Source: Minisyncoccota bacterium
Lineage (GTDB): Bacteria > Patescibacteriota > Minisyncoccia > Phycocordibacterales > UBA9973
Direction: 5' to 3'
DNA: 64,000 nucleotides
NCBI GenBank assembly: GCA_041662205.1
Contig: JBAZSZ010000001.1
Coordinates: forward strand, 159,107-223,106
Part shown: in pieces, positions 1 to 64,000 of the stretch
Position numbering within the stretch: position 1 is the stretch's first letter
Layout of the letters: each line of letters begins with the position of its first letter
Notes under the pieces: model-generated
Databases searched by the model: none
What the model was told of the DNA's origin: nothing
What the model saw: only the letters and a program-made list of their open reading frames with translations
Position numbers and translations under genes: made by a program

Positions 1-1202
1 TAGGAGGACGCTATGGACTCGAGAGACAATATGATTCTATTTTGGCTCGCAATGTAGACAATCCTTACATTAATTTTTTTGCTGAAGTTTTTTCTAATAT
101 AAATGAAACTTTATTTTCCGAAAAAGTAGCTGAAGGAGATATTGTAACGACGATTGAGCCCCAAGTTCAAAGTTTCTTAGAAAAAAAATTAATGGAAGTA
201 AAAAATAAATATCAAGTTGATTCTATTGGTGGAATAATTATGAATCCCATTGATGGCTCCATTTATGCATTAGGTGCTTTCCCTTCTTTTGATCCAAATA
301 GTTTTAACCAAAATAAAACAGTTTCAGTTTTTTCAAATCCATTAGTAGAAAATGTCTTAGAGTTTGGTTCTGTGGTCAAGCCTTTGGTGATGGCTGGGGC
401 TATTGATGCAGGAGTGGTCAATGCTGATACTACATACAATGACAAAGGCGAAGTCATTGTTGAAAAACATCAAATATTTAATTTTGACAAAAAAGGAAGG
501 GGACCGGGTACTACTATGCAAGAAGTTCTCAATCAGTCTCTAAATACTGGGATGGTTTTCGTAGAACAGAGATTGGGTAAAGTAAAATTGCGAGATTATT
601 TGTTAGGTTTTGGTATTAAAGAAAAAACAGGAATTGATTTACCAAATGAAACTTCGGGACTTGTTTCAGGCATACTGACGAGTCCACGTGAAATTGAATA
701 TGCCAATGCCGCTTTCGGTCAAGGAATTGCTCTTACTTCATTTGAATTAATTCGAGCGTTAGCCTCTCTCAGTAATGGTGGAAATTTGGTTGTTCCTCAT
801 CTTGTTCAAAAAATAAATTATACCGATGGTACTTCTAAAAAAATTACTTATCAAACAACATCTACAAAAATTTCAAAAGCCACCTCCGAAGAGATCACAA
901 GAATGCTTGTGAAAGCAATGGATAAAGGAATTGCTGGAGACCAAAAAAAGCTTGATCATTTTAGCATAGCGGCAAAAACAGGTACGGCGCAAGTTGCGGA
1001 TAATGTAAATGGGGGATATTATGAAGACAGGCACAATCATTCTTTTGTAGGTTATTTCCCAGCTTATGACCCAAAGTTTATTGTTTTTCTTTATGCCATT
1101 AATCCTAAAGGGGTACTCTATTCTGCGACGACTTGGACCGATCCTTTTTTAGAAATTACAAAATTTTTATTAAATTATTATAATGTTCCACCAGATAGAT
1201 AA
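1..1202 (+). CDS. Penicillin-binding protein, transpeptidase domain (5'-truncated; the frame is open to the window edge)
   Basis: The translation has a transpeptidase signature (SIGGIIMNPIDGSIYALGAFPSFDPN, KTGTAQ motif). Frame 3 is open from nt 3. murF follows immediately. Confidence 0.8.
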   Translation, partial: GGRYGLERQYDSILARNVDNPYINFFAEVFSNINETLFSEKVAEGDIVTTIEPQVQSFLEKKLMEVKNKYQVDSIGGIIMNPIDGSIYALGAFPSFDPNSFNQNKTVSVFSNPLVENVLEFGSVVKPLVMAGAIDAGVVNADTTYNDKGEVIVEKHQIFNFDKKGRGPGTTMQEVLNQSLNTGMVFVEQRLGKVKLRDYLLGFGIKEKTGIDLPNETSGLVSGILTSPREIEYANAAFGQGIALTSFELIRALASLSNGGNLVVPHLVQKINYTDGTSKKITYQTTSTKISKATSEEITRMLVKAMDKGIAGDQKKLDHFSIAAKTGTAQVADNVNGGYYEDRHNHSFVGYFPAYDPKFIVFLYAINPKGVLYSATTWTDPFLEITKFLLNYYNVPPDR

Positions 1203-1243
1203 CCTCACCCCAGCCCTCTCTTTATTAAGGAGAGGGAGAAATT

Positions 1244-2557
1244 ATGAAAACAACTTTTAGAAAAATAATTATTTATATTTTAAGAATCGAGTCACGGCTC
1301 GTGCTTTTAAAATATAAACCCAAAATTATCGCAGTCACAGGATCAGTAGGCAAGACTTCTACCAAAGATGCAGTTTATGCTGTGCTTTCAAAAATATCTT
1401 ACGTTCGAAAAAGTGAAAAAAGTTTTAATAGTGAAATAGGTTTACCTCTTACTATTTTAGGGGTTCCAAATGGCTGGAATAATTATTTTGTCTGGTTCCA
1501 CAATTTTTTAAAAGGTCTCTGGCTTTTTCTTAATCCTTTTAATTTTGATAAATACCCTAAATGGCTGGTACTTGAAGTCGGGATAGGCAAGCCTGGAGAT
1601 ATGAAAAAAACTGCTTCTTGGCTTAAAACTGATGCTGTTATTGTGACTGCGATAGGTGATACTCCTCCCCATGTTGAATTTTTTATTTCACATAAACATC
1701 TTGTTGAAGAAAAAAGCCAAATTATAAAAACTTTAAAAAAAGACGGTATTTTGGTACTAAATGCTGATGATCAAATAACCCTTAATATGAAAGAAAAAAG
1801 TAAGCATCGCACGATTACGTATGGATTTAAAGAAGGAGCGGATGTTTTAGGTTCCGGTGATACTATTTTTTACAATAAAGACAATGAACCGGAAGGAGTA
1901 ATTTTTAGAGTAGATGAAGGAGGAAATAGTTTGCCTGTTGTGATTGAAAAAGTTTTTGGGCGAAATCATATCTATGCTGCGCTCTCCGCCTTGGCTTTAT
2001 CTTTTGGTTTAAAATTTAATATGTTGACAGCTGTAGATGCGCTCAAAAATTATGATGTGGCGCCTGGACGCATGAGATTACACAAAGGGATAAATGATAG
2101 TTTGATTATTGACGATACTTATAATTCTTCTCCTTTTGCTTGCGAGTTTGCACTAAAAACTTTAAGAGAAATAAAGAATGAAGATAGAGAAAGCAGGAAA
2201 ATCGCAGTTTTGGGTGATATGCTCGAGCTTGGTAAGCATACTAGTGAAGCCCACATGAATATAGGAAGAATTGCCAACGACAATGCGGATATTTTATTTG
2301 TGGTTGGTCAAAGGGCAGAAAAAATAAAAGAAGGAGCGATAGAAGCAGGCATGAATAAAAAAAATATCATTCAATTTTTGAATTCTAATGAAGCAGGGGA
2401 TTTTATAAAAACCTTCGTGCAAAAAAATGATATTGTTTTAGTGAAGGGTTCACAAGGTATGCGAATGGAACGAGTCGTCGGAGAGATTCTCTTAGATCAA
2501 GAAAATAAAAATAAATTATTGGTCCGCCAAGAGGCAGAATGGCTAGAGAAAAAATAA
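1244..2557 (+). CDS. murF: UDP-N-acetylmuramoyl-tripeptide--D-alanyl-D-alanine ligase
   Basis: Mur ligase P-loop (IIAVTGSVGKTSTKD) and DDTYNSSP motif. Sits after the PBP gene. Confidence 0.85.
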   Translation: MKTTFRKIIIYILRIESRLVLLKYKPKIIAVTGSVGKTSTKDAVYAVLSKISYVRKSEKSFNSEIGLPLTILGVPNGWNNYFVWFHNFLKGLWLFLNPFNFDKYPKWLVLEVGIGKPGDMKKTASWLKTDAVIVTAIGDTPPHVEFFISHKHLVEEKSQIIKTLKKDGILVLNADDQITLNMKEKSKHRTITYGFKEGADVLGSGDTIFYNKDNEPEGVIFRVDEGGNSLPVVIEKVFGRNHIYAALSALALSFGLKFNMLTAVDALKNYDVAPGRMRLHKGINDSLIIDDTYNSSPFACEFALKTLREIKNEDRESRKIAVLGDMLELGKHTSEAHMNIGRIANDNADILFVVGQRAEKIKEGAIEAGMNKKNIIQFLNSNEAGDFIKTFVQKNDIVLVKGSQGMRMERVVGEILLDQENKNKLLVRQEAEWLEKK

Positions 2558-2558
2558 T

Positions 2559-2807
2559 TTAAATTTCTTCAATAAATTTTCTTACTTTTTTTTCAGTCTT
2601 TTCTATTTTTGCTACTAAATGCGGGTGTTTGTGTAAATATCTTTTTAGAATGGTAGTAGTTTGCGGGAAATAAAAGGAGAGAAGCGCTATCCCAATCAAT
2701 AAGAAAATAATTCCTTGCAAAAAAGGTATCAATAGACCAATTAATCCGAACAGAATAAATCCGATTCCAAAAGTTAAGATTAGTATTTTTTTTATTTTTT
2801 TTCTCAT
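2559..2807 (-). CDS. Small 2-TM membrane protein (PGPGW-like)
   Basis: 82 aa, two hydrophobic helices with a basic N-terminus; resembles the PGPGW family. Confidence 0.45.
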   Translation of the reverse strand: MRKKIKKILILTFGIGFILFGLIGLLIPFLQGIIFLLIGIALLSFYFPQTTTILKRYLHKHPHLVAKIEKTEKKVRKFIEEI

Positions 2808-2827
2808 CGTTAATGCATTATAGCATC

Positions 2828-4015
2828 CTATTTAAATTTTACAGAAGACGCTCTTTTAATTGTGTTGTTTCCATGTTTTTTTCTGATTTTATCTGCGACT
2901 TCTTCTACGATAAGTTTTTGAAGTTCTTTTTCTTGTTTTCCAAAGAGATCCATAGGAATTTCTTCTTCTCTGGTTAAGTTGTGTAGGATTACCCCAGTTG
3001 AGCGAATTCGCTCTTTACTCTTTAGAATTTTAGGCAACATTGGCTCAAGGGCATTTAATATCACTCCTGGATCTGCTGTATAAAAAGATAATTTTACCTC
3101 ATCAAAATAATATTTAAATTCACTGGTTTTTACGAAAAAAGATATTTTATTACTGACTAGGTGGATGGATCTAGCTCTCTCGCAGGCATGTTCTGCATTT
3201 TCAGCAATTTCCCTCCAAATAACTTTGGGGTGAGTAGAGGCAGGATGAAAAGTGCCAGTGGCTTGAATTGATTTTTGACTTCGAGGATCGACATTATTTT
3301 CAACTTCTAAAATATTTTCTCCGGCAAGTTCTTTCTTTAGAACAAGAAGTGGCCGAGAAAATCTTTTTTCAATTTCTTTATTTTCATACATCATAAAATC
3401 ATAAGCATTTCTGATACCTAGATTTTGTAAATCTGGAACTGTTTTTCTGCCGATACCCCAAATATCATCTATCGGTGTAGCTTTTAGTGCACGAATTTCA
3501 TCTTCTTTCGAAAGCAATAAAACCATCCCATTGGGTTTTTCAAGTTTTGAAGCTTGCTTGGCAAGTGCTTTGGTGCGAGCTAATCCTAGAGAATAAGTTA
3601 CCTTGAGTTTTTCTTCTATTTCTTTTTTTAAGGCAGTAAGTAGTTGTTTTTCTCCGCCAAAGTATTTAACTTCAGCGGGTTCCACTAGGGCGAAACATTC
3701 ATCGATACTATATTCTTCTATTGTCCCAAAATAAGATAAAAGTATTTGGTGCATTTTCTCTTGAATATTTTTATATAAATCAAAATGATGATTGAGAATG
3801 ATGACTTCTGGATATATTTTTTTTATTTTAAATACCGGCATCCCTCTCGTCACTCCGAGTTTCTTGGCCTCAGGGCTCATGGCCACAGCGATACCTCTGT
3901 CACCACCTACGATCACAGGTAGTCCTCGTAGCTCTGGCTGGACAGTTAGCTCGCAGGCTACAAAGAATGAGTCTCCGTCTGCGTGGAGAAAAAGGTTTTC
4001 TGACTTGGTGGGCAT
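2828..4015 (-). CDS. dinB: DNA polymerase IV (Y-family)
   Basis: N-terminal LFLHADGDSFFVACE and DIWGIGRKT motifs are typical of DinB/UmuC polymerases. Confidence 0.85.
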   Translation of the reverse strand: MPTKSENLFLHADGDSFFVACELTVQPELRGLPVIVGGDRGIAVAMSPEAKKLGVTRGMPVFKIKKIYPEVIILNHHFDLYKNIQEKMHQILLSYFGTIEEYSIDECFALVEPAEVKYFGGEKQLLTALKKEIEEKLKVTYSLGLARTKALAKQASKLEKPNGMVLLLSKEDEIRALKATPIDDIWGIGRKTVPDLQNLGIRNAYDFMMYENKEIEKRFSRPLLVLKKELAGENILEVENNVDPRSQKSIQATGTFHPASTHPKVIWREIAENAEHACERARSIHLVSNKISFFVKTSEFKYYFDEVKLSFYTADPGVILNALEPMLPKILKSKERIRSTGVILHNLTREEEIPMDLFGKQEKELQKLIVEEVADKIRKKHGNNTIKRASSVKFK

Positions 4016-4065
4016 TTAGCTATTATACTATCTTTGATTTGATAAGTTTGTAGGGAAGACAATAG

Positions 4066-4111
4066 AATAAAAAAAATAGGGCTGGTTACTTAAGAAAAAA
4101 GTAGCCAGCCC
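4066..4111 (-). terminator. Rho-independent terminator downstream of the dsrC/tusE-like gene
   Basis: On the minus strand a GGGGCTGGCTAC...GTAACCAGCCC hairpin is followed by a T-run. Confidence 0.5.
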
Positions 4112-4126
4112 CTAATCATTTAACTA

Positions 4127-4462
4127 TTACATACAGCCTGAAGGTTTCTGAAGTCCAGCATATTTACAGGACTGTTTTACAGGACCTTTAGGATAAAGCT
4201 TATAAAGATATCTCGTATTTCCTTTTTCTGGCCCTAAAGCCTTAATTGTTCTCCTTATAATACTAGAGAACAAAGGAACAGTCTTGCGTACCTCATAATA
4301 TTCTCTGAGAAAATTGATAATCTCCCAGTGATCCGGCGTAAGATCGATGTTATCCTGCTTTGCCATGAGTGTCGCTAAGTCTGCCGTCCAATCATAGAGA
4401 TTAAGGAGATAGCCTTCATCATCAACCTCGATTTGTTTGCCCTGAAAATCTATTGTTCCCAT
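4127..4462 (-). CDS. DsrC/TusE-family sulfur-relay protein (two-cysteine DsrC type)
   Basis: 111 aa. The C-terminus CKYAGLQKPSGCM matches the DsrC CK..GLPKPTGCV pattern, with both cysteines spaced by 10 residues. Confidence 0.75.
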   Translation of the reverse strand: MGTIDFQGKQIEVDDEGYLLNLYDWTADLATLMAKQDNIDLTPDHWEIINFLREYYEVRKTVPLFSSIIRRTIKALGPEKGNTRYLYKLYPKGPVKQSCKYAGLQKPSGCM

Positions 4463-4595
4463 CGTTTGCCCTCCATGAACTTTGATTCCCTACAAAGTAG
4501 GGTATTGTTGATCTAAGATGATTCTAGTGAAATAACTCGGAAAGTCAATTTAAATTTCTTATGCTTATCTAAGGTTTTTTGTTATAATTTATTTC

Positions 4596-5453
4596 ATGAA
4601 ACTTAGTAAAGGGTTCTATCTCACCTTTGGAGCTGCATTTTTCTGGGCATTAGGTATTATTACAACAAAATTTATTTTTCTCAGGGGAGAAAATGTGTTT
4701 AATTTCACTTTTTGGGTAATTATTTTCGCCACCCCTTTTTGGATATTTATTTTATCTAGAAATTTTGGTGAATTAAAAAAAATTACCAAACAAGATTATA
4801 TCTTATTACTTAGTATCGGTTTGATTAGTATGGTTCTTCTCAACATAGTAGATTTTTTTGCAATAAAATACAGTCAGGCCATAAATTATTCCTTTTTAAT
4901 TAGAACCAGTATTATTTTTACCATATTCTTCTCTTTTATTTTTTTAGGAGAAAAAATTACTCTAAAAAAGATTATTTTAGCTACTATGATTTTGATAGGC
5001 GCTTTTTTCCTCACAACTAAGGGTCAAAAAATAATTTTAACAACAGGGGATATATTGACTCTAATAGACGCCGCTCTCGTTTCTTTCGGAAATACGATAT
5101 TAGGGAAAATTGCTGTAAAAAGGATGAGTTCAGGGTTGAGCGCCTCAGTCAGTTTTTTAGTTGGAGTATTACCCATAACAATAATTGTTTTATATCTTCA
5201 TAAATTAGAAATACCGCATTCAATATACTTAATAATTCTAGCTGCAATTTTTTCTACAGTTGGAACCCTTTTCAGATTTAAGGCATATCAAAACGCCACA
5301 GCTTCTTATGTGGCTATGGTTTATTCATTTACACCTGTTATTGTCTTTATTTTAGCTGTTACTTTTTTAAAAGAATCTGTAACCTACTTACAACTTCTTG
5401 GAGGAACTTTAATAGTATTATCCGGTGTGCTTGTTGAGAAATTGAAAATGTAA
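4596..5453 (+). CDS. EamA/DMT-family transporter
   Basis: About 10 predicted TM helices and two EamA-like halves. Confidence 0.7.
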   Translation: MKLSKGFYLTFGAAFFWALGIITTKFIFLRGENVFNFTFWVIIFATPFWIFILSRNFGELKKITKQDYILLLSIGLISMVLLNIVDFFAIKYSQAINYSFLIRTSIIFTIFFSFIFLGEKITLKKIILATMILIGAFFLTTKGQKIILTTGDILTLIDAALVSFGNTILGKIAVKRMSSGLSASVSFLVGVLPITIIVLYLHKLEIPHSIYLIILAAIFSTVGTLFRFKAYQNATASYVAMVYSFTPVIVFILAVTFLKESVTYLQLLGGTLIVLSGVLVEKLKM

Positions 5454-5541
5454 ATATGCAAAGACTATCCTTATATATGCACGAGTGTTAGGAGTTTAGG
5501 AAGGGCTTGCAAAAGCGCGAAAATTTGGCCAAAATACATAA

Positions 5542-5910
5542 ATGAGAAACTATAATGCAAAAGATGTCGATTCTTATATTGCTAGTTCAGAGAAAGAAGC
5601 TCGCCCACATTTGAAGGAGCTTCGAAAAATAATAAAATCAACTATTCCAAAAGTAGAAGAGGGAATAAGCTGGGGAGTTCCATTCTACAAATATCACGGT
5701 CTTTTGGGTGGATTTGCGGTATTTAAAAAACATGTTAGTTTTGGTCTTGCTTTTGTGTTTGAAAAGAAAGACCGTGAAATGCTTGAAAAAAAAGGTTACA
5801 AAACTGGAAGTAAAACCGTACAAATTAAATTTGATCAAAAAATTCCAACTACTGAGATAAAACAAATTCTAAAAAAGAAAGCAAAAATAAATGAAGTCGA
5901 AAAACAATAA
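5542..5910 (+). CDS. DUF1801 (YdhG-like) domain protein
   Basis: 122 aa; a SWGVPFYKYHG-type motif characteristic of DUF1801. Confidence 0.55.
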   Translation: MRNYNAKDVDSYIASSEKEARPHLKELRKIIKSTIPKVEEGISWGVPFYKYHGLLGGFAVFKKHVSFGLAFVFEKKDREMLEKKGYKTGSKTVQIKFDQKIPTTEIKQILKKKAKINEVEKQ

Positions 5911-5933
5911 AATAATTTTTTAAAGTTTTTGTT

Positions 5934-6533
5934 TTACCTTATACCTGTATCACAAGAAATAGTTGCGGATGTAAAAATATTTATATTCACAGTAATCTCT
6001 AGATGATCACACCTTGGTAAATTACTTTCTCCTGCGCCTAAAGTGTATTTTCCTGGCGGCAGGGAAGCTGAGAAACTTCCATTTGCGTCACTGGTAGTTA
6101 TTACAAATGGATGCACTAGATCATTTGAACGAAATACTACAACTGTGGTTTTATACGGCTTGTCAGTGCAATTTGGATCAGGTGGGTTGCGCTCTACTGG
6201 GCATGTTGGTCCTAATACAACTTTTCCTTTCACCCCTGACTTATATGGAAGAATGCTCTGTGATCCATTATTACTTGGCGTTGTAATTTCAGGGCAAGCA
6301 GTAAAGTCACAATTAGGCCCTGAACGTCCTACATAAGAACCATCTCCGCACAGTTTCGCTTCCATCGTACATGCGACTGGATTATTACCAAAATGATTAT
6401 AGTTTTTGTTGTTACCTTTTTCAATCAAGATGACGCATCCAATAATGCATATAACCACTAATATTAGTAGTGCAATCGATATATATAAAAAATGATGTTC
6501 TTTTTTTATCATAACTAATAACAATGATGACAT
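5934..6533 (-). CDS. Secreted/membrane-anchored Cys-rich protein with a carboxypeptidase-regulatory-like beta-sandwich domain
   Basis: N-terminal TM/signal anchor. TTSDANGSFSASLPPGKYTL matches the CarboxypepD_reg pattern. Visibly more G/C-rich than its surroundings. Confidence 0.5.
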   Translation of the reverse strand: MSSLLLVMIKKEHHFLYISIALLILVVICIIGCVILIEKGNNKNYNHFGNNPVACTMEAKLCGDGSYVGRSGPNCDFTACPEITTPSNNGSQSILPYKSGVKGKVVLGPTCPVERNPPDPNCTDKPYKTTVVVFRSNDLVHPFVITTSDANGSFSASLPPGKYTLGAGESNLPRCDHLEITVNINIFTSATISCDTGIR

Positions 6534-6556
6534 TAAAGCTAAAACATTTCAACCTG

Positions 6557-6581
6557 CTGTCAGCGGTCCAACCGCTGACAG
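6557..6581. other. Perfect 11-bp GC-rich hairpin (ctgtcagcggt-cca-accgctgacag)
   Basis: Seen directly in the sequence; lies between tRNA-Glu and the upstream minus-strand gene. No clear T-run. Confidence 0.4.
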
Positions 6582-6777
6582 CTGACAAAGATTACGGGGA
6601 ACGCTTCGCGTGTAAAGTTTACGTGGTCACAAGTTACTAAATTTTTTATTTCTTAAAATTATAAAAAATGTAAGTACTTGCTGACCCCGGCTCGGCTATT
6701 TTTCTTCTGAAAAATTATGCCTGCGCCTTCACAAACGGCTCGCAAATAAAGCAGTTTATTTGGCTTTGCGCCGTTTG

Positions 6778-6849
6778 TGACCCTACGCGGAATCGAACCG
6801 CGATTCCATCCTTGAGAAGGATGTGTCCTAACCGTTAGACGATAGGGCC
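6778..6849 (-). tRNA. tRNA-Glu (anticodon CUC)
   Basis: Manual cloverleaf on the minus strand: acceptor GGCCCTA/TAGGGTC, anticodon loop TTCTCAA, T-arm CGCGG-TTCGATT-CCGCG. 72 nt, no CCA encoded. Confidence 0.85.
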
Positions 6850-6953
6850 TTTGAAATAACAACAAAGAAAATATAGCATTTTTTGGTAAAAAACTAAAGA
6901 AAAATTATTTAAATAGCAATAACCGTTCTTGCTATTTATGCTATAATACTTGT

Positions 6954-7424
6954 ATGAAAAAATTTATCCCAGCTATAATAATTATTCATGTTATTGTAAT
7001 CGTGGTTTTATTTTGGCAGTTAAATGTTAAAAAAGAAACGGCTCCGGAGCCGAGCCCAGTAATTATTGTAGACACAGGAAACGCTGAAGAGAAAAAAGAT
7101 CTGATTCGAGTATCCTTGCCCAAGCCCAATGATGTGATAAAAAGCCCGCTTGTTATAAAAGGTGAAGCGAGAGGAAATTGGTTTTTTGAAGCATCATTCC
7201 CCATTAAATTGATTAATACCGAAGGCAAGGAAGTTCCTCTTTCACAGGGGTACATCATGACTACAGCAAATTGGATGACAACCGATTTTGTCCCCTTTGA
7301 ACAAATTATCACTTTTCCTCTACAAAAAGCCGGAAAGGGAAAATTGATCTTAATGAAAGACAATCCATCCGGACTTGCTCAATATGACGATGAACTTGTG
7401 ATACCTGTTTTTTTTGGAGAATAA
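6954..7424 (+). CDS. Membrane-anchored Gmad2-like Ig-fold domain protein
   Basis: N-terminal TM helix followed by a beta-rich domain resembling the Gmad2/GerM-like family. Confidence 0.45.
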   Translation: MKKFIPAIIIIHVIVIVVLFWQLNVKKETAPEPSPVIIVDTGNAEEKKDLIRVSLPKPNDVIKSPLVIKGEARGNWFFEASFPIKLINTEGKEVPLSQGYIMTTANWMTTDFVPFEQIITFPLQKAGKGKLILMKDNPSGLAQYDDELVIPVFFGE

Positions 7425-7427
7425 AAT

Positions 7428-8474
7428 TTATTCCTCAATTTTTGGTTTTTCTACTTCAAGTAGCGCTAGCTCGGGGGAACTGCCGGCTATGCGGAGGACA
7501 TCTTTGTCTATCTTTTTAAGTTCTTTATTTGAAGCATTGTAATGATTCACGACTGTCCCTAAGGCATTGCCAAGTTTGTTGTGGTATTCATCATAAGATT
7601 TTAAATGTTTTCCGAGGTCTTCCACTTTTTTTATTATTTCTTTGGCGGATTCTTCTATTTGGAGAGCCTTGAGCCCTTGCAAGACAGTTTGTAAATATGC
7701 GAGGAAAGAAGTAGGGCTTGTGATGATGACTTTGTATTTTCCGGCGGCACGTTGGATTAGATTCTCATTGTCATCACTTGCACCCACTTTATTGGTAATC
7801 AAATCATAGTAGATGGCTTCGTGGGGGATAAACATAAAAGCAAAGTCGGTAGTGCCTTTGGTCGGCTGGATATATTTAGCTGTTTCAGTAATACGATTCT
7901 TTAAATCATTTACGAAAATTGTTTCTAGTCGTTTCTTTTCTGCACCGTCTCGCTCTTCAACCATTTTATTATAATTTTCCAATGAGAATTTTGAATCTAT
8001 CGGAATGATTTTGTCTTTAACAAAAACGACTGCGTCTACGATCGTGCCATCTGGAAAAGGGTATTGCATTTGGTAGCTTCCTGGTGGAAGCACATTTTTC
8101 AAAACTGTCTCTAAATAATATTCACCTAGGATTCCACGCTGTTTTGGATTCTTTAAAATATTTTCCAAGCTTTGGAGTTGGTCGGCAAAAGAGATGACTT
8201 GTTTATTCGTCTCATCAAGGCGAGTGAGTCTTTCGGTCACATCACGAATTATTTTATTTGATTCAGAAGAGTGGAATTTTAAACTTTCGTTGACTTGTTT
8301 GTGTGATTCACCGATTTTACTATCTACCGTCCTAGAGAGTTCATTTATTTGGGTCAAAATAAGATTTAAGCCGATGTCGTCTTTTGTCGTATTTTCTTTC
8401 TTTTTACCAAATACAAAATAAGCAACAATGCCTCCAATTAAAATCACGATTATAATTATTAAAATATTTTCCAT
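7428..8474 (-). CDS. rmuC: DNA recombination protein RmuC
   Basis: N-terminal TM, long coiled coil and C-terminal RmuC nuclease-like region (YQMQYPFPDGTIVDAVVFV). Confidence 0.8.
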   Translation of the reverse strand: MENILIIIIVILIGGIVAYFVFGKKKENTTKDDIGLNLILTQINELSRTVDSKIGESHKQVNESLKFHSSESNKIIRDVTERLTRLDETNKQVISFADQLQSLENILKNPKQRGILGEYYLETVLKNVLPPGSYQMQYPFPDGTIVDAVVFVKDKIIPIDSKFSLENYNKMVEERDGAEKKRLETIFVNDLKNRITETAKYIQPTKGTTDFAFMFIPHEAIYYDLITNKVGASDDNENLIQRAAGKYKVIITSPTSFLAYLQTVLQGLKALQIEESAKEIIKKVEDLGKHLKSYDEYHNKLGNALGTVVNHYNASNKELKKIDKDVLRIAGSSPELALLEVEKPKIEE

Positions 8475-8480
8475 CTTTTT

Positions 8481-9197
8481 TTATTTTTCTAAATAATGTT
8501 TCAAAGTATAAATCCAATCTTCATCAATGCCTTCGCCGTTTAGCTTTTGGTCTAGTAGCCATTGCAAGTAGCCTCTGTCTATTTTCACCACTTCTTCGAT
8601 TCTTTTGCCATTATGTTTCCCGAATTTAAAAGTATGTAGTAGGGAAGGATGGGAAGAAATTTCCATCATTTTTTTTATGGCTTCATCTTCCCCTATGTTA
8701 TTTTCCTTTACCATTTTATTTTTTAATCTTTCAAATAGTTTTTCTAAAACTAAAACATCTCCCATGGCATCATGCGCTGTCGCATCTACTTCTATGTCGA
8801 GCAGATAGCGCAAATATTGCAGATTGTACCGATCTATTTTTTCCTCTTTGTCTAGATATCTAGCGAGTCTGAGCGTGCAAATGAAATTAGCTGGAAAGAT
8901 GTCTTCTTTTTTTATTATCGCCAAGTCAAAGGGAGCATTGTGAGCGACTACAACAGAATCGTTATCTTCAAAAAGTTTTTTAATTATTGCCTGATCCGTG
9001 CTTTCTTTGAAAGTAGGTTTATTGGCTACCATTTTGTTTGTGATGTGGTGCACCGCTGAAGCTTCGGGAGGTATTTTCATTTCGGGTTTATAGAGACCCA
9101 TAAAGCTTTCATCATTACTTTTATAAGCAATCTGAACTAAGAAATCTTTCTCTGTGTTGCCAGTGGTCTCCGTATCAAAAAAAATTAATTTAGACAT
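8481..9197 (-). CDS. DnaQ-like (DEDD) 3'-5' exonuclease with a C-terminal DUF3820-like domain
   Basis: Exo I motif FFDTETTG. The C-terminal FGKHNGKRIEEV...YLQWLL resembles DUF3820. Confidence 0.75.
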   Translation of the reverse strand: MSKLIFFDTETTGNTEKDFLVQIAYKSNDESFMGLYKPEMKIPPEASAVHHITNKMVANKPTFKESTDQAIIKKLFEDNDSVVVAHNAPFDLAIIKKEDIFPANFICTLRLARYLDKEEKIDRYNLQYLRYLLDIEVDATAHDAMGDVLVLEKLFERLKNKMVKENNIGEDEAIKKMMEISSHPSLLHTFKFGKHNGKRIEEVVKIDRGYLQWLLDQKLNGEGIDEDWIYTLKHYLEK

Positions 9198-9235
9198 AGT
9201 GCTATTTTAACATACTTTTGGTATGATTTAAAAAG

Positions 9236-9330
9236 AAATGTAATTTTTAAAAAGCAATCTATCTGGCGCTGTTGCGCCAGCGAACTGCTCGGCTCGTCAG
9301 CCTGCGCAAGGCTTTTTAAAAACAACATTT
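9236..9330. repeat. GC-rich palindromic intergenic element, copy R1 (core 9257-9312), flanked by imperfect 19-bp inverted repeats
   Basis: The core is identical to copy R2 (17331-17386, opposite orientation) except for compensatory changes in the internal hairpin. The flanking inverted repeats are aaatgtaatttttaaaaag / ctttttaaaaacaacattt. Confidence 0.6.
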
Positions 9331-9344
9331 CTATTTAAATTAAT

Positions 9345-9794
9345 ATGTTACATGAACAAATAAAAAATGGAATAAAAGAAGCGATGATGGCCAAAGATGC
9401 TTTGCGCCTAAAGGCTTTTCGTGCGATGTCTTCGGCTTTTACAAATGAACTGGTGGCTAAGAATAAAAAACCGCAAGACATGCTGGCTGATGAAGAAGCC
9501 ATTACTGTTATCACTAGACTAGCAAAACAAAGGAAAGACTCTATCGAGCAATTCACCAAGGGGAACCGTGAGGATTTAGTAAAAGAAGAACAAGAAGAGC
9601 TGGCCATTTTTGAAACTTATTTGCCAAAATTGATGGACAAGAGCGAGGTAGAAAAGATCGCTCAAGCTAAAAAAGATGAACTCGGAATCACTGATGCCAC
9701 CAAAAAGGGAATGTTAATGTCTGCTCTCATGAAGGATCTAAAAGGCAAAGCAGATGGAATGACAGTAAAAGAGGTTGTGGATTCCTTATTTTAA
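9345..9794 (+). CDS. yqeY: GatB/YqeY domain protein
   Basis: 149 aa, YqeY-like helical protein. Confidence 0.8.
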   Translation: MLHEQIKNGIKEAMMAKDALRLKAFRAMSSAFTNELVAKNKKPQDMLADEEAITVITRLAKQRKDSIEQFTKGNREDLVKEEQEELAIFETYLPKLMDKSEVEKIAQAKKDELGITDATKKGMLMSALMKDLKGKADGMTVKEVVDSLF

Positions 9795-9797
9795 TTT

Positions 9798-10400
9798 ATG
9801 CATACAGTAAATCTTTTAACTAGCTTAGTGGAAAATCATCAAATCCTCGCTTATATTTTAATTTATTTCGGGTTGATTTTTGAGGGAGAATTTTTTGTGA
9901 TTTTTACTGGAATTTTATCTCATCTCGGTGCTTTAAATTTTTATTTTGCTTTGCTTTTTATTTTTTTTGGCGCGATAACTAAAACATTTCTTGGTTATGC
10001 CTTAGGGGGATATCTATATAAAAAGCTTAATCATCATAAATTTTTCCAATATATTCAAAAACGTGTTTATAATGTTTTACCGAGATTTAAAACAAAACCA
10101 TTTTGGTCCATCTTTGCTTCAAAGTTTATTATGGGAATAAATTATTTAGTAATTATTTTTTGCGGATATGAAAAGATAAATTATAAACAATTCTTGAAGG
10201 CAGAGATTGTTGCCACTCTTATTTGGGCCCCAGCTCTGCTGTCGCTTGGTTACTTTTTTGGTTATACTGCATTACATATTAGTCAGGAGATTTGGAAATT
10301 CTCGGCGACTATTTTAGTCTTATTTATATTGTTTTTCTTTTTTGATAAATTAGTTAGTTGGCTTTATGAGATATTTGAAGAATTCTATGATGACAAATAA
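9798..10400 (+). CDS. DedA/VTT-family membrane protein
   Basis: Multi-TM protein with DedA-like motifs. Confidence 0.65.
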   Translation: MHTVNLLTSLVENHQILAYILIYFGLIFEGEFFVIFTGILSHLGALNFYFALLFIFFGAITKTFLGYALGGYLYKKLNHHKFFQYIQKRVYNVLPRFKTKPFWSIFASKFIMGINYLVIIFCGYEKINYKQFLKAEIVATLIWAPALLSLGYFFGYTALHISQEIWKFSATILVLFILFFFFDKLVSWLYEIFEEFYDDK

Positions 10401-11286
10401 TAAAAAATTAGTTACGCACAATGGTTCTTTTCACGCAGATGATATTTTTGCAGCTGCCATACTTTCGATTTTTCTTGAAAAGAAAGGAGAAACTTTTGAG
10501 ATAATTCGCACTAGAGATGAAGGAATTATCAAGGGTGCTGATTATATCTTTGATGTTGGAGGAATATATGATCCAGAACAAAACAGATTTGATCATCATC
10601 AGGTCGGTGGAGCGGGCAAGAGAGTAAACGGCATAGAATATTCTTCTTGCGGTTTAGTTTGGAAAAAGTTTGGCTTAGAACTTTGTGGATCTCAGAAATC
10701 TGTTGTTTCATTAGATGAAAGACTTTTTGCACCGATTGACGCTGGGGACAATGGTTTTGATTTAGTGGAAAATAAATTTGAAACATCACCTTATTTTATT
10801 CAACATGCTTTTAATGCGATGCGTCCGACTTGGCGAGAAATAGATTTAAGCGAAGATGAAATGTTTTTAAAATGTGTAGCAATAGCGAAAGAGATTTTAA
10901 TGCGAGAAATTATTCAAGTGCAAGACGCGCTACTCGCAGAGGAAAAAGTGATTAATATTTATAAAAACACAGAAGATAAAAAAATTATTATTTTAGATAA
11001 AAATTATCCTTGTGAATATACTTTGAATAATTTTCCTGAGCCTTTATATGTGATTTATCCAAGAGAAAAAGATGGGTCTTGGGGGGTAAGAGCAGTCAGG
11101 CAGGATCCTAAAACTTTTGTAAATAGAAAAAATTTTCCTAAGCTTTGGGCAGGACTCAGAAATGAAGAGCTTCAGAATGTCACTGGAGTTCGGGATGCAA
11201 TATTTTGTCATCGTGGTTTATTTTTAGCTGTGGCAAAATCTAAAGAAGGGGCTATCAAATTAGCGCAAATTGCGGTAGAATCTTAA
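10387..11286 (+). CDS. MYG1/UPF0160-family metal-dependent hydrolase
   Basis: HNGSFHADD motif. The start is probably the internal ATG (MMTNNKK) rather than the track's 10366. Confidence 0.75.
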   Translation: MMTNNKKLVTHNGSFHADDIFAAAILSIFLEKKGETFEIIRTRDEGIIKGADYIFDVGGIYDPEQNRFDHHQVGGAGKRVNGIEYSSCGLVWKKFGLELCGSQKSVVSLDERLFAPIDAGDNGFDLVENKFETSPYFIQHAFNAMRPTWREIDLSEDEMFLKCVAIAKEILMREIIQVQDALLAEEKVINIYKNTEDKKIIILDKNYPCEYTLNNFPEPLYVIYPREKDGSWGVRAVRQDPKTFVNRKNFPKLWAGLRNEELQNVTGVRDAIFCHRGLFLAVAKSKEGAIKLAQIAVES

Positions 11287-11288
11287 GA

Positions 11289-12299
11289 ATGGCATTTATC
11301 GATGAAATGAAAATAGAAGCGTCGGCCGGCCGTGGTGGGAACGGTGTCGTGCGTTGGCGCCAAGAGAAATTTATCCCTAAAGGTGGACCGGCTGGAGGAG
11401 ACGCTGGTCGCGGAGGGAATTTTTATGTTATCGCAGTGCGTGATATTCATATACTTTCAAAATATAAAGCGAAAAAGAGTTTCTCTGCTGGGCGCGGAGA
11501 AGATGGTGGGAATAAAAGTCTCCATGGAGCGAATGGCGAGGATTTTTATCTTGAATTACCAATTGGTTCTATCATTACCAATCTCGAAACCGATGAAAGT
11601 TGGCAACTTACCGAAGAAGGACAAAAATTTATGATTTTAAGGGGTGGCTATGGTGGTTTTGGAAATGAGCATTTTAAAAGCTCGACTAATACAACTCCGA
11701 AAGAATCAAAAGAAGGGCAGGAAGGCGAAAAAGGAAATTTTAAAATAGAGCTAGAGATTTTTGCTGATGTGGGATTTATTGGACTTCCGAATGCTGGGAA
11801 GACTTCACTACTCAATTCATTAACTAATGCAGAAGCGAGAGTCGGGGATTATGCTTTCACTACTCTCGATCCGAATCTGGGGGAATTTTATGGTTATATC
11901 ATTGCCGATATTCCTGGAATCATCGAAGGAGCATCAGAAGGCAAAGGTCTCGGTGTAAAATTTTTACGACATATCAAACGCACCAAGATGCTCGCACATC
12001 TCGTGTCTTTTGAAAATTTGTCCAAGGGTTCGACTGGCATGATGAAAGTTTATAAAGAAATTCGTAAAGAGCTAGAAAAATATGATAAAAAATTAAAATT
12101 AGGGAACGAAGGTTTGGAGGAAAAAGAAGAAATAATAATACTGACAAAAAGTGATGTTATTGAAGATGATAAAATCATTGAAAGAGAAGTAAAGAAATTT
12201 GAGAAGCTTGGGGGAAAAGTTTTCGTTTTATCTTTGTTTGATGATAAAATGGTAAAGAAATTCAGAGATGAATTAGTAAAGATATTAAAGAAAAAATAA
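11289..12299 (+). CDS. obg: GTPase Obg
   Basis: Gly-rich Obg fold at the N-terminus plus G-domain motifs (GLPNAGKTSL). Confidence 0.9.
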   Translation: MAFIDEMKIEASAGRGGNGVVRWRQEKFIPKGGPAGGDAGRGGNFYVIAVRDIHILSKYKAKKSFSAGRGEDGGNKSLHGANGEDFYLELPIGSIITNLETDESWQLTEEGQKFMILRGGYGGFGNEHFKSSTNTTPKESKEGQEGEKGNFKIELEIFADVGFIGLPNAGKTSLLNSLTNAEARVGDYAFTTLDPNLGEFYGYIIADIPGIIEGASEGKGLGVKFLRHIKRTKMLAHLVSFENLSKGSTGMMKVYKEIRKELEKYDKKLKLGNEGLEEKEEIIILTKSDVIEDDKIIEREVKKFEKLGGKVFVLSLFDDKMVKKFRDELVKILKKK

Positions 12300-12302
12300 A
12301 TC

Positions 12303-13730
12303 ATGGCAAATAAGTATTATCCGACTATTGGGCTTGAAATTCATGCGGAATTGAAAACACAAACAAAAATGTTTTGTGGCTGCAAGAATGATCCAGATGA
12401 AAAAAAACCTAATGTTAATATTTGTCCTGTTTGCATGGCGCATCCCGGGGCTTTGCCAGTAGCTAATAAAAAAGCTATTGAAAATGTGATAAAAGTCGGT
12501 TTAGCTATTAGCGGTAAGATCGCAGACTTTTCAGAGTTTGATCGTAAGAATTATTTTTATCCAGATATTCCAAAAGGTTATCAGATTTCTCAATATAAAT
12601 ATCCGATAGTTTCTGGTGGACATTTGGCGGAGATGGACGTCACCCGTATTCACCTTGAAGAAGATACAGCAAATAATAAACACAAAGAAGGATATTCATT
12701 GATTGATTTCAATCGCGCGGGGGTGCCACTTATGGAGCTAGTGACTGAACCGCACACTTTTGAAACTGCCGAGGAAACTGCCAAGAAAGCGACTAATTTT
12801 GCCAAAGAATTACAGCTGATACTTTGGTATCTCGGCGTATCGGAAGCAAATATGGAAAAAGGGGAGATGCGAGTGGAAGCGAATATTTCAATTTCTACCG
12901 ATCCGAAAGTTCTCGGGACAAAAGTAGAAGTAAAAAATCTTAATTCTTTTCGCAGCGTAGAACGCGCTATAAAATACGAAATCGATAGAATGACAGAACT
13001 TTTGGAAAATGGAAAAGGAGATGAAATAGTGCAGGAGACACGAGGCTGGGATGAAAATAAGCAGAAAACATTTTCTCAGAGAAAAAAAGAAGGAAGCGCA
13101 GACTATCGATATTTTCCAGATCCTGATTTGCCAAAGATGAAACTCCATGAGGCTTTTGATTTAGAAAAAATTAGAAAAGAATTACCAGAATTGCCAGCTT
13201 CAAAGCGAGCAAGATATAAAAATGATTTTGGAATTAAAGATGAAGATATAGAAAGTTATATCAATGATCCAGTATTAGGATCTTGGTTTGAGGAAGTGGC
13301 TAAAAATTTAATTAAAAAAGAAAGTGTAAAAATTCTTTCAAATTATATTACTTCAGATTATCTTGGATTAAAAAAGAATAATCCAGATGTTAAGTTACCA
13401 AGTGTTAAAAATTTTGTTGAACTTATAAATTTAGTTTCAGAGAATAAAATTTCTTCTCGTGCTACCAAGGATATTTTAGCAATGATTGTGATAAATGATG
13501 AATCCCCATTTAAAATTGCAACAGAAAAGAATTTACTTCAGAGTAATGACGAAAATGCGTTAAAACAAATAGTAGAAAAAATAATTTCCGAAAGTCCTGA
13601 AATAGTCGCTGTATATAAATCCGGAAAAGAAAACGCAATAATGTCTTTAGTTGGTAAAATTATAAAAGAATCCAAAGGTTCTGCTAATCCTCAAATTGTT
13701 ATTAAATTATTAAAAGAAATGCTGAAATAA
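12303..13730 (+). CDS. gatB: Asp/Glu-tRNA amidotransferase subunit B
   Basis: YPTIGLEIHAELKTQTKMFCGC is the GatB N-terminus; C-terminal YqeY-like tail. Confidence 0.9.
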   Translation: MANKYYPTIGLEIHAELKTQTKMFCGCKNDPDEKKPNVNICPVCMAHPGALPVANKKAIENVIKVGLAISGKIADFSEFDRKNYFYPDIPKGYQISQYKYPIVSGGHLAEMDVTRIHLEEDTANNKHKEGYSLIDFNRAGVPLMELVTEPHTFETAEETAKKATNFAKELQLILWYLGVSEANMEKGEMRVEANISISTDPKVLGTKVEVKNLNSFRSVERAIKYEIDRMTELLENGKGDEIVQETRGWDENKQKTFSQRKKEGSADYRYFPDPDLPKMKLHEAFDLEKIRKELPELPASKRARYKNDFGIKDEDIESYINDPVLGSWFEEVAKNLIKKESVKILSNYITSDYLGLKKNNPDVKLPSVKNFVELINLVSENKISSRATKDILAMIVINDESPFKIATEKNLLQSNDENALKQIVEKIISESPEIVAVYKSGKENAIMSLVGKIIKESKGSANPQIVIKLLKEMLK

Positions 13731-13732
13731 AT

Positions 13733-14599
13733 ATGAAAACATTAAGAGAATATATCAAAGAAGCAGAAGAAAAAAAGGTAGCGATCGGGCATTTTAATAT
13801 TTCAAATTTAGAAGGTTTCCATGCTATTTATCAAGCGGCAAAAAAATTAAACGTCCCAGTTATCATCGGTCTTTCAGAAGGAGAAGAGTCATTCGTCGGC
13901 CGTGAGGAAGCTGTGGCGCTGGTGCGAGCGATACGTGAGCGAGATAATTTTCCAATTTTTCTAAATGCCGACCATCATCATAGTTTTATTTCTTTAAAAG
14001 CTTGTATTGATGCTGGATTTGATGCAGTGATTATCGATGGAACAAAATTAAGTTTTGAAGAAAATGTAAAAATCACCAAAGAATGTGTGGATTATGCACA
14101 CAGTGTGACAAAAGTAACTGGCCGAGATATATTAGTGGAAGCAGAACTCGGCTACATCGGTGAAGGTTCTAATATTAAAGAAACAATTCCAGAAGGAGCG
14201 GGGATTTTAACTAAGCCCGAAGATGCGAAAAAATTTGTAGAGATGACAGGGATAGATCTATTTGCACCGTCTGTCGGTAGTATTCATGGATTGATCAAGA
14301 GTGGCAAGCCTCATATAAATGCAGAGTTGGTATCTGAAATTGGAAAAATTACAGGAATACCGCTCGTGCTTCATGGTGGCTCAGGATTGCGTGATGTGGA
14401 TTTCACTAATGCAATCGCTTCTGGAATCTCAGTCGTGCATATCAATACTGAAATCCGGGTAGCTTATGTGGAAGGTCTCAAAGAATCTATTGCTACAAAT
14501 CCTGACGAAGTCGTGCCATACAAAGTATCAAGTCTAGCGCAAGAAGATGTGGAAAAAATAGTTGAAGCAAGATTGAAGCTTTTTAATGGGATTAAATAA
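13733..14599 (+). CDS. fba: Class II fructose-bisphosphate aldolase
   Basis: HFNISNLEG motif, metal-binding His residues and C-terminal pattern. Confidence 0.85.
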   Translation: MKTLREYIKEAEEKKVAIGHFNISNLEGFHAIYQAAKKLNVPVIIGLSEGEESFVGREEAVALVRAIRERDNFPIFLNADHHHSFISLKACIDAGFDAVIIDGTKLSFEENVKITKECVDYAHSVTKVTGRDILVEAELGYIGEGSNIKETIPEGAGILTKPEDAKKFVEMTGIDLFAPSVGSIHGLIKSGKPHINAELVSEIGKITGIPLVLHGGSGLRDVDFTNAIASGISVVHINTEIRVAYVEGLKESIATNPDEVVPYKVSSLAQEDVEKIVEARLKLFNGIK

Positions 14600-14604
14600 A
14601 AAAA

Positions 14605-14625
14605 GGGGCGACAAAATGTCGCCCC
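14605..14625 (-). terminator. Hairpin terminator (ggggcgaca-aaa-tgtcgcccc)
   Basis: Perfect 9-bp GC stem. On the minus strand it is followed by a T-run, so it serves the convergent small gene and possibly fba as well. Confidence 0.5.
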
Positions 14626-14654
14626 CGAATATAACGATAACTCTTCTGTTTATG

Positions 14655-14861
14655 TCAAGAACCCAAAACCTTGACTTGTTTATCCAAGGAAACTGGGTGG
14701 ATTCCATCTTCGCAAGACACCAGTAATTCTAAATAGCTACTTGATGTCTCTGTTGCACCCACAACTTCACCTTCGTTGTGGGTGTCGTTTTCCCGGGGAA
14801 AATCTCTAATGAATGAGACCTTTTTACCTAAAAGACCTGTTATGTCAAACATTGCATTCAC
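14655..14861 (-). CDS. Hypothetical small protein (68 aa)
   Basis: Strong Shine-Dalgarno (GAAAGGAGGTG) 6 nt upstream of the ATG and a terminator downstream. More G/C-rich than the context. Confidence 0.45.
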   Translation of the reverse strand: MNAMFDITGLLGKKVSFIRDFPRENDTHNEGEVVGATETSSSYLELLVSCEDGIHPVSLDKQVKVLGS

Positions 14862-14989
14862 CTCCTTTCTTTTATTTCATTTTTTATTTTTTGTGCATAT
14901 TTATCAAAAAATTAGCATTGGTTTACATAAAAGTCAATTAAACTGTACATAAATTTGCTTTTTTAAATTTTTTCTGTATACTTTGAATT

Positions 14990-15643
14990 ATGTTTGCTAT
15001 TAAAGCTAAAAAAAGAGACGAAGGTCTAAAATTAGATTTCTTAAGAAAATCTGGTGAAATCCCAGCTGTTTTTTACGGAGCAGGGAAAGAAACTACTTCT
15101 ATCTCAGTACCTACTGTTGAATTCAAGAAAGTTTGGCGAGACGCGGGGGAATCTTCAGCTATCCAAGTTCAGATGCCAGATAAAAATATCGATGTACTTA
15201 TTCATGAAGTGCAAGTAGACCCAGTAAATGGCGAGCCAATACATGCAGACTTTTTAGCGATCGACATGAAAAAGAAAATACGTGTCAATGTTCCACTCGA
15301 ATTTGAGGGTATCTCAGAAGCAGTCAAAACTGGAATTGGGAATTTGGTTAAAGTTATGCATGAATTTGAAATTGAAGCTTTGCCTGCAGATTTGCCTCAC
15401 AATCTCGTGGTTGATATTTCTAAACTAAAAACCCTTGATGATCAAATTTTTGTCTCTGACATCAAACTTCCAGCTGGAGTTGTTGTCATCAATGAGCCGA
15501 CTGAAGTGGTGGTTTCTGTTGTAGAACAAGTGGAAGAAAAAGAAGAAGAGGCTGTACCGGTAGATCTATCTGCGATTGAAGTAGAAAAGAAAGGTAAGAA
15601 AGAAGTACCTGCTGAGGAAGCTCCCGAAGGAGAGCCAAAATAG
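14990..15643 (+). CDS. rplY: Ribosomal protein L25 / general stress protein Ctc
   Basis: N-terminal L25 beta-barrel (AVFYGAGKE) and an acidic C-terminal extension. Confidence 0.85.
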   Translation: MFAIKAKKRDEGLKLDFLRKSGEIPAVFYGAGKETTSISVPTVEFKKVWRDAGESSAIQVQMPDKNIDVLIHEVQVDPVNGEPIHADFLAIDMKKKIRVNVPLEFEGISEAVKTGIGNLVKVMHEFEIEALPADLPHNLVVDISKLKTLDDQIFVSDIKLPAGVVVINEPTEVVVSVVEQVEEKEEEAVPVDLSAIEVEKKGKKEVPAEEAPEGEPK

Positions 15644-15676
15644 AAAAATTAAATAATTTTGTGATATAATAAAGTT

Positions 15677-17041
15677 ATGACGAAGAAGACAGTCGTAACT
15701 TTTTTTGTTTCTATAATTATTTTTACGTTAGTTTTTTCATCATTTTTTGCGCAAAAAGCAAAGGCTGCTTTTGATTGTTTGACTCTAGTGGCATCCTCTA
15801 GTCAGTCTGATAAAGATTATTGTAGAAATGAATTAACCCAAATAGAAGCAGAACTTGCAAACCTGATAAATAAACAGAAAGAGCAACAAAAAGCTACAGG
15901 TACGCTGAAGGGTGATGTCGCCTTCCTGACTGCAGAGATCAACGCTTTGAAAACAAAAATAAAAGCTCGAGCGCTCGCTATCACTAAACTCAAAATAGAT
16001 ATTAAAGAAAAAGTTAGTACCATTAATTCTCTTTCTAGCAAGATCGCTCGCGAACATGCTTCGCTTTCTCAATTACTTAGAAATACTGATGAATTTGACA
16101 GTCAAAATTCATTAATTTTCTTATTATCTGATAATAGTATTTCAGATTTTTATAGTGATTTAGAATCTTATAATTCAATCAAAAAAGCTGTAAAAGATTC
16201 CGTTGATATTATCAATGGAGTGAAAACTCAAACTGAAGTCGAAAAGCAGAGCTTGGAAAAAAAACAAGATGCTGAGACGGATGCCAAAGCGGAACTAGAG
16301 AGTGCACAAAAAAGTACTTCTAAAGCAGAAGCAGACAAAAAACAACTTTTAGCTATTTCTAAAGATAAAGAGGCAGCTTATCAAAAACTCGCAGCTCAAA
16401 AAAAAGCTCAGGCAGACAAAATACGTGCTGCCTTATTTCCACTTGCTGGTATTTCTACCAAGATCGACTTTGGAACAGCCCTAGGTTATGCCAATGAAGT
16501 AAAAAATGCCACGGGTGTTGATCCAGCATTTTTGCTTGCTATTCTCACTCAAGAAAGCAACCTCGGAGCGAATGTCGGACAGTGTTATTTAACCAATCCT
16601 GATACTGGAGCTGGAGTAGGAAAAAATACTGGAACACCATTTTCTAATGTAATGAAACCGACGCGTGATGTACAACCGTTTTTGGATATAACTTCAGCTC
16701 TAGGTTTGAATGCATTTCAAACCGCGGTGTCTTGTCCTATTGCTGGGGTGGCAGGGTATGGTGGTGCTATGGGGCCAGCCCAATTTATTCCTTCGACTTG
16801 GAAATTGTTTGCCACTCGTTTAAAAAATACTTTAGGTCATTTTGCTAATCCTTGGTCTCCCCGTGATTCTTTTATGGCTTCAGGAATGTACCTCACGGAC
16901 TTAGGGGCTGTGGGCACTAGCGCTAGCGCGCAAAATAAGGCTGCCTGCAAATATTACGGTTCTGGAGGCGCTACTTGTTCTTATAGTAGAAGCGTTGCGA
17001 AATTAAAAGCTACGATTCAAGCCAATATTGATTTGCTTTAA
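15677..17041 (+). CDS. Secreted coiled-coil protein with a C-terminal lytic transglycosylase (MltB/SLT-like) domain
   Basis: Signal anchor and long coiled coil. C-terminal ESNLG...GPAQFIPSTW motifs are typical of lytic murein transglycosylases. Confidence 0.7.
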   Translation: MTKKTVVTFFVSIIIFTLVFSSFFAQKAKAAFDCLTLVASSSQSDKDYCRNELTQIEAELANLINKQKEQQKATGTLKGDVAFLTAEINALKTKIKARALAITKLKIDIKEKVSTINSLSSKIAREHASLSQLLRNTDEFDSQNSLIFLLSDNSISDFYSDLESYNSIKKAVKDSVDIINGVKTQTEVEKQSLEKKQDAETDAKAELESAQKSTSKAEADKKQLLAISKDKEAAYQKLAAQKKAQADKIRAALFPLAGISTKIDFGTALGYANEVKNATGVDPAFLLAILTQESNLGANVGQCYLTNPDTGAGVGKNTGTPFSNVMKPTRDVQPFLDITSALGLNAFQTAVSCPIAGVAGYGGAMGPAQFIPSTWKLFATRLKNTLGHFANPWSPRDSFMASGMYLTDLGAVGTSASAQNKAACKYYGSGGATCSYSRSVAKLKATIQANIDLL

Positions 17042-17070
17042 AATAAAAATCGTGATAATCTGTACAAGTT

Positions 17071-17295
17071 ATGAAAAAAGATATTCATCCAAAATATGAT
17101 TTAAAAACAAAAGCCACCTGTGCTTGCGGAGCTGTCTTTGAAGTCGGTTCTACTATGCCAGCCATTGCAATGGAAATCTGCAGTCAGTGCCATCCTTTCT
17201 ATACAGGAAATGAAAAAATAATGGACACCGCAGGACGTGTAGAACGTTTCAAAAAGCGAGCGGCTGCTACTACTAAAACGAAAGTTAAAAAATAA
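17071..17295 (+). CDS. rpmE: Ribosomal protein L31 (zinc-binding type)
   Basis: MKKDIHPKY start with a CxxC...CxxCH zinc-binding pattern. Confidence 0.9.
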
Positions 17296-17429
17296 CAAAA
17301 CAAACTTGTTGCAGGCGTACTTTTTAGAATGCCTTGCGCAGGCTGACGAGCCGAGCAGTTCGCTGGGCTAGCAAGCCCAGATAGATTGCATTATAAAAAG
17401 TATGCCAAGAAAGAGTTTGTTTTGTTATT
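17291..17429. repeat. GC-rich palindromic intergenic element, copy R2 (core 17331-17386), flanked by perfect 16-bp inverted repeats
   Basis: aataacaaaacaaact ... agtttgttttgttatt flank a core that is the reverse complement of R1, with a covarying internal hairpin. Confidence 0.6.
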
Positions 17430-17435
17430 AACCTT

Positions 17436-18416
17436 ATGCCTTTAGACTTAGAAGAACTTAAAAAGAATCACAATACTAGCTACTTGGCTGGTGAGTTAGA
17501 ACGCTTGGCGCGTGAGGAAGCCGAAGTGCGGGAAATGCTCGATAGTGATGAAAGTCTGCATGAAATGGCTGCCAAGGAACTTAAATTTATACAAGAAGAA
17601 AAAGAAAGAATAGAGAAACAGGTACAAGATATTCTTAAAAAAGAAGAAGAGCAAGATAGAGAGGCGAATGAATCACCAAATGAAATAGTGCTGGAGGTGC
17701 GGGCAGGAGCAGGCGGGGACGAAGCTTCACTTTTTGCTTGGGAGCTCGCGCATATGTATGAAAAATTCTCTGAAATACAAGGCTGGCAATGGAGGGTAAA
17801 TTATGAATCTAAAAGTGATTTGAATGGCTACAAAGAAGCGAGTTTTGAAATAAAAGGCAAAGACGTTTTTAAAAAGCTTCGCTATGAGACAGGTGTGCAT
17901 CGAGTGCAGAGAATCCCAGCGACTGAGAAAAATGGCCGAGTGCATACTTCTACTGCTTCTGTGGCAGTACTTCCGATTAGGAAAAAAGTAAATTTTCAAA
18001 TTAATCCAGCTGATTTTGATATGGAATATTCCCGTTCTGGAGGAAAGGGCGGGCAGAATGTGAACAAGGTGGAGACGGCGGTGCGTATTATTCACAAGCC
18101 GACGGGCCTAGATGTGCGTTCCACCAATGAGCGAAGCCAGCTTGCGAATCGGGAAAAAGCGATGATGATTTTGACAGCGAAGCTTCAACAACTAGAAGAA
18201 GAAAAAGAGGCGAGCAAGCATGCTGGTATTCGTAAGGGCCAAATAGGTACTGGTGATCGTTCCGAAAAGATTCGTACTTATAATTTCTCTCAAGACCGTG
18301 TGACGGATCACCGTATCAAGAAATCTTGGCATAATTTACCAAAAATTCTAGAAGGGGGAATAGAGGATATCATTGAATCTATTGAATCTGGCGCAGTGGG
18401 GGATGAGGAAGAGTAA
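17436..18416 (+). CDS. prfA: Peptide chain release factor 1
   Basis: GGQ motif and a PAT (PxT) codon-recognition motif, which marks RF1 rather than RF2. Confidence 0.85.
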   Translation: MPLDLEELKKNHNTSYLAGELERLAREEAEVREMLDSDESLHEMAAKELKFIQEEKERIEKQVQDILKKEEEQDREANESPNEIVLEVRAGAGGDEASLFAWELAHMYEKFSEIQGWQWRVNYESKSDLNGYKEASFEIKGKDVFKKLRYETGVHRVQRIPATEKNGRVHTSTASVAVLPIRKKVNFQINPADFDMEYSRSGGKGGQNVNKVETAVRIIHKPTGLDVRSTNERSQLANREKAMMILTAKLQQLEEEKEASKHAGIRKGQIGTGDRSEKIRTYNFSQDRVTDHRIKKSWHNLPKILEGGIEDIIESIESGAVGDEEE

Positions 18417-18427
18417 TCCAACTTTAC

Positions 18428-18572
18428 AACTGTGAATTACGAAACTTTTTCTTGGCACAGGTTTTCTGTCAGCACACATAAAAATCTACTGATTTTTTGC
18501 TATGCTCGGCGCGCCCGCCTGCGCAATGCTTCCAGAAAACTGCGCCTGCGACAAGTTTCATAATTCACAGTT
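18428..18572. repeat. Inverted-repeat-bounded element with a GC-rich core (R5, related to R1/R2)
   Basis: 18-bp terminal inverted repeats aactgtgaattacgaaac / gtttcataattcacagtt. The core ctcggcgcgcccgcctgcgcaatgc resembles the R1 sequence ctcggctcgtcagcctgcgcaaggc. Confidence 0.5.
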
Positions 18573-18697
18573 CACAAGAAATTGCTTTTGGTTTTAGATG
18601 TGGTATGATTATCAGGTAGAATCTCATCTAGCGAAATAGAGTTTCTACGTTTATAAATAGTTTTTGCCCGATTTTTTAAAACGGGAGAAATATAAGT

Positions 18698-19021
18698 ATG
18701 GCTACAAAGCTATATGTAGGGGGACTCCCTTACAGCACTCAAGAGGATGCTCTTAAAGAGCTCTTCGCACAAGCTGGAAACGTTGTTTCTGCTGTGATTA
18801 TCATGGACAAAATGTCTGGTCGTTCAAAAGGTTTTGGTTTCGTAGAAATGTCATCTCAGGATGAAGCTGGAAAAGCTATTTCTATGTTTAATGATCAAGA
18901 ATTTGAAGGACGAAAACTTACTGTCAACGAAGCTCGCCCTATGGAAGCTCGTCCACCACGTTCAAACGGCGGTGATCGAGGAGGATACGGCAACAATGGA
19001 GGTGGACGCCGAGAATATTAA
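18698..19021 (+). CDS. RRM-domain RNA-binding protein with a Gly-rich tail
   Basis: RNP2 (LYVGGL) and RNP1 (KGFGFVEM) motifs; C-terminal RGG/Gly-rich tail. Confidence 0.8.
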   Translation: MATKLYVGGLPYSTQEDALKELFAQAGNVVSAVIIMDKMSGRSKGFGFVEMSSQDEAGKAISMFNDQEFEGRKLTVNEARPMEARPPRSNGGDRGGYGNNGGGRREY

Positions 19022-19046
19022 TTCTTTTTCTTTTACCTTAAAAACA

Positions 19047-19075
19047 AAAAACCACCGTTATAGGTGGTTTTTTGT
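19047..19075 (+). terminator. Rho-independent terminator
   Basis: accacc-gttata-ggtggt hairpin followed by TTTTTT. Confidence 0.6.
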
Positions 19076-19110
19076 TTGCTCAACTTTTTAAACATAACTT
19101 TTTCCGGTAC

Positions 19111-19158
19111 GGATTTTTTGAAGCTTAAAAAATCCTGAAGTTCTCGGCTCGTCAGCCT
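19111..19158. repeat. 25-bp near-perfect palindrome (ggattttttgaagcttaaaaaatcc) followed by a partial copy of the R-family core (ctcggctcgtcagcct)
   Basis: Seen directly; the 16-nt core segment is identical to part of R1. Confidence 0.4.
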
Positions 19159-19228
19159 CGAAACCCCTCAAAAGTTATGTCCTAAAAAGTTTGCTGAAGT
19201 TAAGATATTTTGTTATAGTTTTTTTATT

Positions 19229-19244
19229 GAGCGTGTAGTTCAGT
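19229..19244 (+). pseudogene. 16-nt 5' fragment of a tRNA-Ile-like gene (GAGCGTGTAGTTCAGT)
   Basis: Identical to the first 16 nt of the 5' half at 19284. Confidence 0.4.
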
Positions 19245-19283
19245 ATAGGATGCTACGGGGATGATGTTAAAAAAATAATATAT

Positions 19284-19318
19284 GAGCGTGTAGTTCAGTG
19301 GTAGAACGCTGTCCTGAT
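19284..19318 (+). pseudogene. 5' half (acceptor through anticodon loop) of a second tRNA-Ile-like gene
   Basis: GAGCGTG-TA-GTTCAGTGGTAGAAC-G-CTGTC-CTGATA. Positions 8-37 are identical to the intact tRNA-Ile. Its acceptor strand pairs with the 3' fragment at 19485-19519. Confidence 0.5.
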
Positions 19319-19366
19319 ATAACGAATACAATATAAACGGTTCGCTCGCCGATTATAAAAACAAAT

Positions 19367-19438
19367 GTGTCTGTAGTTCAGTGGTAGAACGCTGTCCTGA
19401 TAAGACAGAGGTCGAAGGTCCGATTCCTTCCAGACACA
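19367..19438 (+). tRNA. tRNA-Ile (anticodon GAU)
   Basis: Complete cloverleaf: acceptor GTGTCTG/CAGACAC, anticodon loop CTGATAA, T-arm GAAGG-TCCGATT-CCTTC. 72 nt, no CCA encoded. Confidence 0.85.
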
Positions 19439-19484
19439 CATGAAATACATTTATTTTTTACATACAGCTCACTGCCGTTTATAA

Positions 19485-19519
19485 GACAGAGGTCGATGGT
19501 CTGATTCCATCCACGCTCA
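19485..19519 (+). pseudogene. 3' half (anticodon-stem 3' strand through acceptor) of the second tRNA-Ile-like gene
   Basis: GACAG-AGGTC-GATGG-TCTGATT-CCATC-CACGCTC-A. Its acceptor strand is complementary to the GAGCGTG of the upstream 5' fragments. The T-stem differs from the intact gene by compensatory changes. Confidence 0.5.
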
Positions 19520-19593
19520 CTTGTATAAATTTCGGAGTTACTTTTGAAATAAAAAAGGGTGAAATTTTATCAAAAATATGGTATAATGAATGT

Positions 19594-20613
19594 ATGTTAA
19601 AGATAGAACTAATTAAAAAAATTGAAGAAAAACGAGGTTCCAAAGTTATTTCTTATATTACTAGCGATAGGCAAGGCCCTGTTGGTGCTAGGGTAGCAAT
19701 GGATATTATTCCTATTATTAGTGAACAACTTCGTAAAATTGGAAAGGTAAATAAAATCGATCTTTTCCTTTATACGGCGGGGGGAGATACGATGGTTCCT
19801 TGGCGTTTAGTTTCTATGATTCGTGAATATTGTGATACTTTTTCTGTGCTTGTGCCTTATAAGGCCCATAGTGCAGGAACAATGATTGCTCTAGGCGCAG
19901 ATGAAATATTGATGAGCGACTTGTCAGAAATTTCTCCTATTGATCCTTCTACAGCAAATGTCTTTAACCCCACAGATCCAGCTAATCCACAAAATAAAAT
20001 TCCTATCTCAGTGGAAGATGTTATTGCTTATTTTGATTTAGCAAAAAATAAATTTGGAATAAAGAGCGATGAAGACTTAACAAAAGTTTTTAATAAATTT
20101 GTTGAATCAAATCCACAAATTCATCCTCTCGCTCTTGGCAACGTAAATCGTATACACAATCTTATTCGTTTGATTGCAAAGCGTTTACTCAAGAGTCACA
20201 AAGATCCAATGAAAGAAGAGCAGATAGAAAAAGTTGTTGAATTTTTTACTGAAAAACTTTATTCGCACACATATTTTATTGGAAGGAAAGAAGCCAAAGA
20301 AGAATTGGGAGTTAAATCAGTTACAGAAGCAGACGCTGCACTTTCAGACCTCATGTCTCAACTTTACTTTGAATATGTTAAAGAAATGGAATTACAGAAC
20401 AACGTTTGGAATCCTCAAAACGAGCTTGGAGCAAACGCAAGTCAAAATGTAAAAGAATACAAAGTAGCTTTTGTAGAAAGTGCCATTCTTTCAAAAGTAT
20501 ATCAATTAACAATGGAATTCAAGCGCCACCAGGGTATAGTAGCTCAACCCAACGGCGCGCAAGTATCTCAAGAACAAGTCGCAATTAGAATAGTGGAACA
20601 AGGGTGGAAATAA
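19594..20613 (+). CDS. ClpP-fold serine protease of the SDH/S49-like family
   Basis: The pattern ITSDRQGPVG...LFLYTAGGD...YKAHSAGTMIALGADEILM resembles Clp/SppA-class serine proteases. First gene of an operon that is tightly spaced with mod/res. Confidence 0.5.
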   Translation: MLKIELIKKIEEKRGSKVISYITSDRQGPVGARVAMDIIPIISEQLRKIGKVNKIDLFLYTAGGDTMVPWRLVSMIREYCDTFSVLVPYKAHSAGTMIALGADEILMSDLSEISPIDPSTANVFNPTDPANPQNKIPISVEDVIAYFDLAKNKFGIKSDEDLTKVFNKFVESNPQIHPLALGNVNRIHNLIRLIAKRLLKSHKDPMKEEQIEKVVEFFTEKLYSHTYFIGRKEAKEELGVKSVTEADAALSDLMSQLYFEYVKEMELQNNVWNPQNELGANASQNVKEYKVAFVESAILSKVYQLTMEFKRHQGIVAQPNGAQVSQEQVAIRIVEQGWK

Positions 20614-20614
20614 A

Positions 20615-21007
20615 ATGGAAAAAAATATTTATATTGATTTTACTCATATTTGCGAAAATGTTATCGATGCTAAAAATGGGAACTTAAGTCTCATAAACAT
20701 TTTTAACCAAATAACCTCATCCAATTTTCCAGCAGTTTATTCGCAAATGTATGTTGTAGTTGGTGGACGCGGAATAAAAGGAGAGTATCCAGTAAGTATA
20801 AAAATTGAAAACAAAACTACCGGCAAAATTGTTGTTCGTGAACAGGTACTACCAAATAAGATTATAATTCCCGAAGATACAGGAGAAGGGAGACTTTATA
20901 TTAAATTTTCTCCCTTAATTTTAGAGACAGAAGGAAAATATGAAATTATGCTTTCCATAGAAGGAGAATCGAAAAACTTATTTTTTGATGTAAAATCTTC
21001 TAAATAA
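20615..21007 (+). CDS. Hypothetical protein (130 aa)
   Basis: Begins 2 nt after the preceding stop; beta-rich, no recognisable motif. Confidence 0.4.
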   Translation: MEKNIYIDFTHICENVIDAKNGNLSLINIFNQITSSNFPAVYSQMYVVVGGRGIKGEYPVSIKIENKTTGKIVVREQVLPNKIIIPEDTGEGRLYIKFSPLILETEGKYEIMLSIEGESKNLFFDVKSSK

Positions 21008-21011
21008 AGTT

Positions 21012-21605
21012 ATGTCCGAACAGAATACACAAATTGAAGAGGTAGAGAGTAGTCGTATAAAAACAGGAACCCAGAAAGGTACAGTGGAAGAGACCAAGGT
21101 TAATTTTAATCAGGATGAAGCTTGGACGCTTCTAGATAATAGAACAAAAAACTTAGAAAAAACTGCCGATAGGGTAGAAAAAAGAATAGATAAAGTAGAA
21201 GATAAAATAAGGGACTCAAATCTTAACACCATTGAAACCCTGGCTATTTTTGTAGCTCTTTTTACTTTTGTTTCCATAGAATTTCAAATTTTCCGATCAT
21301 TTTCTTCATGGGAAGCAGCTGCGAGTTTATCCTTAATTTTATTAGGCACCCTAACATTTTTTGTTGTGTTGATAGTTTCTCTTATCGACAAAAAATTTAA
21401 CCCCTCTATGTTTTTGAAATGTATGATTGGATTAACAATATTGGGTGGTGTTGCTCTTTTTGGACAATCAAAAATAATTGATTCTGATTATATTTTAAAG
21501 CAAGAGTTAGAAGAAAATTTTTACACCCAACACCAAACTGATAGTCAGTGGACTGATTTTAAAACCTGTATATGGTATAGAGGATTGAATAATTGTTTGA
21601 AATAA
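21012..21605 (+). CDS. Hypothetical coiled-coil protein with 2-3 C-terminal TM helices
   Basis: Begins 5 nt after the preceding stop; N-terminal coiled coil followed by hydrophobic helices. Confidence 0.4.
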   Translation: MSEQNTQIEEVESSRIKTGTQKGTVEETKVNFNQDEAWTLLDNRTKNLEKTADRVEKRIDKVEDKIRDSNLNTIETLAIFVALFTFVSIEFQIFRSFSSWEAAASLSLILLGTLTFFVVLIVSLIDKKFNPSMFLKCMIGLTILGGVALFGQSKIIDSDYILKQELEENFYTQHQTDSQWTDFKTCIWYRGLNNCLK

Positions 21606-21609
21606 TGAC

Positions 21610-23151
21610 ATGCCATCTTTAAACTGGATTGGAAAAGATAAGATTGAGAATCACGACAAAGATGTCGCTTTTCGACTTTTAAAAAAGAATGAGAAGTTGT
21701 CGCTAGGAAAAAGTAGTGAGAATTTGATTGTGGAAGGAGATAACCTCGAGGCATTAAAAGCGTTGATGCCTCATTATGCCGGAAAAGTAAAATGTATTTA
21801 CATTGATCCTCCTTACAACACTGGTAATGAGGGGTGGGTTTATAATGACAAAGTGAATTCTCCTAAAATAAAGGAATGGCTAGGGAGAGCGGTGGGACCA
21901 GAAGGAGAGGATTTAACTCGGCACGATAAATGGCTTTGTATGATGTATCCACGTTTGAAATTATTACGCGACCTACTTCGAGACGATGGTGTGATTTTTA
22001 TTTCCATAGATGATAATGAGCAACATAATCTTAGATTTATCATGGATGAGCTTTTTGGAGAAGAAAATTTTGTGACAAACATTATTTGGCAAAAATCCTT
22101 CTCCCCTATTAATTTAAGGAAAAATTTTTCTAGTAATCATGACTTCATAATCGTATATGCAAGGAATAGAGTTAATTTGAATTTAAATTTATTAGTTCGA
22201 GGAAAAGAAAACAATGAAAGATATAAAAATCTAGACAATGATCCGAGAGGTGCTTGGACATCAAGTGATTTAACTGTGGGACCAATAATTAGAGAAAAAC
22301 TTTATAAAGTTGTTTCTCCTAGTGGAAAAATATTTATTCCTCCGTCAGGACGATGTTGGGTTGTTACAAAAGAAAGATTTGAAGAGTATCAAAAAGAAAA
22401 AAGAATTTGGTGGGGAGAAAAAGGTGATAATATGCCTAGGCAAAAAAGATTTCTTTCGGAAGTGCAACAAGGTATTGTGCCCATGACTATATGGACACAT
22501 CAAGAAGTTGGGCATAACCAGGAAGCAAAGCAAGAGATAAAACAAATACTCAAACAAGAGGTTCCTTTTGAAACTCCCAAACCAACTCGTTTGCTTAAAA
22601 GAATTTTTCAACTTGCAACAAAAGAAAACGACCTAGTCATGGATTCTTTCGTTGGTTCTGGTACAACTGGACAAGCAGTTTTAGAGTTAAATAAAGAAGA
22701 TGGAGGCAATCGCAAGTTTATTTTAGTTGAGTTGGAAGAAAAAATTGCCCGTAAAATTACACAGGAAAGGGTACGTAGAGTAGCAGAGAAAATAGGTGGG
22801 GATTTTGAGTATGTAGCGCTGGGTGATGCACTTTTTGAAAGTTCTGGCGCAATTAATCCAAAAGTGAGTTTTAAAGACCTTGCTTCTTATATTTATTTCA
22901 CGGAAACCCACACCAACATTAATCCAAAGAAAATAAAAGGTAATTTTATTGGCGAATATAATGGACAGGAGTTTTACCTATTATTTAAAGACAAGGATAA
23001 AAACATTTTTAATAGGTCCACTCTTTCCAAGATAGGAAAATCAAAATTGTCTAAAATTGTATATGCAGACAAGTGTTTATTGGACCAAGACATACTTAAC
23101 AAGTGGGGGATCATTTTTAAACAAATTCCTTATTCAGTAAAAACATATTAG
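21610..23151 (+). CDS. mod: Type III restriction-modification methyltransferase (Mod, N6-adenine)
   Basis: DPPY motif (IYIDPPYNTGNEGW) and an FxGxG-like AdoMet region. Immediately followed by res. Confidence 0.85.
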   Translation: MPSLNWIGKDKIENHDKDVAFRLLKKNEKLSLGKSSENLIVEGDNLEALKALMPHYAGKVKCIYIDPPYNTGNEGWVYNDKVNSPKIKEWLGRAVGPEGEDLTRHDKWLCMMYPRLKLLRDLLRDDGVIFISIDDNEQHNLRFIMDELFGEENFVTNIIWQKSFSPINLRKNFSSNHDFIIVYARNRVNLNLNLLVRGKENNERYKNLDNDPRGAWTSSDLTVGPIIREKLYKVVSPSGKIFIPPSGRCWVVTKERFEEYQKEKRIWWGEKGDNMPRQKRFLSEVQQGIVPMTIWTHQEVGHNQEAKQEIKQILKQEVPFETPKPTRLLKRIFQLATKENDLVMDSFVGSGTTGQAVLELNKEDGGNRKFILVELEEKIARKITQERVRRVAEKIGGDFEYVALGDALFESSGAINPKVSFKDLASYIYFTETHTNINPKKIKGNFIGEYNGQEFYLLFKDKDKNIFNRSTLSKIGKSKLSKIVYADKCLLDQDILNKWGIIFKQIPYSVKTY

Positions 23152-23153
23152 TT

Positions 23154-25439
23154 ATGGAACTAAAACGATATCAAAAAGAGGTTATAGATAAGTTTGAGCT
23201 ATTTTTGAAAACGGCAAAATCAATACCGAATAAAAATCAGGCAGCCGCTTTTGCTTTCATGTCTTTAACAAAGGTGCCCTACAAAGAACTCCCAGATGAG
23301 CTCGCTGAGACACCTTTTCTCTGTGTGCAAGTCCCGACAGGAGGCGGAAAAACTTTCATTGCTTCACATATTATAGACAGTGCATATACTCATTTCGAAA
23401 AAACTCAACAAAAGAACGATACGGGCTTAGTTTTGTGGCTTGTGCCTAGCGATGCCATAAGAACTCAGACGCTTCAAAAATTACGAGACAAAAATGATCC
23501 AGTTCGTGAAGTGCTCGATGAACGCTTTAATAATAAAGTTGTAGTTTTAGATATTTTAGAAGCTAGAAGTATTAAGAAAAGTGATATAAGCGAAAACATA
23601 ACTATTGTTGTGGCTACTTTTGCTTCATTTAAAAGGGAAGAAACAGAAGGATTAAAAGTTTTTCAAAATAATGGAGCTTTAATGACTCACTTTGAGAATC
23701 AAACTGAAGATGAAAATCAAAAATATTCTGTGATAGAGGTTATAAAAAAAAATACTCCGTTAGTTATCGTCGACGAAGGGCACAATGCACAAACAAGCCT
23801 TTCCCTCGATATGTTTAAGGATTTAAATCCCTGTATGATTGTAGAATTTACCGCGACACCAAGAAGCTTGAGTAATGTTTTTGTTTCTGTTCCAGCGACT
23901 GAGTTGAAAATGGAGCACATGATTAAGATGCCTATTTTCCTAGAAACCAAGACGATTTGGCAAGATGCTATAAAATTAGCTTATGAAAAAAGGAACGAGT
24001 TAGAAAAAATTTCCCAAAAGCAAACGAAAGATTCCTATATTCGCCCTATTTTGCTTATCCAGGCCGAACAAGAAATTGAATCTCCCACCAGGATATATGT
24101 AGGTAAAGTTCTTGAATATCTTGAACAAGAATTAAAGATTGATCGTAATGAGATAGCTATTCGAACCGGGAAGCAGAATGAAATTGAAAATAAAAACCTT
24201 TTTAGCTTAGAAGTAAAGATTAGATATATCATAACAGTGGATGCATTAAAAGAAGGCTGGGACTGTTCATTTGCATATGTTCTTGCATCAGTGAAGAACC
24301 TTGGGGCTCCCGTTGCTGTAAAGCAATTAATTGGTCGTATACTCCGGTCTCCCTATGCGATCGAACATAAATTTAAAGAGTTCAATCAGGCCTATGTATA
24401 TGCTAGCGCTCCCAATTTTCAAGATGCTGCAAGGTTAGTTATAGATGGTTTGAAAGCAAATGGATACGATATAGATCCAACTAATTTAAATAAAAAAACT
24501 ATTAATACTATAAAAACTGAATATTCCAGAAATAAAAAAGGTGAAGTGAAGCTGCCGTTAATAGCTTTTAATGCCGAAGGCGAGATAAGAGAGCTAGATT
24601 ATAGCGCCGACTTGATTGGAGATGTCTCTATTCTTAATAAGATAAATCCTACAATTGACCTGAGTGGGAGGGAAGATACAGGGGTCGCTCTGATTGATAT
24701 TAATACGAAAGGAGATTTGGTTCGGGAGCAAGCAGAAAATTCATATTCAACAAACGCAGACGTAGAATTTTCCATAGAACAATTAGTTGAATGGTTATTA
24801 AAAAAAATTAGTCGGTCTTTTCTCTCTCTTACAGACATAGAAGAATTTATAGTTAAAGCCGTGAAGTTGCTGATTCCCAAAAAGATTTCTATAAATAATG
24901 CTAACCGAAAACGCTACCTTTTGCTCGAAAGAATCAATGAACTAGTTGATGGGATAGTTAATGAACATACCTATAAACAATTTTTTCAATTTTTAAAAAG
25001 CAAACATATTCTTACGAATTCTAAAGTTGCGTGGGAGGTCGGTAATAAAATTGAATATAATCAAATTATTTCAGGGATAATCTACAATAAACATATTTTT
25101 ACAGGTGTGGGACAGATGAACACTGAAGAACAAAAACTTGCTGATGTAATTAATAGTATCGAATCTGTGGAATGGTGGTTGCGAAATCCTGAACAAAACG
25201 GTTTTTATATACAAGGATGGATGGGTAATAAATTTCGTCCCGATTTTATCGTAAAAACACAAAAAGGAAATTACTTTGTTCTCGAGTATAAAGGTGATCA
25301 ATTGGTGACAAATGATGACAGTAAATACAAAAAAGAATTAGGAGATGTATGGACAAAAATTGCAGGAGAAAAATATCATTTTGAAATGGTGGAAAAAAAT
25401 GAAATAAATTCAATAGCTCAGTTGATTTTAAAAAATTAG
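23154..25439 (+). CDS. res: Type III restriction endonuclease Res subunit (SF2 helicase plus C-terminal PD-(D/E)xK domain)
   Basis: Walker A (VPTGGGKTF), DEGH box (VIVDEGHNAQ) and a C-terminal EYKGD nuclease motif. Begins 3 nt after mod. Confidence 0.85.
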   Translation: MELKRYQKEVIDKFELFLKTAKSIPNKNQAAAFAFMSLTKVPYKELPDELAETPFLCVQVPTGGGKTFIASHIIDSAYTHFEKTQQKNDTGLVLWLVPSDAIRTQTLQKLRDKNDPVREVLDERFNNKVVVLDILEARSIKKSDISENITIVVATFASFKREETEGLKVFQNNGALMTHFENQTEDENQKYSVIEVIKKNTPLVIVDEGHNAQTSLSLDMFKDLNPCMIVEFTATPRSLSNVFVSVPATELKMEHMIKMPIFLETKTIWQDAIKLAYEKRNELEKISQKQTKDSYIRPILLIQAEQEIESPTRIYVGKVLEYLEQELKIDRNEIAIRTGKQNEIENKNLFSLEVKIRYIITVDALKEGWDCSFAYVLASVKNLGAPVAVKQLIGRILRSPYAIEHKFKEFNQAYVYASAPNFQDAARLVIDGLKANGYDIDPTNLNKKTINTIKTEYSRNKKGEVKLPLIAFNAEGEIRELDYSADLIGDVSILNKINPTIDLSGREDTGVALIDINTKGDLVREQAENSYSTNADVEFSIEQLVEWLLKKISRSFLSLTDIEEFIVKAVKLLIPKKISINNANRKRYLLLERINELVDGIVNEHTYKQFFQFLKSKHILTNSKVAWEVGNKIEYNQIISGIIYNKHIFTGVGQMNTEEQKLADVINSIESVEWWLRNPEQNGFYIQGWMGNKFRPDFIVKTQKGNYFVLEYKGDQLVTNDDSKYKKELGDVWTKIAGEKYHFEMVEKNEINSIAQLILKN

Positions 25440-25492
25440 AAAAAGTATATTTGCGAGAAGCTTTTAGCGGGGAATTGGTGTAAAATATAAAT

Positions 25493-26434
25493 ATGTCACT
25501 TTTTAAAAAACAAAATGGAAATATAAGCCTAGTAAAAGAAAAGCTTTTTGCATTAGAAAAAGAGTTACAAAGCATTACGGAACATAATATAAAGGAGATA
25601 TTTGGGTTAGAATTTGTTGCGACTGAATTTCAGCATAATGGTTTACGTATAGATACTTTGGCGTATGATTCTAGCTTGAATACTTTTGTAGTTATTGAAT
25701 ACAAGAGGGAAAAGAGCTTTAGTGTGATTGATCAGGGTTTTGCTTATCTTTCGCTTATTTTAAACAATCAAGCAGAATTTGTTTTGGAGTTTAATAAAAA
25801 ATTTCAAGAGAAAAAAGGGAAAGCAGATTTCGATTGGTCTCAAATGAGAGTCCTGTTTTTGACTAGATCGTTTACAGTTCACCAATTGGAAGCAATTAAC
25901 TTTAGGGATTTACCTATTGAGTTATGGGAAGTGACCCGTTATGAAGGGGATCTTATTCAGTATTCACAAACCAAGCGTTCCGGAGCCAAGGCCTCTATCG
26001 AGACCCTCGGTATTTCAAATAGCGAAGTGCGTAAAATTTCAAAAGAGGTAAGAACTTATTCTGAAGAGGAATATTTAAACAATAAGCCAAATGGAAATGG
26101 TAGAAAGTTCTATGAAAAAATTAAAGAAAAAGTCGCAGTTATTGATTCTAATATTGTTATAAACCCAACTAAATCCTATATATCATTTCAGTGGCCAAAT
26201 AATTGGCGCAATATATTTTATTGTCACGTATCGGGTAACAAAATTCGTTTAGACTTTACAAGGAGTGAACCTAAGGATTTCAAAGATCCTGAAAAGAAAG
26301 TTTTTTACAACGAAAGTAGTATGAAATACTACAAACAGCACATATCATCTATCGAGATAAATAATGAAAAAGAACTTGAGTACTCAGTTTATATAATCCA
26401 ACAAGCCTACGAAAGATTCCAAAAAGAAAACTAA
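25493..26434 (+). CDS. NucS/DUF91-like PD-(D/E)xK nuclease-domain protein
   Basis: N-terminal GLRIDTLAYD...FVVIEYKREK is a RecB/NucS-like D...ExK motif; the C-terminal half is of unknown function. Confidence 0.5.
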   Translation: MSLFKKQNGNISLVKEKLFALEKELQSITEHNIKEIFGLEFVATEFQHNGLRIDTLAYDSSLNTFVVIEYKREKSFSVIDQGFAYLSLILNNQAEFVLEFNKKFQEKKGKADFDWSQMRVLFLTRSFTVHQLEAINFRDLPIELWEVTRYEGDLIQYSQTKRSGAKASIETLGISNSEVRKISKEVRTYSEEEYLNNKPNGNGRKFYEKIKEKVAVIDSNIVINPTKSYISFQWPNNWRNIFYCHVSGNKIRLDFTRSEPKDFKDPEKKVFYNESSMKYYKQHISSIEINNEKELEYSVYIIQQAYERFQKEN

Positions 26435-26497
26435 TATCCAAAGGAGGCGAAGCTCACGAAACTTTAGCAAGAGTTGTAAAAAGGTTAAAATAAACCG

Positions 26498-26674
26498 ATG
26501 CAAAAAGGAAAAAAAGCAAAAGCAAAAGCAAAAGATAAAGATTTTAAAGATGATGATTGTGAAATATGCAAACTTATGAGAAATGGAAATCCAACCCCTG
26601 AGGCTTTAGAAAAAGCTTTTAACTTGCAGAATTTTTTAAATAATTTTCCAAAAGATAAGGGCAAGAAGAAATAA
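26498..26674 (+). CDS. Possible small Lys-rich protein (58 aa), not in the ORF track
   Basis: ATG-initiated ORF (MQKGKKAKAKAKDKD...). Its 3' end is one copy of the 42-bp direct repeat. Weak RBS. Confidence 0.3.
   Translation: MQKGKKAKAKAKDKDFKDDDCEICKLMRNGNPTPEALEKAFNLQNFLNNFPKDKGKKK
26630..26671 (+). repeat. Direct repeat, copy 1 (aattttttaaataattttccaaaagataagggcaagaagaaa)
   Basis: Differs at 3 of 42 positions from copy 2 at 27133-27174. Together the two copies bracket the TspO gene. Confidence 0.6.
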
Positions 26675-26696
26675 TTTAAAATGATATAATAAAATT

Positions 26697-27128
26697 ATGA
26701 ACAACACTTACTCTTGGTATTCGCAATTAATAAAACCTACTTGGGCTCCACCAAGCTGGCTCTTTGGTCCGGTGTGGACTTTTCTTTATGTTTTGATTGC
26801 TGTGTCATTCGGAAAAGTATTTTGGATGGCATGGCAAAAACAGATTACGCTTCTCGTTGCCTTACCTTTTTTATTGAATCTAATTTTTAATTTTGCTTTT
26901 ACTCCTTTACAATTTGGATTACAAAATAATTTTTTAGCAGCAGTAGATATTCTTTTAGTTTTAGGAACTCTCATCTGGGGTATGATTGCGATATACTTTG
27001 CCTCGCAGGAGCTTGTAAGCGTAGGAGGGTCTAGTATAATGTGGATTGTTTATATTCAAATTCCTTATCTTCTCTGGGTATCATTTGCGACTATTCTGCA
27101 ATTAACTGTCACTTTTTTAAATAGGTAA
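26697..27128 (+). CDS. tspO: TspO/MBR (tryptophan-rich sensory protein) family
   Basis: N-terminal YSQLIKPTWAPPSWLFGPVWTFLY is the TspO signature; five TM helices. Confidence 0.75.
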   Translation: MNNTYSWYSQLIKPTWAPPSWLFGPVWTFLYVLIAVSFGKVFWMAWQKQITLLVALPFLLNLIFNFAFTPLQFGLQNNFLAAVDILLVLGTLIWGMIAIYFASQELVSVGGSSIMWIVYIQIPYLLWVSFATILQLTVTFLNR

Positions 27129-27132
27129 TTTT

Positions 27133-27174
27133 AATTTTTTAAATAATTTTCCAAAAGATCAGGGTAAGAAGAAA
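27133..27174 (+). repeat. Direct repeat, copy 2
   Basis: See copy 1. Confidence 0.6.
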
Positions 27175-27361
27175 AAAAATTAGATAATAATGAAGTTGGA
27201 TTAAATATTCAAAAATAGATAAGGATGGATTATGAGAAAGGGAGCAGGGGAACTTCAAGAGCTTTTTGTTGAAACTGGATTAGATAATATGGTTGACAGA
27301 ATAAATAAATCATGATATAAAAAAGGCAGATCGAGCCTTGCTCATTTTTAAATTTAAATTC

Positions 27362-27385
27362 AAAAAAATAAAAAAAAGGGGGGGG
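27362..27385 (+). promoter_or_regulatory. A7-T-A8-G8 homopolymeric tract forming the RBS of the downstream gene (candidate phase-variation site)
   Basis: caaaaaaataaaaaaaaggggggggatatATG: the G8 run sits where the Shine-Dalgarno would be, 5 nt before the ATG at 27390. Confidence 0.4.
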
Positions 27386-27389
27386 ATAT

Positions 27390-27956
27390 ATGCGCACGAA
27401 TCTCATTGAGTCCTATATTGATATGCTTCAAAAGTCTTTAGGGCTTATTAAGCCACCAGTTGAAGAAGAAAAGTTGCGTGATCTATACGACTCAAGAAAC
27501 TTCGGTGGTATGGTCAGCCATATCCAAGAAACCTTGAGACTAGACATGAAAATCCGTTTGGGCTACGTAAGCAAAGGTGGACCAAAAGATGCACCAGCAT
27601 GGGTGGAAAGACCAATTGATATGCCGTTTTACAATTCCTCAGAATTTCGACAGACCACTGTAGTAGTGTATCTCCGAAAAACATTCCTACGAAATGGCAA
27701 TTTTGAGGAAGCAGTATTGGCTATTTCTCATGAACTTAGCCATATAGTTCTCGATGCTATTAAGCATCCTTTGAGAATGCATGAAATAGCAGTCGATTTA
27801 ACTGCTATGTTGCTTGGGTTCAGAGATTTTTACGTGACAGGTTGCCAAACAGCAGAACCTAGCATCTCTGGCAATCCTTATGAGATTAGATCTATAGGTT
27901 ATCTGACACCCGAAGAAGTAAGTCATGCGGCCAAATACATGACTTTCAGAAAGTAA
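27390..27956 (+). CDS. Hypothetical protein with an HExxH (HELSH) zinc-metallopeptidase-like motif
   Basis: AISHELSHIVLD...HPLRMHE. More G/C-rich than the context. No adjacent HTH partner was seen. Confidence 0.4.
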   Translation: MRTNLIESYIDMLQKSLGLIKPPVEEEKLRDLYDSRNFGGMVSHIQETLRLDMKIRLGYVSKGGPKDAPAWVERPIDMPFYNSSEFRQTTVVVYLRKTFLRNGNFEEAVLAISHELSHIVLDAIKHPLRMHEIAVDLTAMLLGFRDFYVTGCQTAEPSISGNPYEIRSIGYLTPEEVSHAAKYMTFRK

Positions 27957-28058
27957 ATATCAAGCCGTGAGAATGTCCGCAAGACGTTCCGCGGCTTTCT
28001 CATTTGTACATAAGGTCAATTTGCGTATAAAGTATTAAAGATCTATAATTTCATTATT

Positions 28059-28454
28059 ATGACTATGGAAAATGGAAAACCGGAGGGAGAAAAAGGGTCA
28101 ATTTTAGGTAAAGTTTTTAAAAGTGAAGGCTTACTAAATGCAGAAGCTAGGGCGAGCTCATTGATTGAAAGAGCTAGATTAAATGAAGCTATTAGGGTGA
28201 TAGAAGATCTAGAAGCAGAAGTAAGAGACATGAAGATATCAGATAGGTTTAGTAGGACAGCAAAACCCTCTGAGAGTGTGTACAGTTCTCTCGGTGGTGG
28301 AATGAATGCTGCATTATTAAAAGGTTTAACAGAAGATGAATACAAAAGACAAGTTTTATTAATAAATTTAAGATCAATAAGGGAAAGTATAGATTCTACT
28401 ATTGGAGGTATGGAAAGAGTAATTTTAGATATCGAGGCAACAAAACAGGAATAA
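28059..28454 (+). CDS. Hypothetical coiled-coil protein (131 aa)
   Basis: ORF with a plausible start; no recognisable motif. Confidence 0.4.
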   Translation: MTMENGKPEGEKGSILGKVFKSEGLLNAEARASSLIERARLNEAIRVIEDLEAEVRDMKISDRFSRTAKPSESVYSSLGGGMNAALLKGLTEDEYKRQVLLINLRSIRESIDSTIGGMERVILDIEATKQE

Positions 28455-28665
28455 TCTTACGTAAAGGATAGAACTGATTCAAATTTTTTTGTTATATTAA
28501 AATAGTTTTTTTACTCCTATTATTTATAATGTTTGATTAAAAATTATGCCAGTCAGATAGAGGACTGGCACTCTTGAGCCGAAGTCTCAGACTCTTTTTT
28601 TCAGATGAGGACACTTTATCCTCTTACATCTCTCAGCCTTGCGGGCAGTGAGACGAAAACCTTTT

Positions 28666-28836
28666 TTACTGCATCTGTATCTCATTCGCATCTCCTAATG
28701 AATCAGTAATTTCACTACAAGGTGGGCAAACTATTTCGTTTGCTCGCCCTTCATTAATCAAACGCAGTTCATCTTTACTGGGTGTTTGCCATTTTTCTCT
28801 TATTTGTACCTGGTGACAAACTACACAAAAGTCCAT
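28666..28836 (-). CDS. Small zinc-ribbon protein (56 aa; CxxC...CPPC), not in the ORF track
   Basis: Minus-strand ORF MDFCVVCHQVQIREKW...IVCPPCSEITD, with a strong Shine-Dalgarno (AAGGAGGTG) 7 nt upstream of the ATG. Confidence 0.5.
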   Translation of the reverse strand: MDFCVVCHQVQIREKWQTPSKDELRLINEGRANEIVCPPCSEITDSLGDANEIQMQ

Positions 28837-29057
28837 ATTATCACCTCCTTTCGAAGAACCTAGATTTGTTTAGAATTTATCATATTTTTTATAATTTACA
28901 AGCCTTATTTCTAAATTGGGCATAAATTTGCATCCTAATCTTCTTTATATTATTATAAGAGAAAGCCACGAGGCTTTTTGTTTTTACTTGTCCCGTACTA
29001 AATTTTTGATTACGGCACATAAGGATAAAGATTATTATTTAAAATTTTAGTACTGGG

Positions 29058-29315
29058 ATGAATGAAGAAAAAAAGAATTTTAACGAGGGTCCTTGGTGGA
29101 AACCAGCGATGGAGATATTAAGCGAGGTTTCGACTTGGATTGTCGTGCCTATCGTTTTAGCATTGGTTTTCGGTAAAATGCTCGATACGCATTATGGGAC
29201 AAAGCCAATTATTTTTTTAGTGTTTGCCGGATTTGGATTTTTAGTTACTTGTTTTGGTATGTATCGAGTTGTGAAGAATTATATTAAAAAATTACAGGAG
29301 ATAGGGAAGAAATAA
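29058..29315 (+). CDS. atpZ: AtpZ/AtpI-like small membrane protein preceding the atp operon
   Basis: 85 aa with two TM helices; position and pattern match the ATPase_gene1 family. Confidence 0.55.
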   Translation: MNEEKKNFNEGPWWKPAMEILSEVSTWIVVPIVLALVFGKMLDTHYGTKPIIFLVFAGFGFLVTCFGMYRVVKNYIKKLQEIGKK

Positions 29316-29322
29316 TTAACTT

Positions 29323-30171
29323 ATGGAAGAACAGATATCTGAAAAAATTACACTTTTTGCTGAACCAATATTTCATTTTGGAAATTTTAGTGTGACCAAT
29401 GCGCTTCTGACGTCTTGGGTGGTGGTTATCATCATCATTGTCTTATCTTTCGTTTTACGTTCTAGGCTCCAAACAGTTCCCGGAAAGTTACAAAATATTT
29501 TTGAACTAGTAATAGAGAATGCGCTTAGTCTTTGTGACCAAGTGACAAACAGCCGAGCTCTTTCCATAAAAATTTTCCCAATAGCTATTTCAGTTTTTTT
29601 CTTTATTTTAATAAATAATTGGCTTGGAATACTTCCTCTGGGGGGATTTGGGATCATAGAAAAGAGCGCAGAAGGTTTGACTTTTATTCCTTTTTTGCGC
29701 GGAGGGACAGCTGATATAAATACCACTGTTGCTCTCGCAGTCATGGCAGTCATCGGGGCAAATATTTTTGGAGTTTTTTCTATTGGCCTCTGGAAAACTT
29801 TTAACAAATATGTTAATCTAAAAGTGCTCGGACAGATATTTACAAAAATAAGAGAGGATAAAACTGTAATTATTGTAGCTCCGATCACGTTCTTTGTCGG
29901 TTTGATTGAGATTATCGGTGAATTTGCGAAAGTTGCCTCACTCTCATTTCGTCTCTTTGGTAATGTATTCGCTGGGGAAGTGCTCTTGGTATCGATGGCA
30001 GCCCTCGTGGCCTATGTCGTTCCGATACCTTTTCTTTTCCTTGAATTGCTTGTGGGTGTTATCCAAGCATTGATTTTTTCAATTTTGTTGGTGGTTTACT
30101 TTACGATTGGAGCTACGGATCATGATGAACATGAGCATGAACAAGAGGAGCATACAGTAGTCGCAGTTTAA
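29323..30171 (+). CDS. atpB: F0F1 ATP synthase subunit a
   Basis: FRLFGNVFAGEVLL conserved Arg region. Unusual C-terminal tail GATDHDEHEHEQEEH. Confidence 0.9.
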   Translation: MEEQISEKITLFAEPIFHFGNFSVTNALLTSWVVVIIIIVLSFVLRSRLQTVPGKLQNIFELVIENALSLCDQVTNSRALSIKIFPIAISVFFFILINNWLGILPLGGFGIIEKSAEGLTFIPFLRGGTADINTTVALAVMAVIGANIFGVFSIGLWKTFNKYVNLKVLGQIFTKIREDKTVIIVAPITFFVGLIEIIGEFAKVASLSFRLFGNVFAGEVLLVSMAALVAYVVPIPFLFLELLVGVIQALIFSILLVVYFTIGATDHDEHEHEQEEHTVVAV

Positions 30172-30202
30172 TTTATTATAAATTATTAGTCGAAATTATT
30201 AG

Positions 30203-30442
<240 letters not shown>

Positions 30443-30475
30443 GTAATTATTATTTGAAAATTTAAAATAGTTCTT

Positions 30476-30548
30476 GAGAAATGCCTTGCGCAGGCCGACT
30501 GGGCCGAGCAGAGCAAAAATTCAGCAGAATTTTATGTGTGCATTTCGA
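30476..30548. repeat. Divergent copy of the GC-rich element (R3) between atpE and atpF
   Basis: The core gccttgcgcaggccgactgggccgagcag resembles R2's gccttgcgcaggctgacgagccgagcag. Flanked by the inverted repeat gaaatgc/gcatttc. Confidence 0.45.
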
Positions 30549-30581
30549 GAGAAGCTATTTTAAATTTTCAAAAATTACCAC

Positions 30582-31028
30582 ATGGATTCAATTATTTCAA
30601 CATTTCACATAGATTGGAAAATTATTATTGCTCAAGCGATAAACTTCGGAGTTGTTTTTGTCGTTTTGTATATTTTTGCCCTCAAACCACTTTCTAAATT
30701 AATGGCAGAAAGGAGTGAAAAAATATCAAAAGGAATAGATGATGCAAAAGAATCGAGTGGATTATTGCAAAAAGCTGCCGAAGAATACAAGCAAAATACA
30801 ATAAAATTAAGACAGATATCAATAGATTCTCAAAAAGAACTAAATAAAGAGTTGGAACAATTGAGAGTAAAAAATCTTGATAGAATAAAGGCAGACAATA
30901 ATGAATGGGTAAAGAAGAGAACGGAACAGATGGAAATTGATAAAAAAGCTTTAGTTGAGTCAGCAAAAAGTGAGCTTGCATCACTCGCCATGTTAGCTGC
31001 CAAGAAAATTATGGAAGAAAAAAAATAA
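30582..31028 (+). CDS. atpF: F0F1 ATP synthase subunit b
   Basis: N-terminal TM helix plus a long amphipathic helix; operon position. Confidence 0.8.
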   Translation: MDSIISTFHIDWKIIIAQAINFGVVFVVLYIFALKPLSKLMAERSEKISKGIDDAKESSGLLQKAAEEYKQNTIKLRQISIDSQKELNKELEQLRVKNLDRIKADNNEWVKKRTEQMEIDKKALVESAKSELASLAMLAAKKIMEEKK

Positions 31029-31033
31029 AATAA

Positions 31034-31444
31034 ATGACCAAGATTTCTTCAAAAAATATAGCAGAAGCGGTGTACAATGCGACGGAAGGGAAGTCGGGAC
31101 AAGATTTGGCATTTGTACTCAAGCGTTCGGCTCAAATCATAAGAGATAAGAGAATGCTTGGTAAGTCAAATGAAATTTATAATGCGTTACAAAATATTTT
31201 TGATAAAAAAACAGGTACTGTCAGAATGAAAGTAACAACTGCAAAGAGTCTTGCATTGAATGAAAGAAAAAGAATAGAAGATGAAATCAGAGAAAGATAT
31301 AAAGCGAAGAATATAAAAAGTGAATTTTTTGAAAAAAAAGAATTATTGGGTGGAATGAAGATTGAGGTTGAAGATGAAGTATTTGATAATACGTATAGGA
31401 ACAAACTCGATAAATTAGAAAAATTTTTAATACAAGAAAAATAA
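31034..31444 (+). CDS. atpH: F0F1 ATP synthase subunit delta (short form)
   Basis: Operon position between b and alpha; OSCP-like C-terminal region. Only 136 aa. Confidence 0.6.
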   Translation: MTKISSKNIAEAVYNATEGKSGQDLAFVLKRSAQIIRDKRMLGKSNEIYNALQNIFDKKTGTVRMKVTTAKSLALNERKRIEDEIRERYKAKNIKSEFFEKKELLGGMKIEVEDEVFDNTYRNKLDKLEKFLIQEK

Positions 31445-31453
31445 AAGAAATAT

Positions 31454-32968
31454 ATGTCAAACTATATCGTAGAAAATTTAAAAAAGGAAATAGAAAATTT
31501 TAAGGCTGAGACCAAGATTGAAAAAGTGGGAAAAGTTCTCGAAGTTTTTGATGGTATTGCCAAAGTTTCAGGACTTTCAGATATAAAATCTTCTGAAATG
31601 GTGACTTTTCCAAATGGTGAGACAGGGGTGGCTCTTAACCTCGAAGAAGATACAGTCGGAGTAATTATCCTCGGAGAATTTTCTGCCATTAAAGAAGGCG
31701 ATGAAGTAAAAGCTACTGGGAAAATTCTTGAAATCCCAGTGAGTGATAGTATTTTAGGGCGAGTGGTTAATGCTATTGGTGTGCCTATCGATGGCAAGGG
31801 TGCTATCAAGGCTGGGAAAGACGGTCTAAAAACTTATCCAATTGAAAAAGTGGCTCCGGGTGTCATCACTCGTTTATCTGTCGACCAACCACTTTCTACT
31901 GGTATAAAAGTTATCGACAGTATTATTCCTATTGGTCGTGGACAACGCGAGCTCATCATCGGTGACCGCCAGACTGGTAAAACTGCAATTGTTATTGATA
32001 CGATTCTTAACCAAAAAGGTCAGGATATGATCTGTGTGTATGTCTCTATTGGTCAGAAAGATTCCAAGCTTCGAAAGATTGAAGCTAGATTAGAAGAAGG
32101 CGGAGCGATGGCTTATACTGTTATTGTCTCAGCTGGTGCTTCAGAAGCTGCTTCACTTTCTTATATTGCTCCATATACTGGGGTATCTATTGCAGAATAT
32201 TTTATGGATCAAGGAAAAGACGTTTTGATTATTTATGATGATTTGTCCAAACACGCTGTCGCTTATCGAGAAATCTCTCTTTTGCTTCGTCGTCCACCAG
32301 GTCGTGAAGCATACCCAGGGGATGTTTTTTATTTACACTCTCGTTTACTTGAAAGAGCTTGTCGAAGAAATAAAGAATATGGCGGAGGTTCTATCACAGC
32401 ATTACCCATTATTGAAACACAAGCTGGTGATGTGTCTGCCTATATTCCTACAAACGTTATCTCTATTACTGATGGACAAATTTTTCTAGAAACTGATCTT
32501 TTTTATAAAGGTATTAGGCCTGCCGTGAATGTCGGTCTTTCTGTTTCTCGTGTTGGTTCTAGTGCGCAAATAAAAGCTATGAAAAAAGTAGCTGGGACAT
32601 TAAAGCTTGACTTGGCGCAATTTCGTGAACTTGAAGCATTTTCCCAATTCGGTTCTGATCTCGATGATGCCACCAAGCGTCAGCTCGAACGTGGTAAAAG
32701 AGCAGTGGAAGTATTGAAGCAACTTCAATACGCGCCTGTACCAATTGAAAATCAAATTGTTACCCTTTATGCTCTGACAAAAGGTTTCATGGATGATGTA
32801 GCTATAGACCAGATAAAAGAATTTGAACAAGGTCTCATAGATTATTGTGAACGTAATGCAAAAGTTTTCTATAAACAAATTACTGAGAAAAAAATGTGGG
32901 ACGAAAAAGGTGAAGAAGAATTAAAAAAAGTAATTACAGATTTTAGCTCATCTTTTAGTAAAAATTAA
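31454..32968 (+). CDS. atpA: F0F1 ATP synthase subunit alpha
   Basis: Walker A GDRQTGKT and alpha-subunit signatures. Confidence 0.95.
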
Positions 32969-32974
32969 TTTTTT

Positions 32975-33871
32975 ATGGCAGGAACAAAAGAGATTAAAAG
33001 AAGAATAAAAAGTGTGAAGAATACGAAAAAAATCACCAAGGCGATGGAGCTTGTTTCTGCTTCCAAAATGAAGCGTGCGGTATCTTCTGCTTTAGCTTCA
33101 CGTTTGTATGCGGAATATTCTTCCGAAGTTCTCACCTCAGTCGCTAAAAACATTGATGATATTTCTAGTCCGCTTTTTGAAGAGCGAGAAACAAAGAATA
33201 TTTTATTTGTTTTAATAACTTCCAATCGTGGACTTTGTGGCGCTTATAATGCTCAGGTTATAAAAAAAGCTATTGCATTATTGAAAACAGAAAAGCAAAA
33301 AATTAATATAGATTTTGTTACAATTGGAAAAAAGGGAGACATATCAATGCGTCGTATTGATAAAAATATTATTGCTAGTTTTACTGAATTGCCAGACAAG
33401 ATATCTATTTCCGATATTCTTCCAGTTTCAAAATTAGTGATGGATGAATATATTTCTTTGCGTTACGATAAGGTTTTGATTGCTTATACTGATTTTGTTT
33501 CGGCTCTTACTCAAAAACCAAATATAAAACAAATTATACCAATATCTAAGGATGAATTTAAAGAAGCCTTACTTTCACAAAGTGAAAACAAAGCTTCCAA
33601 TATCGATCAAAAGATAGATTATTTATTTGAAGGTGATTTTAATATATTGATTTCATCACTGGCCGAAAAAATTACCAGAATGCAAATTTATCAAATGCTT
33701 CTTGAATCTAATGCTTCGGAACAGTCGTCTCGAATGATAGCTATGAAAAATGCAAGTGAAGCTTCAGGAGAGATGATAGATGATCTGACATTAGTATTCA
33801 ACAAGGCACGCCAAGCAAATATTACAAGAGAAATATCAGAGATTAGTGCCGGTATGGCGAGTGTAAGCTAA
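32975..33871 (+). CDS. atpG: F0F1 ATP synthase subunit gamma
   Basis: Conserved N- and C-terminal helices (ITKAMELVSASKMKRA...). Confidence 0.9.
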   Translation: MAGTKEIKRRIKSVKNTKKITKAMELVSASKMKRAVSSALASRLYAEYSSEVLTSVAKNIDDISSPLFEERETKNILFVLITSNRGLCGAYNAQVIKKAIALLKTEKQKINIDFVTIGKKGDISMRRIDKNIIASFTELPDKISISDILPVSKLVMDEYISLRYDKVLIAYTDFVSALTQKPNIKQIIPISKDEFKEALLSQSENKASNIDQKIDYLFEGDFNILISSLAEKITRMQIYQMLLESNASEQSSRMIAMKNASEASGEMIDDLTLVFNKARQANITREISEISAGMASVS

Positions 33872-33921
33872 AAATCCTGAACGAAAAGAATTAATTAAAA
33901 ATTATTATTATTAAATTATAA

Positions 33922-35322
<1,401 letters not shown>

Positions 35323-35379
35323 AATTTTTTAATATTTACTTTTAAAAACCCGCATAAAATTCTACTGAATTTTTGCTTA

Positions 35380-35400
35380 GACTTCGGCCCGTCGGCCTTC
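35380..35400. repeat. Short GC-rich box (acttcggcccgtcggccttc) related to the R-family core cggcYcgtcRgcc
   Basis: Lies between atpD and atpC; 2 mismatches from the R1 core segment. Confidence 0.35.
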
Positions 35401-35447
35401 GTATGATTTTTAAAAGCAATATTTAAAAATTTTTCAAAAACAATCAT

Positions 35448-35894
35448 ATGTCAAAACAATTAAAATTAAAAATAGTAACACCAGAACGTCTTGTCTTGGA
35501 AGAGATGGTGGATCAAGTAAGCTTACCAACCACATTGGGTGAGATTACAGTTTTACCTAATCATATTCCTTTAATTACAGGACTTAATTCTGGAGATGTC
35601 GTTGGTTTTGTAAATGGTGAACATATACCAATGGCTGTGGCTGGTGGTTTTGTTGAAATAAAACAAAATGAAAAAGGGGATACCGAAGTCGCTGTGTTGG
35701 CTGACTTTGCCGAGCATGTTTCTGAAATTTCAGATGTTGAAATAGAAAAAGCAAAAGCTCGCTCCTTGGAATTAAAAAAACAAATGGAAAATAAAGAACA
35801 TGTAGACTTTGAACACCTCGAAGCCGAACTCGAGCGTTCACTCACTCGTGTAAAAATCGCCGATAAATGGAAAATAAGAAAATATAGGAAATAA
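35448..35894 (+). CDS. atpC: F0F1 ATP synthase subunit epsilon
   Basis: N-terminal beta-sandwich (LKIVTPERLV...) and C-terminal helices. Confidence 0.85.
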   Translation: MSKQLKLKIVTPERLVLEEMVDQVSLPTTLGEITVLPNHIPLITGLNSGDVVGFVNGEHIPMAVAGGFVEIKQNEKGDTEVAVLADFAEHVSEISDVEIEKAKARSLELKKQMENKEHVDFEHLEAELERSLTRVKIADKWKIRKYRK

Positions 35895-35898
35895 TTTT

Positions 35899-36573
35899 AT
35901 GTCTAAATTTTATGTGGTGGCAACACCGATCGGGAATATGGGGGACATCACGTTTCGAGCTATTGAGACGTTAAAAAGCGTAGATCTGATATTGTGCGAA
36001 GATACCAGACAGACAAAAAAGCTTTTAGATAAATACGATATTAGTAAACCAACGATGAGTTATCACGCCCAAAGTAAACTCGCCAAGACAGATAAAATTT
36101 TTGAATTATTAGAAGAAGGAAAAGATTTAGCTCTAGTGTCTGATGCTGGTACACCAGGGATTTCTGATCCAGGAGCATTGCTTGTTTCTCAAATCAGAGA
36201 GCATTTTGTTGATAAGGTAGAGGTTATTCCAATCCCTGGAGCTACCGCACTAATCACCGCACTTTCTGCCTGTGGTTTACCTATCCATGAATTTACTTTT
36301 TTAGGTTTTCTGCCTCATAAAAAAGGTAGAGAGACTCTATTCAAAGAAATTTCTCAATCGAAAAGAACTTTTGTGTTTTATGAATCCCCGCATAGAATTT
36401 TGAAAACATTAGAATCATTGGTAAAATTTTGTCCCGATAAGAAGGTTTGTGTTGCGAGAGAGTTAACAAAGATTTATGAAGAATTCACCACTGGGACACC
36501 AACGGAAGTTTTAGAATATTTTCAAAAAAACAAAGAAAAGCAAAGAGGGGAATTTGTGGTTATTGTTTCTTAA
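35899..36573 (+). CDS. rsmI: 16S rRNA (cytidine1402-2'-O)-methyltransferase
   Basis: Tetrapyrrole-methylase fold: VVATPIGNMGDIT...ILCEDTR. Confidence 0.85.
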   Translation: MSKFYVVATPIGNMGDITFRAIETLKSVDLILCEDTRQTKKLLDKYDISKPTMSYHAQSKLAKTDKIFELLEEGKDLALVSDAGTPGISDPGALLVSQIREHFVDKVEVIPIPGATALITALSACGLPIHEFTFLGFLPHKKGRETLFKEISQSKRTFVFYESPHRILKTLESLVKFCPDKKVCVARELTKIYEEFTTGTPTEVLEYFQKNKEKQRGEFVVIVS

Positions 36574-36586
36574 ATTTTCAACAAAT

Positions 36587-38563
36587 TCATAATAGATCTT
36601 CGGGATCTACAGATATTTCAAAAGCTGAAGGGAGAGAAAGAAGTTTAGTTAGAAGGTTTTCATCTATAAAAGAATTAGGAGAAATGTCTTGGATGGACCA
36701 TTTTTGAGTATCTATTTTTATTAATAGATTTGTCACATATTTATCTTTATTTTTAGTTATAAATCCGCTAAAAATCTCAGGAGAATATTCTTTAAAAATT
36801 TCTTCTAATATTTTTCTTGCTTTTATTGTTTGTTCTTTATCACCAAAATAGGTAATTTTTATAAAACGTTTGTACGGTGGATAGGAGAGCTTGCGTCTAT
36901 CTTCCAATTCTTCTCGTACAAAAGATAATAAATTTCCTGCTTTTATCGCTAGAATTGCAGGATCATTTTCGTTCTTAGTTTGGACGATAAGTTTGTCTGT
37001 CGTATTTTCGATCGCAGAAAGTATTATTTGGATAATTTTTTCTCCAATTTTAAAATTTGGGATACTCCAGAGTGAATCAAAAGAAGCGATAACTGAAAGT
37101 GGAATTTTGTTTTTAAGATAAAAAAATGCCATTTCTGTGCCTACTAATATCGATCCTGGGTTTTCTTCGAATTCTTTTATGATTTTCTTAGCACCGCTAG
37201 CTGTTTTTGCAGATTCTTTATCTAATTTGAAGATTTTTGTTTTTGAGAAACTTGTCTGTGTAGTTAGGATTCTTTCTATTTCTTCAAACACTGTATCTGT
37301 ACCAATACCCAGTGGTAATAGATTCCAGCTTTTACAGGAAGCACAAGCAATATCCCCATCTATATTCATTTCACATCGATTGCAGGCAAACATTCTTTTT
37401 TTATTTTGATGAGAAGTATAAAGTACTAGTGGAGACCTGCATTTTTCACAGCTTACTATTTCGTTACAATCCTTACAAAGAGTCATGGTTGCCAAACCTT
37501 TTCTTAAAGAAAAAATAAAAACACTTTTTTTATTTTCTAATGCCAATATTATTTCTTTTATGCTTTGGTCATTAAATATTTGGAATTTTTTTCCTTCTAT
37601 CTTTTCTCTAGCTACTAATTGGCGGGTAGTTTTACCAAAAATATCTATAGTGCCGGGAAAATCAATTCTAAAAGAAGATGGATATAAGGGATTTAAATTA
37701 TCGATGTCTTTTCTTCCAATAGTTTCAAAACGTAGGAGTTCAGCAGCGATGATAAATTTTGCATTTATTTTTGAAGCATAAATTTCAGTAAAAACCCTTA
37801 AATCAATGTGTGTTTTATTCATCATTTTATAAGCATTCGAATTTTCATGTTCTAAGATAATGGTGCCGATGTCTTTTCTTGGAATAGATAGAAATATTGG
37901 AGTGCAAATGATTAATACTGGATGAGCAGAATTCATTATTTTTTCATAAGTTATCAAATTTTTTTTGGCATTTATTCCACCATGCATAGAAAAAGTGAAT
38001 TGCTCAATTCCTTTTGATAACCGCTCCGTAAATTTTTCTATATCTATTCCGGTTGGCAGAACTATAAAGATAGATTTATTTCTAGCAAAAGATTCACGTA
38101 CAAGAGTTTTGTATATGGAAATACGATCCGGTAATGGATATTGAAATAATAATTTTTCAGCTTTTAATCTAGAAGCCGAGCTCTCAAAAAGCTCGGCTCC
38201 TAGATTTTTTAATTTTGCAATTTTATCGTATTCCTCAATAAAAATATTAGGAATCAATGAAGCGATGGTGTTGTTCTTATTTTGAGCAAAATATTTACTG
38301 GTATCGAAAATTGTATTTAGAAATTCTGGTAAAAAAACAGAACTACCTTTATCCTTAGTAACTTTTTTAAGATTAAAATTCATATTCTTCACATTGCTTT
38401 TTTCTTTTTTCAATTCTTCACTAGATATGACTAATGCTAAGGTTTCTTTGTTTCTTATGGGGACAGACACGATATTCCCGACAGCTATATTCAAGCTAGT
38501 AAAATAAGTTAAATCACCTTTTGGAGCACTTTTTTTAAGCGGTATGATGGATATAATTTTCAT
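36587..38563 (-). CDS. priA: Primosomal protein N' (PriA)-like, with degenerate helicase motifs
   Basis: PriA zinc-binding Cys cluster (CKDCNEIVSCEKC...CNRCE...CASCKS). Walker A is degenerate (VLPTGIDIE, no GKT) and motif II reads LEHENSNAYK instead of DEEHDSSYKQ. Confidence 0.65.
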   Translation of the reverse strand: MKIISIIPLKKSAPKGDLTYFTSLNIAVGNIVSVPIRNKETLALVISSEELKKEKSNVKNMNFNLKKVTKDKGSSVFLPEFLNTIFDTSKYFAQNKNNTIASLIPNIFIEEYDKIAKLKNLGAELFESSASRLKAEKLLFQYPLPDRISIYKTLVRESFARNKSIFIVLPTGIDIEKFTERLSKGIEQFTFSMHGGINAKKNLITYEKIMNSAHPVLIICTPIFLSIPRKDIGTIILEHENSNAYKMMNKTHIDLRVFTEIYASKINAKFIIAAELLRFETIGRKDIDNLNPLYPSSFRIDFPGTIDIFGKTTRQLVAREKIEGKKFQIFNDQSIKEIILALENKKSVFIFSLRKGLATMTLCKDCNEIVSCEKCRSPLVLYTSHQNKKRMFACNRCEMNIDGDIACASCKSWNLLPLGIGTDTVFEEIERILTTQTSFSKTKIFKLDKESAKTASGAKKIIKEFEENPGSILVGTEMAFFYLKNKIPLSVIASFDSLWSIPNFKIGEKIIQIILSAIENTTDKLIVQTKNENDPAILAIKAGNLLSFVREELEDRRKLSYPPYKRFIKITYFGDKEQTIKARKILEEIFKEYSPEIFSGFITKNKDKYVTNLLIKIDTQKWSIQDISPNSFIDENLLTKLLSLPSAFEISVDPEDLL

Positions 38564-38577
38564 AAAATTTATGTGGC

Positions 38578-38608
38578 GTTAAGTTCGTAGTTGTGTGGAG
38601 TGAAGTTC
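38578..38608. promoter_or_regulatory. Two direct repeats AAGTTCGTA, 22 bp apart, in the priA/mreB divergent promoter region
   Basis: Seen in the sequence; binding factor unknown. Confidence 0.25.
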
Positions 38609-38676
38609 GTAATTATATAGCTTTAAGCTCATAATTTACATTTCATTCTAGCATAAAAATATGTTATATTGCCTTT

Positions 38677-39690
38677 ATGGGTTTTTTTTCACATAAATTA
38701 GGGATAGATTTAGGAACAGCTAATACTTTGGTATTCGTACCTGGGAAAGGTATTGTTTTAAATGAGCCTTCAGTGGTAGCGGTTTCTGAGCAAGACAATA
38801 AAATTTTAGCGATTGGTTTTGAGGCAAAAGATATGATTGGTAAAACCCCAGAATCAATAATCACTTATTGCCCAATGAAGGATGGAGTGATAGCGGATTA
38901 TCGGGTAACTGAAGCGATGCTCCGTTATTTTATAAGTAAGGCAATGGGTAAATTTAATTTTTTCAAGCCTGATGTGATGATCTCTGTTCCTGCTGGTGTG
39001 ACCTCTACGGAAAGACGTGCTGTCGTCGAGGCAGCGATACGCGCAGGAGCAAAAAATGCTTATGTAGTTAAAGAGCCGATATTGGCAGCCATTGGTGCAG
39101 GAATTCCAATTTATGAATCAAAAGGGTATATGGTTGTAGATATCGGTGGAGGTACGACAGATGTAGCAGTAATTTCTCTCGGAGGAATTGTATCTTCTAC
39201 TTCAGTGAAGTGTGCGGGGAATAAAATTGACCAAGCGATAGCAGATTATATTAAAAAAACTTTTAATTTAGCGATCGGAGATAGAACAGCCGAAGAGGTA
39301 AAAATCAAAATTGGTGCCGCGGTTCTTTTAGAAGAAGAACTTCATGTGACTATCAAAGGAAGAGATTTTATTCAAGGATTGCCGAGGTCTGCGCAAGTCG
39401 GGACTAATGAAATAGTTAAAGCGATAGATAATGAATTAAAACAAATAATAAAAGCTATTAAGGATGTCTTGCAAGAAACTCCTCCCGAACTCGCTTCTGA
39501 TATCATTGACCATGGAATTGTTATGACAGGTGGTTCTTCTCAACTGAGGAATCTTCCGGATCTGGTTTATAGAAAAACAGGGGTTAAGGCAGCTTTGGCT
39601 GAAGATGCTCTTTTTTGTGTAGTAAAAGGTACCGGTATCGCTCTGGAACATTTAGACGTTTATAAAAAAACAGTTTTAAGTAAAAAATAG
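38677..39690 (+). CDS. mreB: Rod-shape-determining protein MreB
   Basis: Actin-fold motifs LGIDLGTANT and DIGGGTTD. Confidence 0.9.
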   Translation: MGFFSHKLGIDLGTANTLVFVPGKGIVLNEPSVVAVSEQDNKILAIGFEAKDMIGKTPESIITYCPMKDGVIADYRVTEAMLRYFISKAMGKFNFFKPDVMISVPAGVTSTERRAVVEAAIRAGAKNAYVVKEPILAAIGAGIPIYESKGYMVVDIGGGTTDVAVISLGGIVSSTSVKCAGNKIDQAIADYIKKTFNLAIGDRTAEEVKIKIGAAVLLEEELHVTIKGRDFIQGLPRSAQVGTNEIVKAIDNELKQIIKAIKDVLQETPPELASDIIDHGIVMTGGSSQLRNLPDLVYRKTGVKAALAEDALFCVVKGTGIALEHLDVYKKTVLSKK

Positions 39691-39701
39691 TTCTAAGAAA
39701 T

Positions 39702-40460
39702 ATGAGTATTTTGAAATATTTAGATAAGAATAATTTACATCATGCATATTTGATAGAAGGTGAGCAAGATGAAATTATACCTGAAATCATTGGTTTCTTA
39801 AAAGACTTAGGAATAAATACCGTTGGCAATTCTGATTTTATTCATATGAATTTAGATTCCTTTAAAATAGAGGATGCTCGAAATTTAAAATCTTACGGAA
39901 CACAAAAAGGCCTTTCTTCGAGTAAAAAAATATTTATTATCTCCGCCAATAGTTTCCTCTTGGAGGCACAAAATAGTTTATTAAAAATGTTTGAAGAGCC
40001 AATAGAAAATACGTTTTTCTTTTTAATAGTTCCAGATATTAATATCCTTTTAAAAACTTTTATTTCTAGATTTTATTTAATCAGAGCGAGGCAAGGCCTA
40101 GATGAAAAAGAAGTTAAAGAAGTGGAAAAGTTTATAAATTTGCCTTTAAAAGATAGAATTGAATTTATAAAAGAATTACTTGTTGTGCCTGAAGAAGAAG
40201 GGAACATTTCTCCACTCGATTCCGCTCGCTCTAAAGCTTTGAAATTTTTAAATACGCTGGAAAGTTCATTGCATAGCAACTTTGTAAAGAATTTTGAACA
40301 TGGAAGGTTCCATCCGGAGGATGGAGTAAAATGGAAAAACTCTTTACAAAGTTGCTTCTTACATTTTTTTAAAGTTCGAGAATTTCTTCGGATGCCAGGA
40401 AGTTCAACAAAAAGTCTGATGGAATCGGTGGCATTGATTACACCAAATATGTTACAATAG
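39702..40460 (+). CDS. holB: DNA polymerase III delta' subunit-like
   Basis: AAA+-like N-terminal region (HAYLIEG...) and the FEEP sensor region. Confidence 0.65.
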   Translation: MSILKYLDKNNLHHAYLIEGEQDEIIPEIIGFLKDLGINTVGNSDFIHMNLDSFKIEDARNLKSYGTQKGLSSSKKIFIISANSFLLEAQNSLLKMFEEPIENTFFFLIVPDINILLKTFISRFYLIRARQGLDEKEVKEVEKFINLPLKDRIEFIKELLVVPEEEGNISPLDSARSKALKFLNTLESSLHSNFVKNFEHGRFHPEDGVKWKNSLQSCFLHFFKVREFLRMPGSSTKSLMESVALITPNMLQ

Positions 40461-40464
40461 ATTT

Positions 40465-41016
40465 ATGCAATATAATTTTTCAAATTTTAAAATGGAGCTT
40501 AAGAAGGTGGAGGAATTTTTAGGCAAGGAGTATAGTCAGCTCAATATTGGACGGGCCTCACCGATGATACTCGACAGTGTGTCTGTCGAATCATATGGTT
40601 CATTTGTCCCTTTGAAGAATATAGCTTCTGTCTCTATTGAAGATCCTAAAACATTACGCATAGCTCCTTGGGACAAGTCTCAGGTAAAAATGATAGAAAA
40701 GGCTATTGTCGGCTCAAATCTTGGATTATCTGTGGCAACTGATGATCAAGGGATAAGGGTTATTTTCCCACAATTAACGACTGATACGAGAAAAACTCTG
40801 GTAAAAGTTTTAAAAGAAAAATTAGAAGAACAGAGGATTGTTGTGCGTCGTGAACGTGAAGCTATTTTGAGTGACATAGAGGCAAAAGAAAAAGAAGGTA
40901 AGATAACAGAAGACGAAAAATTTCGGGCAAAAGAGGAATTACAAAAAATCGTCAATGAAACAAATGGTAATTTAGAAGCTACTTTTGAGAAAAAAGAAAC
41001 AGAAGTAATGGGGTAA
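40465..41016 (+). CDS. frr: Ribosome recycling factor
   Basis: RRF pattern (IGRASPMILD...RIAPWDKS...). Confidence 0.85.
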   Translation: MQYNFSNFKMELKKVEEFLGKEYSQLNIGRASPMILDSVSVESYGSFVPLKNIASVSIEDPKTLRIAPWDKSQVKMIEKAIVGSNLGLSVATDDQGIRVIFPQLTTDTRKTLVKVLKEKLEEQRIVVRREREAILSDIEAKEKEGKITEDEKFRAKEELQKIVNETNGNLEATFEKKETEVMG

Positions 41017-41020
41017 TATT

Positions 41021-42115
41021 ATGAGCATTGTAATTTTTATCATAATACTTTTAGTGTTAGTCCTCGTCCATGAGTTTGGGCATTTTTTTAGTGCAAAAAA
41101 ATTTGGTATTAAAGTAGATGAATTTGGTTTTGGTTTTCCGCCGAAATTATTTAGTTTCAAAAAAGGGGAGACTGAATATAGTTTTAATTTATTACCCTTG
41201 GGTGGCTTTGTGAAGATTTTTGGTGAGAATCCAGATGGTGAAAACACTAATGGTCCTGAAGCAGACAGGAGTTTTGTCAATAAGCCAAAATGGCAACAAG
41301 CGATAGTGCTTTTTGCTGGGATTTTTGCAAATTTTTTATTAGCTTGGTTATTATTTTCTATAGGTTTTATTTCTGGATTTCCTACTTCAGTTGGTGGTGG
41401 ACTCTCTAATTATAAATTAGAAGATGTAAATTTAGTGATTGTTTCTATTCTACCAAAGTCTCCTGCAGAAAATGCTGGACTCAAAATAGGTGATAAAATA
41501 ATAAATATAAAAAATAATAATAATTTTACGTCTGACGTAAGTCCTGAAACTATAAAATCTTTTGTGACTAAGGGTGAAGGAAAAGAAATAGATATTGGAT
41601 ACATTCGAGGGAAAAATTCTGAGGTAAATATCGCAAAAATAAGTCCAAAAGAAAATAATGGCGAATTTACTATTGGAATTTCAATGGATAAGATTGGCAC
41701 AGCTAAATTGCCTTTTTTTACCGCCTTCATTGAGGGAATGAAGCTGACACTGTTTACAACCAAAAATACTGCTGTAGGGCTTTATACGCTTATTGTTGAT
41801 GGATTGCGAGGTCAGGGTAGTTTTTCTTCAGTAACTGGTCCAGTGGGTATCGTGGGTATTGTAGGTGATGCTTATCAATTTGGCTTTGTTTATCTTTTAT
41901 CTTTTGCTGCTCTGATTTCAATAAATCTTGCAATTATAAATTTTATACCATTTCCAGCTCTCGACGGTGGACGACTTTTCTTTTTATTGATTGAAAAAAT
42001 TAAAGGATCACGTATTAATCCAAAAGTAGCAAATACTGCAAATATGATTGGTTTTGGTATTTTGATATTGCTTATGATTGTCATTACCTACCACGATATA
42101 GTTAAGTTGTTTTAG
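41021..42115 (+). CDS. rseP: Site-2 protease RseP (M50 family) with a PDZ domain
   Basis: HEFGHFF motif, a PDZ domain and C-terminal LDGG. Confidence 0.8.
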   Translation: MSIVIFIIILLVLVLVHEFGHFFSAKKFGIKVDEFGFGFPPKLFSFKKGETEYSFNLLPLGGFVKIFGENPDGENTNGPEADRSFVNKPKWQQAIVLFAGIFANFLLAWLLFSIGFISGFPTSVGGGLSNYKLEDVNLVIVSILPKSPAENAGLKIGDKIINIKNNNNFTSDVSPETIKSFVTKGEGKEIDIGYIRGKNSEVNIAKISPKENNGEFTIGISMDKIGTAKLPFFTAFIEGMKLTLFTTKNTAVGLYTLIVDGLRGQGSFSSVTGPVGIVGIVGDAYQFGFVYLLSFAALISINLAIINFIPFPALDGGRLFFLLIEKIKGSRINPKVANTANMIGFGILILLMIVITYHDIVKLF

Positions 42116-42117
42116 AA

Positions 42118-42867
42118 ATGCCAAAAGTAAAACTAATTCATGAAGTTCGAGCATTTAAAAGCAAGAAAGAACTTGCGAATATTATCAAAGCGCAAAGAAT
42201 TAGCGAAAAAGTTCTATATGATGTTTTAAAATATTTAAGAAATGGTATAAGCGAACTTGAAGTTGCTAATTTTATTAAAAAATCTTTTGTAAAATATGGC
42301 GCACCTATTTTATCTTTTACCCCTATTGTTTCTTTTGGTAAAAATACCGCTAACGTTCATCATGAGCCAGGAAAGACAAAGCTAAAAAAGCCTACCCGTC
42401 GTGGCGGGGCGGATACAATAATGTTAGATTTTGGATGTACGGTGAATCATTATTGCTCAGACATGACGAGGACTTACTTTTACGGAGAGCCAAATTTGAA
42501 ACAAAAGAAAATATATTTAGCAGTTTTGAGGGCTCAAGAGCTTGCTTTAGGTAAAATAAAAAAAGGGGAGCGAAGAGCAAAAATTATAGATAGAGCCGCA
42601 AGAGATTTTTTAAGTAAAAGGTATGGTGTTAAAAAGTTTGCTCATGGTTTGGGTCATGGTGTCGGCACCGTCATTCACGAATGGCCGAATTTTAAACCAA
42701 AAAGTGAGGATCTGATTCCTGCAGGATGTGTAATGACCGTAGAGCCCGGACTTTATTTTAAAGGATTTGGTGGAGTGAGAATAGAGGATATGGTTTTAAT
42801 AACAAAAAAGGGCTATAAGAATTTAACAAATACCCCCAAGGATTTAAAGAGTGCGATTTTAAAATAA
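42118..42867 (+). CDS. map: Methionine aminopeptidase (M24 family)
   Basis: Metal-ligand pattern D..D...H..E..E (HGLGHGVG, VEPGLY); about 250 aa. Confidence 0.65.
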   Translation: MPKVKLIHEVRAFKSKKELANIIKAQRISEKVLYDVLKYLRNGISELEVANFIKKSFVKYGAPILSFTPIVSFGKNTANVHHEPGKTKLKKPTRRGGADTIMLDFGCTVNHYCSDMTRTYFYGEPNLKQKKIYLAVLRAQELALGKIKKGERRAKIIDRAARDFLSKRYGVKKFAHGLGHGVGTVIHEWPNFKPKSEDLIPAGCVMTVEPGLYFKGFGGVRIEDMVLITKKGYKNLTNTPKDLKSAILK

Positions 42868-42880
42868 TTTAGGTATAATA

Positions 42881-43855
42881 TTGCTTATGAAAAATAAAAA
42901 GATTAAAATCGGAGTGCTTTTGGGGGGAAAATCAGCGGAGCATGAGGTGTCGCTTAAATCTGCCAATAATGTTATCAAGGCATTAGATAAAACAAAATAT
43001 ATAATAACCCCGATAAAAATAAACAAAGATGGGAAATTTGATTTTAATAATCTTAAAAATTTTGATGTAATTTTTCCAGTAATGCATGGGCCTTTCGGTG
43101 AAGATGGTAGTATGCAAGGTCTTTTAAGGCTTGCCAGTGTTCCTTTTGTGGGTCCTAGTGTGCTCGGTTCAGCGGTTGGGATGGATAAAGACATTGCAAA
43201 AAGACTTTTACGAGATGCTGGTATCCCTATTGGAAAATTTATCACTATTAAATTGGGTGATAAAATAAATTTTAGTAAAATTAAAAAAGAACTTAGTTTG
43301 CCACTTTTTATAAAACCAGCCAATATGGGTTCATCAGTCGGAGTGAGTAAGGTGCGAAATGAAAAAGAATTTAAAAAAGCTATTAATGAAGCTTTTAAGT
43401 TTGATACTAAAGTAATTATTGAAGAATTTATAGAAGGACGCGAAATAGAATGCGCTTTACTGGGAAACGATACGCCTATGGCATCTATACCAGGTGAAAT
43501 TATCGCTAATCAAGATTTTTATTCTTATAACGCAAAATATATTGATGAGGGATCTGTAGCAGTTATTCCAGCTAAAATTGATAAAAAAACAACAAAAAGA
43601 ATTCAAGAGTTGGCTATTAAAACATTTCAAGCGCTTAATTGTGAAGGAATGAGTCGGGTAGATTTTTTCCTTAAAAAAAATGGAGATATTTTAGTAAATG
43701 AAATAAATACAATTCCGGGATTTACTGATATCAGTATGTACCCAAAATTATGGGAAGCGAGCGGTGTCTCTGCGTTAAAACTCTTAGATAAATTGCTCGA
43801 GCTTGCGATAGAGAGATTTGAAAAAGAACAGAAATTACAAACAACAGTTAAATAA
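42881..43855 (+). CDS. ddl: D-alanine--D-alanine ligase
   Basis: ATP-grasp fold; IKIGVLLGGKSAEHEVSL N-terminus. Confidence 0.85.
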   Translation: MLMKNKKIKIGVLLGGKSAEHEVSLKSANNVIKALDKTKYIITPIKINKDGKFDFNNLKNFDVIFPVMHGPFGEDGSMQGLLRLASVPFVGPSVLGSAVGMDKDIAKRLLRDAGIPIGKFITIKLGDKINFSKIKKELSLPLFIKPANMGSSVGVSKVRNEKEFKKAINEAFKFDTKVIIEEFIEGREIECALLGNDTPMASIPGEIIANQDFYSYNAKYIDEGSVAVIPAKIDKKTTKRIQELAIKTFQALNCEGMSRVDFFLKKNGDILVNEINTIPGFTDISMYPKLWEASGVSALKLLDKLLELAIERFEKEQKLQTTVK

Positions 43856-44999
43856 TTTTATTGTGAAAAAAAATATACCTCTTTCGCACATAGAGCTTTC
43901 TAAAAATAACTTAATTTATAATATCAAGCAATTTAAGGATTTAGCCAAGGCGGGAATAAGATTTTCTGTTGCTATTAAAGGTAATGCCTATGGTCACGGA
44001 CAAAATGAAGTGGCTCAAATTCTTGAGCCAAATGTAGATTATTTTCAGGTTGATAGTTTTGAAGAGTTGAGATTGTTAAGAAAAGTAAGTAAAAAGGAAA
44101 CACTTGTCTTGGGTTGTGTACAAAAATCTGATTTGATACATATCATTAAACTTAAATGCATTTTATCTATTTTTTCACTAGAACAATTAAAAGAAATAAA
44201 TAAAATAGCAGGAAAAATTAGAATAAAACAAGAAATTCATTTACCAGTAGATGCATATTTAGGACGGGAGGGATTTTTATTAAGTGAGCTACCGAAAGTT
44301 TTTAATGAAATAAAGAAATGTAGATTTATAAAACTTACAGGTATTTATGGGCATTTTGCAAACATTGAAGACACGACAGATTTTTCTCATGCTCGTAAAC
44401 AAATTGAAGAATATAAAAAAGCCTTGGCATTAGTTGAAAAAAATGGTTTTAAAAATCTTCAAACACATATGTCAGCGACATCAGGACTTTTGGTTTATGA
44501 GAAAAATCTAGGAATTAATTCAATTATTCGTCTAGGTATTGGTATGTATGGTATGTGGCCTTCGGAACATTTAAAACATTTATACAAAAATAAAATTAAA
44601 TTAAAGCCAGTGTTGTCTTGGAAAACAAAAGTTGCCCAAATTAAAATTTTACACAAAGGGAGAACCATCGGCTATGGGCTCACTTATAAAACAAAAAAAG
44701 AAACTAAAATTGCAATAATTCCGCAAGGCTATGCAGATGGTTTTGATCGAGGTTTTTCTAATAATGGTTTTGTGTTGATTGGTGGTACTAGGTGTAGGAT
44801 TTTAGGCAGAGTGTCGATGAATATGTTTGTAGTGGACGTGAGTCATTTATCTAAAATTAAAATAGAAGACGAAGTTGTAATATTGGGTAAACAAGGTAAA
44901 GAAGAAATAACAGCAGAAGAGATGGCAGAGAGAATTAATACTATTAATTATGAGATAACCACAAGGATTAGTGCGCTATTGCCGAGGGTGATTATATAA
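43818..44999 (+). CDS. alr: Alanine racemase
   Basis: PLP lysine motif VAIKGNAYGHG. The ATG start overlaps ddl by 38 nt; an in-frame GTG at 43863 is an alternative start. Confidence 0.85.
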   Translation: MKKNRNYKQQLNNFIVKKNIPLSHIELSKNNLIYNIKQFKDLAKAGIRFSVAIKGNAYGHGQNEVAQILEPNVDYFQVDSFEELRLLRKVSKKETLVLGCVQKSDLIHIIKLKCILSIFSLEQLKEINKIAGKIRIKQEIHLPVDAYLGREGFLLSELPKVFNEIKKCRFIKLTGIYGHFANIEDTTDFSHARKQIEEYKKALALVEKNGFKNLQTHMSATSGLLVYEKNLGINSIIRLGIGMYGMWPSEHLKHLYKNKIKLKPVLSWKTKVAQIKILHKGRTIGYGLTYKTKKETKIAIIPQGYADGFDRGFSNNGFVLIGGTRCRILGRVSMNMFVVDVSHLSKIKIEDEVVILGKQGKEEITAEEMAERINTINYEITTRISALLPRVII

Positions 45000-45063
45000 G
45001 CCCTTCCCCGTACCGTGCTTGTTCTGGTTCGGGGTTGCATTTTCTTATTTTTTATATTAATCT

Positions 45064-45228
45064 ATGTATATGTCACAAGATAGACTTATAAAACTTGGCT
45101 GTGGGACTTGCAAACGTATAAATTACTGGTCCAGCAAGAACAAAAAACTCGTCACTAAAAAAATCGAGCTCAAAAAGTATTGCAAATGGTGCCGAAAGCA
45201 GACTAAGCATAAAGAAGTAAAAAAGTAG
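45064..45228 (+). CDS. rpmG: Ribosomal protein L33, not in the ORF track
   Basis: The translation ...IKLGCGTCKRINYWSSKNKK...IELKKYCKWCRKQTKHKEVKK matches the L33 zinc-ribbon pattern; a terminator follows. Confidence 0.8.
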   Translation: MYMSQDRLIKLGCGTCKRINYWSSKNKKLVTKKIELKKYCKWCRKQTKHKEVKK

Positions 45229-45256
45229 ATTTTATCTGTTTTTCTGCTATACTAAA

Positions 45257-45279
45257 GACGGCCGTTGGTCGTTTTTTTG
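45257..45279 (+). terminator. Rho-independent terminator after rpmG
   Basis: acggcc-gtt-ggtcgt hairpin followed by TTTTTTT. Confidence 0.5.
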
Positions 45280-45292
45280 TTAAGTATTATAA

Positions 45293-45363
45293 GGGCGATT
45301 AGTTTAGTGGTAGAACGAAGGCCTCCAAATCCTTTGGCGGGGGTTCGATTCCCTCATCGCCCG
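45293..45363 (+). tRNA. tRNA-Trp (anticodon CCA)
   Basis: Cloverleaf: acceptor GGGCGAT/ATCGCCC, anticodon loop CTCCAAA, T-arm GGGGG-TTCGATT-CCCTC. 71 nt. Confidence 0.85.
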
Positions 45364-45473
45364 CAGGACGATAGCAAGCAAACTGCTTTGCTTGTGTGAG
45401 GGAAGCGAAAAGCTTTTCATAATTCAGCAAAGCTGAATTGAAAAGGTATGCTGTTTCTGTAAGGAAAGATTAC
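45364..45473 (+). other. About 110-nt hairpin-rich insert following tRNA-Trp, homologous to the insert after tRNA-Leu
   Basis: Contains the caagcaaa-ctgc-tttgcttg and ttcagc-aaa-gctgaa hairpins. Roughly 60-70% identical (estimated by eye) to 49196-49281 in the tRNA-relative orientation. Confidence 0.45.
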
Positions 45474-45488
45474 CCCTCATCGCCCGCA
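45474..45488 (+). repeat. Duplicated 3' end of tRNA-Trp (ccctcatcgcccgca)
   Basis: Exact 15-nt copy of the tRNA T-stem 3' strand plus acceptor 3' strand, in direct orientation about 110 nt downstream. Confidence 0.6.
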
Positions 45489-45523
45489 AACGTTTTTGTT
45501 AAAAAGTAAATATATAAAAAAAT

Positions 45524-45898
45524 ATGATTGATGGTTTTAAATTAAATCCAGGAAAATTGCATGATAAAAACTTCGACAAAAAGACGGGTGCTTCTGTTGC
45601 CTATGAAGAAATGGAGCGGCTGCAAAAAATACTCAAAAAACTAGATGAGGAAATAGAATCTAGTGAAGAATTTATGATGAGATTAGAAAAACATGCAGAA
45701 GGTTTGCGACAACGATCTCCGCATTTGCCTCAATTGAAGGACATGGAAGTAGCCATTAGGAATGGACGAAAAGAGCTAGATCGTATGATAGCAGATAAAA
45801 ATATACTAGTAGAGGAAATAGAAAATTTGTTTGACGCCCATCGAACCTTTACCGAAGCATTGGAATCAATGGATGAAAATACTAATAAGGGAAATTAG
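45524..45898 (+). CDS. Hypothetical coiled-coil protein (124 aa)
   Basis: ORF with a plausible start; no recognisable motif. Confidence 0.4.
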   Translation: MIDGFKLNPGKLHDKNFDKKTGASVAYEEMERLQKILKKLDEEIESSEEFMMRLEKHAEGLRQRSPHLPQLKDMEVAIRNGRKELDRMIADKNILVEEIENLFDAHRTFTEALESMDENTNKGN

Positions 45899-45944
45899 AG
45901 TAATAAAATATTGTAAATTAAAAAAATAATATAATAAAATAATT

Positions 45945-46613
45945 ATGCAAAAAAATTATAAATATTTAGGAGCTATAAGTGTATTCTTTGTTTCAATTTT
46001 ATTGATTTCCAACGTGGCTTCAACCAAGATAGTAGATTTAAAATGGTTTGTTTTTGATGGAGGGACTTTGCTTTTTCCGCTTTCTTATATTTTTGGAGAC
46101 ATTTTAACTGAAGTCTATGGTTACAAAAAATCTAGAAATGTTATTTGGCTAGGTTTTTTTATGGCTTTATTAATGTCAGTCATATTTATCATAGTTGGAA
46201 AGCTTCCTGCGGCTTCTGGTTGGGATAATCAAGTAGCTTATGATGCTATTTTAGGATTAACCCCAAGAATCGTTATAGCTAGCTTGATAGCTTATTTCTC
46301 TGGAGAATTTTCTAATTCATATATTTTAGCCAAAATGAAAATCTGGACTAGTGGCAAAATGCTTTGGGCTAGAACTATCGGGTCCACAGTCGTAGGTGAA
46401 TTTGTGGACAGTACTCTTTTTATCTTGATAGCTTTTTGGGGTATTTTTCCAAACTCTCTGATTGTGACATTGATAATTTCTAACTATATTTTCAAAACTG
46501 CGGTGGAGGTGTTGTTTACCCCAGTAACTTATAAAGTTGTAAAATTCTTAAAGAGGGAAGAAGAAGAAGATTATTACGACAAAGACACGAATTTTAATCC
46601 GTTTAAAATTTAA
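45945..46613 (+). CDS. Queuosine-precursor transporter (YhhQ/DUF165 family)
   Basis: Six TM helices; the FPLSYIFGDILTEVYGY motif is typical of YhhQ. Confidence 0.7.
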   Translation: MQKNYKYLGAISVFFVSILLISNVASTKIVDLKWFVFDGGTLLFPLSYIFGDILTEVYGYKKSRNVIWLGFFMALLMSVIFIIVGKLPAASGWDNQVAYDAILGLTPRIVIASLIAYFSGEFSNSYILAKMKIWTSGKMLWARTIGSTVVGEFVDSTLFILIAFWGIFPNSLIVTLIISNYIFKTAVEVLFTPVTYKVVKFLKREEEEDYYDKDTNFNPFKI

Positions 46614-46629
46614 TAAATATTTTTTTGAT

Positions 46630-46971
46630 TTATTCTTCTTTCTCGAATACTTCAAAAACCCAGTTTACTATTGCAAGTATAATACCAAATAAAAATGCGG
46701 ACCAGAAACTATCTACTGTAAATCCAGGGACGATATAGCTTGCGAGCATGACTAATAGTCCATTGATAACTAATATAAAAAGCCCAAGCGTGAAGATTGT
46801 AATAGGCAAAGTCAGAAATATGAGTATTGGGCGCAGGATTAGATTGATGGCTCCGAGCACAACTGCGAGAATAAAAGCAGCCAGAAGACCACTGACATGC
46901 ACTCCTGGTAAAATATAAGCTGTTATTAATATTGCGATAGCCGAAACAACAAAATGTATTAATGTTTTCAT
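46630..46971 (-). CDS. Phage-holin-family-4-like (DUF360) 4-TM membrane protein
   Basis: 113 aa, four TM helices; the pattern matches the holin_4/DUF360 superfamily. Confidence 0.55.
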   Translation of the reverse strand: MKTLIHFVVSAIAILITAYILPGVHVSGLLAAFILAVVLGAINLILRPILIFLTLPITIFTLGLFILVINGLLVMLASYIVPGFTVDSFWSAFLFGIILAIVNWVFEVFEKEE

Positions 46972-47825
46972 AGTCTTTTTATTATAACAGATTTTGATGC
47001 GTCAAACCATTTTATTTCCTTATCCCGCTTGAACCATGTTATCTGGCGTTTGGCATATTTTAAAGTTTCAGTAATCACTGTTTCTGGTGTTGGATTATAG
47101 TATTCAAAGCCCAATTCTTTTAGTCGCTTATCTGAAATACCCTCTTTTTTAAGTTTTTTTATTTCATTAAGTAGTCCGTCCTTAAACATTTTTTTTACTC
47201 TTTTTTCCACTTTCTTTTTTAATTTATCTGTCGGTAAAAATAATCCAATTTTAATAAATTTATACGGCGGAGGCGTTGCCTCCGCCGTAGGGACTTTGCC
47301 TAGAGTCTTGGCTATTTCTATCGCTCTGATGAGTCTGACTTTATTTTTAGTGTCTATGTTATCAGCGCACCTTCGATCTAGTTTTTTTAATATTTTTAAT
47401 AATTCTGTTAATGATTTTTTTTCTAAAATTTTTCTTAACTTTATATTTGGTGGTACTTCTGGGAAAATGATTCCTTTAGTAATAGCGTCAATATAAAATC
47501 CTGTTCCTCCGCAAATGATGGGCGTATTGCCACGAGCTAGTATTTCTTTTATTTTTTCTTCCGTTAATTCTTTATATTTTGCAACTGTAAATTTACGTTT
47601 TACATTTATCACGTCAAGTAAATAATGTGGAATACCCTTCATTTCCTTTTTTGTTATTTTTCCCGTACCGATATCAAGACCTTTATAAACTTGTCTAGAA
47701 TCAGCAGAAATAATCTCACCATTAACCTTCTTGGCGATTTTGACAGCTAAATCACTTTTGCCAGTAGCTGTTTGTCCTAAGATTACAATAATCTTAGGCT
47801 TCCGCAAAAAGTTTCTTTTCTTCAT
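46968..47825 (-). CDS. miaA: tRNA dimethylallyltransferase
   Basis: P-loop ILGQTATGKS and MiaA-type core. Confidence 0.85.
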   Translation of the reverse strand: MKKRNFLRKPKIIVILGQTATGKSDLAVKIAKKVNGEIISADSRQVYKGLDIGTGKITKKEMKGIPHYLLDVINVKRKFTVAKYKELTEEKIKEILARGNTPIICGGTGFYIDAITKGIIFPEVPPNIKLRKILEKKSLTELLKILKKLDRRCADNIDTKNKVRLIRAIEIAKTLGKVPTAEATPPPYKFIKIGLFLPTDKLKKKVEKRVKKMFKDGLLNEIKKLKKEGISDKRLKELGFEYYNPTPETVITETLKYAKRQITWFKRDKEIKWFDASKSVIIKRL

Positions 47826-47829
47826 ATGC

Positions 47830-49161
47830 CTATTTTAAAATTTTAATATCCGCGCCAATTGTATTTAGTCGCTTGGCTATTCCTTCATAACCGCGATTTA
47901 TCATGTATACATTTCGAAGTATTGAAGTTCCAGGGGCTGCCAACATAGAAATAAGAATAACCATAGATGGACGAAGAGCAGGCGGACACACGACTTGAGC
48001 TGCTTTGAGCGGTGTTCCACCTTGAATATAAACTCGATGAGGGTCAGCCAGGGTAATACTTGCTCCTAGTCGATTTAGCTCGGTAAAATAAATTGCTCGA
48101 TTTTCATAAACCCAATCATGGATCATGGTTTGGCCCTTTGCACGAATTGCGATAGGAACAAAAAAGGGAAGATTATCTATATTTATTCCAGGGTAAGGGT
48201 TTGAATGAATTTTATCCTCTAAAGCTACTAATTTACTAGGAAATATTTCAATATCTGTAAGTTTTGTCCTACCATTGTATGAATAATATTTCTTCAGAAT
48301 TTTATATTTCAAATTCATCCTTTTTAATTTTTCAAGTTCCAACGAAAGAAAATCTATCGGGCATCTAGTGATAGTGAGTCTTGAGTCTGTAATTATACAA
48401 GCGGAAATAAACATCATAGATTCAATAGGATCTTCACTATTCCAGTATTCAATATCTTTATTTATTTCTTTGATTCCGTGGACTATCAAAGAGGCGGTGC
48501 CGATTCCTTCTATTTTCACACCCAATGCTTCAAGAAAGAAACAAATTTCCTGTACCATATAGTTTGCGCTAGCGAAACTTATTGTGGTCGTGCCGTCTAT
48601 CAAAGCGGCTGCAGTTAAAACGTTTTCACAAGCGGTATCCCCAGATTCATACATTATGATCTCTGCCGGGTTTAATTTTTTTGAACTAATTTCATAATTT
48701 TCTTCAGTAGTTTTTATTTTTACACCAAGTTTTTCCAAAGCGTAAATATGGGCAGCGATAGTGCGTCTTCCTAAATTGCATCCCTGTGCGTGAGGCAAAG
48801 AAAAAGAAGAGAGTGTGTGAATGAGTGGTCCTATTAGCATGACAACCGAACGTGTCTTGATAGCTGACTCGACGTTTATATTTTTTAAATCAAATTTTTT
48901 GGGAGGGGTGATAATTACAGTATTTTGATCTTGCCATTTAACTTTCACATCGATACTTTCTAGTATCTCGATCACCCTATAAACTTCTTCAATCTTGGCA
49001 ATGCCGTGCAGGGTAGTCGTGCCTTTATTCAACAAAGAAGCGCAAAGAAGCCCTACTGAGCCGTTCTTAGAGAAGTTAGTTTTAATGCTTCCACTCAATT
49101 TCTTCCCGCCATTTACTTTGAAATCAGTGGAATTACTTAATTGTATTTTTTTGTTTTCCAT
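47830..49161 (-). CDS. murA: UDP-N-acetylglucosamine 1-carboxyvinyltransferase
   Basis: EPSP-synthase-fold MurA signatures along the length of the protein. Confidence 0.9.
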   Translation of the reverse strand: MENKKIQLSNSTDFKVNGGKKLSGSIKTNFSKNGSVGLLCASLLNKGTTTLHGIAKIEEVYRVIEILESIDVKVKWQDQNTVIITPPKKFDLKNINVESAIKTRSVVMLIGPLIHTLSSFSLPHAQGCNLGRRTIAAHIYALEKLGVKIKTTEENYEISSKKLNPAEIIMYESGDTACENVLTAAALIDGTTTISFASANYMVQEICFFLEALGVKIEGIGTASLIVHGIKEINKDIEYWNSEDPIESMMFISACIITDSRLTITRCPIDFLSLELEKLKRMNLKYKILKKYYSYNGRTKLTDIEIFPSKLVALEDKIHSNPYPGINIDNLPFFVPIAIRAKGQTMIHDWVYENRAIYFTELNRLGASITLADPHRVYIQGGTPLKAAQVVCPPALRPSMVILISMLAAPGTSILRNVYMINRGYEGIAKRLNTIGADIKILK

Positions 49162-49168
49162 TTTTTTA

Positions 49169-49195
49169 CTTACTCTGTGCCCAGGGAGAGAATCG
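49169..49195 (-). repeat. Duplicated 3' end of tRNA-Leu plus 9 nt of its 3' flank (27-nt direct repeat of 49282-49308)
   Basis: Exact copy of cttactctgtgcccagggagagaatcg, located just upstream of the murA start codon. Confidence 0.6.
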
Positions 49196-49281
49196 GCTAT
49201 TACATAGCCAGGTGATTTTCGGCTTCATTTTATTCAGCAACGAAAATCCTTTCGATTCCTCCACGTAAGCAAATAAGTTTG
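49196..49281 (-). other. About 86-nt insert between tRNA-Leu and its duplicated 3' end, homologous to the tRNA-Trp insert
   Basis: Hairpins GTAAGCAAA-CTTA-TTTGCTTAC and ggctat-tac-atagcc; the shared GTGGAGGAATCGAAAGGATTTTC block also appears in the Trp insert. Confidence 0.45.
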
Positions 49282-49290
49282 CTTACTCTG

Positions 49291-49374
49291 TGCCCAGGGA
49301 GAGAATCGAACTCTCATGATGTTGCCATCAATAGATTTTGAGTCTATCGCGTCTACCAATTCCGCCACCTGGGC
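49291..49374 (-). tRNA. tRNA-Leu (anticodon CAA), type II with a long variable arm
   Basis: Acceptor GCCCAGG/CCTGGGC, anticodon loop CTCAAAA, variable hairpin TGATGGCAACATCA, T-arm GAGAG-TTCGATT-CTCTC. 84 nt. Confidence 0.85.
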
Positions 49375-49447
49375 AATGTTCACATTCTACATAAAAAACA
49401 TAGTAAAATCAATTGTTTTAAATAAAATTTTTATGTTAAAATAAAAC

Positions 49448-50464
49448 ATGTCTAATTTATATTCCAATTCAATTTTCTGGATTGATACCGATAAAATAAA
49501 ACCAAATCCTTTTCAGCCAAGGCGGGATTTTGATGAAGCTCGCTTGGCTGATTTAGCAGAATCCATAAAACAATACGGTGTTCTCCAGCCTCTTATAGTT
49601 TCTCGAGTAGAATTAGAAAAGGAAGGCGGTGATGGATTAGTGACTGAATATGAATTAATAGCAGGGGAACGAAGGCTCCGAGCTGCCAAGATCGCAATGG
49701 TGTCGCAAGTGCCAGCAGTAATTCGTACTGGAGATACGGCTTTGATGAAGCTAGAGCTTGCTATTATCGAAAATTTGCAACGTGAGGATCTAAATGTCAT
49801 TGATAGGGCTCGAGCTTTTTTTCGTTTGGTTACTGAATTTAAATTTACTCACAATGAAGTTGCAAAAAAAATGGGCAGAAGTAGGGAATATGTTTCAAAT
49901 TCTTTGCGTATTTTGACTTTACCAGAAGAAATTTTGAATGGTTTATCTGAGGGTAAAATTTCCGAAGGACACACTAGGCCGATTTTGATGCTCGCAGATC
50001 ATCCTCAGGAACAATTAGTTTTATTTAAAGAAATTGTCTACAAAAAAATCACAGTGCGTGAAGCAGAAAGGTTAGCGAGAAAAATAGCTTATGATCGAGT
50101 CCGTAAGAAAGAATTTATGCCGGATCCTGAAATCACTGAGCTAGAAGAAGAATTTCAAGAGAAATTAGGTACTCGTGTTCATATCGATAGAAAAGAACTA
50201 GGCGGACAAATTAAAATTGACTTTTTTTCCACTGAAGATTTGCGGACGATTTTAGACTTGATTAAAAAAGGAGAAGTCGAAAAAAAGCCAGGTGAAATGT
50301 TGGAGAATCATATAGCAAACGAAGAGAACACATCGTCCATAACGCAAGAACCTAGTGTCTTAAATGATGAGAGTATACCACTAGACGATAGAAATAAAGA
50401 AGAAATAGAAAAAGCTAACGAAAGTGATGCTGATTTATATAATATTTCCAATTTTAGCGTCTAA
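49448..50464 (+). CDS. parB: Chromosome partitioning protein ParB/Spo0J
   Basis: ParB box GERRLRAAKIA, an HTH and an acidic C-terminal tail. No parA in the window. Confidence 0.85.
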   Translation: MSNLYSNSIFWIDTDKIKPNPFQPRRDFDEARLADLAESIKQYGVLQPLIVSRVELEKEGGDGLVTEYELIAGERRLRAAKIAMVSQVPAVIRTGDTALMKLELAIIENLQREDLNVIDRARAFFRLVTEFKFTHNEVAKKMGRSREYVSNSLRILTLPEEILNGLSEGKISEGHTRPILMLADHPQEQLVLFKEIVYKKITVREAERLARKIAYDRVRKKEFMPDPEITELEEEFQEKLGTRVHIDRKELGGQIKIDFFSTEDLRTILDLIKKGEVEKKPGEMLENHIANEENTSSITQEPSVLNDESIPLDDRNKEEIEKANESDADLYNISNFSV

Positions 50465-50471
50465 TAGACAA

Positions 50472-51941
50472 TTAACTTCGACCAAAAGATATAAGCTTGG
50501 CAAGAAGACTATTTTTTTCTAAATATGACTTTATGTGTTTTCTGGCGAGAGAAGTTTTGGCATATTCAAGCCATTTACTGGAAGGTTTGGAATCTTTTTT
50601 CGTTATTATTTCGACTATATCTCCATTTTTTAATTTTGTAAAAATTTGAGACATTTTACTATTTACTTTAGCTCCAGAAATATGATTTCCTATATCCGTA
50701 TGTATTGAATAAGCAAAATCAATTGGGGTTGAATCTTCGGGCATATCTACGACATCTCCCTTGGGTGTAAAAATAAAAATACGATCATTAAAAAAATCCA
50801 TCCTGAGGCGCTCGATAAATTTCATTGGATCATCAGGGGAATAATTGAGTTCCTTTAGTTCCTCTATCCATTTAAATTTATTTGTATCTTCTCTAGATTT
50901 TTTTTCACCTTTTTCTTTATAGGCAAAATGCGCAGCGATACCATATTCAGCTTCTTCGTGCATCTCCTTTGTTCTGATTTGTATTTCAGCTGTTCCTCCG
51001 GCGCCGGTAAATATTGTAGTATGCAAGGATCTATAACCATTTGGTTTGGGAACAGCTATATAGTCCTTGATCCTGCCTGGTAATGGATTCCAAATAGAAT
51101 GGATTAACCCTAGAACTCTATAACAATCCTCTATTGAATTTACTATTACTCGAAGAGCGACTACATCATAGATTTTTTCTATATCCTTATCATGTTTAAG
51201 AAGTTTTTTATATAAACTGTATTTATGTTTTATTCGGTAATCAATTTCTTCTACTTTTATTTTATTTTTTTCTAATTCTTTTTTTAATTTTTCACTTACT
51301 TCTTTCAAATTTTTTTCATGTAGTTCTTTTTTTTCTTTCAGCATTTCTTCTGTCTTCATATATTCATTCGGATATGCATATGGAAAAGCAGCGTCTTCTA
51401 TCTCACCTTTGAGTTTTCCCATTCCTAGTCTATTTGCTAAGGGGGCATAAACTTCAATAGACTCTACAGCTATCCTAGCCCTCTTGTCCTCCCTAACATA
51501 TTGTAAAGTGCGCAGATTATGTAGTCTATCAGCAAATTTAATAATAACTACTCTTAAATCATTAGCCATTGCAATAAAAAACTTACGTAAAGATTCTACA
51601 TGCCTTTCATGTCCGCGATATTTTAAGGCTCCGAGTTTTGTAACTCCTTTTACTAAAAAAGTTATTTCTTCACCAAATTCTCTCAGCATTTCTTCTTCAG
51701 TGATAGATGTGTCTTCGAGCACATCGTGCAGAAAACCAGCTGCGATAGTTTTACTATCCATTCCAAGTTGGGCTAAAATTTTTGCAGTTTCTAAGACATG
51801 TATGAAATAGGGTTCACCATTAAGTCTTTTTTGGCCTGTGTGCGCTTTTTCCGCAAAAATATAGGCATGCTCAATCAAAGCCAAATCTTTTGGCTTCATT
51901 TCTCCATTTAGATCAAGTATGTCCTTGATATGGTGGTCCAT
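50472..51941 (-). CDS. rel: Bifunctional (p)ppGpp synthetase/hydrolase (short Rel/SpoT)
   Basis: HD motif (HDVLEDT), RelA/SpoT synthetase region and a TGS-like C-terminus. Confidence 0.85.
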   Translation of the reverse strand: MDHHIKDILDLNGEMKPKDLALIEHAYIFAEKAHTGQKRLNGEPYFIHVLETAKILAQLGMDSKTIAAGFLHDVLEDTSITEEEMLREFGEEITFLVKGVTKLGALKYRGHERHVESLRKFFIAMANDLRVVIIKFADRLHNLRTLQYVREDKRARIAVESIEVYAPLANRLGMGKLKGEIEDAAFPYAYPNEYMKTEEMLKEKKELHEKNLKEVSEKLKKELEKNKIKVEEIDYRIKHKYSLYKKLLKHDKDIEKIYDVVALRVIVNSIEDCYRVLGLIHSIWNPLPGRIKDYIAVPKPNGYRSLHTTIFTGAGGTAEIQIRTKEMHEEAEYGIAAHFAYKEKGEKKSREDTNKFKWIEELKELNYSPDDPMKFIERLRMDFFNDRIFIFTPKGDVVDMPEDSTPIDFAYSIHTDIGNHISGAKVNSKMSQIFTKLKNGDIVEIITKKDSKPSSKWLEYAKTSLARKHIKSYLEKNSLLAKLISFGRS

Positions 51942-51965
51942 GTTTTAATGATAACACTTATTTAT

Positions 51966-54212
51966 TTAGTCTTCAATTTTCTTTATTTTGTCTGGGCGAA
52001 AGTTTGGGCAATCTTTTTTACTACATCTCTCTGGAATAGTTTTTGTGCCTTCCATCATTAGACTCCCACATTCTTTACAGATATTGCCGGTCGGTTTTGC
52101 TTTGATGGCAAATTTACAATCTGGATAATTTGAGCAAGAATAAAAAATTCCAAATCGTCCACGTCGCTCGGAGATATCTCCTTTTTTACAAACTGGGCAA
52201 ATTACCCCAGTGCGTTTTTTTGCTTCTTCTGCTTCATCTTTTTTTATAAATTTACATTTAGGATAGCGTGAACAAGAAATAAAAGTTCCAGTGCCATCGC
52301 GTCTTTGTCGTACCACGAGCTTGCCTCCACCTGACTTGCCTTTTTTTTCTCCACACTCTGGACACATTTCACCAGTTTCCTCAGGGCCTTTTAATTCTGT
52401 GCCATCGAGCATTAAAGCTCCTTCACAATCAGGATATTTTGAACAGGAATAAAATTTTCCCCCGCGAGAAAGCTTGATAATCATAGAGCTATCACATTTT
52501 GGACATTTTATATTTTTTGGCGCCTCGCCCAGATTTGTCGCTTTTTCTAATTTTTCTTTTGATTTTACATCTTTTGAGAACGGGATATAAAAATCCTTTA
52601 ATGTTTTTTCATATTCTCGCTCGCCTCTTGATATTTCATCTAATTCATTTTCCATCTCGGCGGTAAAGGTATCAGAAATATAATTAGCAAAATGTTTTTC
52701 TAAGAAGTCTGATACTACCTCGCCTACATCTGTGGGGAATAATGTTTTTCCTTCTTTCTTTACGTACCCTCTGTCTTCGATTGTTCTCATGATAGATGCA
52801 TAAGTTGAGGGTCTGCCGATGCCTCTTCCTTCCAGCTCTTTAATTAGTCCTGCCTCAGAATATCTGCCTGGAGGTTCTGTAAATTTTTCTTCTCCATTTA
52901 ATTCAAGTAATTTTAATTTTTCTCCCATTACGCAAAGTGGAAGTTCCACATCCTCACCTCGGGCGCCAGTATCTACCGCAAGCCAACCAGGGAAAAGTAA
53001 ACGGGAGCCGGTGGCTGTGAAGTCAGGTAATTCGGACGTTGGACGTCCAGAAACCGGACGTCCAACGTCCGAATTTATATTTGCAGTAACTTTTGTTTTA
53101 AGTAATTTTGCATCTGTCATTTGTGATGATACAGCGCGTTCCCAGATGAGACGATACAATCTGCTCTGATCATCATTCCCAGCGTGAAGGTTTTCTACAT
53201 GAGTCGGGCGGATAGCCTCGTGTGCTTCCTGGGCATTTTTTGATTTTGTTTTATAGATTTTAGTTTCTGCATAATTATTTCCATATTCTTTTTTTACAAA
53301 AGATATGATTTGGGCTTGAGCGGCACTAGAAAGGTTTGTACTATCTGTTCGCATATAAGTAATATGTCCAGCTTCATAAAGTTTTTGTGCTATTTGCATC
53401 GTGCGTGAAGGAGAGTATCCGAGTCGGGAACTAGCTGTCTGTTGAAGGGTAGAAGTAGTAAAAGGCGCACGTGAAGAACGTTTTTGTTCAGTTTCTTTTA
53501 CTCCTTTTATTATCCAAGCGCCTTTTTTGCCTTCAGTCATTATTTTTTCAAATAATTTCTCGTCTCGTGGCTCCTCAGAGCAGGTGAGTGTAATTTTCTC
53601 TTTTTTTTGCGTCTCGAACAATCCAAATATTTTCCAAAATTTTTCAGGAATAAAAGCACGAATTTCTCGTTCTCGTTCCATTATAATACGTAGCGCGGGA
53701 GATTGAACACGGCCAGCGGAAAGTCCATATCTCACTTTTTTCCAGATAAGTCCACTTAAATCATATCCTACCAATCTATCGAGTACTCGGCGTGCCTCTT
53801 GAGCTTTGCGTAAATCTGTATCAATTTTTCTTGGATGTTTTAATGCTTCTTCCACCGCTTCTTTAGTAATTTCATGAAAAGCTACTCGTGCTATTGGCGC
53901 TTTTACTTTTTTGTCTTGATTGAGAAGTGTTTCAATATGCCAAGCAATAGCTTCTCCTTCACGGTCAGGGTCTGTCGCTAAAAGTATTTCATTTGCTTTT
54001 TCTGCAAGCCCTTGAAGTTCATGTACGATTTTTTCTTTGCCTTTTGAAATTTCATAATGCGGAATAAAACCTCCCTCGATATCGATGGCTTGTTTGTTTG
54101 ACTTAGGTAAATCACGAATGTGTCCTACTGAAGCGCGTACAGTAAATGCGCCCTCGAGGTATTTCTCGATAGTCTTCGCTTTTGATGGTGATTCGACAAT
54201 TAATAATTTCAT
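51966..54212 (-). CDS. topA: DNA topoisomerase I with multiple C-terminal zinc ribbons
   Basis: TOPRIM N-terminus (MKLLIVESPSKAKTI) and at least four Cx2C...Cx2C ribbons. Confidence 0.9.
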   Translation of the reverse strand: MKLLIVESPSKAKTIEKYLEGAFTVRASVGHIRDLPKSNKQAIDIEGGFIPHYEISKGKEKIVHELQGLAEKANEILLATDPDREGEAIAWHIETLLNQDKKVKAPIARVAFHEITKEAVEEALKHPRKIDTDLRKAQEARRVLDRLVGYDLSGLIWKKVRYGLSAGRVQSPALRIIMEREREIRAFIPEKFWKIFGLFETQKKEKITLTCSEEPRDEKLFEKIMTEGKKGAWIIKGVKETEQKRSSRAPFTTSTLQQTASSRLGYSPSRTMQIAQKLYEAGHITYMRTDSTNLSSAAQAQIISFVKKEYGNNYAETKIYKTKSKNAQEAHEAIRPTHVENLHAGNDDQSRLYRLIWERAVSSQMTDAKLLKTKVTANINSDVGRPVSGRPTSELPDFTATGSRLLFPGWLAVDTGARGEDVELPLCVMGEKLKLLELNGEEKFTEPPGRYSEAGLIKELEGRGIGRPSTYASIMRTIEDRGYVKKEGKTLFPTDVGEVVSDFLEKHFANYISDTFTAEMENELDEISRGEREYEKTLKDFYIPFSKDVKSKEKLEKATNLGEAPKNIKCPKCDSSMIIKLSRGGKFYSCSKYPDCEGALMLDGTELKGPEETGEMCPECGEKKGKSGGGKLVVRQRRDGTGTFISCSRYPKCKFIKKDEAEEAKKRTGVICPVCKKGDISERRGRFGIFYSCSNYPDCKFAIKAKPTGNICKECGSLMMEGTKTIPERCSKKDCPNFRPDKIKKIED

Positions 54213-54262
54213 TAAGCGTAAGTATTACACGAAATTGTTTTTCAATGCAACTTTTAATAAAT

Positions 54263-55123
54263 TTATAAAAGTTTTATTTCACCACTTTCTTCCTTAATCA
54301 ATCCTTTTATTTCCATAATAGATAAAAGGGCATTTGCAGCAGGTGTCGACATTTTAAGAGCGCGAATTAAATCATCTCGAGGTATTGGTTCGCGCAAAAA
54401 ACTTGCAACCTTTTTTTCGTCAGGCAATAGATTAACAAATAATTTAGCTTGCCTCTCTTTATTTTTAGGAAGTTCAAAACCTAATGCTTCTAAGACATCC
54501 TCTGAACAAGTGACGGGTGTGGCTCCTTGATGTAATAATTTATTTACTCCTTTTGAATTTGGAGAAAAAATTGACCCAGGCACCACTAATAAATCTCTGT
54601 TGTATTCTGTTGTGAGCCTAGCTGTGATCAGTGTTCCGGACCTTTCCTCAGCCTCTATAATGAGTACTGCTTTTGAAATACCAGCCATCAGCCTGTTTCT
54701 CATGGGGAAGCTCCAATATGTCGCTTTGAAATCAGGTTCAAATTCTGAAATTAAACATCCGCCATTTTCAACGATTTCATTCATTAGTCTGACGTTCGTT
54801 TTTGGGTACATTGCTTCATCTGATAATCCTGAACCGGGAAAAACTAAAGTCTTGAGTCCTACTTGCATCGCTTTTTTGTGAGCGATAGTATCTATACCCA
54901 TAGCAAAACCGGAAACTATTGCTATAGGGTAGTCTTTCAACCCAGCAATTATTTTTTCACAAGCTTCACGTCCATAAGAGGTGAATTTTCTCGAACCTAC
55001 CACACAGAGATATATCAAATTTTCTTTTGGCAATTCACCGATAATCCAAAGATCTTCCGGTGGCTGGGGAATTTCTAAAAGTGCCTTCGGAAATTTATTT
55101 TTTGGTAATTTTTGAATTTTCAT
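54263..55123 (-). CDS. dprA: DNA processing protein DprA/Smf
   Basis: Rossmann-like core (VVGSRKFTSYG...GFAMGID) with a C-terminal winged-helix-like tail. Confidence 0.8.
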   Translation of the reverse strand: MKIQKLPKNKFPKALLEIPQPPEDLWIIGELPKENLIYLCVVGSRKFTSYGREACEKIIAGLKDYPIAIVSGFAMGIDTIAHKKAMQVGLKTLVFPGSGLSDEAMYPKTNVRLMNEIVENGGCLISEFEPDFKATYWSFPMRNRLMAGISKAVLIIEAEERSGTLITARLTTEYNRDLLVVPGSIFSPNSKGVNKLLHQGATPVTCSEDVLEALGFELPKNKERQAKLFVNLLPDEKKVASFLREPIPRDDLIRALKMSTPAANALLSIMEIKGLIKEESGEIKLL

Positions 55124-55146
55124 AAATTATAGTATACTATATATCT

Positions 55147-56415
55147 ATGTTAGATATAAAATTTATTCGTGAAAATAAAGATATTGTGCAGGCGGGCGCG
55201 AAGAAAAAAAATATTGAGATAGATATCGATGCACTCATTGCACTTGACGACACTCGACTCAAAGAACTCAAAGAAGTAGAAGAGCTTCGCAGCGAGGTAA
55301 ATAGAGTTTCCAATGACATATCTCGCGATCAGGATCCTGCATCTAAAATTCAATTAATTGAGGAAATGCGCCTTGTGAAAGATGATATTAAGGCTAAAGA
55401 AGAAAAATTAAAAACAACAATAGAAGAGTGGCAGAAGATAATGGTGCAAGTGCCAAATGTTCCAGATATGTCTGTACCTGATGGCGTAACGGACGCTGAG
55501 AATAAAGAAATAAAAACTTGGGGTGAAATTCCAAAATTTGATTTTACTCCCAAAAATCATATTGAATTGATGCAAAATTTAAGAATGATTGATGTTGAAC
55601 GCGGTGTAAAGGTAGCTGGCTTTCGTGGATATTTTTTGAAAGGCGATGGTGCTTTACTAGAATTTGCTTTATGGCAGTTTGTACAGGATTTCTTTTTAAA
55701 GAAGGAGGGTTTTGTTCCGATGATAGTGCCATCCTTAGTAAAACGAGAAGTATTTTTAGGTACCGGATATCTTCCCCAAGGAGAAGAAGATTTATATAAA
55801 ACACAAGATGGTGATTATTTGGCGGGCACAGCAGAAGTAGCCATGATGGGACACTATATGAATGAAATTTTAGATAAAAAAGATTTACCCATAAAAATGC
55901 TTGGATTCTCTGATGCATTTCGTCGTGAGGCAGGAAGTCATGGTAAGGATACGAAAGGGATTCTCCGTGTTCATGAATTTTATAAATTTGAGCAAGTAGT
56001 ACTTTGTGAAGCGTCCCATGAGCAATCAGTAAAGTTTCATGAAGAGATAGAGAGAAATACAGAAGAAATCACCGAGGCTCTCGGTCTACCATATCACGTA
56101 GTAGCAAATTGTGGGGGAGACCTAGGATTAGGTCAAGTAAAAAAATACGACATAGAGGTCTGGATGCCATCTGAAAATAAATATCGCGAAACAGGTTCAG
56201 CTTCATATTTTCATGATTTTCAGACTCGCAGATTAAATATTCGTTATCGAGACGATGATGGAAAACTTAAATTTATTCATTCTTTAAATAATACTGCGCT
56301 TTCTGGTAGACCACTCATAATGATAGTAGAAAATTATCAACAGGCAGATGGTTCGATAAAAATTCCAGAAGTTTTGCGTAAATATATGGGGGGAAGAGAG
56401 TTCATAACTCAGTAG
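55147..56415 (+). CDS. serS: Seryl-tRNA synthetase
   Basis: N-terminal coiled-coil arm plus class II motifs. Confidence 0.9.
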   Translation: MLDIKFIRENKDIVQAGAKKKNIEIDIDALIALDDTRLKELKEVEELRSEVNRVSNDISRDQDPASKIQLIEEMRLVKDDIKAKEEKLKTTIEEWQKIMVQVPNVPDMSVPDGVTDAENKEIKTWGEIPKFDFTPKNHIELMQNLRMIDVERGVKVAGFRGYFLKGDGALLEFALWQFVQDFFLKKEGFVPMIVPSLVKREVFLGTGYLPQGEEDLYKTQDGDYLAGTAEVAMMGHYMNEILDKKDLPIKMLGFSDAFRREAGSHGKDTKGILRVHEFYKFEQVVLCEASHEQSVKFHEEIERNTEEITEALGLPYHVVANCGGDLGLGQVKKYDIEVWMPSENKYRETGSASYFHDFQTRRLNIRYRDDDGKLKFIHSLNNTALSGRPLIMIVENYQQADGSIKIPEVLRKYMGGREFITQ

Positions 56416-56438
56416 GTGATTCTACTGAATCAAATATT

Positions 56439-57311
56439 ATGAAAAGAAATGTTTTAAATTCTCCGGGTCTTTTAGAATTAAAAAAAAGAAGAAATAAGGT
56501 TTTTCTAAATAAGACGCTCGTCTTTTTATTTGGACTTTTGTTAATTTTTTTATTTTTAGTTTTTCTTTCTCGTCTTAACAGTGTGAATATAAGTAAAGTA
56601 GATATCTTGGGTAATAAAGTTCTAGAAACAGAAATATTAACAAATGCAGTAAAAAAGCAGATAAATGGTAAATATTTATGGATTTTTCCTAAGACTAATA
56701 TTTTTATATATCCTAAAAATACTATTGAGAAAGAACTTCAGAATGAATTTAAAAGAATAAAAAATATAAATTCAGTGATTGAAAATACTAAAACTTTAGA
56801 AATATCTTTAGTTGAAAGAGAAGCGAAATATACTTGGTGTGGAGAAATGCCAGACCAAGCGATGAAACCGTTGGAAACCAGCGGTTTCATCGCTGAAGAT
56901 CGAAAGTGCTTTTTTTTAGATGAAGATGGTTATATTTTTGATGAAGCACCATATTTTTCAGGAAATATATATTTTAGGTTTTATGGTATTCAGTCTGATT
57001 TTTATTTTTCTAAAGAGAATTTTAAGAAATTTATTTCATTTAAAGATACACTTATTGGTATTGGATTAAAACCCGTTGCTTTATATGTAACAAATAATGG
57101 AGATATTCAGATATTTCTTTTAAGCGGAACTTCTTTTGAAACAGCACCAAAAATAATTCTCAAAGCTGATGCTGATTTTCAAAATGTTGCAGAGAATTTA
57201 CAGGCTGCCCTAGACACTGAACCCTTAAAATCAAAATTTAAAAATAAATATTCAACTTTAGAATATATTGATTTACGTTTTGGAAATAAAGTTTATGATA
57301 AATTCAAATAA
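56439..57311 (+). CDS. FtsQ/DivIB-like membrane protein (POTRA domain)
   Basis: N-terminal TM, POTRA-like region and a C-terminal IDLRFGNKVY pattern. Confidence 0.45.
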   Translation: MKRNVLNSPGLLELKKRRNKVFLNKTLVFLFGLLLIFLFLVFLSRLNSVNISKVDILGNKVLETEILTNAVKKQINGKYLWIFPKTNIFIYPKNTIEKELQNEFKRIKNINSVIENTKTLEISLVEREAKYTWCGEMPDQAMKPLETSGFIAEDRKCFFLDEDGYIFDEAPYFSGNIYFRFYGIQSDFYFSKENFKKFISFKDTLIGIGLKPVALYVTNNGDIQIFLLSGTSFETAPKIILKADADFQNVAENLQAALDTEPLKSKFKNKYSTLEYIDLRFGNKVYDKFK

Positions 57312-58302
57312 AGACAATTTTTGGAAAAATCTCCAGAAACCATTTTTTTGCCTAGCTCCGATGTCGGATGTTACTGACATAGCCTTCCGTTCTATATTAG
57401 CAAAATATGGTAAAGACAGAGAAAATAAAAATAGGATTGTTTTTTGGACAGAATTTATTTCTGCTGATGGTCTAGCAAATAAATTTGCCAGAAAAAAACT
57501 AGCACACATATTGAAATTTAAAGAAATAGAAAGACCAATCGTAGCTCAAGTATTCGGTGCTAATCCTGAAAATATGAAAAAAGCCTGTCAATATATAGCC
57601 AGTCTTGGTTTTGATGGGATAGATATAAATATGGGTTGTCCAGATAAATCTGTGGTGAGTCAGGGGGCGGGGTCTGGTTTGATTAAAACTCCTAAACTTG
57701 CAAGAAAAATTATCCAAGCGGTCCATGAGGGTATAGAGTCTGCTGGATTACATATTCCTGTATCAGTCAAGACAAGAATTGGTTTTTCTAAAGAAGAGAT
57801 AGATGCTTGGATAGGAGAATTATTAAAAGAAGACTTTTCTGCTTTGACGATTCATTTGCGTACTACTAAAGAGTTATCCCTGGTGCCGGCAAATTGGAAT
57901 CATATTAAAAAAATAAAAGAGCTTATAAAAAAAAGCGGAAAAGATGTGACACTTATCGGCAATGGAGACGTAAGGGATTTAAAAGATGCAGAAGAAAAAG
58001 CCTTGGAGTATGGCTGTGATGGAGTGATGATCGGCAGGGGAGTTTTTGGTAATCCATTTGTCTTTGCTAATAAAAACATTTCGTCCATTTCGGAAAGGTT
58101 AAAAATCTTAGTAGAACATACCCAGATCTTTGAGAAAGAACTTTCAGGACCGAAGCACAAAAGTTTTGCGGTGATGAAAAAACATTTTAAATCTTACGTA
58201 AATGATTTTCCTGGCGCCAAAGAACTTCGTGTAAAATTGATGGAAACTGAAAACGCTAAACAAGTAGAAAAAATAATCAATAATTTTTTAAGAAAAATTT
58301 AA
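57295..58302 (+). CDS. dus: tRNA-dihydrouridine synthase
   Basis: FCLAPMSDVTD and TIM-barrel Dus motifs with a catalytic Cys. The start is probably MINSNKD rather than the track's 57268. Confidence 0.8.
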   Translation: MINSNKDNFWKNLQKPFFCLAPMSDVTDIAFRSILAKYGKDRENKNRIVFWTEFISADGLANKFARKKLAHILKFKEIERPIVAQVFGANPENMKKACQYIASLGFDGIDINMGCPDKSVVSQGAGSGLIKTPKLARKIIQAVHEGIESAGLHIPVSVKTRIGFSKEEIDAWIGELLKEDFSALTIHLRTTKELSLVPANWNHIKKIKELIKKSGKDVTLIGNGDVRDLKDAEEKALEYGCDGVMIGRGVFGNPFVFANKNISSISERLKILVEHTQIFEKELSGPKHKSFAVMKKHFKSYVNDFPGAKELRVKLMETENAKQVEKIINNFLRKI

Positions 58303-58309
58303 CACGTTG

Positions 58310-58357
58310 TTGACATATATACATATATTGGTAGATTGAACATAGAACGATGTTCAA
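58310..58357 (+). promoter_or_regulatory. Putative promoter (TTGACA-16-TAGATT) overlapping a perfect 8-6-8 palindrome (ttgaacat-agaacg-atgttcaa)
   Basis: Seen directly in the sequence, 28 nt upstream of the TTG start of the ParB-like gene; this geometry is typical of an operator. Confidence 0.4.
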
Positions 58358-58384
58358 TAATAACTTAAAAGGAGGTAGTAAGAA

Positions 58385-59665
58385 TTGAAAACAACAACAG
58401 TAGCATCCAGGGCTAAAGTACTGCAGTTAGAAATCTATTGTTTTTTCTTTCAAGGGAAGGTAAATGAAATCTTTTGCAAAGAGCATGGCGAGGTGTTTCA
58501 TAAAAACCTCGAATACTGCCAAAAGTACAATTGTCCGTCTCCGTGGAGGAAATGTCACAAATGCATAACTTCTGGAAATGGACACAATGGGCACAACCCT
58601 GTGGTTGATCCCATTCACGGACTTTGCAAAGATCACGTCATCTATGCCGAAGACCATTCTTTATTGAAAAGGTTACGACAGGCCTTTTCAAGCGATGCGT
58701 TACCCGAAGGTCTAAAAAGGCTCACAGTAGAACACAGGAGAGAACTTGCCAAAAGTTCAAGGGAAAGGTATCTGAAAGAAAGGATAAACTCTGACAAGAG
58801 GGTGGTTCTTGATGTTGGGGAGGTCGGTATGATAGATGTTGGTCGTATTCGTCCGAGATACGACCAGCCGAGGACGACCAGTTTTAATCTTTCTTCTATT
58901 TTTGATCTTGCTAAATCAAGAAAGAAAAGACAGGTAGCCTCGATTATCATTAGACCGATCGAGGACGATCCCGAAGGGTTTGATTTTGAGCTTATTGATG
59001 GAGAGAGAAGATACATATCTGCTCTTATCGCCAGAGTAAGCTTAATCAAGGCAGAAAGGGAGCTCGAGGAAAAGATAAGTGACAAGGACGCTTATCTAAC
59101 ATCAGCAATTGCTAACTTTTGTCATGAGGAACATTCACCCCTAGAAGCTCTAGACATGATCAAGCGTATAATGAAGGATCATAAAATAGGTGTCACAGAG
59201 GCTGCTGAGACACTTGGTAAATCAGGGTCCTGGGGTATTCAGCATGAAAGGTTGGGTAATTTGGAGATTTCTATTCGAAAAATGCTTGAGGAAGAAAAAA
59301 TCTCCATGACTACTGCGGCGGAACTCGGAAAGTATCCTAAGGAGTTCCAAGTGAAAGTTCTCGAAGACATAATTCGTGAACGGATGACTGCAGCTGCAGC
59401 CAAGATGCATATTCGTTGTGAATTGAAAAAAGAGGGATTGCCAATAAAAAGAGGAAAACGTGGTAGGCAACCAAGTGATGACTACGAAATTATGAAAGTA
59501 TTCATCAAGGGGTCAATCATAAAGGCAGATGGACTGCTTAAAATGGGCGGAGATGCTTTAAAAAGCATGTTTGCTCACAGAGACGCGAGAGACAAAGAAA
59601 TAGTTTTAGCGGAACTAGATTCACTTATCGGTAGAATCGAGGACATAAAAGAAACAATTAAATAA
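58385..59665 (+). CDS. Zinc-finger (Cys/His-rich) ParB-like nuclease-domain protein
   Basis: N-terminal C/H cluster (CKEH...CQKYNCP...CHKC...HNGHN...CKDH). Central ParB/Srx-fold motif IIIRPIEDD...LIDGERRYISA. TTG start preceded by AAGGAGGT. Visibly G/C-richer than the context. Confidence 0.55.
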   Translation: MKTTTVASRAKVLQLEIYCFFFQGKVNEIFCKEHGEVFHKNLEYCQKYNCPSPWRKCHKCITSGNGHNGHNPVVDPIHGLCKDHVIYAEDHSLLKRLRQAFSSDALPEGLKRLTVEHRRELAKSSRERYLKERINSDKRVVLDVGEVGMIDVGRIRPRYDQPRTTSFNLSSIFDLAKSRKKRQVASIIIRPIEDDPEGFDFELIDGERRYISALIARVSLIKAERELEEKISDKDAYLTSAIANFCHEEHSPLEALDMIKRIMKDHKIGVTEAAETLGKSGSWGIQHERLGNLEISIRKMLEEEKISMTTAAELGKYPKEFQVKVLEDIIRERMTAAAAKMHIRCELKKEGLPIKRGKRGRQPSDDYEIMKVFIKGSIIKADGLLKMGGDALKSMFAHRDARDKEIVLAELDSLIGRIEDIKETIK

Positions 59666-59783
59666 TTATATCAGAATCTTTTGACCACCACTGGTAAAAC
59701 AGGGGTGGTTATCTTTTTTTAGTTTAACAAAGTGTAATGAGACGTAGTGGAAAAAGACACTTTTTTTGGTATAATAAATATAG

Positions 59784-61121
59784 ATGATTAAATATTTAAA
59801 AAATCGACTGGGTATCATTTTAGTAGTTGTATTAACGGTATTTCCTCTTTTTATCTGGTATTTTATGATGCCGATTTCAAATCGATTTTTTTCAAATGGA
59901 GCAACATTTCAAAGTTTGGGACAAATCACAGGACTTTTAGGAATGGCGCTTCTCTCCATTAATTTTATATTAGGCGCTCGTTTTATATTTTTAGATAAAT
60001 TATTTAATGGGTTAAATCAAGTTTATATTAAACATCACATTATTGGAGCTATTTCTTTTTGTCTCCTGCTTTTTCATCCAGTGTTTCTAATCATTCAGTA
60101 TATTTTAATATCTTTGAGAGCTTCCTTCGATTTTATTCTAGCATTTCAAAATATTCCAGTACTTTTGGGAGAGTTCGCCTTGCTAGCCATGATTGTGCTC
60201 ATGGTCATTACTTTTTATTTTAATTTTAAATATGAAAATTGGAAAACCTCACATCAATATTTAGGTATTGTATTATTGTTGAGTGGACTTCATATGTTTT
60301 ATATACCTAGTGATGTTTCAAATAATATTATCTTGAGATATTACATGTTAGGATTATTAATTTTAGGTATTTACTCTTATCTTCATAGAACTATTTTTAG
60401 AATTTATAAAGAAGGGGAGTTTGAATATAAATTAACTGAAGTGAAAAAAATAAATGATACTATTGTCGAATTAAAATTATCTCCTTTATCAAAAAAAATT
60501 AAATTTATACCTGGGCAATTTGTTTTTTTAAGGTTTGTAGAATCTGTACAGACTGGAGGTAAAAGTATTCTTTCAGAATCTCATCCTTTTTCCATAACCT
60601 CGTCTAGCGAAGATGAAGAATTATTTTTGAGTATAAAAACATTAGGAGATTATACTTCCATGATTTATTTATTAAAACCAGGGGCTGTTTGTAGAATAGA
60701 GGGACCATTTGGGGCTTTTTCTTATCTAAAGGCAAATTCTAAAAGGCAGATCTGGATAGCTGGAGGCGTGGGGATAACACCATTTTTGAGTATGGCAAGA
60801 GAAATAAACATTACTAATATAAAAAATAATGTTTATGATATAGATTTATACTACGTAGTTAAAAATACCTCTGAGGCAGCGTTTGCAGATGAATTTATTG
60901 AGTTTTCAAAAAATAATAAGAATTTCAAATTCCACCAATATTTTTCGGATGAAAAAGGACGTATTTCAACTAGCTTTATTTCTAAAAACAGTCAGAATAT
61001 AGATAAGGCTGAAATATTTTTATGCGGACCAGTCGGTTTTATGAAAAGTTTAAGAGAGGAATTTGTAAAGTTAGGTTTTATTAATAATAAAATTCATTCA
61101 GAAGAATTTAGTATAAAATAA
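59784..61121 (+). CDS. NOX/ferric-reductase-family membrane flavocytochrome (ferric reductase TM domain fused to FAD- and NAD(P)H-binding domains)
   Basis: Six TM helices with two bis-His pairs (H..13..H, twice). HPFSITSS FAD motif, GPFG and C-terminal CGP NAD(P)H motifs. Confidence 0.7.
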   Translation: MIKYLKNRLGIILVVVLTVFPLFIWYFMMPISNRFFSNGATFQSLGQITGLLGMALLSINFILGARFIFLDKLFNGLNQVYIKHHIIGAISFCLLLFHPVFLIIQYILISLRASFDFILAFQNIPVLLGEFALLAMIVLMVITFYFNFKYENWKTSHQYLGIVLLLSGLHMFYIPSDVSNNIILRYYMLGLLILGIYSYLHRTIFRIYKEGEFEYKLTEVKKINDTIVELKLSPLSKKIKFIPGQFVFLRFVESVQTGGKSILSESHPFSITSSSEDEELFLSIKTLGDYTSMIYLLKPGAVCRIEGPFGAFSYLKANSKRQIWIAGGVGITPFLSMAREINITNIKNNVYDIDLYYVVKNTSEAAFADEFIEFSKNNKNFKFHQYFSDEKGRISTSFISKNSQNIDKAEIFLCGPVGFMKSLREEFVKLGFINNKIHSEEFSIK

Positions 61122-61130
61122 TATAAAATT

Positions 61131-62003
61131 ATGAAAAAATACATTACAATTTCGTTATTTGTTTTTTGGGTAATTGCTGTTGCAGTAGTTGTGGCAGGTT
61201 TGATTTCTTATAATAAAAATCAACCATCAACAACAGTACCAAATACTAATGGAATTAATCAAACTCCTAATATTTCTGGAATTGATTCTAAAGTCACCAC
61301 TTTAGTATTGTCTAAAGCTGAGCTAGCTAAACACAATTCTAGCCAGAACTGTTGGCTCCTTATTTCTGGTAAGATTTATGATGTTACTTCTTATATCAAT
61401 CAGCACCCTGGTGGTGCTAGCACCATAATACCTAATTGCGGTACTGATGCTACTACAGCATACGATACCAAAGGTAGACCAAATGGTAGTCCGCATTCTA
61501 GTAATGCGGAAGCCCTGTTAGCAAATTATTTTATAGGTAATCTAAATCAAACTTTACAAATTGGATCTGGTAAAAAAACTTCTACTCCAACAAATACAAA
61601 TCCTCCTACTCAAAATAAACCTTCTACTATTCCAACTACTCCGACCCCTGTGCCCAATCCGACGCTAGCTCTTACCATGACCGAATTGGCCAAACATAAT
61701 TCCCGCCAAAGCTGTTGGCTTCTTGTTTCTGGTAAAATTTACGATGTTACTGCTTATTTAAATCAACATCCTGCAGGTGCTAGTATTATTTTACCAACTT
61801 GTGGTACTGATGCCACTACGGCATATGTGACGAGGGGTGGTACTGGTACGCATTCGTCTTCTGCTAATGCACTTCTCGCTAATTATTTTATTGGTAATTT
61901 AAATCAAACAGTCAATACAACTCCAACCAATCCATCTACTCCACCTGTGGTAAATCCAAACCCAACTACTCCTCCTTCAGGAGATGATGACGATGATGAT
62001 TAA
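61131..62003 (+). CDS. Membrane-anchored secreted protein with two tandem cytochrome b5-like heme-binding domains
   Basis: N-terminal signal anchor. Two ~75-aa repeats each carry HPGG / HPAG and a downstream His. Pro/Thr-rich linkers and a poly-Asp C-terminus. Confidence 0.7.
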   Translation: MKKYITISLFVFWVIAVAVVVAGLISYNKNQPSTTVPNTNGINQTPNISGIDSKVTTLVLSKAELAKHNSSQNCWLLISGKIYDVTSYINQHPGGASTIIPNCGTDATTAYDTKGRPNGSPHSSNAEALLANYFIGNLNQTLQIGSGKKTSTPTNTNPPTQNKPSTIPTTPTPVPNPTLALTMTELAKHNSRQSCWLLVSGKIYDVTAYLNQHPAGASIILPTCGTDATTAYVTRGGTGTHSSSANALLANYFIGNLNQTVNTTPTNPSTPPVVNPNPTTPPSGDDDDDD

Positions 62004-62054
62004 TTCATTTTCTTAATTTTTTGATAATAATTCATTAAAAGGTATAATTAATTT

Positions 62055-63092
62055 ATGCACGATTTAGCTTTGTATAGAAAATATCGACCAAAGAATTTTA
62101 AAGAAGTTCTAGGGCAAGATCATATAGTAAAAGTATTAGAAAGCTCAGTGGAGACGGATAAAGTCTCTCATGCGTATCTTTTTGTCGGTTCACGCGGTAC
62201 AGGCAAGACTTCGGTGGCTAGGATTTTCGCATCCAGTATCGGTGTATCTCTTAATGATCTTTATGAAATAGATGCTGCCTCAAATAGGGGAATCGAGGAC
62301 ATGAAAGAATTGCGCGATGGTGTTCGAGTTTTACCTTTCAATTCAAAATATAAGGTTTACATCATAGATGAGGTGCACATGCTGTCCAAGGATGCTTGGG
62401 GCGCATTATTGAAAACTTTAGAAGAACCTCCTAAACATGTCATTTTTATTTTAGCTACGACTGAGCTTCATAAAGTTCCCGAGACTATTATTTCTCGCTG
62501 TCAGGTTTTTACCTTTAAAAAAGCTTCTGACACAGTTAGTAGGAAGATGTTGCTTGATGTAGCAAAGTCAGAAGGATATGAATTAGACGCTGGAAGTGCG
62601 GAACTCTTGGCTATTTTAGCAGATGGATCGTTTCGAGATGGTTTAGGTGAATTGCAAAAAATTCTCAACTTTAGTAAGAGTAAAAAAATAAAAAGAGAAG
62701 ATGTAGAAAAGATAACTGGGGCACCGAAGGCGACCCTAGTGAATGATTTTATTTCCGCCATTACCGAGAAAGATCTACCAATGGGAATATCCTCTGTACG
62801 AACTGCTTCAGAAATGAATTTGGATATGAAATTATATTTCAAATTAATAATTCAAAAATTCCGAATGGTGATAATTTTACGCTATGCGCCAAAATTAGAA
62901 AAAGAAATGGTAGGAGATTTAGGAGAAACTGATTTAGCTTTCTTGAAAGAGTTAATAAAGGAAGACAAAGAAGGGATGCTCCGTTCAGGAGCGCTTTCTA
63001 TTCTTTTAGAAGCATATAAAAATATGGATAATGCATTTGTTGCCGAATTACCACTCGAGCTTGCTTTGGTAGAAATAATAGGGAAAGAATAG
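62055..63092 (+). CDS. dnaX: DNA polymerase III gamma/tau-like clamp-loader subunit (short form)
   Basis: AAA+ Walker A GSRGTGKTS, DEVHML box and SRCQ sensor; 345 aa. Confidence 0.75.
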   Translation: MHDLALYRKYRPKNFKEVLGQDHIVKVLESSVETDKVSHAYLFVGSRGTGKTSVARIFASSIGVSLNDLYEIDAASNRGIEDMKELRDGVRVLPFNSKYKVYIIDEVHMLSKDAWGALLKTLEEPPKHVIFILATTELHKVPETIISRCQVFTFKKASDTVSRKMLLDVAKSEGYELDAGSAELLAILADGSFRDGLGELQKILNFSKSKKIKREDVEKITGAPKATLVNDFISAITEKDLPMGISSVRTASEMNLDMKLYFKLIIQKFRMVIILRYAPKLEKEMVGDLGETDLAFLKELIKEDKEGMLRSGALSILLEAYKNMDNAFVAELPLELALVEIIGKE

Positions 63093-63099
63093 GATCCTA

Positions 63100-63867
63100 T
63101 TATTTTTTTAATATATCTTTCTTGAAATGTTTCAAATAGGCAACTAGAATAAAACTGATGATAACCATCAGAAACCAAGAAGTTATTTTTTGAGTAGATA
63201 CGACACTCCATCCGTGTATTTGATTAGGATATTGCCACGCGCCGAAATAAGTAGAAATATTTTCAGCAATCCAGACAAAAAAAGCAATCAAAAGAAAAGC
63301 AATGTTTAGGGGCATTTGGCGTTCGATGTTTGTTACAATAAAATTCACTTTTACTTTCCAAAATAGAACAAAAACTGCGAGTATTAAAAATATTCTAAAA
63401 TCATATATAAAATGATTAGTAAAAAAATTAAGATAAATTAAAAAACAAAGCATAACACTAAAAATGTAATATGAATAATTTTGGAGTTCTAATTTAAATA
63501 TTTTCCAGGCCTGACTGATATAGCTTCCGATCGCGGCATACATAAATCCACTATAGAGGGGAACAGTGGCAATCTTAAAGAATCCATATTCCGGATAGCT
63601 CCACGAACCAACACCAGGACTTGTCTTGTAAAGTTCTAAAACAAGTCCGATAATATGGAACAAAAAAATAACTTTTACTTCGTCTCTGGTTTCAAGTTTG
63701 GTGAAATAAAGGACTGCCTGTATTGCTATGGCGGCTATAAATAGAAAATCATATCGAGCCAGCCCAAAAAGAGGAATATGATTCGAAAGAAAAAGAAGTA
63801 AGAAAAAAGATCCCGCAAAGATTGAGGCTCGAGCTTGTTTAATGCCAAAAACTAAAAATTCCTTCAT
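63100..63867 (-). CDS. Integral membrane protein of unknown function (about 8 TM helices)
   Basis: Hydrophobic throughout; no motif recognised. Confidence 0.5.
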   Translation of the reverse strand: MKEFLVFGIKQARASIFAGSFFLLLFLSNHIPLFGLARYDFLFIAAIAIQAVLYFTKLETRDEVKVIFLFHIIGLVLELYKTSPGVGSWSYPEYGFFKIATVPLYSGFMYAAIGSYISQAWKIFKLELQNYSYYIFSVMLCFLIYLNFFTNHFIYDFRIFLILAVFVLFWKVKVNFIVTNIERQMPLNIAFLLIAFFVWIAENISTYFGAWQYPNQIHGWSVVSTQKITSWFLMVIISFILVAYLKHFKKDILKK

Positions 63868-64000
63868 ATGTTAAGTATGTCATATTTTTTATTGTTTATA
63901 TATTTTCTTATTAGGAATAAAGCAAGAGCCATTATTAAAGCTCCTATTACAATTACTATCATATCTTTTTGTCCATCAAATAGATCTGTTGAACCATAAA
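63864..64000 (-). CDS. 3' end of a small membrane protein gene (partial, continues beyond the window)
   Basis: Minus-strand frame ...DMIVIVIGALIMALALFLIRKYINNKKYDILNI*. Its TGA stop overlaps the ATG of the downstream gene in an ATGA arrangement. Confidence 0.3.
   Translation of the reverse strand, partial: YGSTDLFDGQKDMIVIVIGALIMALALFLIRKYINNKKYDILNI

What the first reader, a model, noticed from the sequence alone, without database searches (positions are those of the whole stretch)
19594..28900. Accessory island between the tRNA-Ile cluster and the atp operon
The 19.6-28.9 kb stretch carries the R-M operon, a NucS-like nuclease, TspO flanked by direct repeats, an HExxH protein behind a homopolymeric RBS, small Cys proteins and several hypotheticals. 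It begins immediately after a rearranged tRNA locus and ends at a terminator-like hairpin (28958-28975; the window reads gaaagccacgaggctttttg there) before the conserved atpZ-BEFHAGDC operon. tRNA-adjacent blocks dominated by hypothetical and defence genes are typical integration hot spots.
Basis: inference. Interest (0 to 1): 0.5.

Follow-up and report, generated by a model that had tools for sequence, protein, structure and literature searches.

The report
Variable gene island beside tRNA-Ile
A 9.5 kb block of defence and miscellaneous genes sits between a tRNA-Ile gene and the ATP synthase operon of a tiny uncultured bacterium (Patescibacteria), at a spot where relatives carry nothing or unrelated genes; it is a real but ordinary insertion hot spot.

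Summary
Window 19.5-29.0 kb carries a five-gene operon (ClpP-like SDH protease, DUF6941, membrane protein, Type III Mod and Res). It also carries a NucS-fold/DUF5655 protein (PADLOC PDC-S18), TspO between 57-nt direct repeats, an HExxH ORF behind an A8G8 run, two small Cys proteins and a hypothetical.

In about 90 related Nomurabacteria/Paceibacterota loci the order rpmE-prfA-RRM-tRNA-Ile-atpZ-atpB is conserved. In 54 of them tRNA-Ile lies directly before atpZ. The other 38 hold 0.6-8.8 kb of mostly unrelated cargo there. The window's 10 kb gap is the largest.

It is a mosaic, not one element:
- The left 7 kb is unique to this genome. It consists of modules found at other loci in other Patescibacteria, often beside R-M genes or serine recombinases.
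- The right 2.5 kb is shared with the nearest relatives at core-like divergence.

There is no integrase, no att repeat, and no deviation in composition or codon usage. Only one relative carries an integrase at this site.

This is a new member of a known kind. The adjacent tRNA locus, an intact tRNA-Ile nested inside a split one with palindromic flanks, remains unexplained.

The parts
18698..19021 (+). RRM RNA-binding protein gene. It is the left conserved (core) flank of the hot spot.
   Evidence: tblastn shows 86-98% aa identity in most relatives, always after g217-PGhyd-rpmE-prfA. PF00076 is recorded for the identical protein in L082.
19229..19244 (+). Orphan copy of the first 16 nt of the 'A-type' tRNA-Ile. 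It sits where the native gene would start, about 10 nt after a TGTTATAGT -10-like box at 19211-19219.
   Evidence: family D9. The same fragment and junction occur upstream of tRNA-Ile in L141, L032 and L082-85.
19284..19319 (+). Perfect 5' half (positions 1-36, ending in the anticodon loop) of A-type tRNA-Ile, acceptor GAGCGTG.
   Evidence: The A type is the intact gene in most close relatives.
19367..19439 (+). The only intact tRNA-Ile(GAT), 'B type' with acceptor GTGTCTG/CAGACAC.
   Evidence: ARAGORN; Rfam 72.6 bits. It is 98.6% identical to the L029 tRNA.
19481..19520 (+). Orphan 3' half (from the anticodon loop to the 3' end) of A-type tRNA-Ile. Homology to relatives ends at about 19520-19532, which marks the left edge of the island.
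19559..19587 (+). Extended -10 promoter-like site (GTGAAA-17-TG-TATAAT), 6 nt before the ATG of the protease gene. This implies a leaderless operon start.
   Evidence: The same TGnTATAAT box lies 6-7 nt before the ATG in L086, L088, L089 and L093. Nucleotide homology to L086 starts at 19574.
19594..20613 (+). ClpP-like SDH-type serine protease, first gene of the cassette.
   Evidence: PF01972 1.4e-17; phrog_11747 1.4e-38. Homologues in many Patescibacteria are 72-95% identical.
20615..21007 (+). DUF6941 protein, partner of the protease.
   Evidence: PF22091 3e-13. The same pairing occurs in L089-92.
21012..21605 (+). Coiled-coil and transmembrane protein with a C-terminal FKxCIWxxGLxNCLK motif.
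   Evidence: Sequence. Its C-terminus is homologous to the 132-aa third gene in L089.
21610..23151 (+). Type III R-M methyltransferase (Mod). DPPY and FxGxG motifs are present.
23154..25439 (+). Type III R-M restriction subunit (Res). It has GGGKT and DEGH helicase motifs and a C-terminal PD...EYK nuclease motif.
   Evidence: A 100% identical protein lies on a 377,753-bp NCBI Candidatus Paceibacterota MAG contig.
25493..26434 (+). NucS-fold N-terminal region plus DUF5655. It matches the PADLOC phage-defence candidate PDC-S18.
26498..26674 (+). 58-aa Lys-rich CxxC protein. Its 3' end is the first copy of the 57-nt repeat.
   Evidence: There are two copies of the gene in L002.
26630..26686 (.). 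Direct repeat, copy 1 (57 nt).
   Evidence: D1
26697..27128 (+). TspO/MBR family membrane protein.
   Evidence: PF03073 1.2e-25. 81% aa identity to the L002 gene at the same locus.
27133..27189 (.). Direct repeat, copy 2 (86% identical to copy 1).
   Evidence: D1
27370..27385 (+). A8G8 homopolymer pair, 4 nt before the HExxH ORF.
27390..27956 (+). 188-aa HExxH (HELSH) protein with no family match.
   Evidence: No homologue in any of the 160 atp loci.
28059..28454 (+). 131-aa hypothetical that recurs at this locus in a subset of relatives.
   Evidence: 57-60% aa identity in L001, L032, L034 and L148, always between tRNA-Ile and atpZ. Also present in L082.
28450..28679 (.). Non-coding stretch with several hairpins, conserved with L002 at 81%.
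   Evidence: No Rfam match.
28666..28836 (-). 56-aa protein with two CxxC pairs. It is the only minus-strand gene of the block.
   Evidence: A 32%-identity counterpart sits at the same position in L002.
28923..28986 (+). Conserved block just before atpZ. It contains a promoter-like site (28927-28956) and the terminator-like hairpin (28960-28979).
   Evidence: The block is shared at 78-85% with L002, L020, L032 and L034, all of which are occupied sites.
29058..29315 (+). atpZ/atpI-like gene. It is the right conserved flank and the start of the atp operon (atpB 29323-30171 and onward).
   Evidence: PF09527 is recorded for the homologue in L082.

Best explanation
Window ~19,521-29,057 is accessory DNA that has accumulated at a lineage-wide insertion hot spot: the junction between the 3' end of tRNA-Ile(GAT) and atpZ in Nomurabacteria-like Patescibacteria. 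It was built in several steps, not by one integration.

Right part, ~26.5-29.0 kb. It holds Cys58, TspO, the HExxH gene, hyp131, a hairpin region, Cys56 and a promoter/hairpin block. Most of it is an older resident of the locus, shared piecewise with the nearest relatives at the same divergence as the atp operon. Only the HExxH gene has no counterpart elsewhere. TspO itself looks like an insertion with a long (57-nt) target duplication, or the remnant of a recombination between two copies of the Cys58 gene.

Left part, ~19.5-26.45 kb. This is a recent, genome-specific acquisition from the Patescibacteria accessory gene pool.
- One tightly packed operon with 1-4 nt gaps, driven by its own extended -10 promoter with a leaderless start. 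It encodes a ClpP-like SDH protease, DUF6941, a membrane protein, and an apparently intact Type III Mod and Res.
- A NucS-fold/DUF5655 protein (PDC-S18) follows the operon.

Function (inferred): this half is a small defence island. Mod methylates its recognition sites in the cell's own DNA. Res, an ATP-dependent helicase-nuclease, cuts unmethylated incoming DNA. PDC-S18 is a candidate nuclease-based defence. The protease cassette is a self-contained, widely travelling module of unknown role.

Delivery (inferred): most likely exchange of DNA from related cells by recombination anchored in the highly conserved tRNA-Ile and atp flanks, and/or by recombinases acting in trans or since lost. The block itself encodes none.
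For: Shown:
1. The flanking order g217-PGhyd-rpmE-prfA-RRM ... atpZ-atpB-E-F-H-A is conserved.
2. 27 of 44 GTDB loci and 27 of 48 metagenome loci have tRNA-Ile immediately before atpZ. The rest hold 0.6-8.8 kb, nearly always between the tRNA and atpZ.
3. Cargo differs between genomes: a copper-resistance island with a tyrosine integrase (L054), a CHASE2 cyclase (L010), SocA/Panacea (L066), asparaginase (L029, L034), response regulators, and a trypsin-like protease.
4. Nothing in 80 species-level loci is homologous to 19530-26500. In contrast, 26502-27205, 28450-28679 and 28841-28985 match L002 at 77-86%, against 84% for the atp operon. hyp131 recurs in L001, L032, L034 and L148.
5. The protease gene is 72-95% identical across many Patescibacteria and sits at unrelated loci:
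   - next to MTase + MjaV (L086);
   - next to MTase + MutH-like (L088);
   - next to MTase + MvaI/BcnI with a serine recombinase nearby (L093);
   - between large serine recombinases and a Rep gene (L089-92);
   - inside a glycolysis cluster (L095);
   - between grpE and dnaK (L096, L097);
   - next to ParE and a 76%-identical Type III Res (L181).
6. Homology to L086 covers exactly promoter plus gene, 19574-20616.
7. An independent Logan assembly reproduces 19403-26652 at 100% identity.
8. At least eight public contigs (L008, L018, L024, L027, L028, L030, L042, L045) begin inside tRNA-Ile, as expected where populations differ downstream of it.

Published context: genomic islands, including one with a full R-M system, have been reported in Patescibacteria, with most transfers occurring within the phylum (PMC12455944). 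Insertion of R-M genes with long target duplication has also been described (PMC2853133).
Against: - No integrase, transposase or recombinase lies in the block.
- No direct or inverted repeat joins the left junction to any candidate right junction above shuffle level.
- Tetranucleotide distance (z -1.6 to +0.5), GC3 (p = 0.87) and codon usage (p = 0.40) do not differ from the rest of the window. Acquisition therefore rests on comparative data alone.
- The nearest sampled relatives share only about 90% AtpB identity. No same-species empty site was seen, so timing and the number of events are inferred.
- L001 and L002, the two closest relatives, are cut by contig ends before the tRNA. Their full locus is unknown.
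- The defence function of any gene here is untested.
Confidence: 0.8

Rival explanations
1. The block is one classical tRNA-targeting integrative island or degraded prophage. It entered in a single integrase-mediated event and later lost its integrase and att repeat.
For: - The position directly 3' of a tRNA gene is typical.
- One relative (L054) does have a tyrosine integrase (PF00589, 6.4e-30) next to a truncated tRNA-Ile copy at this very site.
- Partial tRNA-Ile copies with break points in the anticodon loop lie next to the island and recur in L029, L040, L072, L074, L157 and L171.
- The protease cassette sits beside large serine recombinases in L089-93.
Against: - There is no integrase remnant. 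The best tblastn hit has E 0.079 and lies inside another gene.
- No tRNA fragment or other repeat is found at the far end.
- The right third is shared with relatives at core-like divergence while the left two thirds are not. The block therefore has at least two ages.
- There are no phage structural genes and no relatives in IMG/VR.
- Of roughly 38 occupied sites, only one encodes an integrase.
Confidence: 0.1
2. The region is ancestral to the lineage and was deleted repeatedly in relatives. On this view it is a decaying core region rather than acquired DNA.
For: hyp131, TspO, Cys58 and the pre-atpZ block are shared with several relatives at about the same divergence as the core genes. Patescibacteria genomes are streamlined, so loss is common.
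Against: - The left 7 kb has no counterpart at this locus in about 160 loci.
- Its genes occur at unrelated loci elsewhere.
- Occupied sites carry mutually unrelated cargo. That would require a very large ancestral region and dozens of independent losses.
Confidence: 0.06
3. The adjacency is an assembly artefact: a chimeric join at the repeated tRNA sequence or at the 57-nt repeat in a metagenome-assembled genome.
For: The source is a MAG. Many assemblies break at this tRNA, and the independent Logan contig ends at both repeats, 19403 and 26652.
Against: - The Logan contig joins the tRNA 3' part to the protease operon and runs through to Cys58 at 100% identity.
- The order TspO, hairpin region, Cys56, atpZ is reproduced in L002.
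- The source contig is 377 kb.
Confidence: 0.03

Closest known systems
tRNA-adjacent genomic islands, and chromosomal hot spots of horizontal transfer flanked by core genes
   Same: It lies directly 3' of a tRNA gene and between two conserved core blocks. The site is empty in most relatives, and occupied sites carry different cargo in different genomes.
   Different: It has no integrase, no att direct repeat and no compositional signature. The content is a mosaic of modules of different ages.
Defence islands (clusters of R-M and other anti-phage genes)
   Same: A Type III R-M system and a PADLOC candidate (PDC-S18) sit side by side. Toxin-antitoxin and R-M genes surround the homologous modules in other genomes (L086, L178-181).
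   Different: It is small, with two recognisable systems only. Half of the block (TspO, HExxH, small Cys proteins, hyp131) has no defence annotation.
Genomic island with a complete Type I R-M system in Patescibacteria MAG nzgw456 (PMC12455944)
   Same: Same phylum and the same kind of cargo, found in groundwater MAGs. That paper also concludes that most transfers occur within Patescibacteria.
   Different: The R-M type differs. Here the evidence is an empty-site comparison across about 90 loci, not composition-based island prediction, which would have missed this block.
Insertion of R-M and other genes with long target duplication (Furuta, Abe and Kobayashi 2010, PMC2853133)
   Same: TspO is bracketed by a 57-nt direct repeat that duplicates the 3' end of the upstream gene.
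   Different: The duplicated unit surrounds TspO, not the R-M genes. No flanking repeat was found for the R-M operon itself.
NfeD-type ClpP-like protease and membrane-protein gene pairs (from general knowledge; only a weak Pfam hint here)
   Same: A ClpP-fold serine protease gene is followed by a small coiled-coil or membrane protein gene.
   Different: The NfeD1b_N hit is only E 0.0064, below the Pfam threshold. The partner is not an SPFH/stomatin protein. The cassette is mobile and linked to R-M genes.

Membership tests
Classical integrase-mediated tRNA genomic island | Located at a tRNA gene | tested here: met
   The island starts within about 10 nt of the 3' end of the A-type tRNA-Ile 3' half at 19520.
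Classical integrase-mediated tRNA genomic island | Present in some related genomes and absent from others | tested here: met
Classical integrase-mediated tRNA genomic island | Encodes an integrase or recombinase | tested here: not met
   Pfam, PADLOC and NCBIfam were run on the ORFs (the 56-aa ORF 28666-28836 was not in the main Pfam run). tblastn with one tyrosine and three serine recombinases found nothing.
Classical integrase-mediated tRNA genomic island | Flanked by direct repeats (attL/attR) that include part of the tRNA | tested here: not met
   No second copy of the tRNA 3' part exists within 3 mismatches anywhere in the window. Junction alignments do not exceed shuffles.
Classical integrase-mediated tRNA genomic island | Composition differs from the host genome | tested here: not met
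   Checked GC, tetranucleotides, GC3 and codon usage.
Core-flanked HGT hot spot | The same pair of conserved flanking genes encloses different accessory genes in different genomes | tested here: met
Type III restriction-modification system | Adjacent mod gene (beta-class N6/N4 MTase) and res gene (SF2 helicase plus PD-(D/E)xK nuclease) | tested here: met
   PADLOC MTase_III 6.7e-188 over the full length; REase_III 4.4e-85; genes 2 nt apart. Motifs DPPY, FxGxG, GGGKT, DEGH and PD..EYK were read.
Type III restriction-modification system | Methylation and cleavage activity | not testable with these tools
   Needs methylome sequencing or biochemistry.
PADLOC candidate PDC-S18 | Full-length match to the PDC-S18 profile | tested here: met
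   3.1e-89, residues 1-306 against profile positions 1-301 of 302.
NucS/EndoMS endonuclease family | Sequence membership (PF01939) and the two-domain NucS fold | tested here: inconclusive
   The window protein has no PF01939 hit. One 47%-identical homologue has it. The model's best PDB matches are EndoMS and NucS with probability 1.0 but TM of only 0.21-0.32 over about 165 columns. A profile search against PDB sequences found nothing.
TspO/MBR | Pfam PF03073 above the gathering threshold | tested here: met
   90.4 bits against a cut-off of 24.
Prophage | Phage structural, packaging or lysis genes, or relatives in viral collections | tested here: not met
   PHROGs hits are to families of unknown function, plus a weak head-protease hit explained by the ClpP fold. 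There are no IMG/VR relatives.

The most novel reading that the evidence does not exclude
The tRNA-Ile/atpZ junction may be a cassette-exchange site that works without an island-encoded recombinase, and two features here may be parts of something not yet described.

(a) The protease cassette. It consists of its own leaderless promoter, a 72-95% conserved ClpP-like SDH protease, and a variable small membrane or coiled-coil partner. It could be a new self-contained mobile module. It turns up inside conserved operons (grpE-dnaK, glycolysis) and repeatedly beside R-M genes, so it might be a new defence or addiction system.

(b) The nested tRNA. An intact tRNA-Ile with palindromic flanks is inserted in the anticodon loop of a second, now split, tRNA-Ile. 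The same architecture is seen in L072 and L074, each with a different inverted-repeat sequence whose two arms still match. It could be the footprint of a small element that targets the tRNA-Ile anticodon loop and carries its own replacement tRNA.
Probability: 0.15. Interest if true: 0.6.

Novelty: new member of a known kind. Interest (0 to 1): 0.35.

Why it matters
Patescibacteria have tiny genomes and are thought to keep few defence genes, so where accessory DNA enters and which modules circulate is informative. This locus gives a concrete hot spot that can be checked across a whole family of uncultured bacteria. Composition-based island finders would miss it, because donor and recipient have the same composition. 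It also flags a very conserved protease cassette that travels with R-M genes, and an odd nested tRNA structure; both are candidates for follow-up. As a genomic island it is an ordinary example.

Tried and rejected
- Far-end att site. Searches for the tRNA 3' part (37-mer and two 22-mers, up to 3 mismatches) found only the local copies.
- Terminal repeats. The 33-nt, 73% inverted repeat at 19551-19583 / 28878-28910 (I1) does not exceed shuffles (score 26 against a maximum of 29). Both arms are promoter-like AT-rich DNA, so I treat it as chance.
- Composition. GC, tetranucleotide distance, GC3 and codon usage all show no signal.
- Integrase remnants. tblastn with the L054 tyrosine integrase and three serine recombinases found none in the window.
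- Phage origin. There were no exact matches in IMG/VR for the conserved tRNA-Ile core, and no relative of the protease there.
- Known RNAs. Rfam at gathering threshold and at E up to 1 found only the tRNA. There is no group I intron or other family at the split tRNA or in the hairpin regions.
- Leader-trailer pairing as a general property of this tRNA. Rejected: the median z over 95 loci is 0.21, and only the three nested cases score below -2.
- Same-species genomes with an empty site. The genome and metagenome scans returned nothing closer than 88-90% AtpB identity.
- PDB search for the PDC-S18 protein. Sequence and profile searches gave no hits. Only the fold search was informative.
- Literature on DUF6941 / PF01972 in defence. 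Nothing relevant was found.

Full report
**What the window is.** The 64 kb has about 35% GC and four tRNA genes. Its atpB gene finds 80 species-level relatives, all Candidatus Nomurabacteria, Paceibacterota or other Patescibacteria MAGs. The closest have 90% AtpB identity. The Res protein of the block is 100% identical to a protein on a 377,753-bp NCBI Candidatus Paceibacterota MAG contig.

**Checking the observation.**

Genes:
- ORFs run almost head to tail on the plus strand from 19594 to 28454.
- Family searches give, in order:
  - a ClpP-like SDH-type serine protease (PF01972);
  - DUF6941;
  - a coiled-coil/membrane protein;
  - Type III Mod (PADLOC 6.7e-188);
  - Type III Res (4.4e-85);
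  - a DUF5655 protein that matches PADLOC candidate PDC-S18 over its full length (3.1e-89);
  - a 58-aa CxxC protein;
  - TspO (PF03073);
  - a 188-aa HExxH protein with no family;
  - a 131-aa hypothetical;
  - a 56-aa Cys protein on the minus strand.
- The 'NucS-like' label is supported at fold level, not family level.
  - A 20-sequence alignment gave a model with pLDDT 84.7. Its top PDB matches are EndoMS (5gke) and P. abyssi NucS (2vld), both with Foldseek probability 1.0 but low TM scores.
  - One homologue carries PF01939.
  - The window protein itself shows only sub-threshold PD-(D/E)xK hits.

Sequence features:
- TspO is bracketed by a 57-nt direct repeat, 86% identical. The first copy is the 3' end of the Cys58 ORF.
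- A8G8 precedes the HExxH ORF. The G8 run is the only G run of 7 or more in the window.
- The quoted hairpin is at 28960-28979.
- The 'tRNA-Ile cluster' is one intact gene plus three fragments.

**The decisive test is synteny.**
- tblastn of the window's genes against the 80 genome loci shows a conserved order: g217-PGhyd-rpmE-prfA-RRM, a gap, then atpZ-atpB-E-F-H-A.
- 44 loci contain both flanks. In 27 the RRM-to-atpZ gap is 158-528 bp, with tRNA-Ile(GAT) ending 0-80 nt before atpZ. The other 17 hold 0.6-8.8 kb of extra DNA, almost always between the tRNA and atpZ.
- A metagenome scan added 48 such loci, some on the same contigs as the genome set. Of these, 27 are empty and 21 hold 0.6-6.5 kb.
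- The window's gap runs from 19021 to 29058, about 10.0 kb. It is the largest seen.
- Cargo at occupied sites is diverse:
  - a tyrosine integrase with a copper ATPase, HMA, cupredoxin and DsbD cluster (L054);
  - FecR and a CHASE2 cyclase (L010);
  - SocA/Panacea and an HATPase-STAS protein (L066);
  - asparaginase (L029, L034);
  - response regulators (L025, L032);
  - a trypsin-like protease (L049).
- At least eight public contigs begin inside the tRNA-Ile 3' half. This fits population-level variation downstream of the tRNA.

**The block is a mosaic.**
- blastn of 18.4-29.4 kb against the 80 loci finds nothing for 19530-26500.
- Three stretches match L002, one of the two closest relatives: 26502-27205 (Cys58, TspO, repeat), 28450-28679 (non-coding hairpins) and 28841-28985 (the block before atpZ). 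They lie in the same order before its atpZ, at 77-86% identity. The atp operon of L002 is 84% identical.
- hyp131 recurs between tRNA-Ile and atpZ in L001, L032, L034, L082 and L148.
- So the right third is an older, lineage-level resident apart from the HExxH gene. The left two thirds are specific to this genome.
- An independent Logan assembly reproduces 19403-26652 at 100% identity. It ends at the two repeats, as de Bruijn assemblies do.

**The left part comes from a shared Patescibacteria gene pool.**
- The protease has homologues of 72-95% identity named as Zambryskibacteria, Moranbacteria, Pacebacteria and Paceibacterota.
- The homologues' contexts are unrelated loci:

| Locus | Context of the protease gene |
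|---|---|
| L086 | HTH-Fic-Pyr_excise, protease, 153-aa gene, MTase-MjaV |
| L088 | MTase-MutH-like, protease, DUF6680 |
| L089-92 | Large serine recombinase, protease, DUF6941, 132-aa gene, with an MTase, a Rep gene and a second recombinase nearby |
| L093 | Serine recombinase nearby; MTase-MvaI/BcnI, protease |
| L095 | Inside a glycolysis cluster |
| L096, L097 | Between grpE and dnaK |
| L181 | ParE, protease, 194-aa gene, then Type III Mod and Res (Res 76% identical) |

- One of these genomes also appears in the atp set. That genome's atp site is empty (445-bp gap).
- The partner gene varies, but it is usually a small coiled-coil or membrane protein.
- An extended -10 box lies 6-7 nt before the ATG in five genomes.
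- Nucleotide homology to L086 covers exactly promoter plus gene, 19574-20616.
- In the window, the genes from protease to Res are separated by only 1-4 nt, so they probably form one transcript.
- The next-closest named Res homologue (72%) is in a Yanofskybacteria region with RadC, Phd/ParE, HicA and TspO.
- The HTH-Fic pair next to the protease in L086 is 83-91% identical to a pair in the L001 island upstream of atpZ. Modules are therefore reshuffled between such sites.

**Negative tests.**
- Tetranucleotide distance of 3-kb windows across the block has z between -1.6 and +0.5.
- GC3 is 0.273 in the block against 0.272 elsewhere (p = 0.87). Codon-usage distance gives p = 0.40.
- No recombinase is detectable.
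- No repeat joins the left junction to any right junction above shuffle level.
- No viral relatives were found.
- Donors with the same composition explain the silent composition. This matches the report that most transfers into Patescibacteria come from other Patescibacteria (PMC12455944).

**Mechanism.**
- Shown: the site is a hot spot, and the block is modular with parts of different ages.
- Inferred:
  - The left half acts as a small defence island. The Type III R-M system has intact catalytic motifs, and PDC-S18 has a nuclease fold.
  - Insertion occurred through recombination anchored in the invariant tRNA core and the atp genes, or through recombinases acting in trans or since lost.
  - L054 shows that integrase-bearing islands do use this site.
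  - The conserved block at 28923-28986 occurs only in occupied loci. It may supply a promoter and 5' structure for the atp operon once that operon is separated from the tRNA.
  - TspO fits 'insertion with long target duplication' (PMC2853133). Alternatively it is a remnant of recombination between two Cys58 copies, as L002 has two.

**The adjacent tRNA locus (only partly followed up).**
- The intact tRNA (B type, acceptor GTGTCTG, as in L029) lies between a perfect 5' half and a near-perfect 3' half of the A-type tRNA. The A type is the intact gene in most relatives.
- Both junctions are in the anticodon loop.
- The spacers carry an inverted repeat, TATAAACGG / CCGTTTATA.
- L074 and L072 have the same architecture with different but internally matching inverted repeats.
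- Among 95 loci, only these three show leader-trailer complementarity with z below -2.
- RNA folds of the window and L074 structures are more stable than shuffles, with z of -3.1 and -4.7.
- Orphan 5' halves ending in the anticodon loop also occur in L029, L040, L157 and L171.
- The tRNA is inverted in L022, L032, L058, L082-85, L099, L112, L133, L143, L144 and L152.
- This shows repeated recombination within the tRNA gene. I could not decide between att scars, template-switch palindromes and a small tRNA-carrying element.

**Verdict.** It is a new example of a known kind, an accessory and defence gene hot spot next to a tRNA. Interest is moderate to low. The protease cassette and the nested tRNA are the parts most worth a further look.

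Noticed in passing
window 19229-19520; also L074:6393-6625 and L072:9380-9620: An intact tRNA-Ile is nested inside the two halves of a second tRNA-Ile that is split at the anticodon loop. The flanks are palindromic, and the inverted-repeat sequence differs between genomes while the two arms still match each other. Only these 3 of 95 loci show such flank pairing.
   Followed up: partly
window 19559-19593; L086, L088, L089, L093 just upstream of the protease gene: A conserved extended -10 box (TGnTATAAT) lies 6-7 nt before the ATG of the SDH protease gene. This suggests a leaderless, self-promoted cassette.
   Followed up: partly
L096/L097:5364-10315 and L095:542-9047: In other Patescibacteria the same protease and its small partner gene are inserted between grpE and dnaK, and inside a glycolysis gene cluster, in the same orientation as the host genes.
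   Followed up: no
window 30440-30580, with partial copies at 18472-18529, 35353-35438, 17328-17358 and 9285-9316: A short intergenic repeat family with 23-nt inverted ends lies between atpE and atpF and in other core intergenic regions. It is also present in 27 of the related atp loci. No copy was found inside the island.
   Followed up: partly
L054:1223-8101: At the same hot spot in a relative, a truncated plus-strand tRNA-Ile copy (66 nt) and a full minus-strand copy flank a 6.7 kb copper-resistance island. A tyrosine integrase lies next to the truncated copy. The inverted copies may explain why the tRNA is flipped in several relatives.
   Followed up: partly
L082:3564-6665 (also L083-L085): In genomes whose RRM protein is identical to the window's, aconitase and isocitrate dehydrogenase genes sit between prfA and the RRM gene. 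This is a second variable spot, one gene to the left.
   Followed up: no
window 28450-28679: A 230-nt non-coding stretch with several hairpins, between hyp131 and the minus-strand Cys56 gene, is conserved at 81% with L002. It has no Rfam match. It could be a small RNA or a pair of convergent terminators.
   Followed up: partly
window 27370-27385: An A8G8 tract lies 4 nt before the HExxH ORF. The G8 run is unique in the 64 kb and could allow slipped-strand switching of expression.
   Followed up: no
L029:7080-7136 and L171:1440-1500: The orphan tRNA-Ile 5' halves in two relatives carry the same GC-rich hairpin (gccccgcctgagctaggcggggt) inserted in the D-loop position, although their intact tRNAs are of different types.
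   Followed up: no
L002:1-734: The island upstream of atpZ in one of the two closest relatives starts with a reverse-transcriptase-like ORF (YxDD-type motif RYFDDV). This was read by eye from the translation and not checked against Pfam.
   Followed up: no

Follow-up and report, generated by a model that had tools for sequence, protein, structure and literature searches.

Integrase-borne islands and prophages reportedly use tRNA genes as att sites, with the T-loop as one sublocation; the accounts of Reiter in 1989 and of Williams in 2002 are said to cover these sites. One integrase family is normally restricted to one or few tRNA species. The attC site of integrons is recognised by its shape, and in the attP(+) site of Vibrio phage CTX a folded stem imitates the dif duplex. 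Tricks with tRNA sequences are also known from retroelements: the primer-binding sites of retroviruses and LTR elements are complementary to the tRNA 3' part, and tRNA-derived SINEs show tRNA mimicry. The MITEs and small structured repeats of bacteria include REP/BIME, BOX, RUP, Correia and the Rickettsia palindromic elements (PMC3184786). For the Patescibacteria, one report (PMC13011429) describes group I introns in the tRNA anticodon loop, which are at least 200 nt long, give an Rfam intron match and are mostly without a homing endonuclease.

The locus studied here lies in a 64-kb stretch of a Minisyncoccota genome (64,000 nt, hereafter the window). ARAGORN called an intact tRNA-Trp(CCA) gene, and the Rfam tRNA model (RF00005) gave 65.9 bits at 45293-45363 (threshold 29). 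The gene is uninterrupted, and it is intact without the insert that follows. The exact 15-nt sequence CCCTCATCGCCCGCA has two occurrences in the window, both in direct orientation (45351-45365 and 45474-45488); 0 of 100 dinucleotide-preserving shuffles yielded two matches, and a chance origin of the repeat is ruled out by this result. A first-pass annotation had pointed out this direct copy of the tRNA 3' end, and the coordinates agree with its division into T-stem and acceptor 3' strands; the repeat span also takes in the discriminator and CA. The features of the locus are:

45293-45364, plus strand: tRNA-Trp(CCA), intact (ARAGORN call)
45351-45365 (exact), plus strand: repeat copy X1, the tRNA-Trp 3' part from T-loop C56 onward
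45366-45372, plus strand: anti-acceptor segment GGACGAT, complement of the acceptor 3' strand ATCGCCC (6/7 pairs)
45374-45395, plus strand: hairpin P2, 9 bp, GCAAGCAAA / TTTGCTTGT, CTGC loop
45398-45409, plus strand: anti-T segment GAGGG + AAGCGAA, Watson-Crick complement of the T-stem 3' strand CCCTC and the T-loop
45412-45446, plus strand: hairpin P3, outer stem GCTTTTC / GAAAAGG, inner hairpin AATTCAGC-AAA-GCTGAATT
45453-45467, plus strand: hairpin P4, conserved YGTAR loop (TGTAA)
45468-45488, plus strand: repeat copy X2, GATTAC followed by CCCTCATCGCCCGCA, exact at 45474-45488

When a 2-nt indel is allowed, the repeat reaches the GATT of the T-loop, 19 nt from 45347 (GATT-CCCTC... vs GATTACCCCTC...). 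The spacing between the repeat copies is 108 nt and hairpin-rich (z = -3.1 for the tRNA plus insert), in agreement with the insert of about 110 nt claimed at first. The insert matched a covariance model, built from 52 family members, with 98.4 bits over all 129 positions; this copy has no terminator spacer. The 108 nt after the tRNA-Trp are a complete family member, not debris. A full-length, high-scoring match to a conserved family whose hairpins covary means that the insert did not survive at random from some larger island. The segment had been taken for either a remnant or a miniature element: the former is contradicted by the full-length match, and the latter stands, with the orthologous sites mostly empty (see below).

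A second complete copy was found after the tRNA-Leu(CAA), and a degenerate variant after the tRNA-Glu(CTC). Their features are:

49290-49374, minus strand: tRNA-Leu(CAA) (ARAGORN, Rfam)
49308 down to 49278, minus strand: X1 of the tRNA-Leu element, the tRNA 3' part from C56 plus 12 nt of trailer
49196-49289, minus strand: element of family A after the tRNA-Leu (110.1 bits, all 129 model positions)
49286-49265, minus strand: P2 of the tRNA-Leu element
49262-49249, minus strand: anti-T segment GGAGG-AATCGAAAG, of the tRNA-Trp type
49248-49214, minus strand: P3 of the tRNA-Leu element
49209-49195, minus strand: P4 of the tRNA-Leu element
49165-49195, minus strand: X2 of the tRNA-Leu element, ending 4 nt ahead of the murA ATG (49161)
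6640-6777, minus strand: degenerate variant after the tRNA-Glu(CTC) (6777-6849), 16.7 bits, E ~0.009

The tRNA-Leu element has neither a spacer nor an anti-acceptor segment, and its direct repeat is 31 nt long with 97% identity (49165-49195 vs 49278-49308). An alignment of the Trp and Leu inserts had been proposed; the two are homologous, as a 35-nt core pattern gave 2 matches in the window with 0 expected. The tRNA-Glu variant combines a P2-like hairpin with family-B-like modules, while its arms are unmatched and its X2 is decayed. Some form of the element is thus present at three of the four tRNAs of the window. A hairpin of a shorter type, family C, is located at 30458-30567; this family is also mobile, being filled in the window and in locus L052 and empty in L048. 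The tRNA-Ile of the window bears classic partial-tRNA scars, which adjoin a restriction-modification island.

Relatives were retrieved with MurA, whose gene adjoins the tRNA-Leu, and 80 species-level relatives were obtained, all of them Candidatus Nomurabacteria/Paceibacterota MAGs; the host itself belongs to this CPR group. The gene order around the tRNA-Trp and the tRNA-Leu is conserved among them; the inserts are not. Empty sites, which the first-pass annotation had advised looking for, were found in 37/48 related species for the tRNA-Trp and in 60/65 for the tRNA-Leu. Since the same sites are mostly empty in related species, the element has been gained and lost. These orthologous empty sites also bear out an att-type duplication left by an element at the tRNA 3' end. 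The empty junctions are precise; for example, the tRNA-Leu of L002, L004 and L011 ends 5-12 nt before the murA ATG. Both elements are present in L001 (91% MurA identity), and neither is present in L002 (89% MurA identity).

It had also been claimed that a conserved order of rpmG, tRNA-Trp, secE and nusG is broken at this point. This could not be upheld: the gene after the empty tRNA-Trp sites of relatives is Vut_1/YhhQ (L016, L031) or another one, and never secE/nusG. As secE/nusG never follows an empty-site tRNA-Trp, and as the scan of 61 window ORFs detected no NusG, these genes would lie elsewhere regardless of the insert. The 124-aa gene downstream had been read as a sign of rearrangement exactly at the tRNA. 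It proved to be an orphan ORF outside the repeat pair, seen only in this window among ~200 loci; in L001 the tRNA-Trp element is directly followed by yhhQ.

One pattern scan of metagenome contigs yielded 120 loci, in which nhmmer detected 99 family-A copies. The total is about 110 copies, which are dispersed and show presence/absence polymorphism. Every metagenome copy with enough flank follows immediately on the 3' side of a tRNA gene and shares its strand. The neighbouring tRNAs represent at least 23 anticodons and 12 amino acids (Trp, Glu, Arg, Gly, Pro, Lys, Leu, Ile, Gln, Cys, His and Tyr), and in element-rich contigs many tRNAs bear a copy. Two body types were recognised: family A, which is the type of the window, and family B, which has the common layout with different hairpins. 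The element is non-coding and about 95-130 nt in size. Its layout begins on the 5' side with the tRNA (X1), an optional locus-specific bidirectional terminator hairpin and the complement of the trailer and acceptor 3' strand. In the middle are AGC, P2 (9 bp, CUNC loop), GCGU, the complement of the T-stem 3' strand, AAUCGAA (the T-loop complement) and AG. The 3' side is composed of P3, ACCUG, P4 (YGURR loop), CGAU, an optional 14-nt mini-hairpin, U, and X2 (T-stem and acceptor 3' strands).

The three hairpins of the body are supported by covariation. Pairing holds in 96.1% of the cells of P2, P3 and P4, against 75.5% in shuffles; compensatory changes have altered both sides in 17 of the 22 pairs, and the covariation score is 0.553, compared with 0.153 for shuffled alignments and at most 0.078 with slid partners. 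Such pair-restoring changes are predicted for a folded strand, not for a duplex protein site, and they are compatible with RNA and single-stranded DNA alike. On the tRNA-sense strand, G-T pairs outnumber A-C pairs by 16 to 6. The hairpin tips frequently carry GNA triloops closed by C-G (GCGAAGC, GCGTAGC, Y-GTA-R), and such triloops resemble the classic stable DNA mini-hairpin. The strand asymmetry and the triloops are indirect hints of a single-stranded folded intermediate.

The element does not correspond to an RNA family in Rfam: at gathering thresholds only tRNA was matched in the window and five loci, and at E values up to 10 only tRNA, with no Intron_gpI, was matched in 45200-45560. A group I intron can be ruled out, as the tRNA is uninterrupted and no Rfam intron match was obtained. 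Hammerhead, twister and HDV-like cores were sought by eye in families A and B, with nothing convincing. Pattern scans of IMG/VR viral contigs gave chance coding matches or nothing, and no copy of the element, so that a phage origin was rejected. Full-text literature searches brought up no description of the element, and the family is apparently undescribed.

The two segments complementary to the tRNA, together a bipartite guide, are matched to the local gene. The anti-acceptor segment makes 6.4/7 pairs with the local tRNA vs 3.0 with other tRNAs (perfect in 35 of 52 copies), and the anti-T segment makes 4.74/5 pairs vs 3.2 (perfect in 46/62). The guide is split by P2 exactly at the boundary of acceptor stem and T-stem. 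At wobble or mismatch positions of the tRNA stems, it equals the complement of the 3' strand in 39/40 cases and the tRNA 5'-strand base in 1/40, which rules out a duplicated tRNA 5' half. The guide is a templated inverted copy of the tRNA 3' part. Because it includes the complement of the trailer, its template was the gene or the precursor, not the mature CCA-ended tRNA.

Where X1 and X2 diverge, the guide agreed with X1 18 times and with X2 once. The junction repeat X2 behaves passively, and complementarity to the live tRNA is maintained in the guide; selection could be responsible, as could homogenisation of the long palindrome that guide and X1 form across the spacer. Near-identical bodies were found on Arg, Glu, Gly, Pro and Lys tRNAs, each with different matched arms. 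These might be taken for fast retargeting; such a reading is tempered by L144 and L201, two versions of one locus with identical spacer and arms and different bodies, which show that the body module can be swapped or converted. For a guide to match more than 20 tRNAs, it must be copied from a template during insertion, or the palindrome must be corrected afterwards; no known recombinase mechanism explains such a match.

These structures might also be thought to serve the host. The element would then be a cis-acting 3' trailer of the tRNA transcript, such as a terminator, processing signal or stabiliser, in which a guide:X2 helix mimics the acceptor/T minihelix and RNase P/RNase Z release a downstream mRNA (e.g. 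murA). The strong covariation, with more G-U than A-C on the tRNA-sense strand, speaks for such a module; moreover, X2 preserves the native junction from tRNA to gene, many tRNAs of element-rich contigs are furnished with a copy, and the terminator spacer is missing where a co-oriented gene lies just downstream (tRNA-Leu followed by murA; tRNA-Trp followed by the 124-aa ORF or yhhQ). However, the empty sites of most related species imply that the element is not needed for expression of the tRNA or murA, and in most copies a strong terminator stands ahead of the element. The decay of X2 beside a preserved guide (18 to 1) also argues against a selected guide:X2 minihelix, and selfish repeats typically show such stacks of subtypes, degenerate copies and exchange of bodies. 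A host-beneficial RNA module is therefore rather improbable.

The junctions of the family have one fixed and one variable edge. The left edge of the X repeat falls at C56/G57 in 22 of the 44 copies scored, and 13 others have it immediately past the mini-hairpin; the right edge is most often 1 nt past the discriminator (+1) and extends as far as +34. Across the family the repeats are 15-60 nt long. Some copies are truncated on the 5' side and keep their 3' end beside X2 (L065, L040, L031, the second unit of L189, and those units of L132 that are without P2).

Fixed left and variable right edges would be expected from the staggered nicks of a SINE-like retroelement. According to this explanation, an RNA ending in the T-loop-like CGAU would anneal to a nicked tRNA gene, with target-primed reverse transcription as the next step, snap-back synthesis on the target strand would give the Watson-Crick inverted copy, and the reverse transcriptase would act in trans, e.g. 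from a DGR. The 5'-truncated copies and a guide that is a polymerase-type complement of the target also fit, and a DGR reverse transcriptase is present in these organisms (L205). The motifs of tyrosine and serine recombinases, of HUH enzymes and of reverse transcriptases were sought across 2.1 Mb of loci; that ordinary DGR, however, contained the only reverse transcriptase found. Group II introns are reported absent from Patescibacteria (PMC13011429). Moreover, simple snap-back gives no reason for the constant position at which P2 breaks the inverted copy, the terminator between tRNA and element in many copies argues against co-transcription, and the partial copies show no clear bias in the end that was lost. 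A SINE-like origin thus seems unlikely.

The copies may also be arranged in arrays. Perfect tandem units are present in L176, and stacks of differing subtypes in L132, L160, L189, L073 and L076. A gene-bearing stretch of 0.7-3 kb separates X1 from the element and its X2 in L057, L076 and several metagenome loci; islands of orphan genes occupy this position in L057, L076, L134, L120 and L167. The cargo consists of a pfkB kinase or of orphans without Pfam families, and the cargoes are mutually unrelated. Copies of the element can mark the far end of small orphan-gene islands anchored at a tRNA.

Such islands recall a larger integrase-borne island or prophage in the T-loop of the tRNA-Trp, which could have been mostly deleted so that only attL, attR and a random remnant of 108 nt were left. 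In its extent from the T-loop to the 3' end, the repeat is shaped like a tRNA att site, and the scars at the tRNA-Ile beside the restriction-modification island give a precedent in the same window. On the other hand, the 108 nt are matched in full by the family model (98 bits), as is the tRNA-Leu copy (110 bits), and about 100 copies of similar size with covarying hairpins and a tRNA-matched guide would not be expected from random remnants. No integrase adjoins any of the ~110 copies. This reading is largely excluded by the family-wide conservation, and we regard it as very improbable.

Of the 62 ORFs in the window with 90 aa or more, 61 were also searched for enzymes with Pfam, as were the cargo ORFs. 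These 61 ORFs encode no integrase, transposase, HUH enzyme or reverse transcriptase, nor does a gene of any of these kinds adjoin a copy of the element; the cargo ORFs contain no recombinase Pfam family. Apart from the DGR of L205, the 2.1-Mb motif scans revealed only two Xer-like tyrosine recombinases (L161 and L172), neither of them adjacent to an element. No intI was found in the Pfam scan of the window ORFs or in the 2.1-Mb motif scan.

A few copies depart from the common pattern. In L046, a family-B copy is inserted in the 3' end of topA, in the zinc-finger region, and duplicates the last ~25 codons. Because this copy sits in topA, the tRNA specificity, although strong, is not absolute. 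When L046 was compared with relatives, X2 was 82-86% identical, X1 72-75% and the flanks about 80%, an ambiguous answer to the question of which repeat copy is foreign; L037 and L065 point in the opposite direction. In L037 and L065, X2 carries a tRNA-Trp allele that differs from the resident tRNA, and in L037 the anti-acceptor segment does so too; these differing alleles could be fossils of an older tRNA sequence.

The same copies bear on the possibility that no dedicated enzyme takes part, in line with the recombinase searches above. The cassette of tRNA, element and X2, with or without cargo, would then pass from species to species by natural transformation, with the tRNA as homology anchor and X2 as a short second homology, through homology-facilitated illegitimate recombination; structure and palindromes would be side effects of template switching during replication. 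Genes for DprA, RmuC and a DinB-type polymerase lie in the window, the targets are highly conserved (tRNA genes, and the zinc-finger 3' end of topA in L046), and a foreign tRNA allele is found in X2 of L037 and L065. Yet the conserved covarying hairpins P2, P3 and P4, the fixed C56 edge, and the near-identical bodies with different matched arms on five tRNA types are all left unexplained, and enzyme-free spread is accordingly a poor candidate with a low probability.

We consider it somewhat probable (roughly 55%) that the tRNA-Trp feature is an intact copy of a Paceibacterota family of selfish hairpin elements of ~95-130 nt, which flank the 3' ends of tRNA genes and recombine as a folded single strand. 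The element would be a selfish, non-autonomous DNA, and its recombination site a folded single strand. The guide would pair with the tRNA-3' copy to form a duplex that mimics the T-arm/acceptor duplex of the tRNA gene. An enzyme supplied in trans would carry out the exchange at the T-loop of this gene, which would insert the element with a tRNA 3' part on either side, and would keep both the tRNA and its native junction to the downstream gene intact. Later, the guide would remain complementary to the live tRNA copy, and nothing would hold X2 back from decay; the element might be lost without a scar when X1 and X2 recombine or when slippage occurs between them. By analogy, we infer that this scheme is closest to phage CTX attP(+) and integron attC.

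Any mechanism has to account for three features: an insertion beside an intact tRNA that duplicates the tRNA 3' part from a fixed T-loop position, a templated inverted copy of this segment, and a constrained folded nucleic-acid structure. Recombination as a folded strand is ranked first because covariation replaces sequence conservation, because the arrays hold empty units and units carrying orphan genes, because stable GNA triloops of the DNA type are found at the hairpin tips, and because no enzyme is encoded in cis. Several points stand against it. The window Pfam scan and the 2.1-Mb motif scans tied no recombinase to the element, and the attC core boxes (RYYYAAC/GTTRRRY) are absent. Moreover, a fixed T-loop crossover predicts a native X2, yet the X2 allele of L037 and L065 differs, and the match of the guide to more than 20 tRNAs is left without an explanation. 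A tentative and rather doubtful further proposal is that the family forms a new class of mobile element, which recognises its target through nucleic acid, and that this tRNA-mimicking hairpin element reprograms itself: its bipartite guide might pair with the T-stem/T-loop and acceptor 3' strand of whichever tRNA gene adjoins it and be re-templated from this target at or after insertion, and the element might move as a folded DNA or RNA strand by means of an enzyme that is possibly host-encoded.

Despite tiny genomes in which few mobile-element enzymes can be recognised, the CPR/Patescibacteria differ widely in gene content. A compact structured element that settles at the 3' end of most tRNA species, spares the tRNA and lies at the edges of orphan-gene islands would be a candidate vehicle or landing pad for this variability. 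If the guide does direct insertion, the family would represent a natural nucleic-acid-programmed integration at tRNA genes, as well as a structured-nucleic-acid family new to Rfam. In addition, the second tRNA 3' ends and tRNA-like helices may confuse the annotation of tRNAs, islands and att sites in CPR genomes.

Comparison with the known systems showed both similarities and differences. The group I introns of Patescibacteria (PMC13011429) share the phylum, the association with tRNAs and the non-coding nature; the present element, in contrast, lies outside an intact tRNA and has no Rfam match. It resembles primer-binding sites and SINEs in its exact complement from the tRNA 3' end into the T-loop, in tRNA mimicry and in 5'-truncated copies; however, it is bacterial, has no linked reverse transcriptase and adjoins the tRNA gene itself, and its complement covers the gene trailer, not the CCA.

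The element is also similar to MITEs, since both are short, non-coding, multi-copy and hairpin-forming, have a sporadic presence/absence and contain no gene of their own. Its arms, however, differ per locus and are copied from the target, and the copies share no element-specific terminal inverted repeats. Its direct repeat is 15-60 nt with one fixed edge, in contrast to the 2-10 bp target-site duplication of MITEs; it is, as a rule, strictly specific for tRNA 3' ends in fixed orientation, and no parent insertion sequence is known.

With the tRNA att sites of integrases, the element shares a direct tRNA-3' repeat that starts from the T-loop, a tRNA that stays intact, and the piling up of partial tRNA copies and cargo islands at the same tRNA. 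Unlike integrase islands, it is about 100 nt long, codes for nothing and has no integrase nearby; it adds an inverted Watson-Crick copy of the target and covarying hairpins, and one element family serves at least 23 tRNA species.

Similarities with attC and CTX attP(+) include an imperfect inverted repeat with a structured tip, and conservation of the shape rather than the sequence. The folded stem of the element would likewise imitate its duplex chromosomal target. Arrays of units of ~60-140 nt, some empty and some with promoterless orphan genes, are a further likeness. However, the element lacks the R''/R' core consensus, and the scans above linked neither IntI nor Xer to it; the element ends, AATCGAA ... 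CGATT, are derived from the T-loop and are neither RYYYAAC ... GTTRRRY, as in attC, nor dif-like. The target is a tRNA gene instead of attI or dif, and the stem sequence varies with the tRNA. Taken together, a small non-autonomous insertion that leaves an att-like tRNA repeat is of a known kind, and its mechanism of insertion is one that we infer; what is new is the target-templated bipartite guide, the conserved three-hairpin body and the use of most tRNA species.

A family-B element, whose hairpins differ from those of the family-A type in the window, was found in a protein gene of the compared locus L046:

L046 7926-8187: family-B element in the 3' end of topA

Around this element, the final ~25 codons of topA are duplicated, including a 16-nt identity block (CAAAAACCATTCCCGA), and the C-terminus of the in-frame copy differs. 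A short complement of the topA target (GGTTTTTGTG) sits before the family-B body. The repeat and the target complement together indicate that the element design works on a protein gene too. The body can also change separately from the arms, the inverted copies complementary to the target. One tRNA-Glu locus, present in two metagenomes (L144, 8855-9040; L201, 2173-2338), has an identical 46-nt spacer and identical arms, whereas the P3/P4 hairpin bodies differ; the body is thus exchangeable or convertible independently of the arms.

A variant of the element and a further hairpin element are located in the window:

6640-6777, minus strand: element variant after tRNA-Glu(CTC)
30458-30567: family-C hairpin element of ~100 nt, flanked by ATP synthase genes a and b

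In the tRNA-Glu(CTC) variant, a hairpin resembling P2 (CAAATAAACTGCTTTATTTG) is nested within a longer stem, and there are also family-B-like modules which end in GTGAC. The arms of this variant do not match the tRNA, and the second copy of the tRNA 3' end survives only in decayed form. Family-C copies with 85% identity were found in L052 (7166-7270) and L064 (3778-3873); the L052 site is empty in L048, a close relative of L052. The sequence of the family-C outer arms varies by locus, with the complementarity staying perfect.

The tRNA-Ile(GAT) locus of the window (19228-19523) is a mosaic, in which an older tRNA-Ile is interrupted in the anticodon loop and an island-like block follows immediately:

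19228-19244: third tRNA-Ile fragment, a 5' piece of 17 nt
19284-19319: 5' half of the older tRNA-Ile
19367-19439: complete tRNA-Ile, inside the 161-nt segment splitting the older one
19481-19520: 3' half of the older tRNA-Ile
19594-26434: block encoding a ClpP-like SDH protease, a DUF6941 protein, a type III restriction-modification pair (N6_N4 methylase and ResIII helicase) and a DUF5655 protein

The acceptor strands of the separated halves (GAGCGTG and CACGCTC) are complementary. The same arrangement, in which the tRNA-Ile is followed by a ~41-nt spacer and a 3'-half copy, is present in the metagenomic locus L150.

Genes and arrays are also found at tRNA-Trp:

45524-45898: 124-aa ORF directly after X2, the distal repeat copy of the tRNA-Trp element
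L076 4250-5852: array at tRNA-Trp
L057 4362-7177: array at tRNA-Trp

For the 124-aa ORF, no match to a Pfam family exceeded the threshold, and ~200 related or metagenomic loci contain no homologue; in L001, L016 and L031, yhhQ directly follows the tRNA-Trp or the element. The ORF may be cargo acquired at a tRNA-Trp hotspot. The order in L076 is tRNA, B element, repeat, A element, repeat, pfkB kinase gene, partial repeat, A element and repeat. In L057, the tRNA is separated from the distal A element and X2 by 2.6 kb, in which there are two ORFs, of 449 and 133 aa, both orphans.

A diversity-generating retroelement lies 2.4 kb away from a family-A copy, and its reverse transcriptase was the only one detected in 2.1 Mb of loci:

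L205 732-2108: retroelement with a 329-aa reverse transcriptase (YADDF) and an Avd-like four-helix protein

In an alignment of the element, the hairpin tips are often GNA triloops with a C-G or T-A closing pair (e.g. L086, L175, L204, L158 and L117), in the forms GCGAAGC, GCGTAGC and Y-GTA-R. Window sites include:

45458-45462: GNA-triloop tip
49200-49204: GNA-triloop tip

The GNA triloop motif is known from unusually stable DNA mini-hairpins, and its presence at the hairpin tips is a hint of a folded strand that may consist of DNA.

Follow-up and report, generated by a model that had tools for sequence, protein, structure and literature searches.

The window analysed here, a stretch of 64,000 nucleotides from a Minisyncoccota genome, contains two copies of an apparently undescribed family of small, structured elements, one behind tRNA-Leu(CAA) and one behind tRNA-Trp(CCA). 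We read these, with a probability of roughly 0.6, as protein-less, non-autonomous mobile insertion elements of Patescibacteria, which are specific for the 3' ends of tRNA and tmRNA genes and insert by a guide-based mechanism. A literature search found no description of such a family. All data considered below are metagenome-assembled genomes (MAGs) or metagenome contigs.

Two homologous inserts in the window

The tRNA-Leu(CAA) gene lies on the minus strand (49290/49291-49374; ARAGORN, and Rfam tRNA at 61 bits), with its T-loop at 49304-49310, its T-stem 3' strand at 49299-49303 and its acceptor 3' strand at 49292-49298. The initial annotation had described a 27-nt duplication made up of 18 nt of the tRNA and 9 nt of its flank; a repeat search of the window bears this out and extends it by 4 nt, to a 31-nt direct repeat with one mismatch (49165-49195 and 49278-49308). 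The proximal copy (49278-49308, minus strand) covers tRNA positions about 56-74 and 12 nt of flank, and the distal copy (49165-49195, minus strand) reads C-GATT + CTCTC + CCTGGGC + A + CAGAGTAAGTAAA. The latter does lie directly upstream of murA, its end being 7 nt before the ATG (49159-49161) of an ORF that encodes MurA (PF00275).

The 86-nt insert between the tRNA-Leu 3' end and the distal copy is made up, on the minus strand, of hairpin H1 (49266-49285; TAAGCAAA-CTTA-TTTGCTTA), a block antisense to the T-stem and T-loop (49251-49264; GT + GGAGG + AATCGAA), hairpin H2 with the junction ACCTG (49209-49249; GGATTTTCG ... CGAAAATC, with a variable apex) and hairpin H3 (49196-49208; GCTAT-GTA-ATAGC, with a conserved GUA loop), all three hairpins being predicted folds. 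The antisense block reads as the reverse complement of TTCGATT-CTCTC(C) in tRNA-Leu but lacks one base, and in the predicted fold its positions 49251-49262 pair with the distal repeat copy. The 12-nt flank part of the proximal repeat copy doubles as the 5' strand of H1.

The tRNA-Trp(CCA) gene (45293-45364, plus strand; ARAGORN and Rfam) is the target of the second copy. Its repeat, CCCTCATCGCCCGCA, is found at 45351-45365 and 45474-45488, and the insert occupies the region 45365-45488 on the plus strand. It opens with an anti-acceptor segment (45366-45372, GGACGAT), which is antisense to ATCGCCC, the acceptor 3' strand, at 6/7 positions and comes 3 nt after it, leaving a minimal cap; the Trp counterpart in L001 has a complete anti-acceptor segment, CTGCGGGCGA, behind a 20-nt palindromic cap. 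There follow H1 (45375-45394; CAAGCAAA-CTGC-TTTGCTTG), the anti-T block (45396-45409; GT + GAGGG + AAGCGAA), H2, the junction GTATGCTG and H3 (together 45413-45466), and GATT-AC with the distal direct copy CCCTCATCGCCCGCA of the tRNA-Trp 3' end (45468-45488). H2 consists of CTTTTC ... GAAAAG around the apex hairpin AATTCAGC-AAA-GCTGAATT, and H3 is TTTCT-GTA-AGGAA; all three hairpins are predicted folds that are also part of the covariance model. Within the anti-T block, GAGGG complements the T-stem 3' strand CCCTC exactly and does not repeat the sequence of the 5' strand, GGGGG; a near-complement of the T-loop comes next.

That the two inserts are homologous, as had been proposed from shared blocks, is confirmed by a 46-nt inverted match of 78% identity (45373-45418 against 49242-49287) and by similarity that runs on to the distal repeat. 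A covariance model from which the Leu copy had been left out gives this copy 69.9 bits (E=7e-18), so that coincidence, already doubted in the initial annotation, is left far behind; the Trp copy, which is in the seed alignment, scores 111.7 bits. The spacing between repeats is 86-108 nt in the two window copies, and no further position of the 64-kb window exceeds 14 bits by the covariance model. The trailer of tRNA-Glu (6687-6776) has an H1-like hairpin with an identical loop and was left uncounted as a third copy because it scores only 12.8 bits (E=0.1). Fragments flanking tRNA-Ile break in the anticodon loop and represent a separate phenomenon.

No ORF lies inside the element, and the nearby genes are housekeeping genes. 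A scan of the window with Rfam 15 at the gathering score returned only tRNAs and no match to the element, and neither ARAGORN nor Rfam called a tRNA within the inserts. Promoter and terminator scans gave nothing above shuffled expectation within the elements, and neither window copy has an intrinsic terminator (GC-rich hairpin plus T-tract) on the tRNA strand. Given this lack of a terminator and its position between tRNA-Leu and murA, the Leu copy is probably co-transcribed with both.

A family behind tRNA and tmRNA genes of Patescibacteria

Searching for the shared blocks at other tRNAs, as the initial annotation had suggested, recovered further copies and turned the proposed family of tRNA-targeting miniature elements into a sizeable one. 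A motif scan combined with the covariance model (matches counted at E<=1e-3) found 81 further copies in Patescibacteria MAGs from 69 sources. Sixty-seven of them lie at most 150 nt downstream of a tRNA or tmRNA gene, with more than 15 anticodons represented; three lie behind another element and six at locus edges. The tmRNA genes, confirmed by Rfam, had previously been missed as targets. The motif scan gave at least 118 matches, about 55 of which lie 24-170 nt behind a tRNA on the same strand in Patescibacteria MAGs, and there was no long version of the element among these at least 118 matches.

The elements are about 100-190 nt in size, protein-less and rich in hairpins, and every copy follows a common plan: tRNA, H1, the anti-T-stem 3' strand with the anti-T-loop, H2, H3 and a direct copy of the segment from the T-loop to the tRNA 3' end. 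Three modules are constant: H1, which stands between AG and YGU; H2, which has a bulged U and an apex that varies; and H3, whose loop is GUA. In most copies a palindromic cap comes between the tRNA and H1, followed by an antisense version of the acceptor 3' strand, the latter a feature that had escaped notice; the cap includes a T-tract in 28 of the 53 copies outside the window. Unlike these, the Leu copy of the window lacks both cap and acceptor-strand complement. Both window copies display the whole of the family model, namely H1, the antisense T-arm block, H2, H3 and the distal T-arm copy, immediately 3' of a tRNA or tmRNA gene.

Each element matches its own target

Around the constant modules, each element carries an inverted copy of the 3' third of its tRNA, comprising the acceptor 3' strand, the T-stem 3' strand and the T-loop and split by H1 at the acceptor/T-stem junction, together with a sense segment that directly copies the tRNA from T-loop G57 to about nucleotide 76. 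The pattern GTG..GGAA.CGAAA, earlier listed as a block shared by the two inserts, reads as the reverse complement of the T-stem 3' strand and T-loop in the tRNA that it follows. Of 53 copies, 42 have an anti-T segment that complements the T-stem 3' strand of their own tRNA without a mismatch (shuffled pairings: mean 9.2, maximum 18), 20 have an exact anti-acceptor 7-mer (1.2, maximum 6), and 33 have a distal copy that matches over the T-stem 3' strand and 4 nt of acceptor strand (2.0, maximum 7). The 5' segments run on to complement the T-loop and nucleotides 74-76 as well; a tRNA with the T-loop TTCGACT, for example, is followed by an element with AGTCGAA and a distal GACT.

Because their ends equal acceptor and T-stem strands, the elements superficially resemble a tRNA with a replaced middle, as expected of a degenerate tandem tRNA duplicate; a chance or segmental local duplication without any family would be a related explanation. 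We consider both extremely improbable. Among 15 informative cases, 13 have an anti-T segment complementary to the 3' strand and none has one that copies the 5' strand; neither a cloverleaf nor copies of tRNA 5' strands were found, no tRNA is called in the elements, and a non-tRNA core is common to elements at unrelated tRNAs. The strand analysis, the family size and the core identity at unrelated tRNAs refute this reading.

Two simpler origins of the antisense segments were likewise rejected. Copying from mature tRNA, in the manner of a retroviral primer-binding site, is contradicted by the antisense following the gene-encoded nucleotides 74-76 (CAA, CAC, CCC) rather than CCA. A plain snap-back copy of the tRNA end is insufficient as a complete explanation because H1 always interrupts at the acceptor/T-stem junction.

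A covarying fold

The alternative offered by the initial annotation, a conserved RNA structure in the tRNA trailer, also captured part of the truth, inasmuch as a covarying secondary structure is conserved across the family. All pairs of H1 (9/9) and of H3 (5/5) covary family-wide, H2 has a covarying G-C/A-U pair in the family alignment, and H1 of the Leu copy shows a compensatory A-U to G-C change in L001. In the alignment fitted to the covariance model, from which the covariation counts derive, 97.3% of cells form pairs against 75.3% in shuffled and about 50% in slid controls, and 348 cells carry double changes against 72.7 in shuffled ones. RNAalifold recovered H1, H2 and H3 with compensatory changes on an independent MAFFT alignment, and fold z-scores are -3.1 and -4.0. 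The functional form may be either RNA or DNA, as the helices contain only 31 G-U against 16 A-C combinations.

These hairpins, the conservation of single-stranded nucleotides across the family and the way in which the antisense segment tracks the tRNA would also be expected of a non-mobile, cis-acting RNA module, namely a trailer cassette that serves 3' processing, termination or insulation, or a switch whose antisense segment has the tRNA end and the downstream copy as alternative pairing partners. Such a module would be inherited and co-evolve with its tRNA gene, with recurrent losses through deletions between the direct repeats. Consistent with it, T-tract caps are rarer ahead of a co-oriented gene (12:3 versus 7:10, Fisher p=0.036, with crude ORF calls), a bias that suggests selection on transcription, and the Leu-type element keeps about 84% identity across hosts that differ in synteny. 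However, in most copies a terminator-like cap stands between the tRNA and the remainder of the element and would thus prevent co-transcription with the tRNA. This and the distribution of filled and empty sites described below make the cis-acting module, in our view, an unlikely account of the family.

Filled and empty sites

The elements are absent from most orthologous sites. Among the relatives used for the comparison of MurA/tRNA-Leu synteny, both tRNAs are filled in L001, whereas in L002, L005, L127, L128 and L130 tRNA-Leu lies 5-20 nt from the murA ATG, i.e., the sites are empty at the same synteny. An unbiased sample, ascertained by the tRNA alone, contained 9 filled and 104 empty sites; by the covariance model, the element is carried by 8/93 tRNA-Leu and 2/24 tRNA-Trp genes, or about 8-9%. 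Filled L182/L221 and empty L185 share a common flank, which in the filled alleles follows the distal copy. A metagenome search for the exact empty allele of the window species, with tRNA-Leu joined to this murA start, returned none. These comparisons show that the element is an insertion, which leaves the tRNA intact and restores a tRNA 3' end next to the flank that lay downstream before, and that a minority of orthologous sites is occupied. An inherited cis-acting module sits poorly with such low occupancy and with close relatives that mostly have empty sites.

The same module is at odds with the relationships among cores. Cores are 90-93% identical at Lys versus Thr, Arg versus Trp and Trp versus Arg tRNAs, and these near-identical cores at unrelated tRNAs carry wholly different target-matched segments; conversely, a single tRNA type can have two core lineages, as at tRNA-Leu sites (L204 versus the rest). 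Independent copies are also found stacked, with a diverged second element behind the distal copy of the first in L109. Concerted evolution within genomes was rejected as the source of the core similarity, since identity within loci equals that between loci. Copies within a genome are no closer than random pairs (0.47 versus 0.48) and so give no direct sign of a recent within-genome jump. Tandem near-identical copies occur in L035 and L076; these can stem from unequal crossing-over between direct repeats and hence are no evidence of transposition. Mosaicism between resident elements is seen in L103 versus L108, and recombination of this kind could mimic retargeting.

Integrases and parental elements

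A direct repeat from the T-loop to the tRNA end is reportedly also a feature of T-loop-class att sites (Williams 2002, cited in PMC9897764), and tRNA and tmRNA genes are classical integrase targets. A phage or island integrated at the T-loop and carrying the tRNA 3' end could therefore, after internal deletion, have left attL/attR arms as a scar; the proximal copy with its flank is indeed sometimes unlike the native-looking distal copy (CCA versus CAA in L087, L096, L118 and L015). We nevertheless judge this origin improbable. There is no integrase in or near any copy examined, and three motif scans of 2.9 million viral contigs found no copy; the sole match, L131, was a chance one with neither tRNA nor element. 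Small size and the three covarying hairpins are common to all 81 copies, a uniformity that independent deletions would not yield, the matched copies occur at more than 15 tRNA species plus tmRNA, and att sites have no inverted target copy.

Pfam searches of the neighbours of multi-copy loci revealed no recombinase and no reverse transcriptase, and Rfam at E<=1 on four elements matched only tRNA and tmRNA, with no ribozyme or other family. Neither an autonomous parent element, a parent insertion sequence nor a candidate enzyme was found.

A possible mechanism

If the elements are mobile and non-autonomous, they may locate the T-loop-to-3'-end segment of tRNA and tmRNA genes by complementarity, with the inverted copy acting as a bipartite guide around H1, and insertion would duplicate this segment. 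Against this reading, the distal copy ranges in length from 9 to 27 nt, which does not agree with a fixed staggered cut. Catalysis might be provided by some enzyme acting in trans or by recombination of the host following uptake of DNA. In the transcript, the inverted and direct copies are predicted to pair into a mimic of an acceptor/T-stem minihelix, which RNase P and RNase Z could cleave, and we propose that insertion would thereby be harmless to the tRNA and to the expression of murA.

The complete scheme, in which a gene-less element or its RNA bears a bipartite antisense guide on a scaffold hairpin, both the antisense and the sense target copies are written at insertion, and a tRNA-end mimic that hijacks RNase P/Z silences the insertion, is put forward tentatively, with odds that we place well short of even. 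Should both target copies indeed be written at insertion, the guide would be re-templated by each new target and the element would retarget itself. We know of no such self-retargeting in any transposon, intron or integrative element.

Implications

Patescibacteria have tiny genomes with few recognised mobile elements, and a family of this kind was thus unexpected among them. The elements colonise, harmlessly and while encoding nothing, the most conserved sites on offer. If antisense guides are re-written for each target, this would constitute a new principle of target choice; if, instead, a trans-acting integrase moves the elements, the finding shrinks to a variant of tRNA-targeting integrative elements. 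The guide idea is directly testable, because the target is nucleotide-exact and natural 'reprogrammed' variants as well as filled and empty alleles exist. In practical terms, the distal copies are tRNA fragments able to confuse tRNA annotation and island-finding tools, the elements probably alter the transcripts of downstream genes such as murA, and they may serve as a marker for strain-level population genetics in uncultured lineages.

Comparison with known systems

Tyrosine-integrase elements of the T-loop sublocation class likewise target the 3' part of tRNA and tmRNA genes, regenerate the tRNA and are bracketed by a direct repeat from the T-loop to the 3' end, the displaced copy keeping the native flank. 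They are kilobases long, whereas the elements described here measure 100-190 nt, have neither integrase nor cargo, vary in the length of the distal copy and were not found in viral contigs. The inverted target copy split by a hairpin and the covarying hairpins further set them apart; of the hallmarks of attL/attR, the bracketing tRNA 3' repeat is present, but the integrase and the kilobase cargo or full-length relatives are not.

With MITEs and other small repeats (Correia, RUP, BOX, REP/BIME), the family shares its small, non-coding and structured nature, several copies per genome, a patchy, presence/absence distribution among relatives and ends that are mutually inverted repeats. Unlike in MITEs, these inverted ends reproduce whichever target the element occupies and vary among copies, so that no terminal inverted repeats are shared family-wide; there is one defined functional target site, with a 9-27-nt duplication instead of a short one of fixed length, and no parent insertion sequence was found.

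HDV-like 'theta' ribozymes in phage tRNA arrays and hammerheads are small ribozymes 3' of tRNAs and, by analogy, similarly compact structured RNAs directly behind a tRNA gene. The present elements differ from both in their duplicated and antisense tRNA ends and in the lack of an Rfam match to such families at E<=1.

Acceptor/T-stem helices are substrates of RNase P, RNase Z and the CCA-adding enzyme, and tRNA-like structures or minihelix mimics are known from the tRNA-like domain of tmRNA, mascRNA and viral RNAs. The predicted fold, in which the 5' antisense segments pair with the distal copy, would similarly place an acceptor-like helix on a T-stem-like helix, with strands that are real tRNA sequences. 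In contrast to those structures, H2 and H3 replace the T-loop, H1 replaces the D/anticodon arm, and many copies, the Leu copy of the window among them, lack the acceptor part.

Finally, guide-bearing mobile elements comprise IS110/IS1111 with their bridge RNA, group II introns with EBS-IBS pairing and IS200/IS605 with guide-hairpin ends. Unlike these, the elements neither encode nor are linked to a recombinase, reverse transcriptase or TnpA, and their complementarity spans at least 20 nt and covers one target segment twice. The analogy would lie in the architecture, in which a target-complementary segment stands beside scaffold hairpins, is divided into two parts around a hairpin, and combines one antisense with one sense target segment.

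Homologous inserts behind two tRNA genes

The window carries four tRNA genes according to ARAGORN and Rfam: tRNA-Glu(CTC) (6777-6849, minus strand), tRNA-Ile(GAT) (19367-19439, plus strand), tRNA-Trp(CCA) (45293-45364, plus strand), and tRNA-Leu(CAA) (49290-49374, minus strand). The duplicated tRNA-Leu 3' end reported in the initial annotation was recovered by repeat search as a 31-nt direct repeat with one mismatch (49165-49195/49278-49308), spanning 18 nt of the tRNA 3' end plus flank. The ATG of the 443-aa MurA ORF (47830-49161, minus strand) lies 7 nt beyond the end of the distal repeat. At tRNA-Trp, the repeat CCCTCATCGCCCGCA occupies 45351-45365 and recurs at 45474-45488. Pairwise comparison bore out the proposed homology of the two inserts (hereafter, the Leu and Trp copies): 46 nt adjoining the tRNAs are 78% identical, and similarity is recognizable up to the distal repeats.

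The host, a Paceibacterota/Nomurabacteria-like member of the Patescibacteria, has a low-GC genome (~35%), and the genes around both copies are housekeeping ones (ddl, alr, rpmG, Vut_1 transporter, miaA, murA, parB, relA/spoT, and topA). A terminator scan picked out a 12-bp GC-rich hairpin, TACGGCGGAGGCAACGCCTCCGCCGTA, within the miaA ORF (47263-47289, minus strand). MurA orthologues (protein P0012, many others, and L125 5001-6509) are often ~500 aa long, with an N-terminal XRE-type helix-turn-helix fused to the enzyme. The flanks of tRNA-Ile (19300-19320 and 19479-19522) are partial self-copies, the upstream one running from the D-arm to the anticodon loop and the downstream one (~80%) from the anticodon loop to the 3' end. 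Unlike the T-loop elements described here, both break in the anticodon loop; they could have been left by an integration event in the anticodon loop or by an intron.

A family of elements in Patescibacteria

We scanned one genome per species in GTDB with the block common to both inserts, GTGNNGGAANCGAAANGNTTTTC, a query biased toward TTCGATT T-loops and Arg tRNAs sharing TTCGATT. At least 118 matches were obtained; among those listed, ~55 were in Patescibacteria MAGs, every one 24-170 nt downstream of a same-strand tRNA, in line with the tRNA-targeting family suggested earlier, and the remaining listed matches were chance occurrences inside genes of other phyla. A covariance model, R1, built from 14 family members with the Leu copy left out, detects exactly two copies in the window (Trp, 111.7 bits; Leu, 69.9 bits; next match, 14 bits) and 81 copies across 69 sources. 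tmRNA genes also bear elements of identical build. All element sequences come from MAGs or metagenome contigs, with record labels including Paceibacterota, Nomurabacteria, Taylorbacteria, Shapirobacteria, Minisyncoccia, and Parcubacteria; the label Saccharibacteria, used by some submitters, was not relied on.

No ORF was found inside the elements, and the flanking genes examined were housekeeping only. No Rfam family matches any of four elements searched at E ≤ 1, three motifs recovered no copy from IMG/VR (the one match, locus L131, being due to chance), and we found no description of the family in the searchable literature.

Architecture and target-matched segments

Read on the tRNA strand, the order of parts is common to all copies. 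The tRNA is followed by a palindromic cap (often an A-tract, GC hairpin, and T-tract, sometimes 3-6 nt only); the reverse complement of the acceptor 3' strand, discriminator, and next 3 nt (anti-acceptor); AG, hairpin H1 (7-9 bp, loop mostly CUGC), and Y-GU; the reverse complement of the T-stem 3' strand and whole T-loop (anti-T; e.g., GTAGGAATCGAA versus TTCGATTCCTAC); A(A/G)G; hairpin H2 (CUUUUC...GAAAAG, with a bulged U and variable apex); a short junction, GUAUACUG or CACCYG; hairpin H3 with a GUA loop; (A)GAU(U); and a distal direct copy of the T-stem 3' strand plus a variable length of the acceptor 3' strand. Thus, the "conserved block" of the initial annotation is shared by both inserts and represents the tRNA's own T-arm reversed. 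The Leu copy is a short variant without cap and anti-acceptor; in the Trp copy, the cap measures 3 nt and the anti-acceptor is represented by GGACGAT (6/7 match). The orthologue of the Trp copy in the related genome L001 has the full CTGCGGGCGA after a 20-nt palindrome. In the tRNA-Glu trailer (6687-6776, minus strand), the hairpin CAAATAAACTGCTTTATTTG is near-identical to H1 of elements L026, L032, and L035. This trailer is without antisense block, H2, H3, and distal repeat and scores 12.8 bits with R1 (E = 0.1); its hairpin may be a decayed element relative.

The matches are specific to the adjoining tRNA. Among 53 elements, an exact 5-nt reverse complement of the element's own T-stem 3' strand occurs in 42 (shuffled pairings: mean 9.2, maximum 18), an exact 7-nt anti-acceptor in 20 (mean 1.2, maximum 6), and a distal copy of the T-stem 3' strand plus 4 acceptor nucleotides in 33 (mean 2.0, maximum 7). 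Where the two T-stem strands are imperfectly complementary, the element is complementary to the 3' strand in 13 of 15 cases, and in none (0/15) does it equal the 5' strand; it is therefore an antisense copy rather than a tRNA duplicate. Degenerate tRNA duplication or chance, refuted by this strand bias, by the 81 R1 copies, and by cores shared at unrelated tRNAs, has a negligible probability. The match reaches the T-loop (tRNA-Gly with TTCGACT has an element with AGTCGAA and distal GACT) and passes the discriminator: in 18 of 18 cases with an 11/11 match, the antisense follows nucleotides 74-76 as the proximal copy encodes them (CAA, CAC, CCC, or CCA). This, together with the native-looking flank of the distal copy (CAA or CAT), rules out copying from mature CCA-tailed tRNA. 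In a few elements (L026 and L109), the anti-acceptor agrees more closely with a different tRNA allele than with the local one, and in L068, anti-acceptor and distal copy agree mutually, not with the tRNA.

Conserved structure

The conserved structure considered earlier finds support in the family. From 40 elements aligned with plain MAFFT, RNAalifold predicted H1, the base of H2, and H3, with compensatory double changes in 15 of the 20 predicted pairs. In the alignment fitted to the R1 model, pairs are formed in 97.3% of cells (75.3% when shuffled), double-change cells number 348 (versus 72.7), and sliding partners by 1-3 columns gives ~50% pairing. Minimum-free-energy folds of both window copies (z-scores -3.1 and -4.0) contain H1, H2, H3, and a long-range helix between anti-T block and distal copy; an acceptor-like helix is also predicted for the Trp copy. 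An A-U pair in H1 of the Leu copy is replaced by G-C in L001, a compensatory change. The ratio of G-U pairs to A-C mismatches in the helices (31 to 16) mildly favors RNA on the tRNA strand; the functional form could also be folded single-stranded DNA.

Elements of kilobase size are known to leave fragments of tRNA genes where they integrate (PMC9897764). An integrase scar would account for the direct repeat and the choice of tRNA and tmRNA genes, but not for the uniform miniature size, covarying hairpins, and antisense copy; with no integrase or viral counterpart found, we regard this origin as improbable.

Filled and empty sites

The synteny parB/tRNA-Leu/murA/miaA...tRNA-Trp is kept in relatives. 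Genome L001, with a 91% identical MurA, contains both elements; in L002-4, L005-6, L127, L128, and L130, the murA ATG lies 5-20 nt after tRNA-Leu, and tRNA-Trp, wherever present, is without insert. In an unbiased sample of metagenome contigs, for which only the T-arm and 3' end of tRNA-Leu(CAA) served as query, 9 of 113 evaluable genes were filled and 104 empty; R1 on the first 100 metagenome loci located elements at 8 of 93 tRNA-Leu and 2 of 24 tRNA-Trp genes (8-9% carriage). One filled/empty pair has a common flank: AAAGTTATCCACAGTTGCAATATCTC directly follows the tRNA in empty L185, and AGAGTTATCCCCACTTGCATTATCTC follows tRNA, element, and repeat in filled L182/L221 (82% over 60 nt). Therefore, native flank follows the distal copy. 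Relative to an empty site, a filled one has gained the element and a single additional tRNA end. The element is an insertion and represents the minority state.

In another group of genomes, DnaA-box-like TTATCCAC(A) and the palindrome ATATCTCATATATGAGATAT occur after empty tRNA-Leu in L185, L132, and L135 and after the distal repeat in L182/L221, and tRNA-Leu adjoins parB in the window; in these lineages, the replication origin could be close to tRNA-Leu. In L125 (3713-4373), a LAGLIDADG-type ORF (3954-4373) lies just downstream of tRNA-Leu(CAA), between parB and murA, as another occupant of the neighborhood held by the element elsewhere.

Indications of movement between targets

Cores, i.e., elements minus their target-matched segments, are 90-93% identical across genomes between Lys(UUU) and Thr(GGU), Arg(GCG) and Trp, and Trp and Arg(GCG), with unrelated anti-acceptors and caps. 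Identity between copies at different tRNAs of a single locus is no higher than that of randomly paired copies (0.47 versus 0.48); hence, the shared cores are not explained by gene conversion within genomes. Two core lineages occur at tRNA-Leu, the GGUGUACUG/UUCCUGUAGGGAA type of L204 and the UCACCUG/GGCUAUGUAAUAGCC type of the others; L118 combines the 5' half of a Trp-type element with a 3' half of Leu type; and L103 and L108 are alike in tRNA, cap, and anti-acceptor (59/60 nt), with different H1 and H3 and unrelated outer flanks. The modules are mosaic.

Loci L109 and L078 each have a further, diverged element behind the distal copy of the first; hence, the 3' fragment alone suffices as a target. 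Near-identical tandem copies (L035 and L076) can be explained by unequal crossing-over between repeats and were not counted as evidence of transposition. Stacked, partial, or nested pieces at L076 (1-300), L036 (2380-2520), and L064 (3200-3290) include repeated fragments of H3 plus distal end as well as an additional module, AAGCGTACTCGCGG/ACATGTACTCATGG, ahead of the distal copy, and point to repeated events at one site. A vertically inherited cis-acting RNA cassette would account for the structure of the element, but leaves the 8-9% carriage, empty relatives, shared cores at different tRNAs, and stacked copies unaccounted for, and we consider it unlikely.

Discussion

The elements are inserted exactly at the 3' end of tRNA and tmRNA genes, leaving the tRNA intact, duplicate the segment from the T-loop to ~nt 76, and contain its antisense copy; their scaffold hairpins show covariation, they are carried patchily and at low frequency, and related cores occupy unrelated targets. 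We favor the reading that they are non-autonomous mobile elements, with a probability of roughly 0.6. More tentatively, the two antisense segments, one on each side of H1, would pair with the target 3' strand, forming a three-way junction at tRNA positions 65/66 that would place the element at the segment from T-loop to 3' end, which insertion would duplicate; we hold this combination of details to be possible rather than probable. The catalyst could be an unlinked recombinase or host homologous recombination following DNA uptake, anchored by the tRNA body on the left and the repeat on the right. The latter route would explain how tRNA-specific lineages cross host lineages, but not retargeting. 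At a new tRNA, the antisense segments might be rewritten by templated correction of a quasi-palindrome formed with the tRNA end or by a copy-choice step during insertion.

Because murA lies 5-20 nt after the tRNA in empty relatives, it is probably transcribed through tRNA-Leu and, in the window, through the element, which has no terminator there. Pairing of antisense block and distal copy is predicted to rebuild an acceptor/T-stem-like helix just upstream of murA. Acceptor/T-stem minihelices are established substrates of RNase P and RNase Z; should both enzymes accept the predicted helix, the downstream RNA would be released as before. By crude ORF calls, a T-tract in the cap is less common ahead of a co-oriented gene (12:3 versus 7:10, p = 0.036), consistent with selection on transcription.

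Overall, the element behaves like an insertion element that is site-specific and non-autonomous. Its target and repeat recall tRNA-integrating islands; its size and patchy presence recall MITEs; its target complementarity beside scaffold hairpins recalls guide-bearing elements (bridge RNAs, intron EBS sites, and IS200/605 ends); and its predicted minihelix recalls tRNA-like RNAs. Since it fails defining features of each of these systems where testable, we rate it as a new class, which a trans-acting integrase, if found, would demote to a new variant of tRNA-targeting integrative elements.
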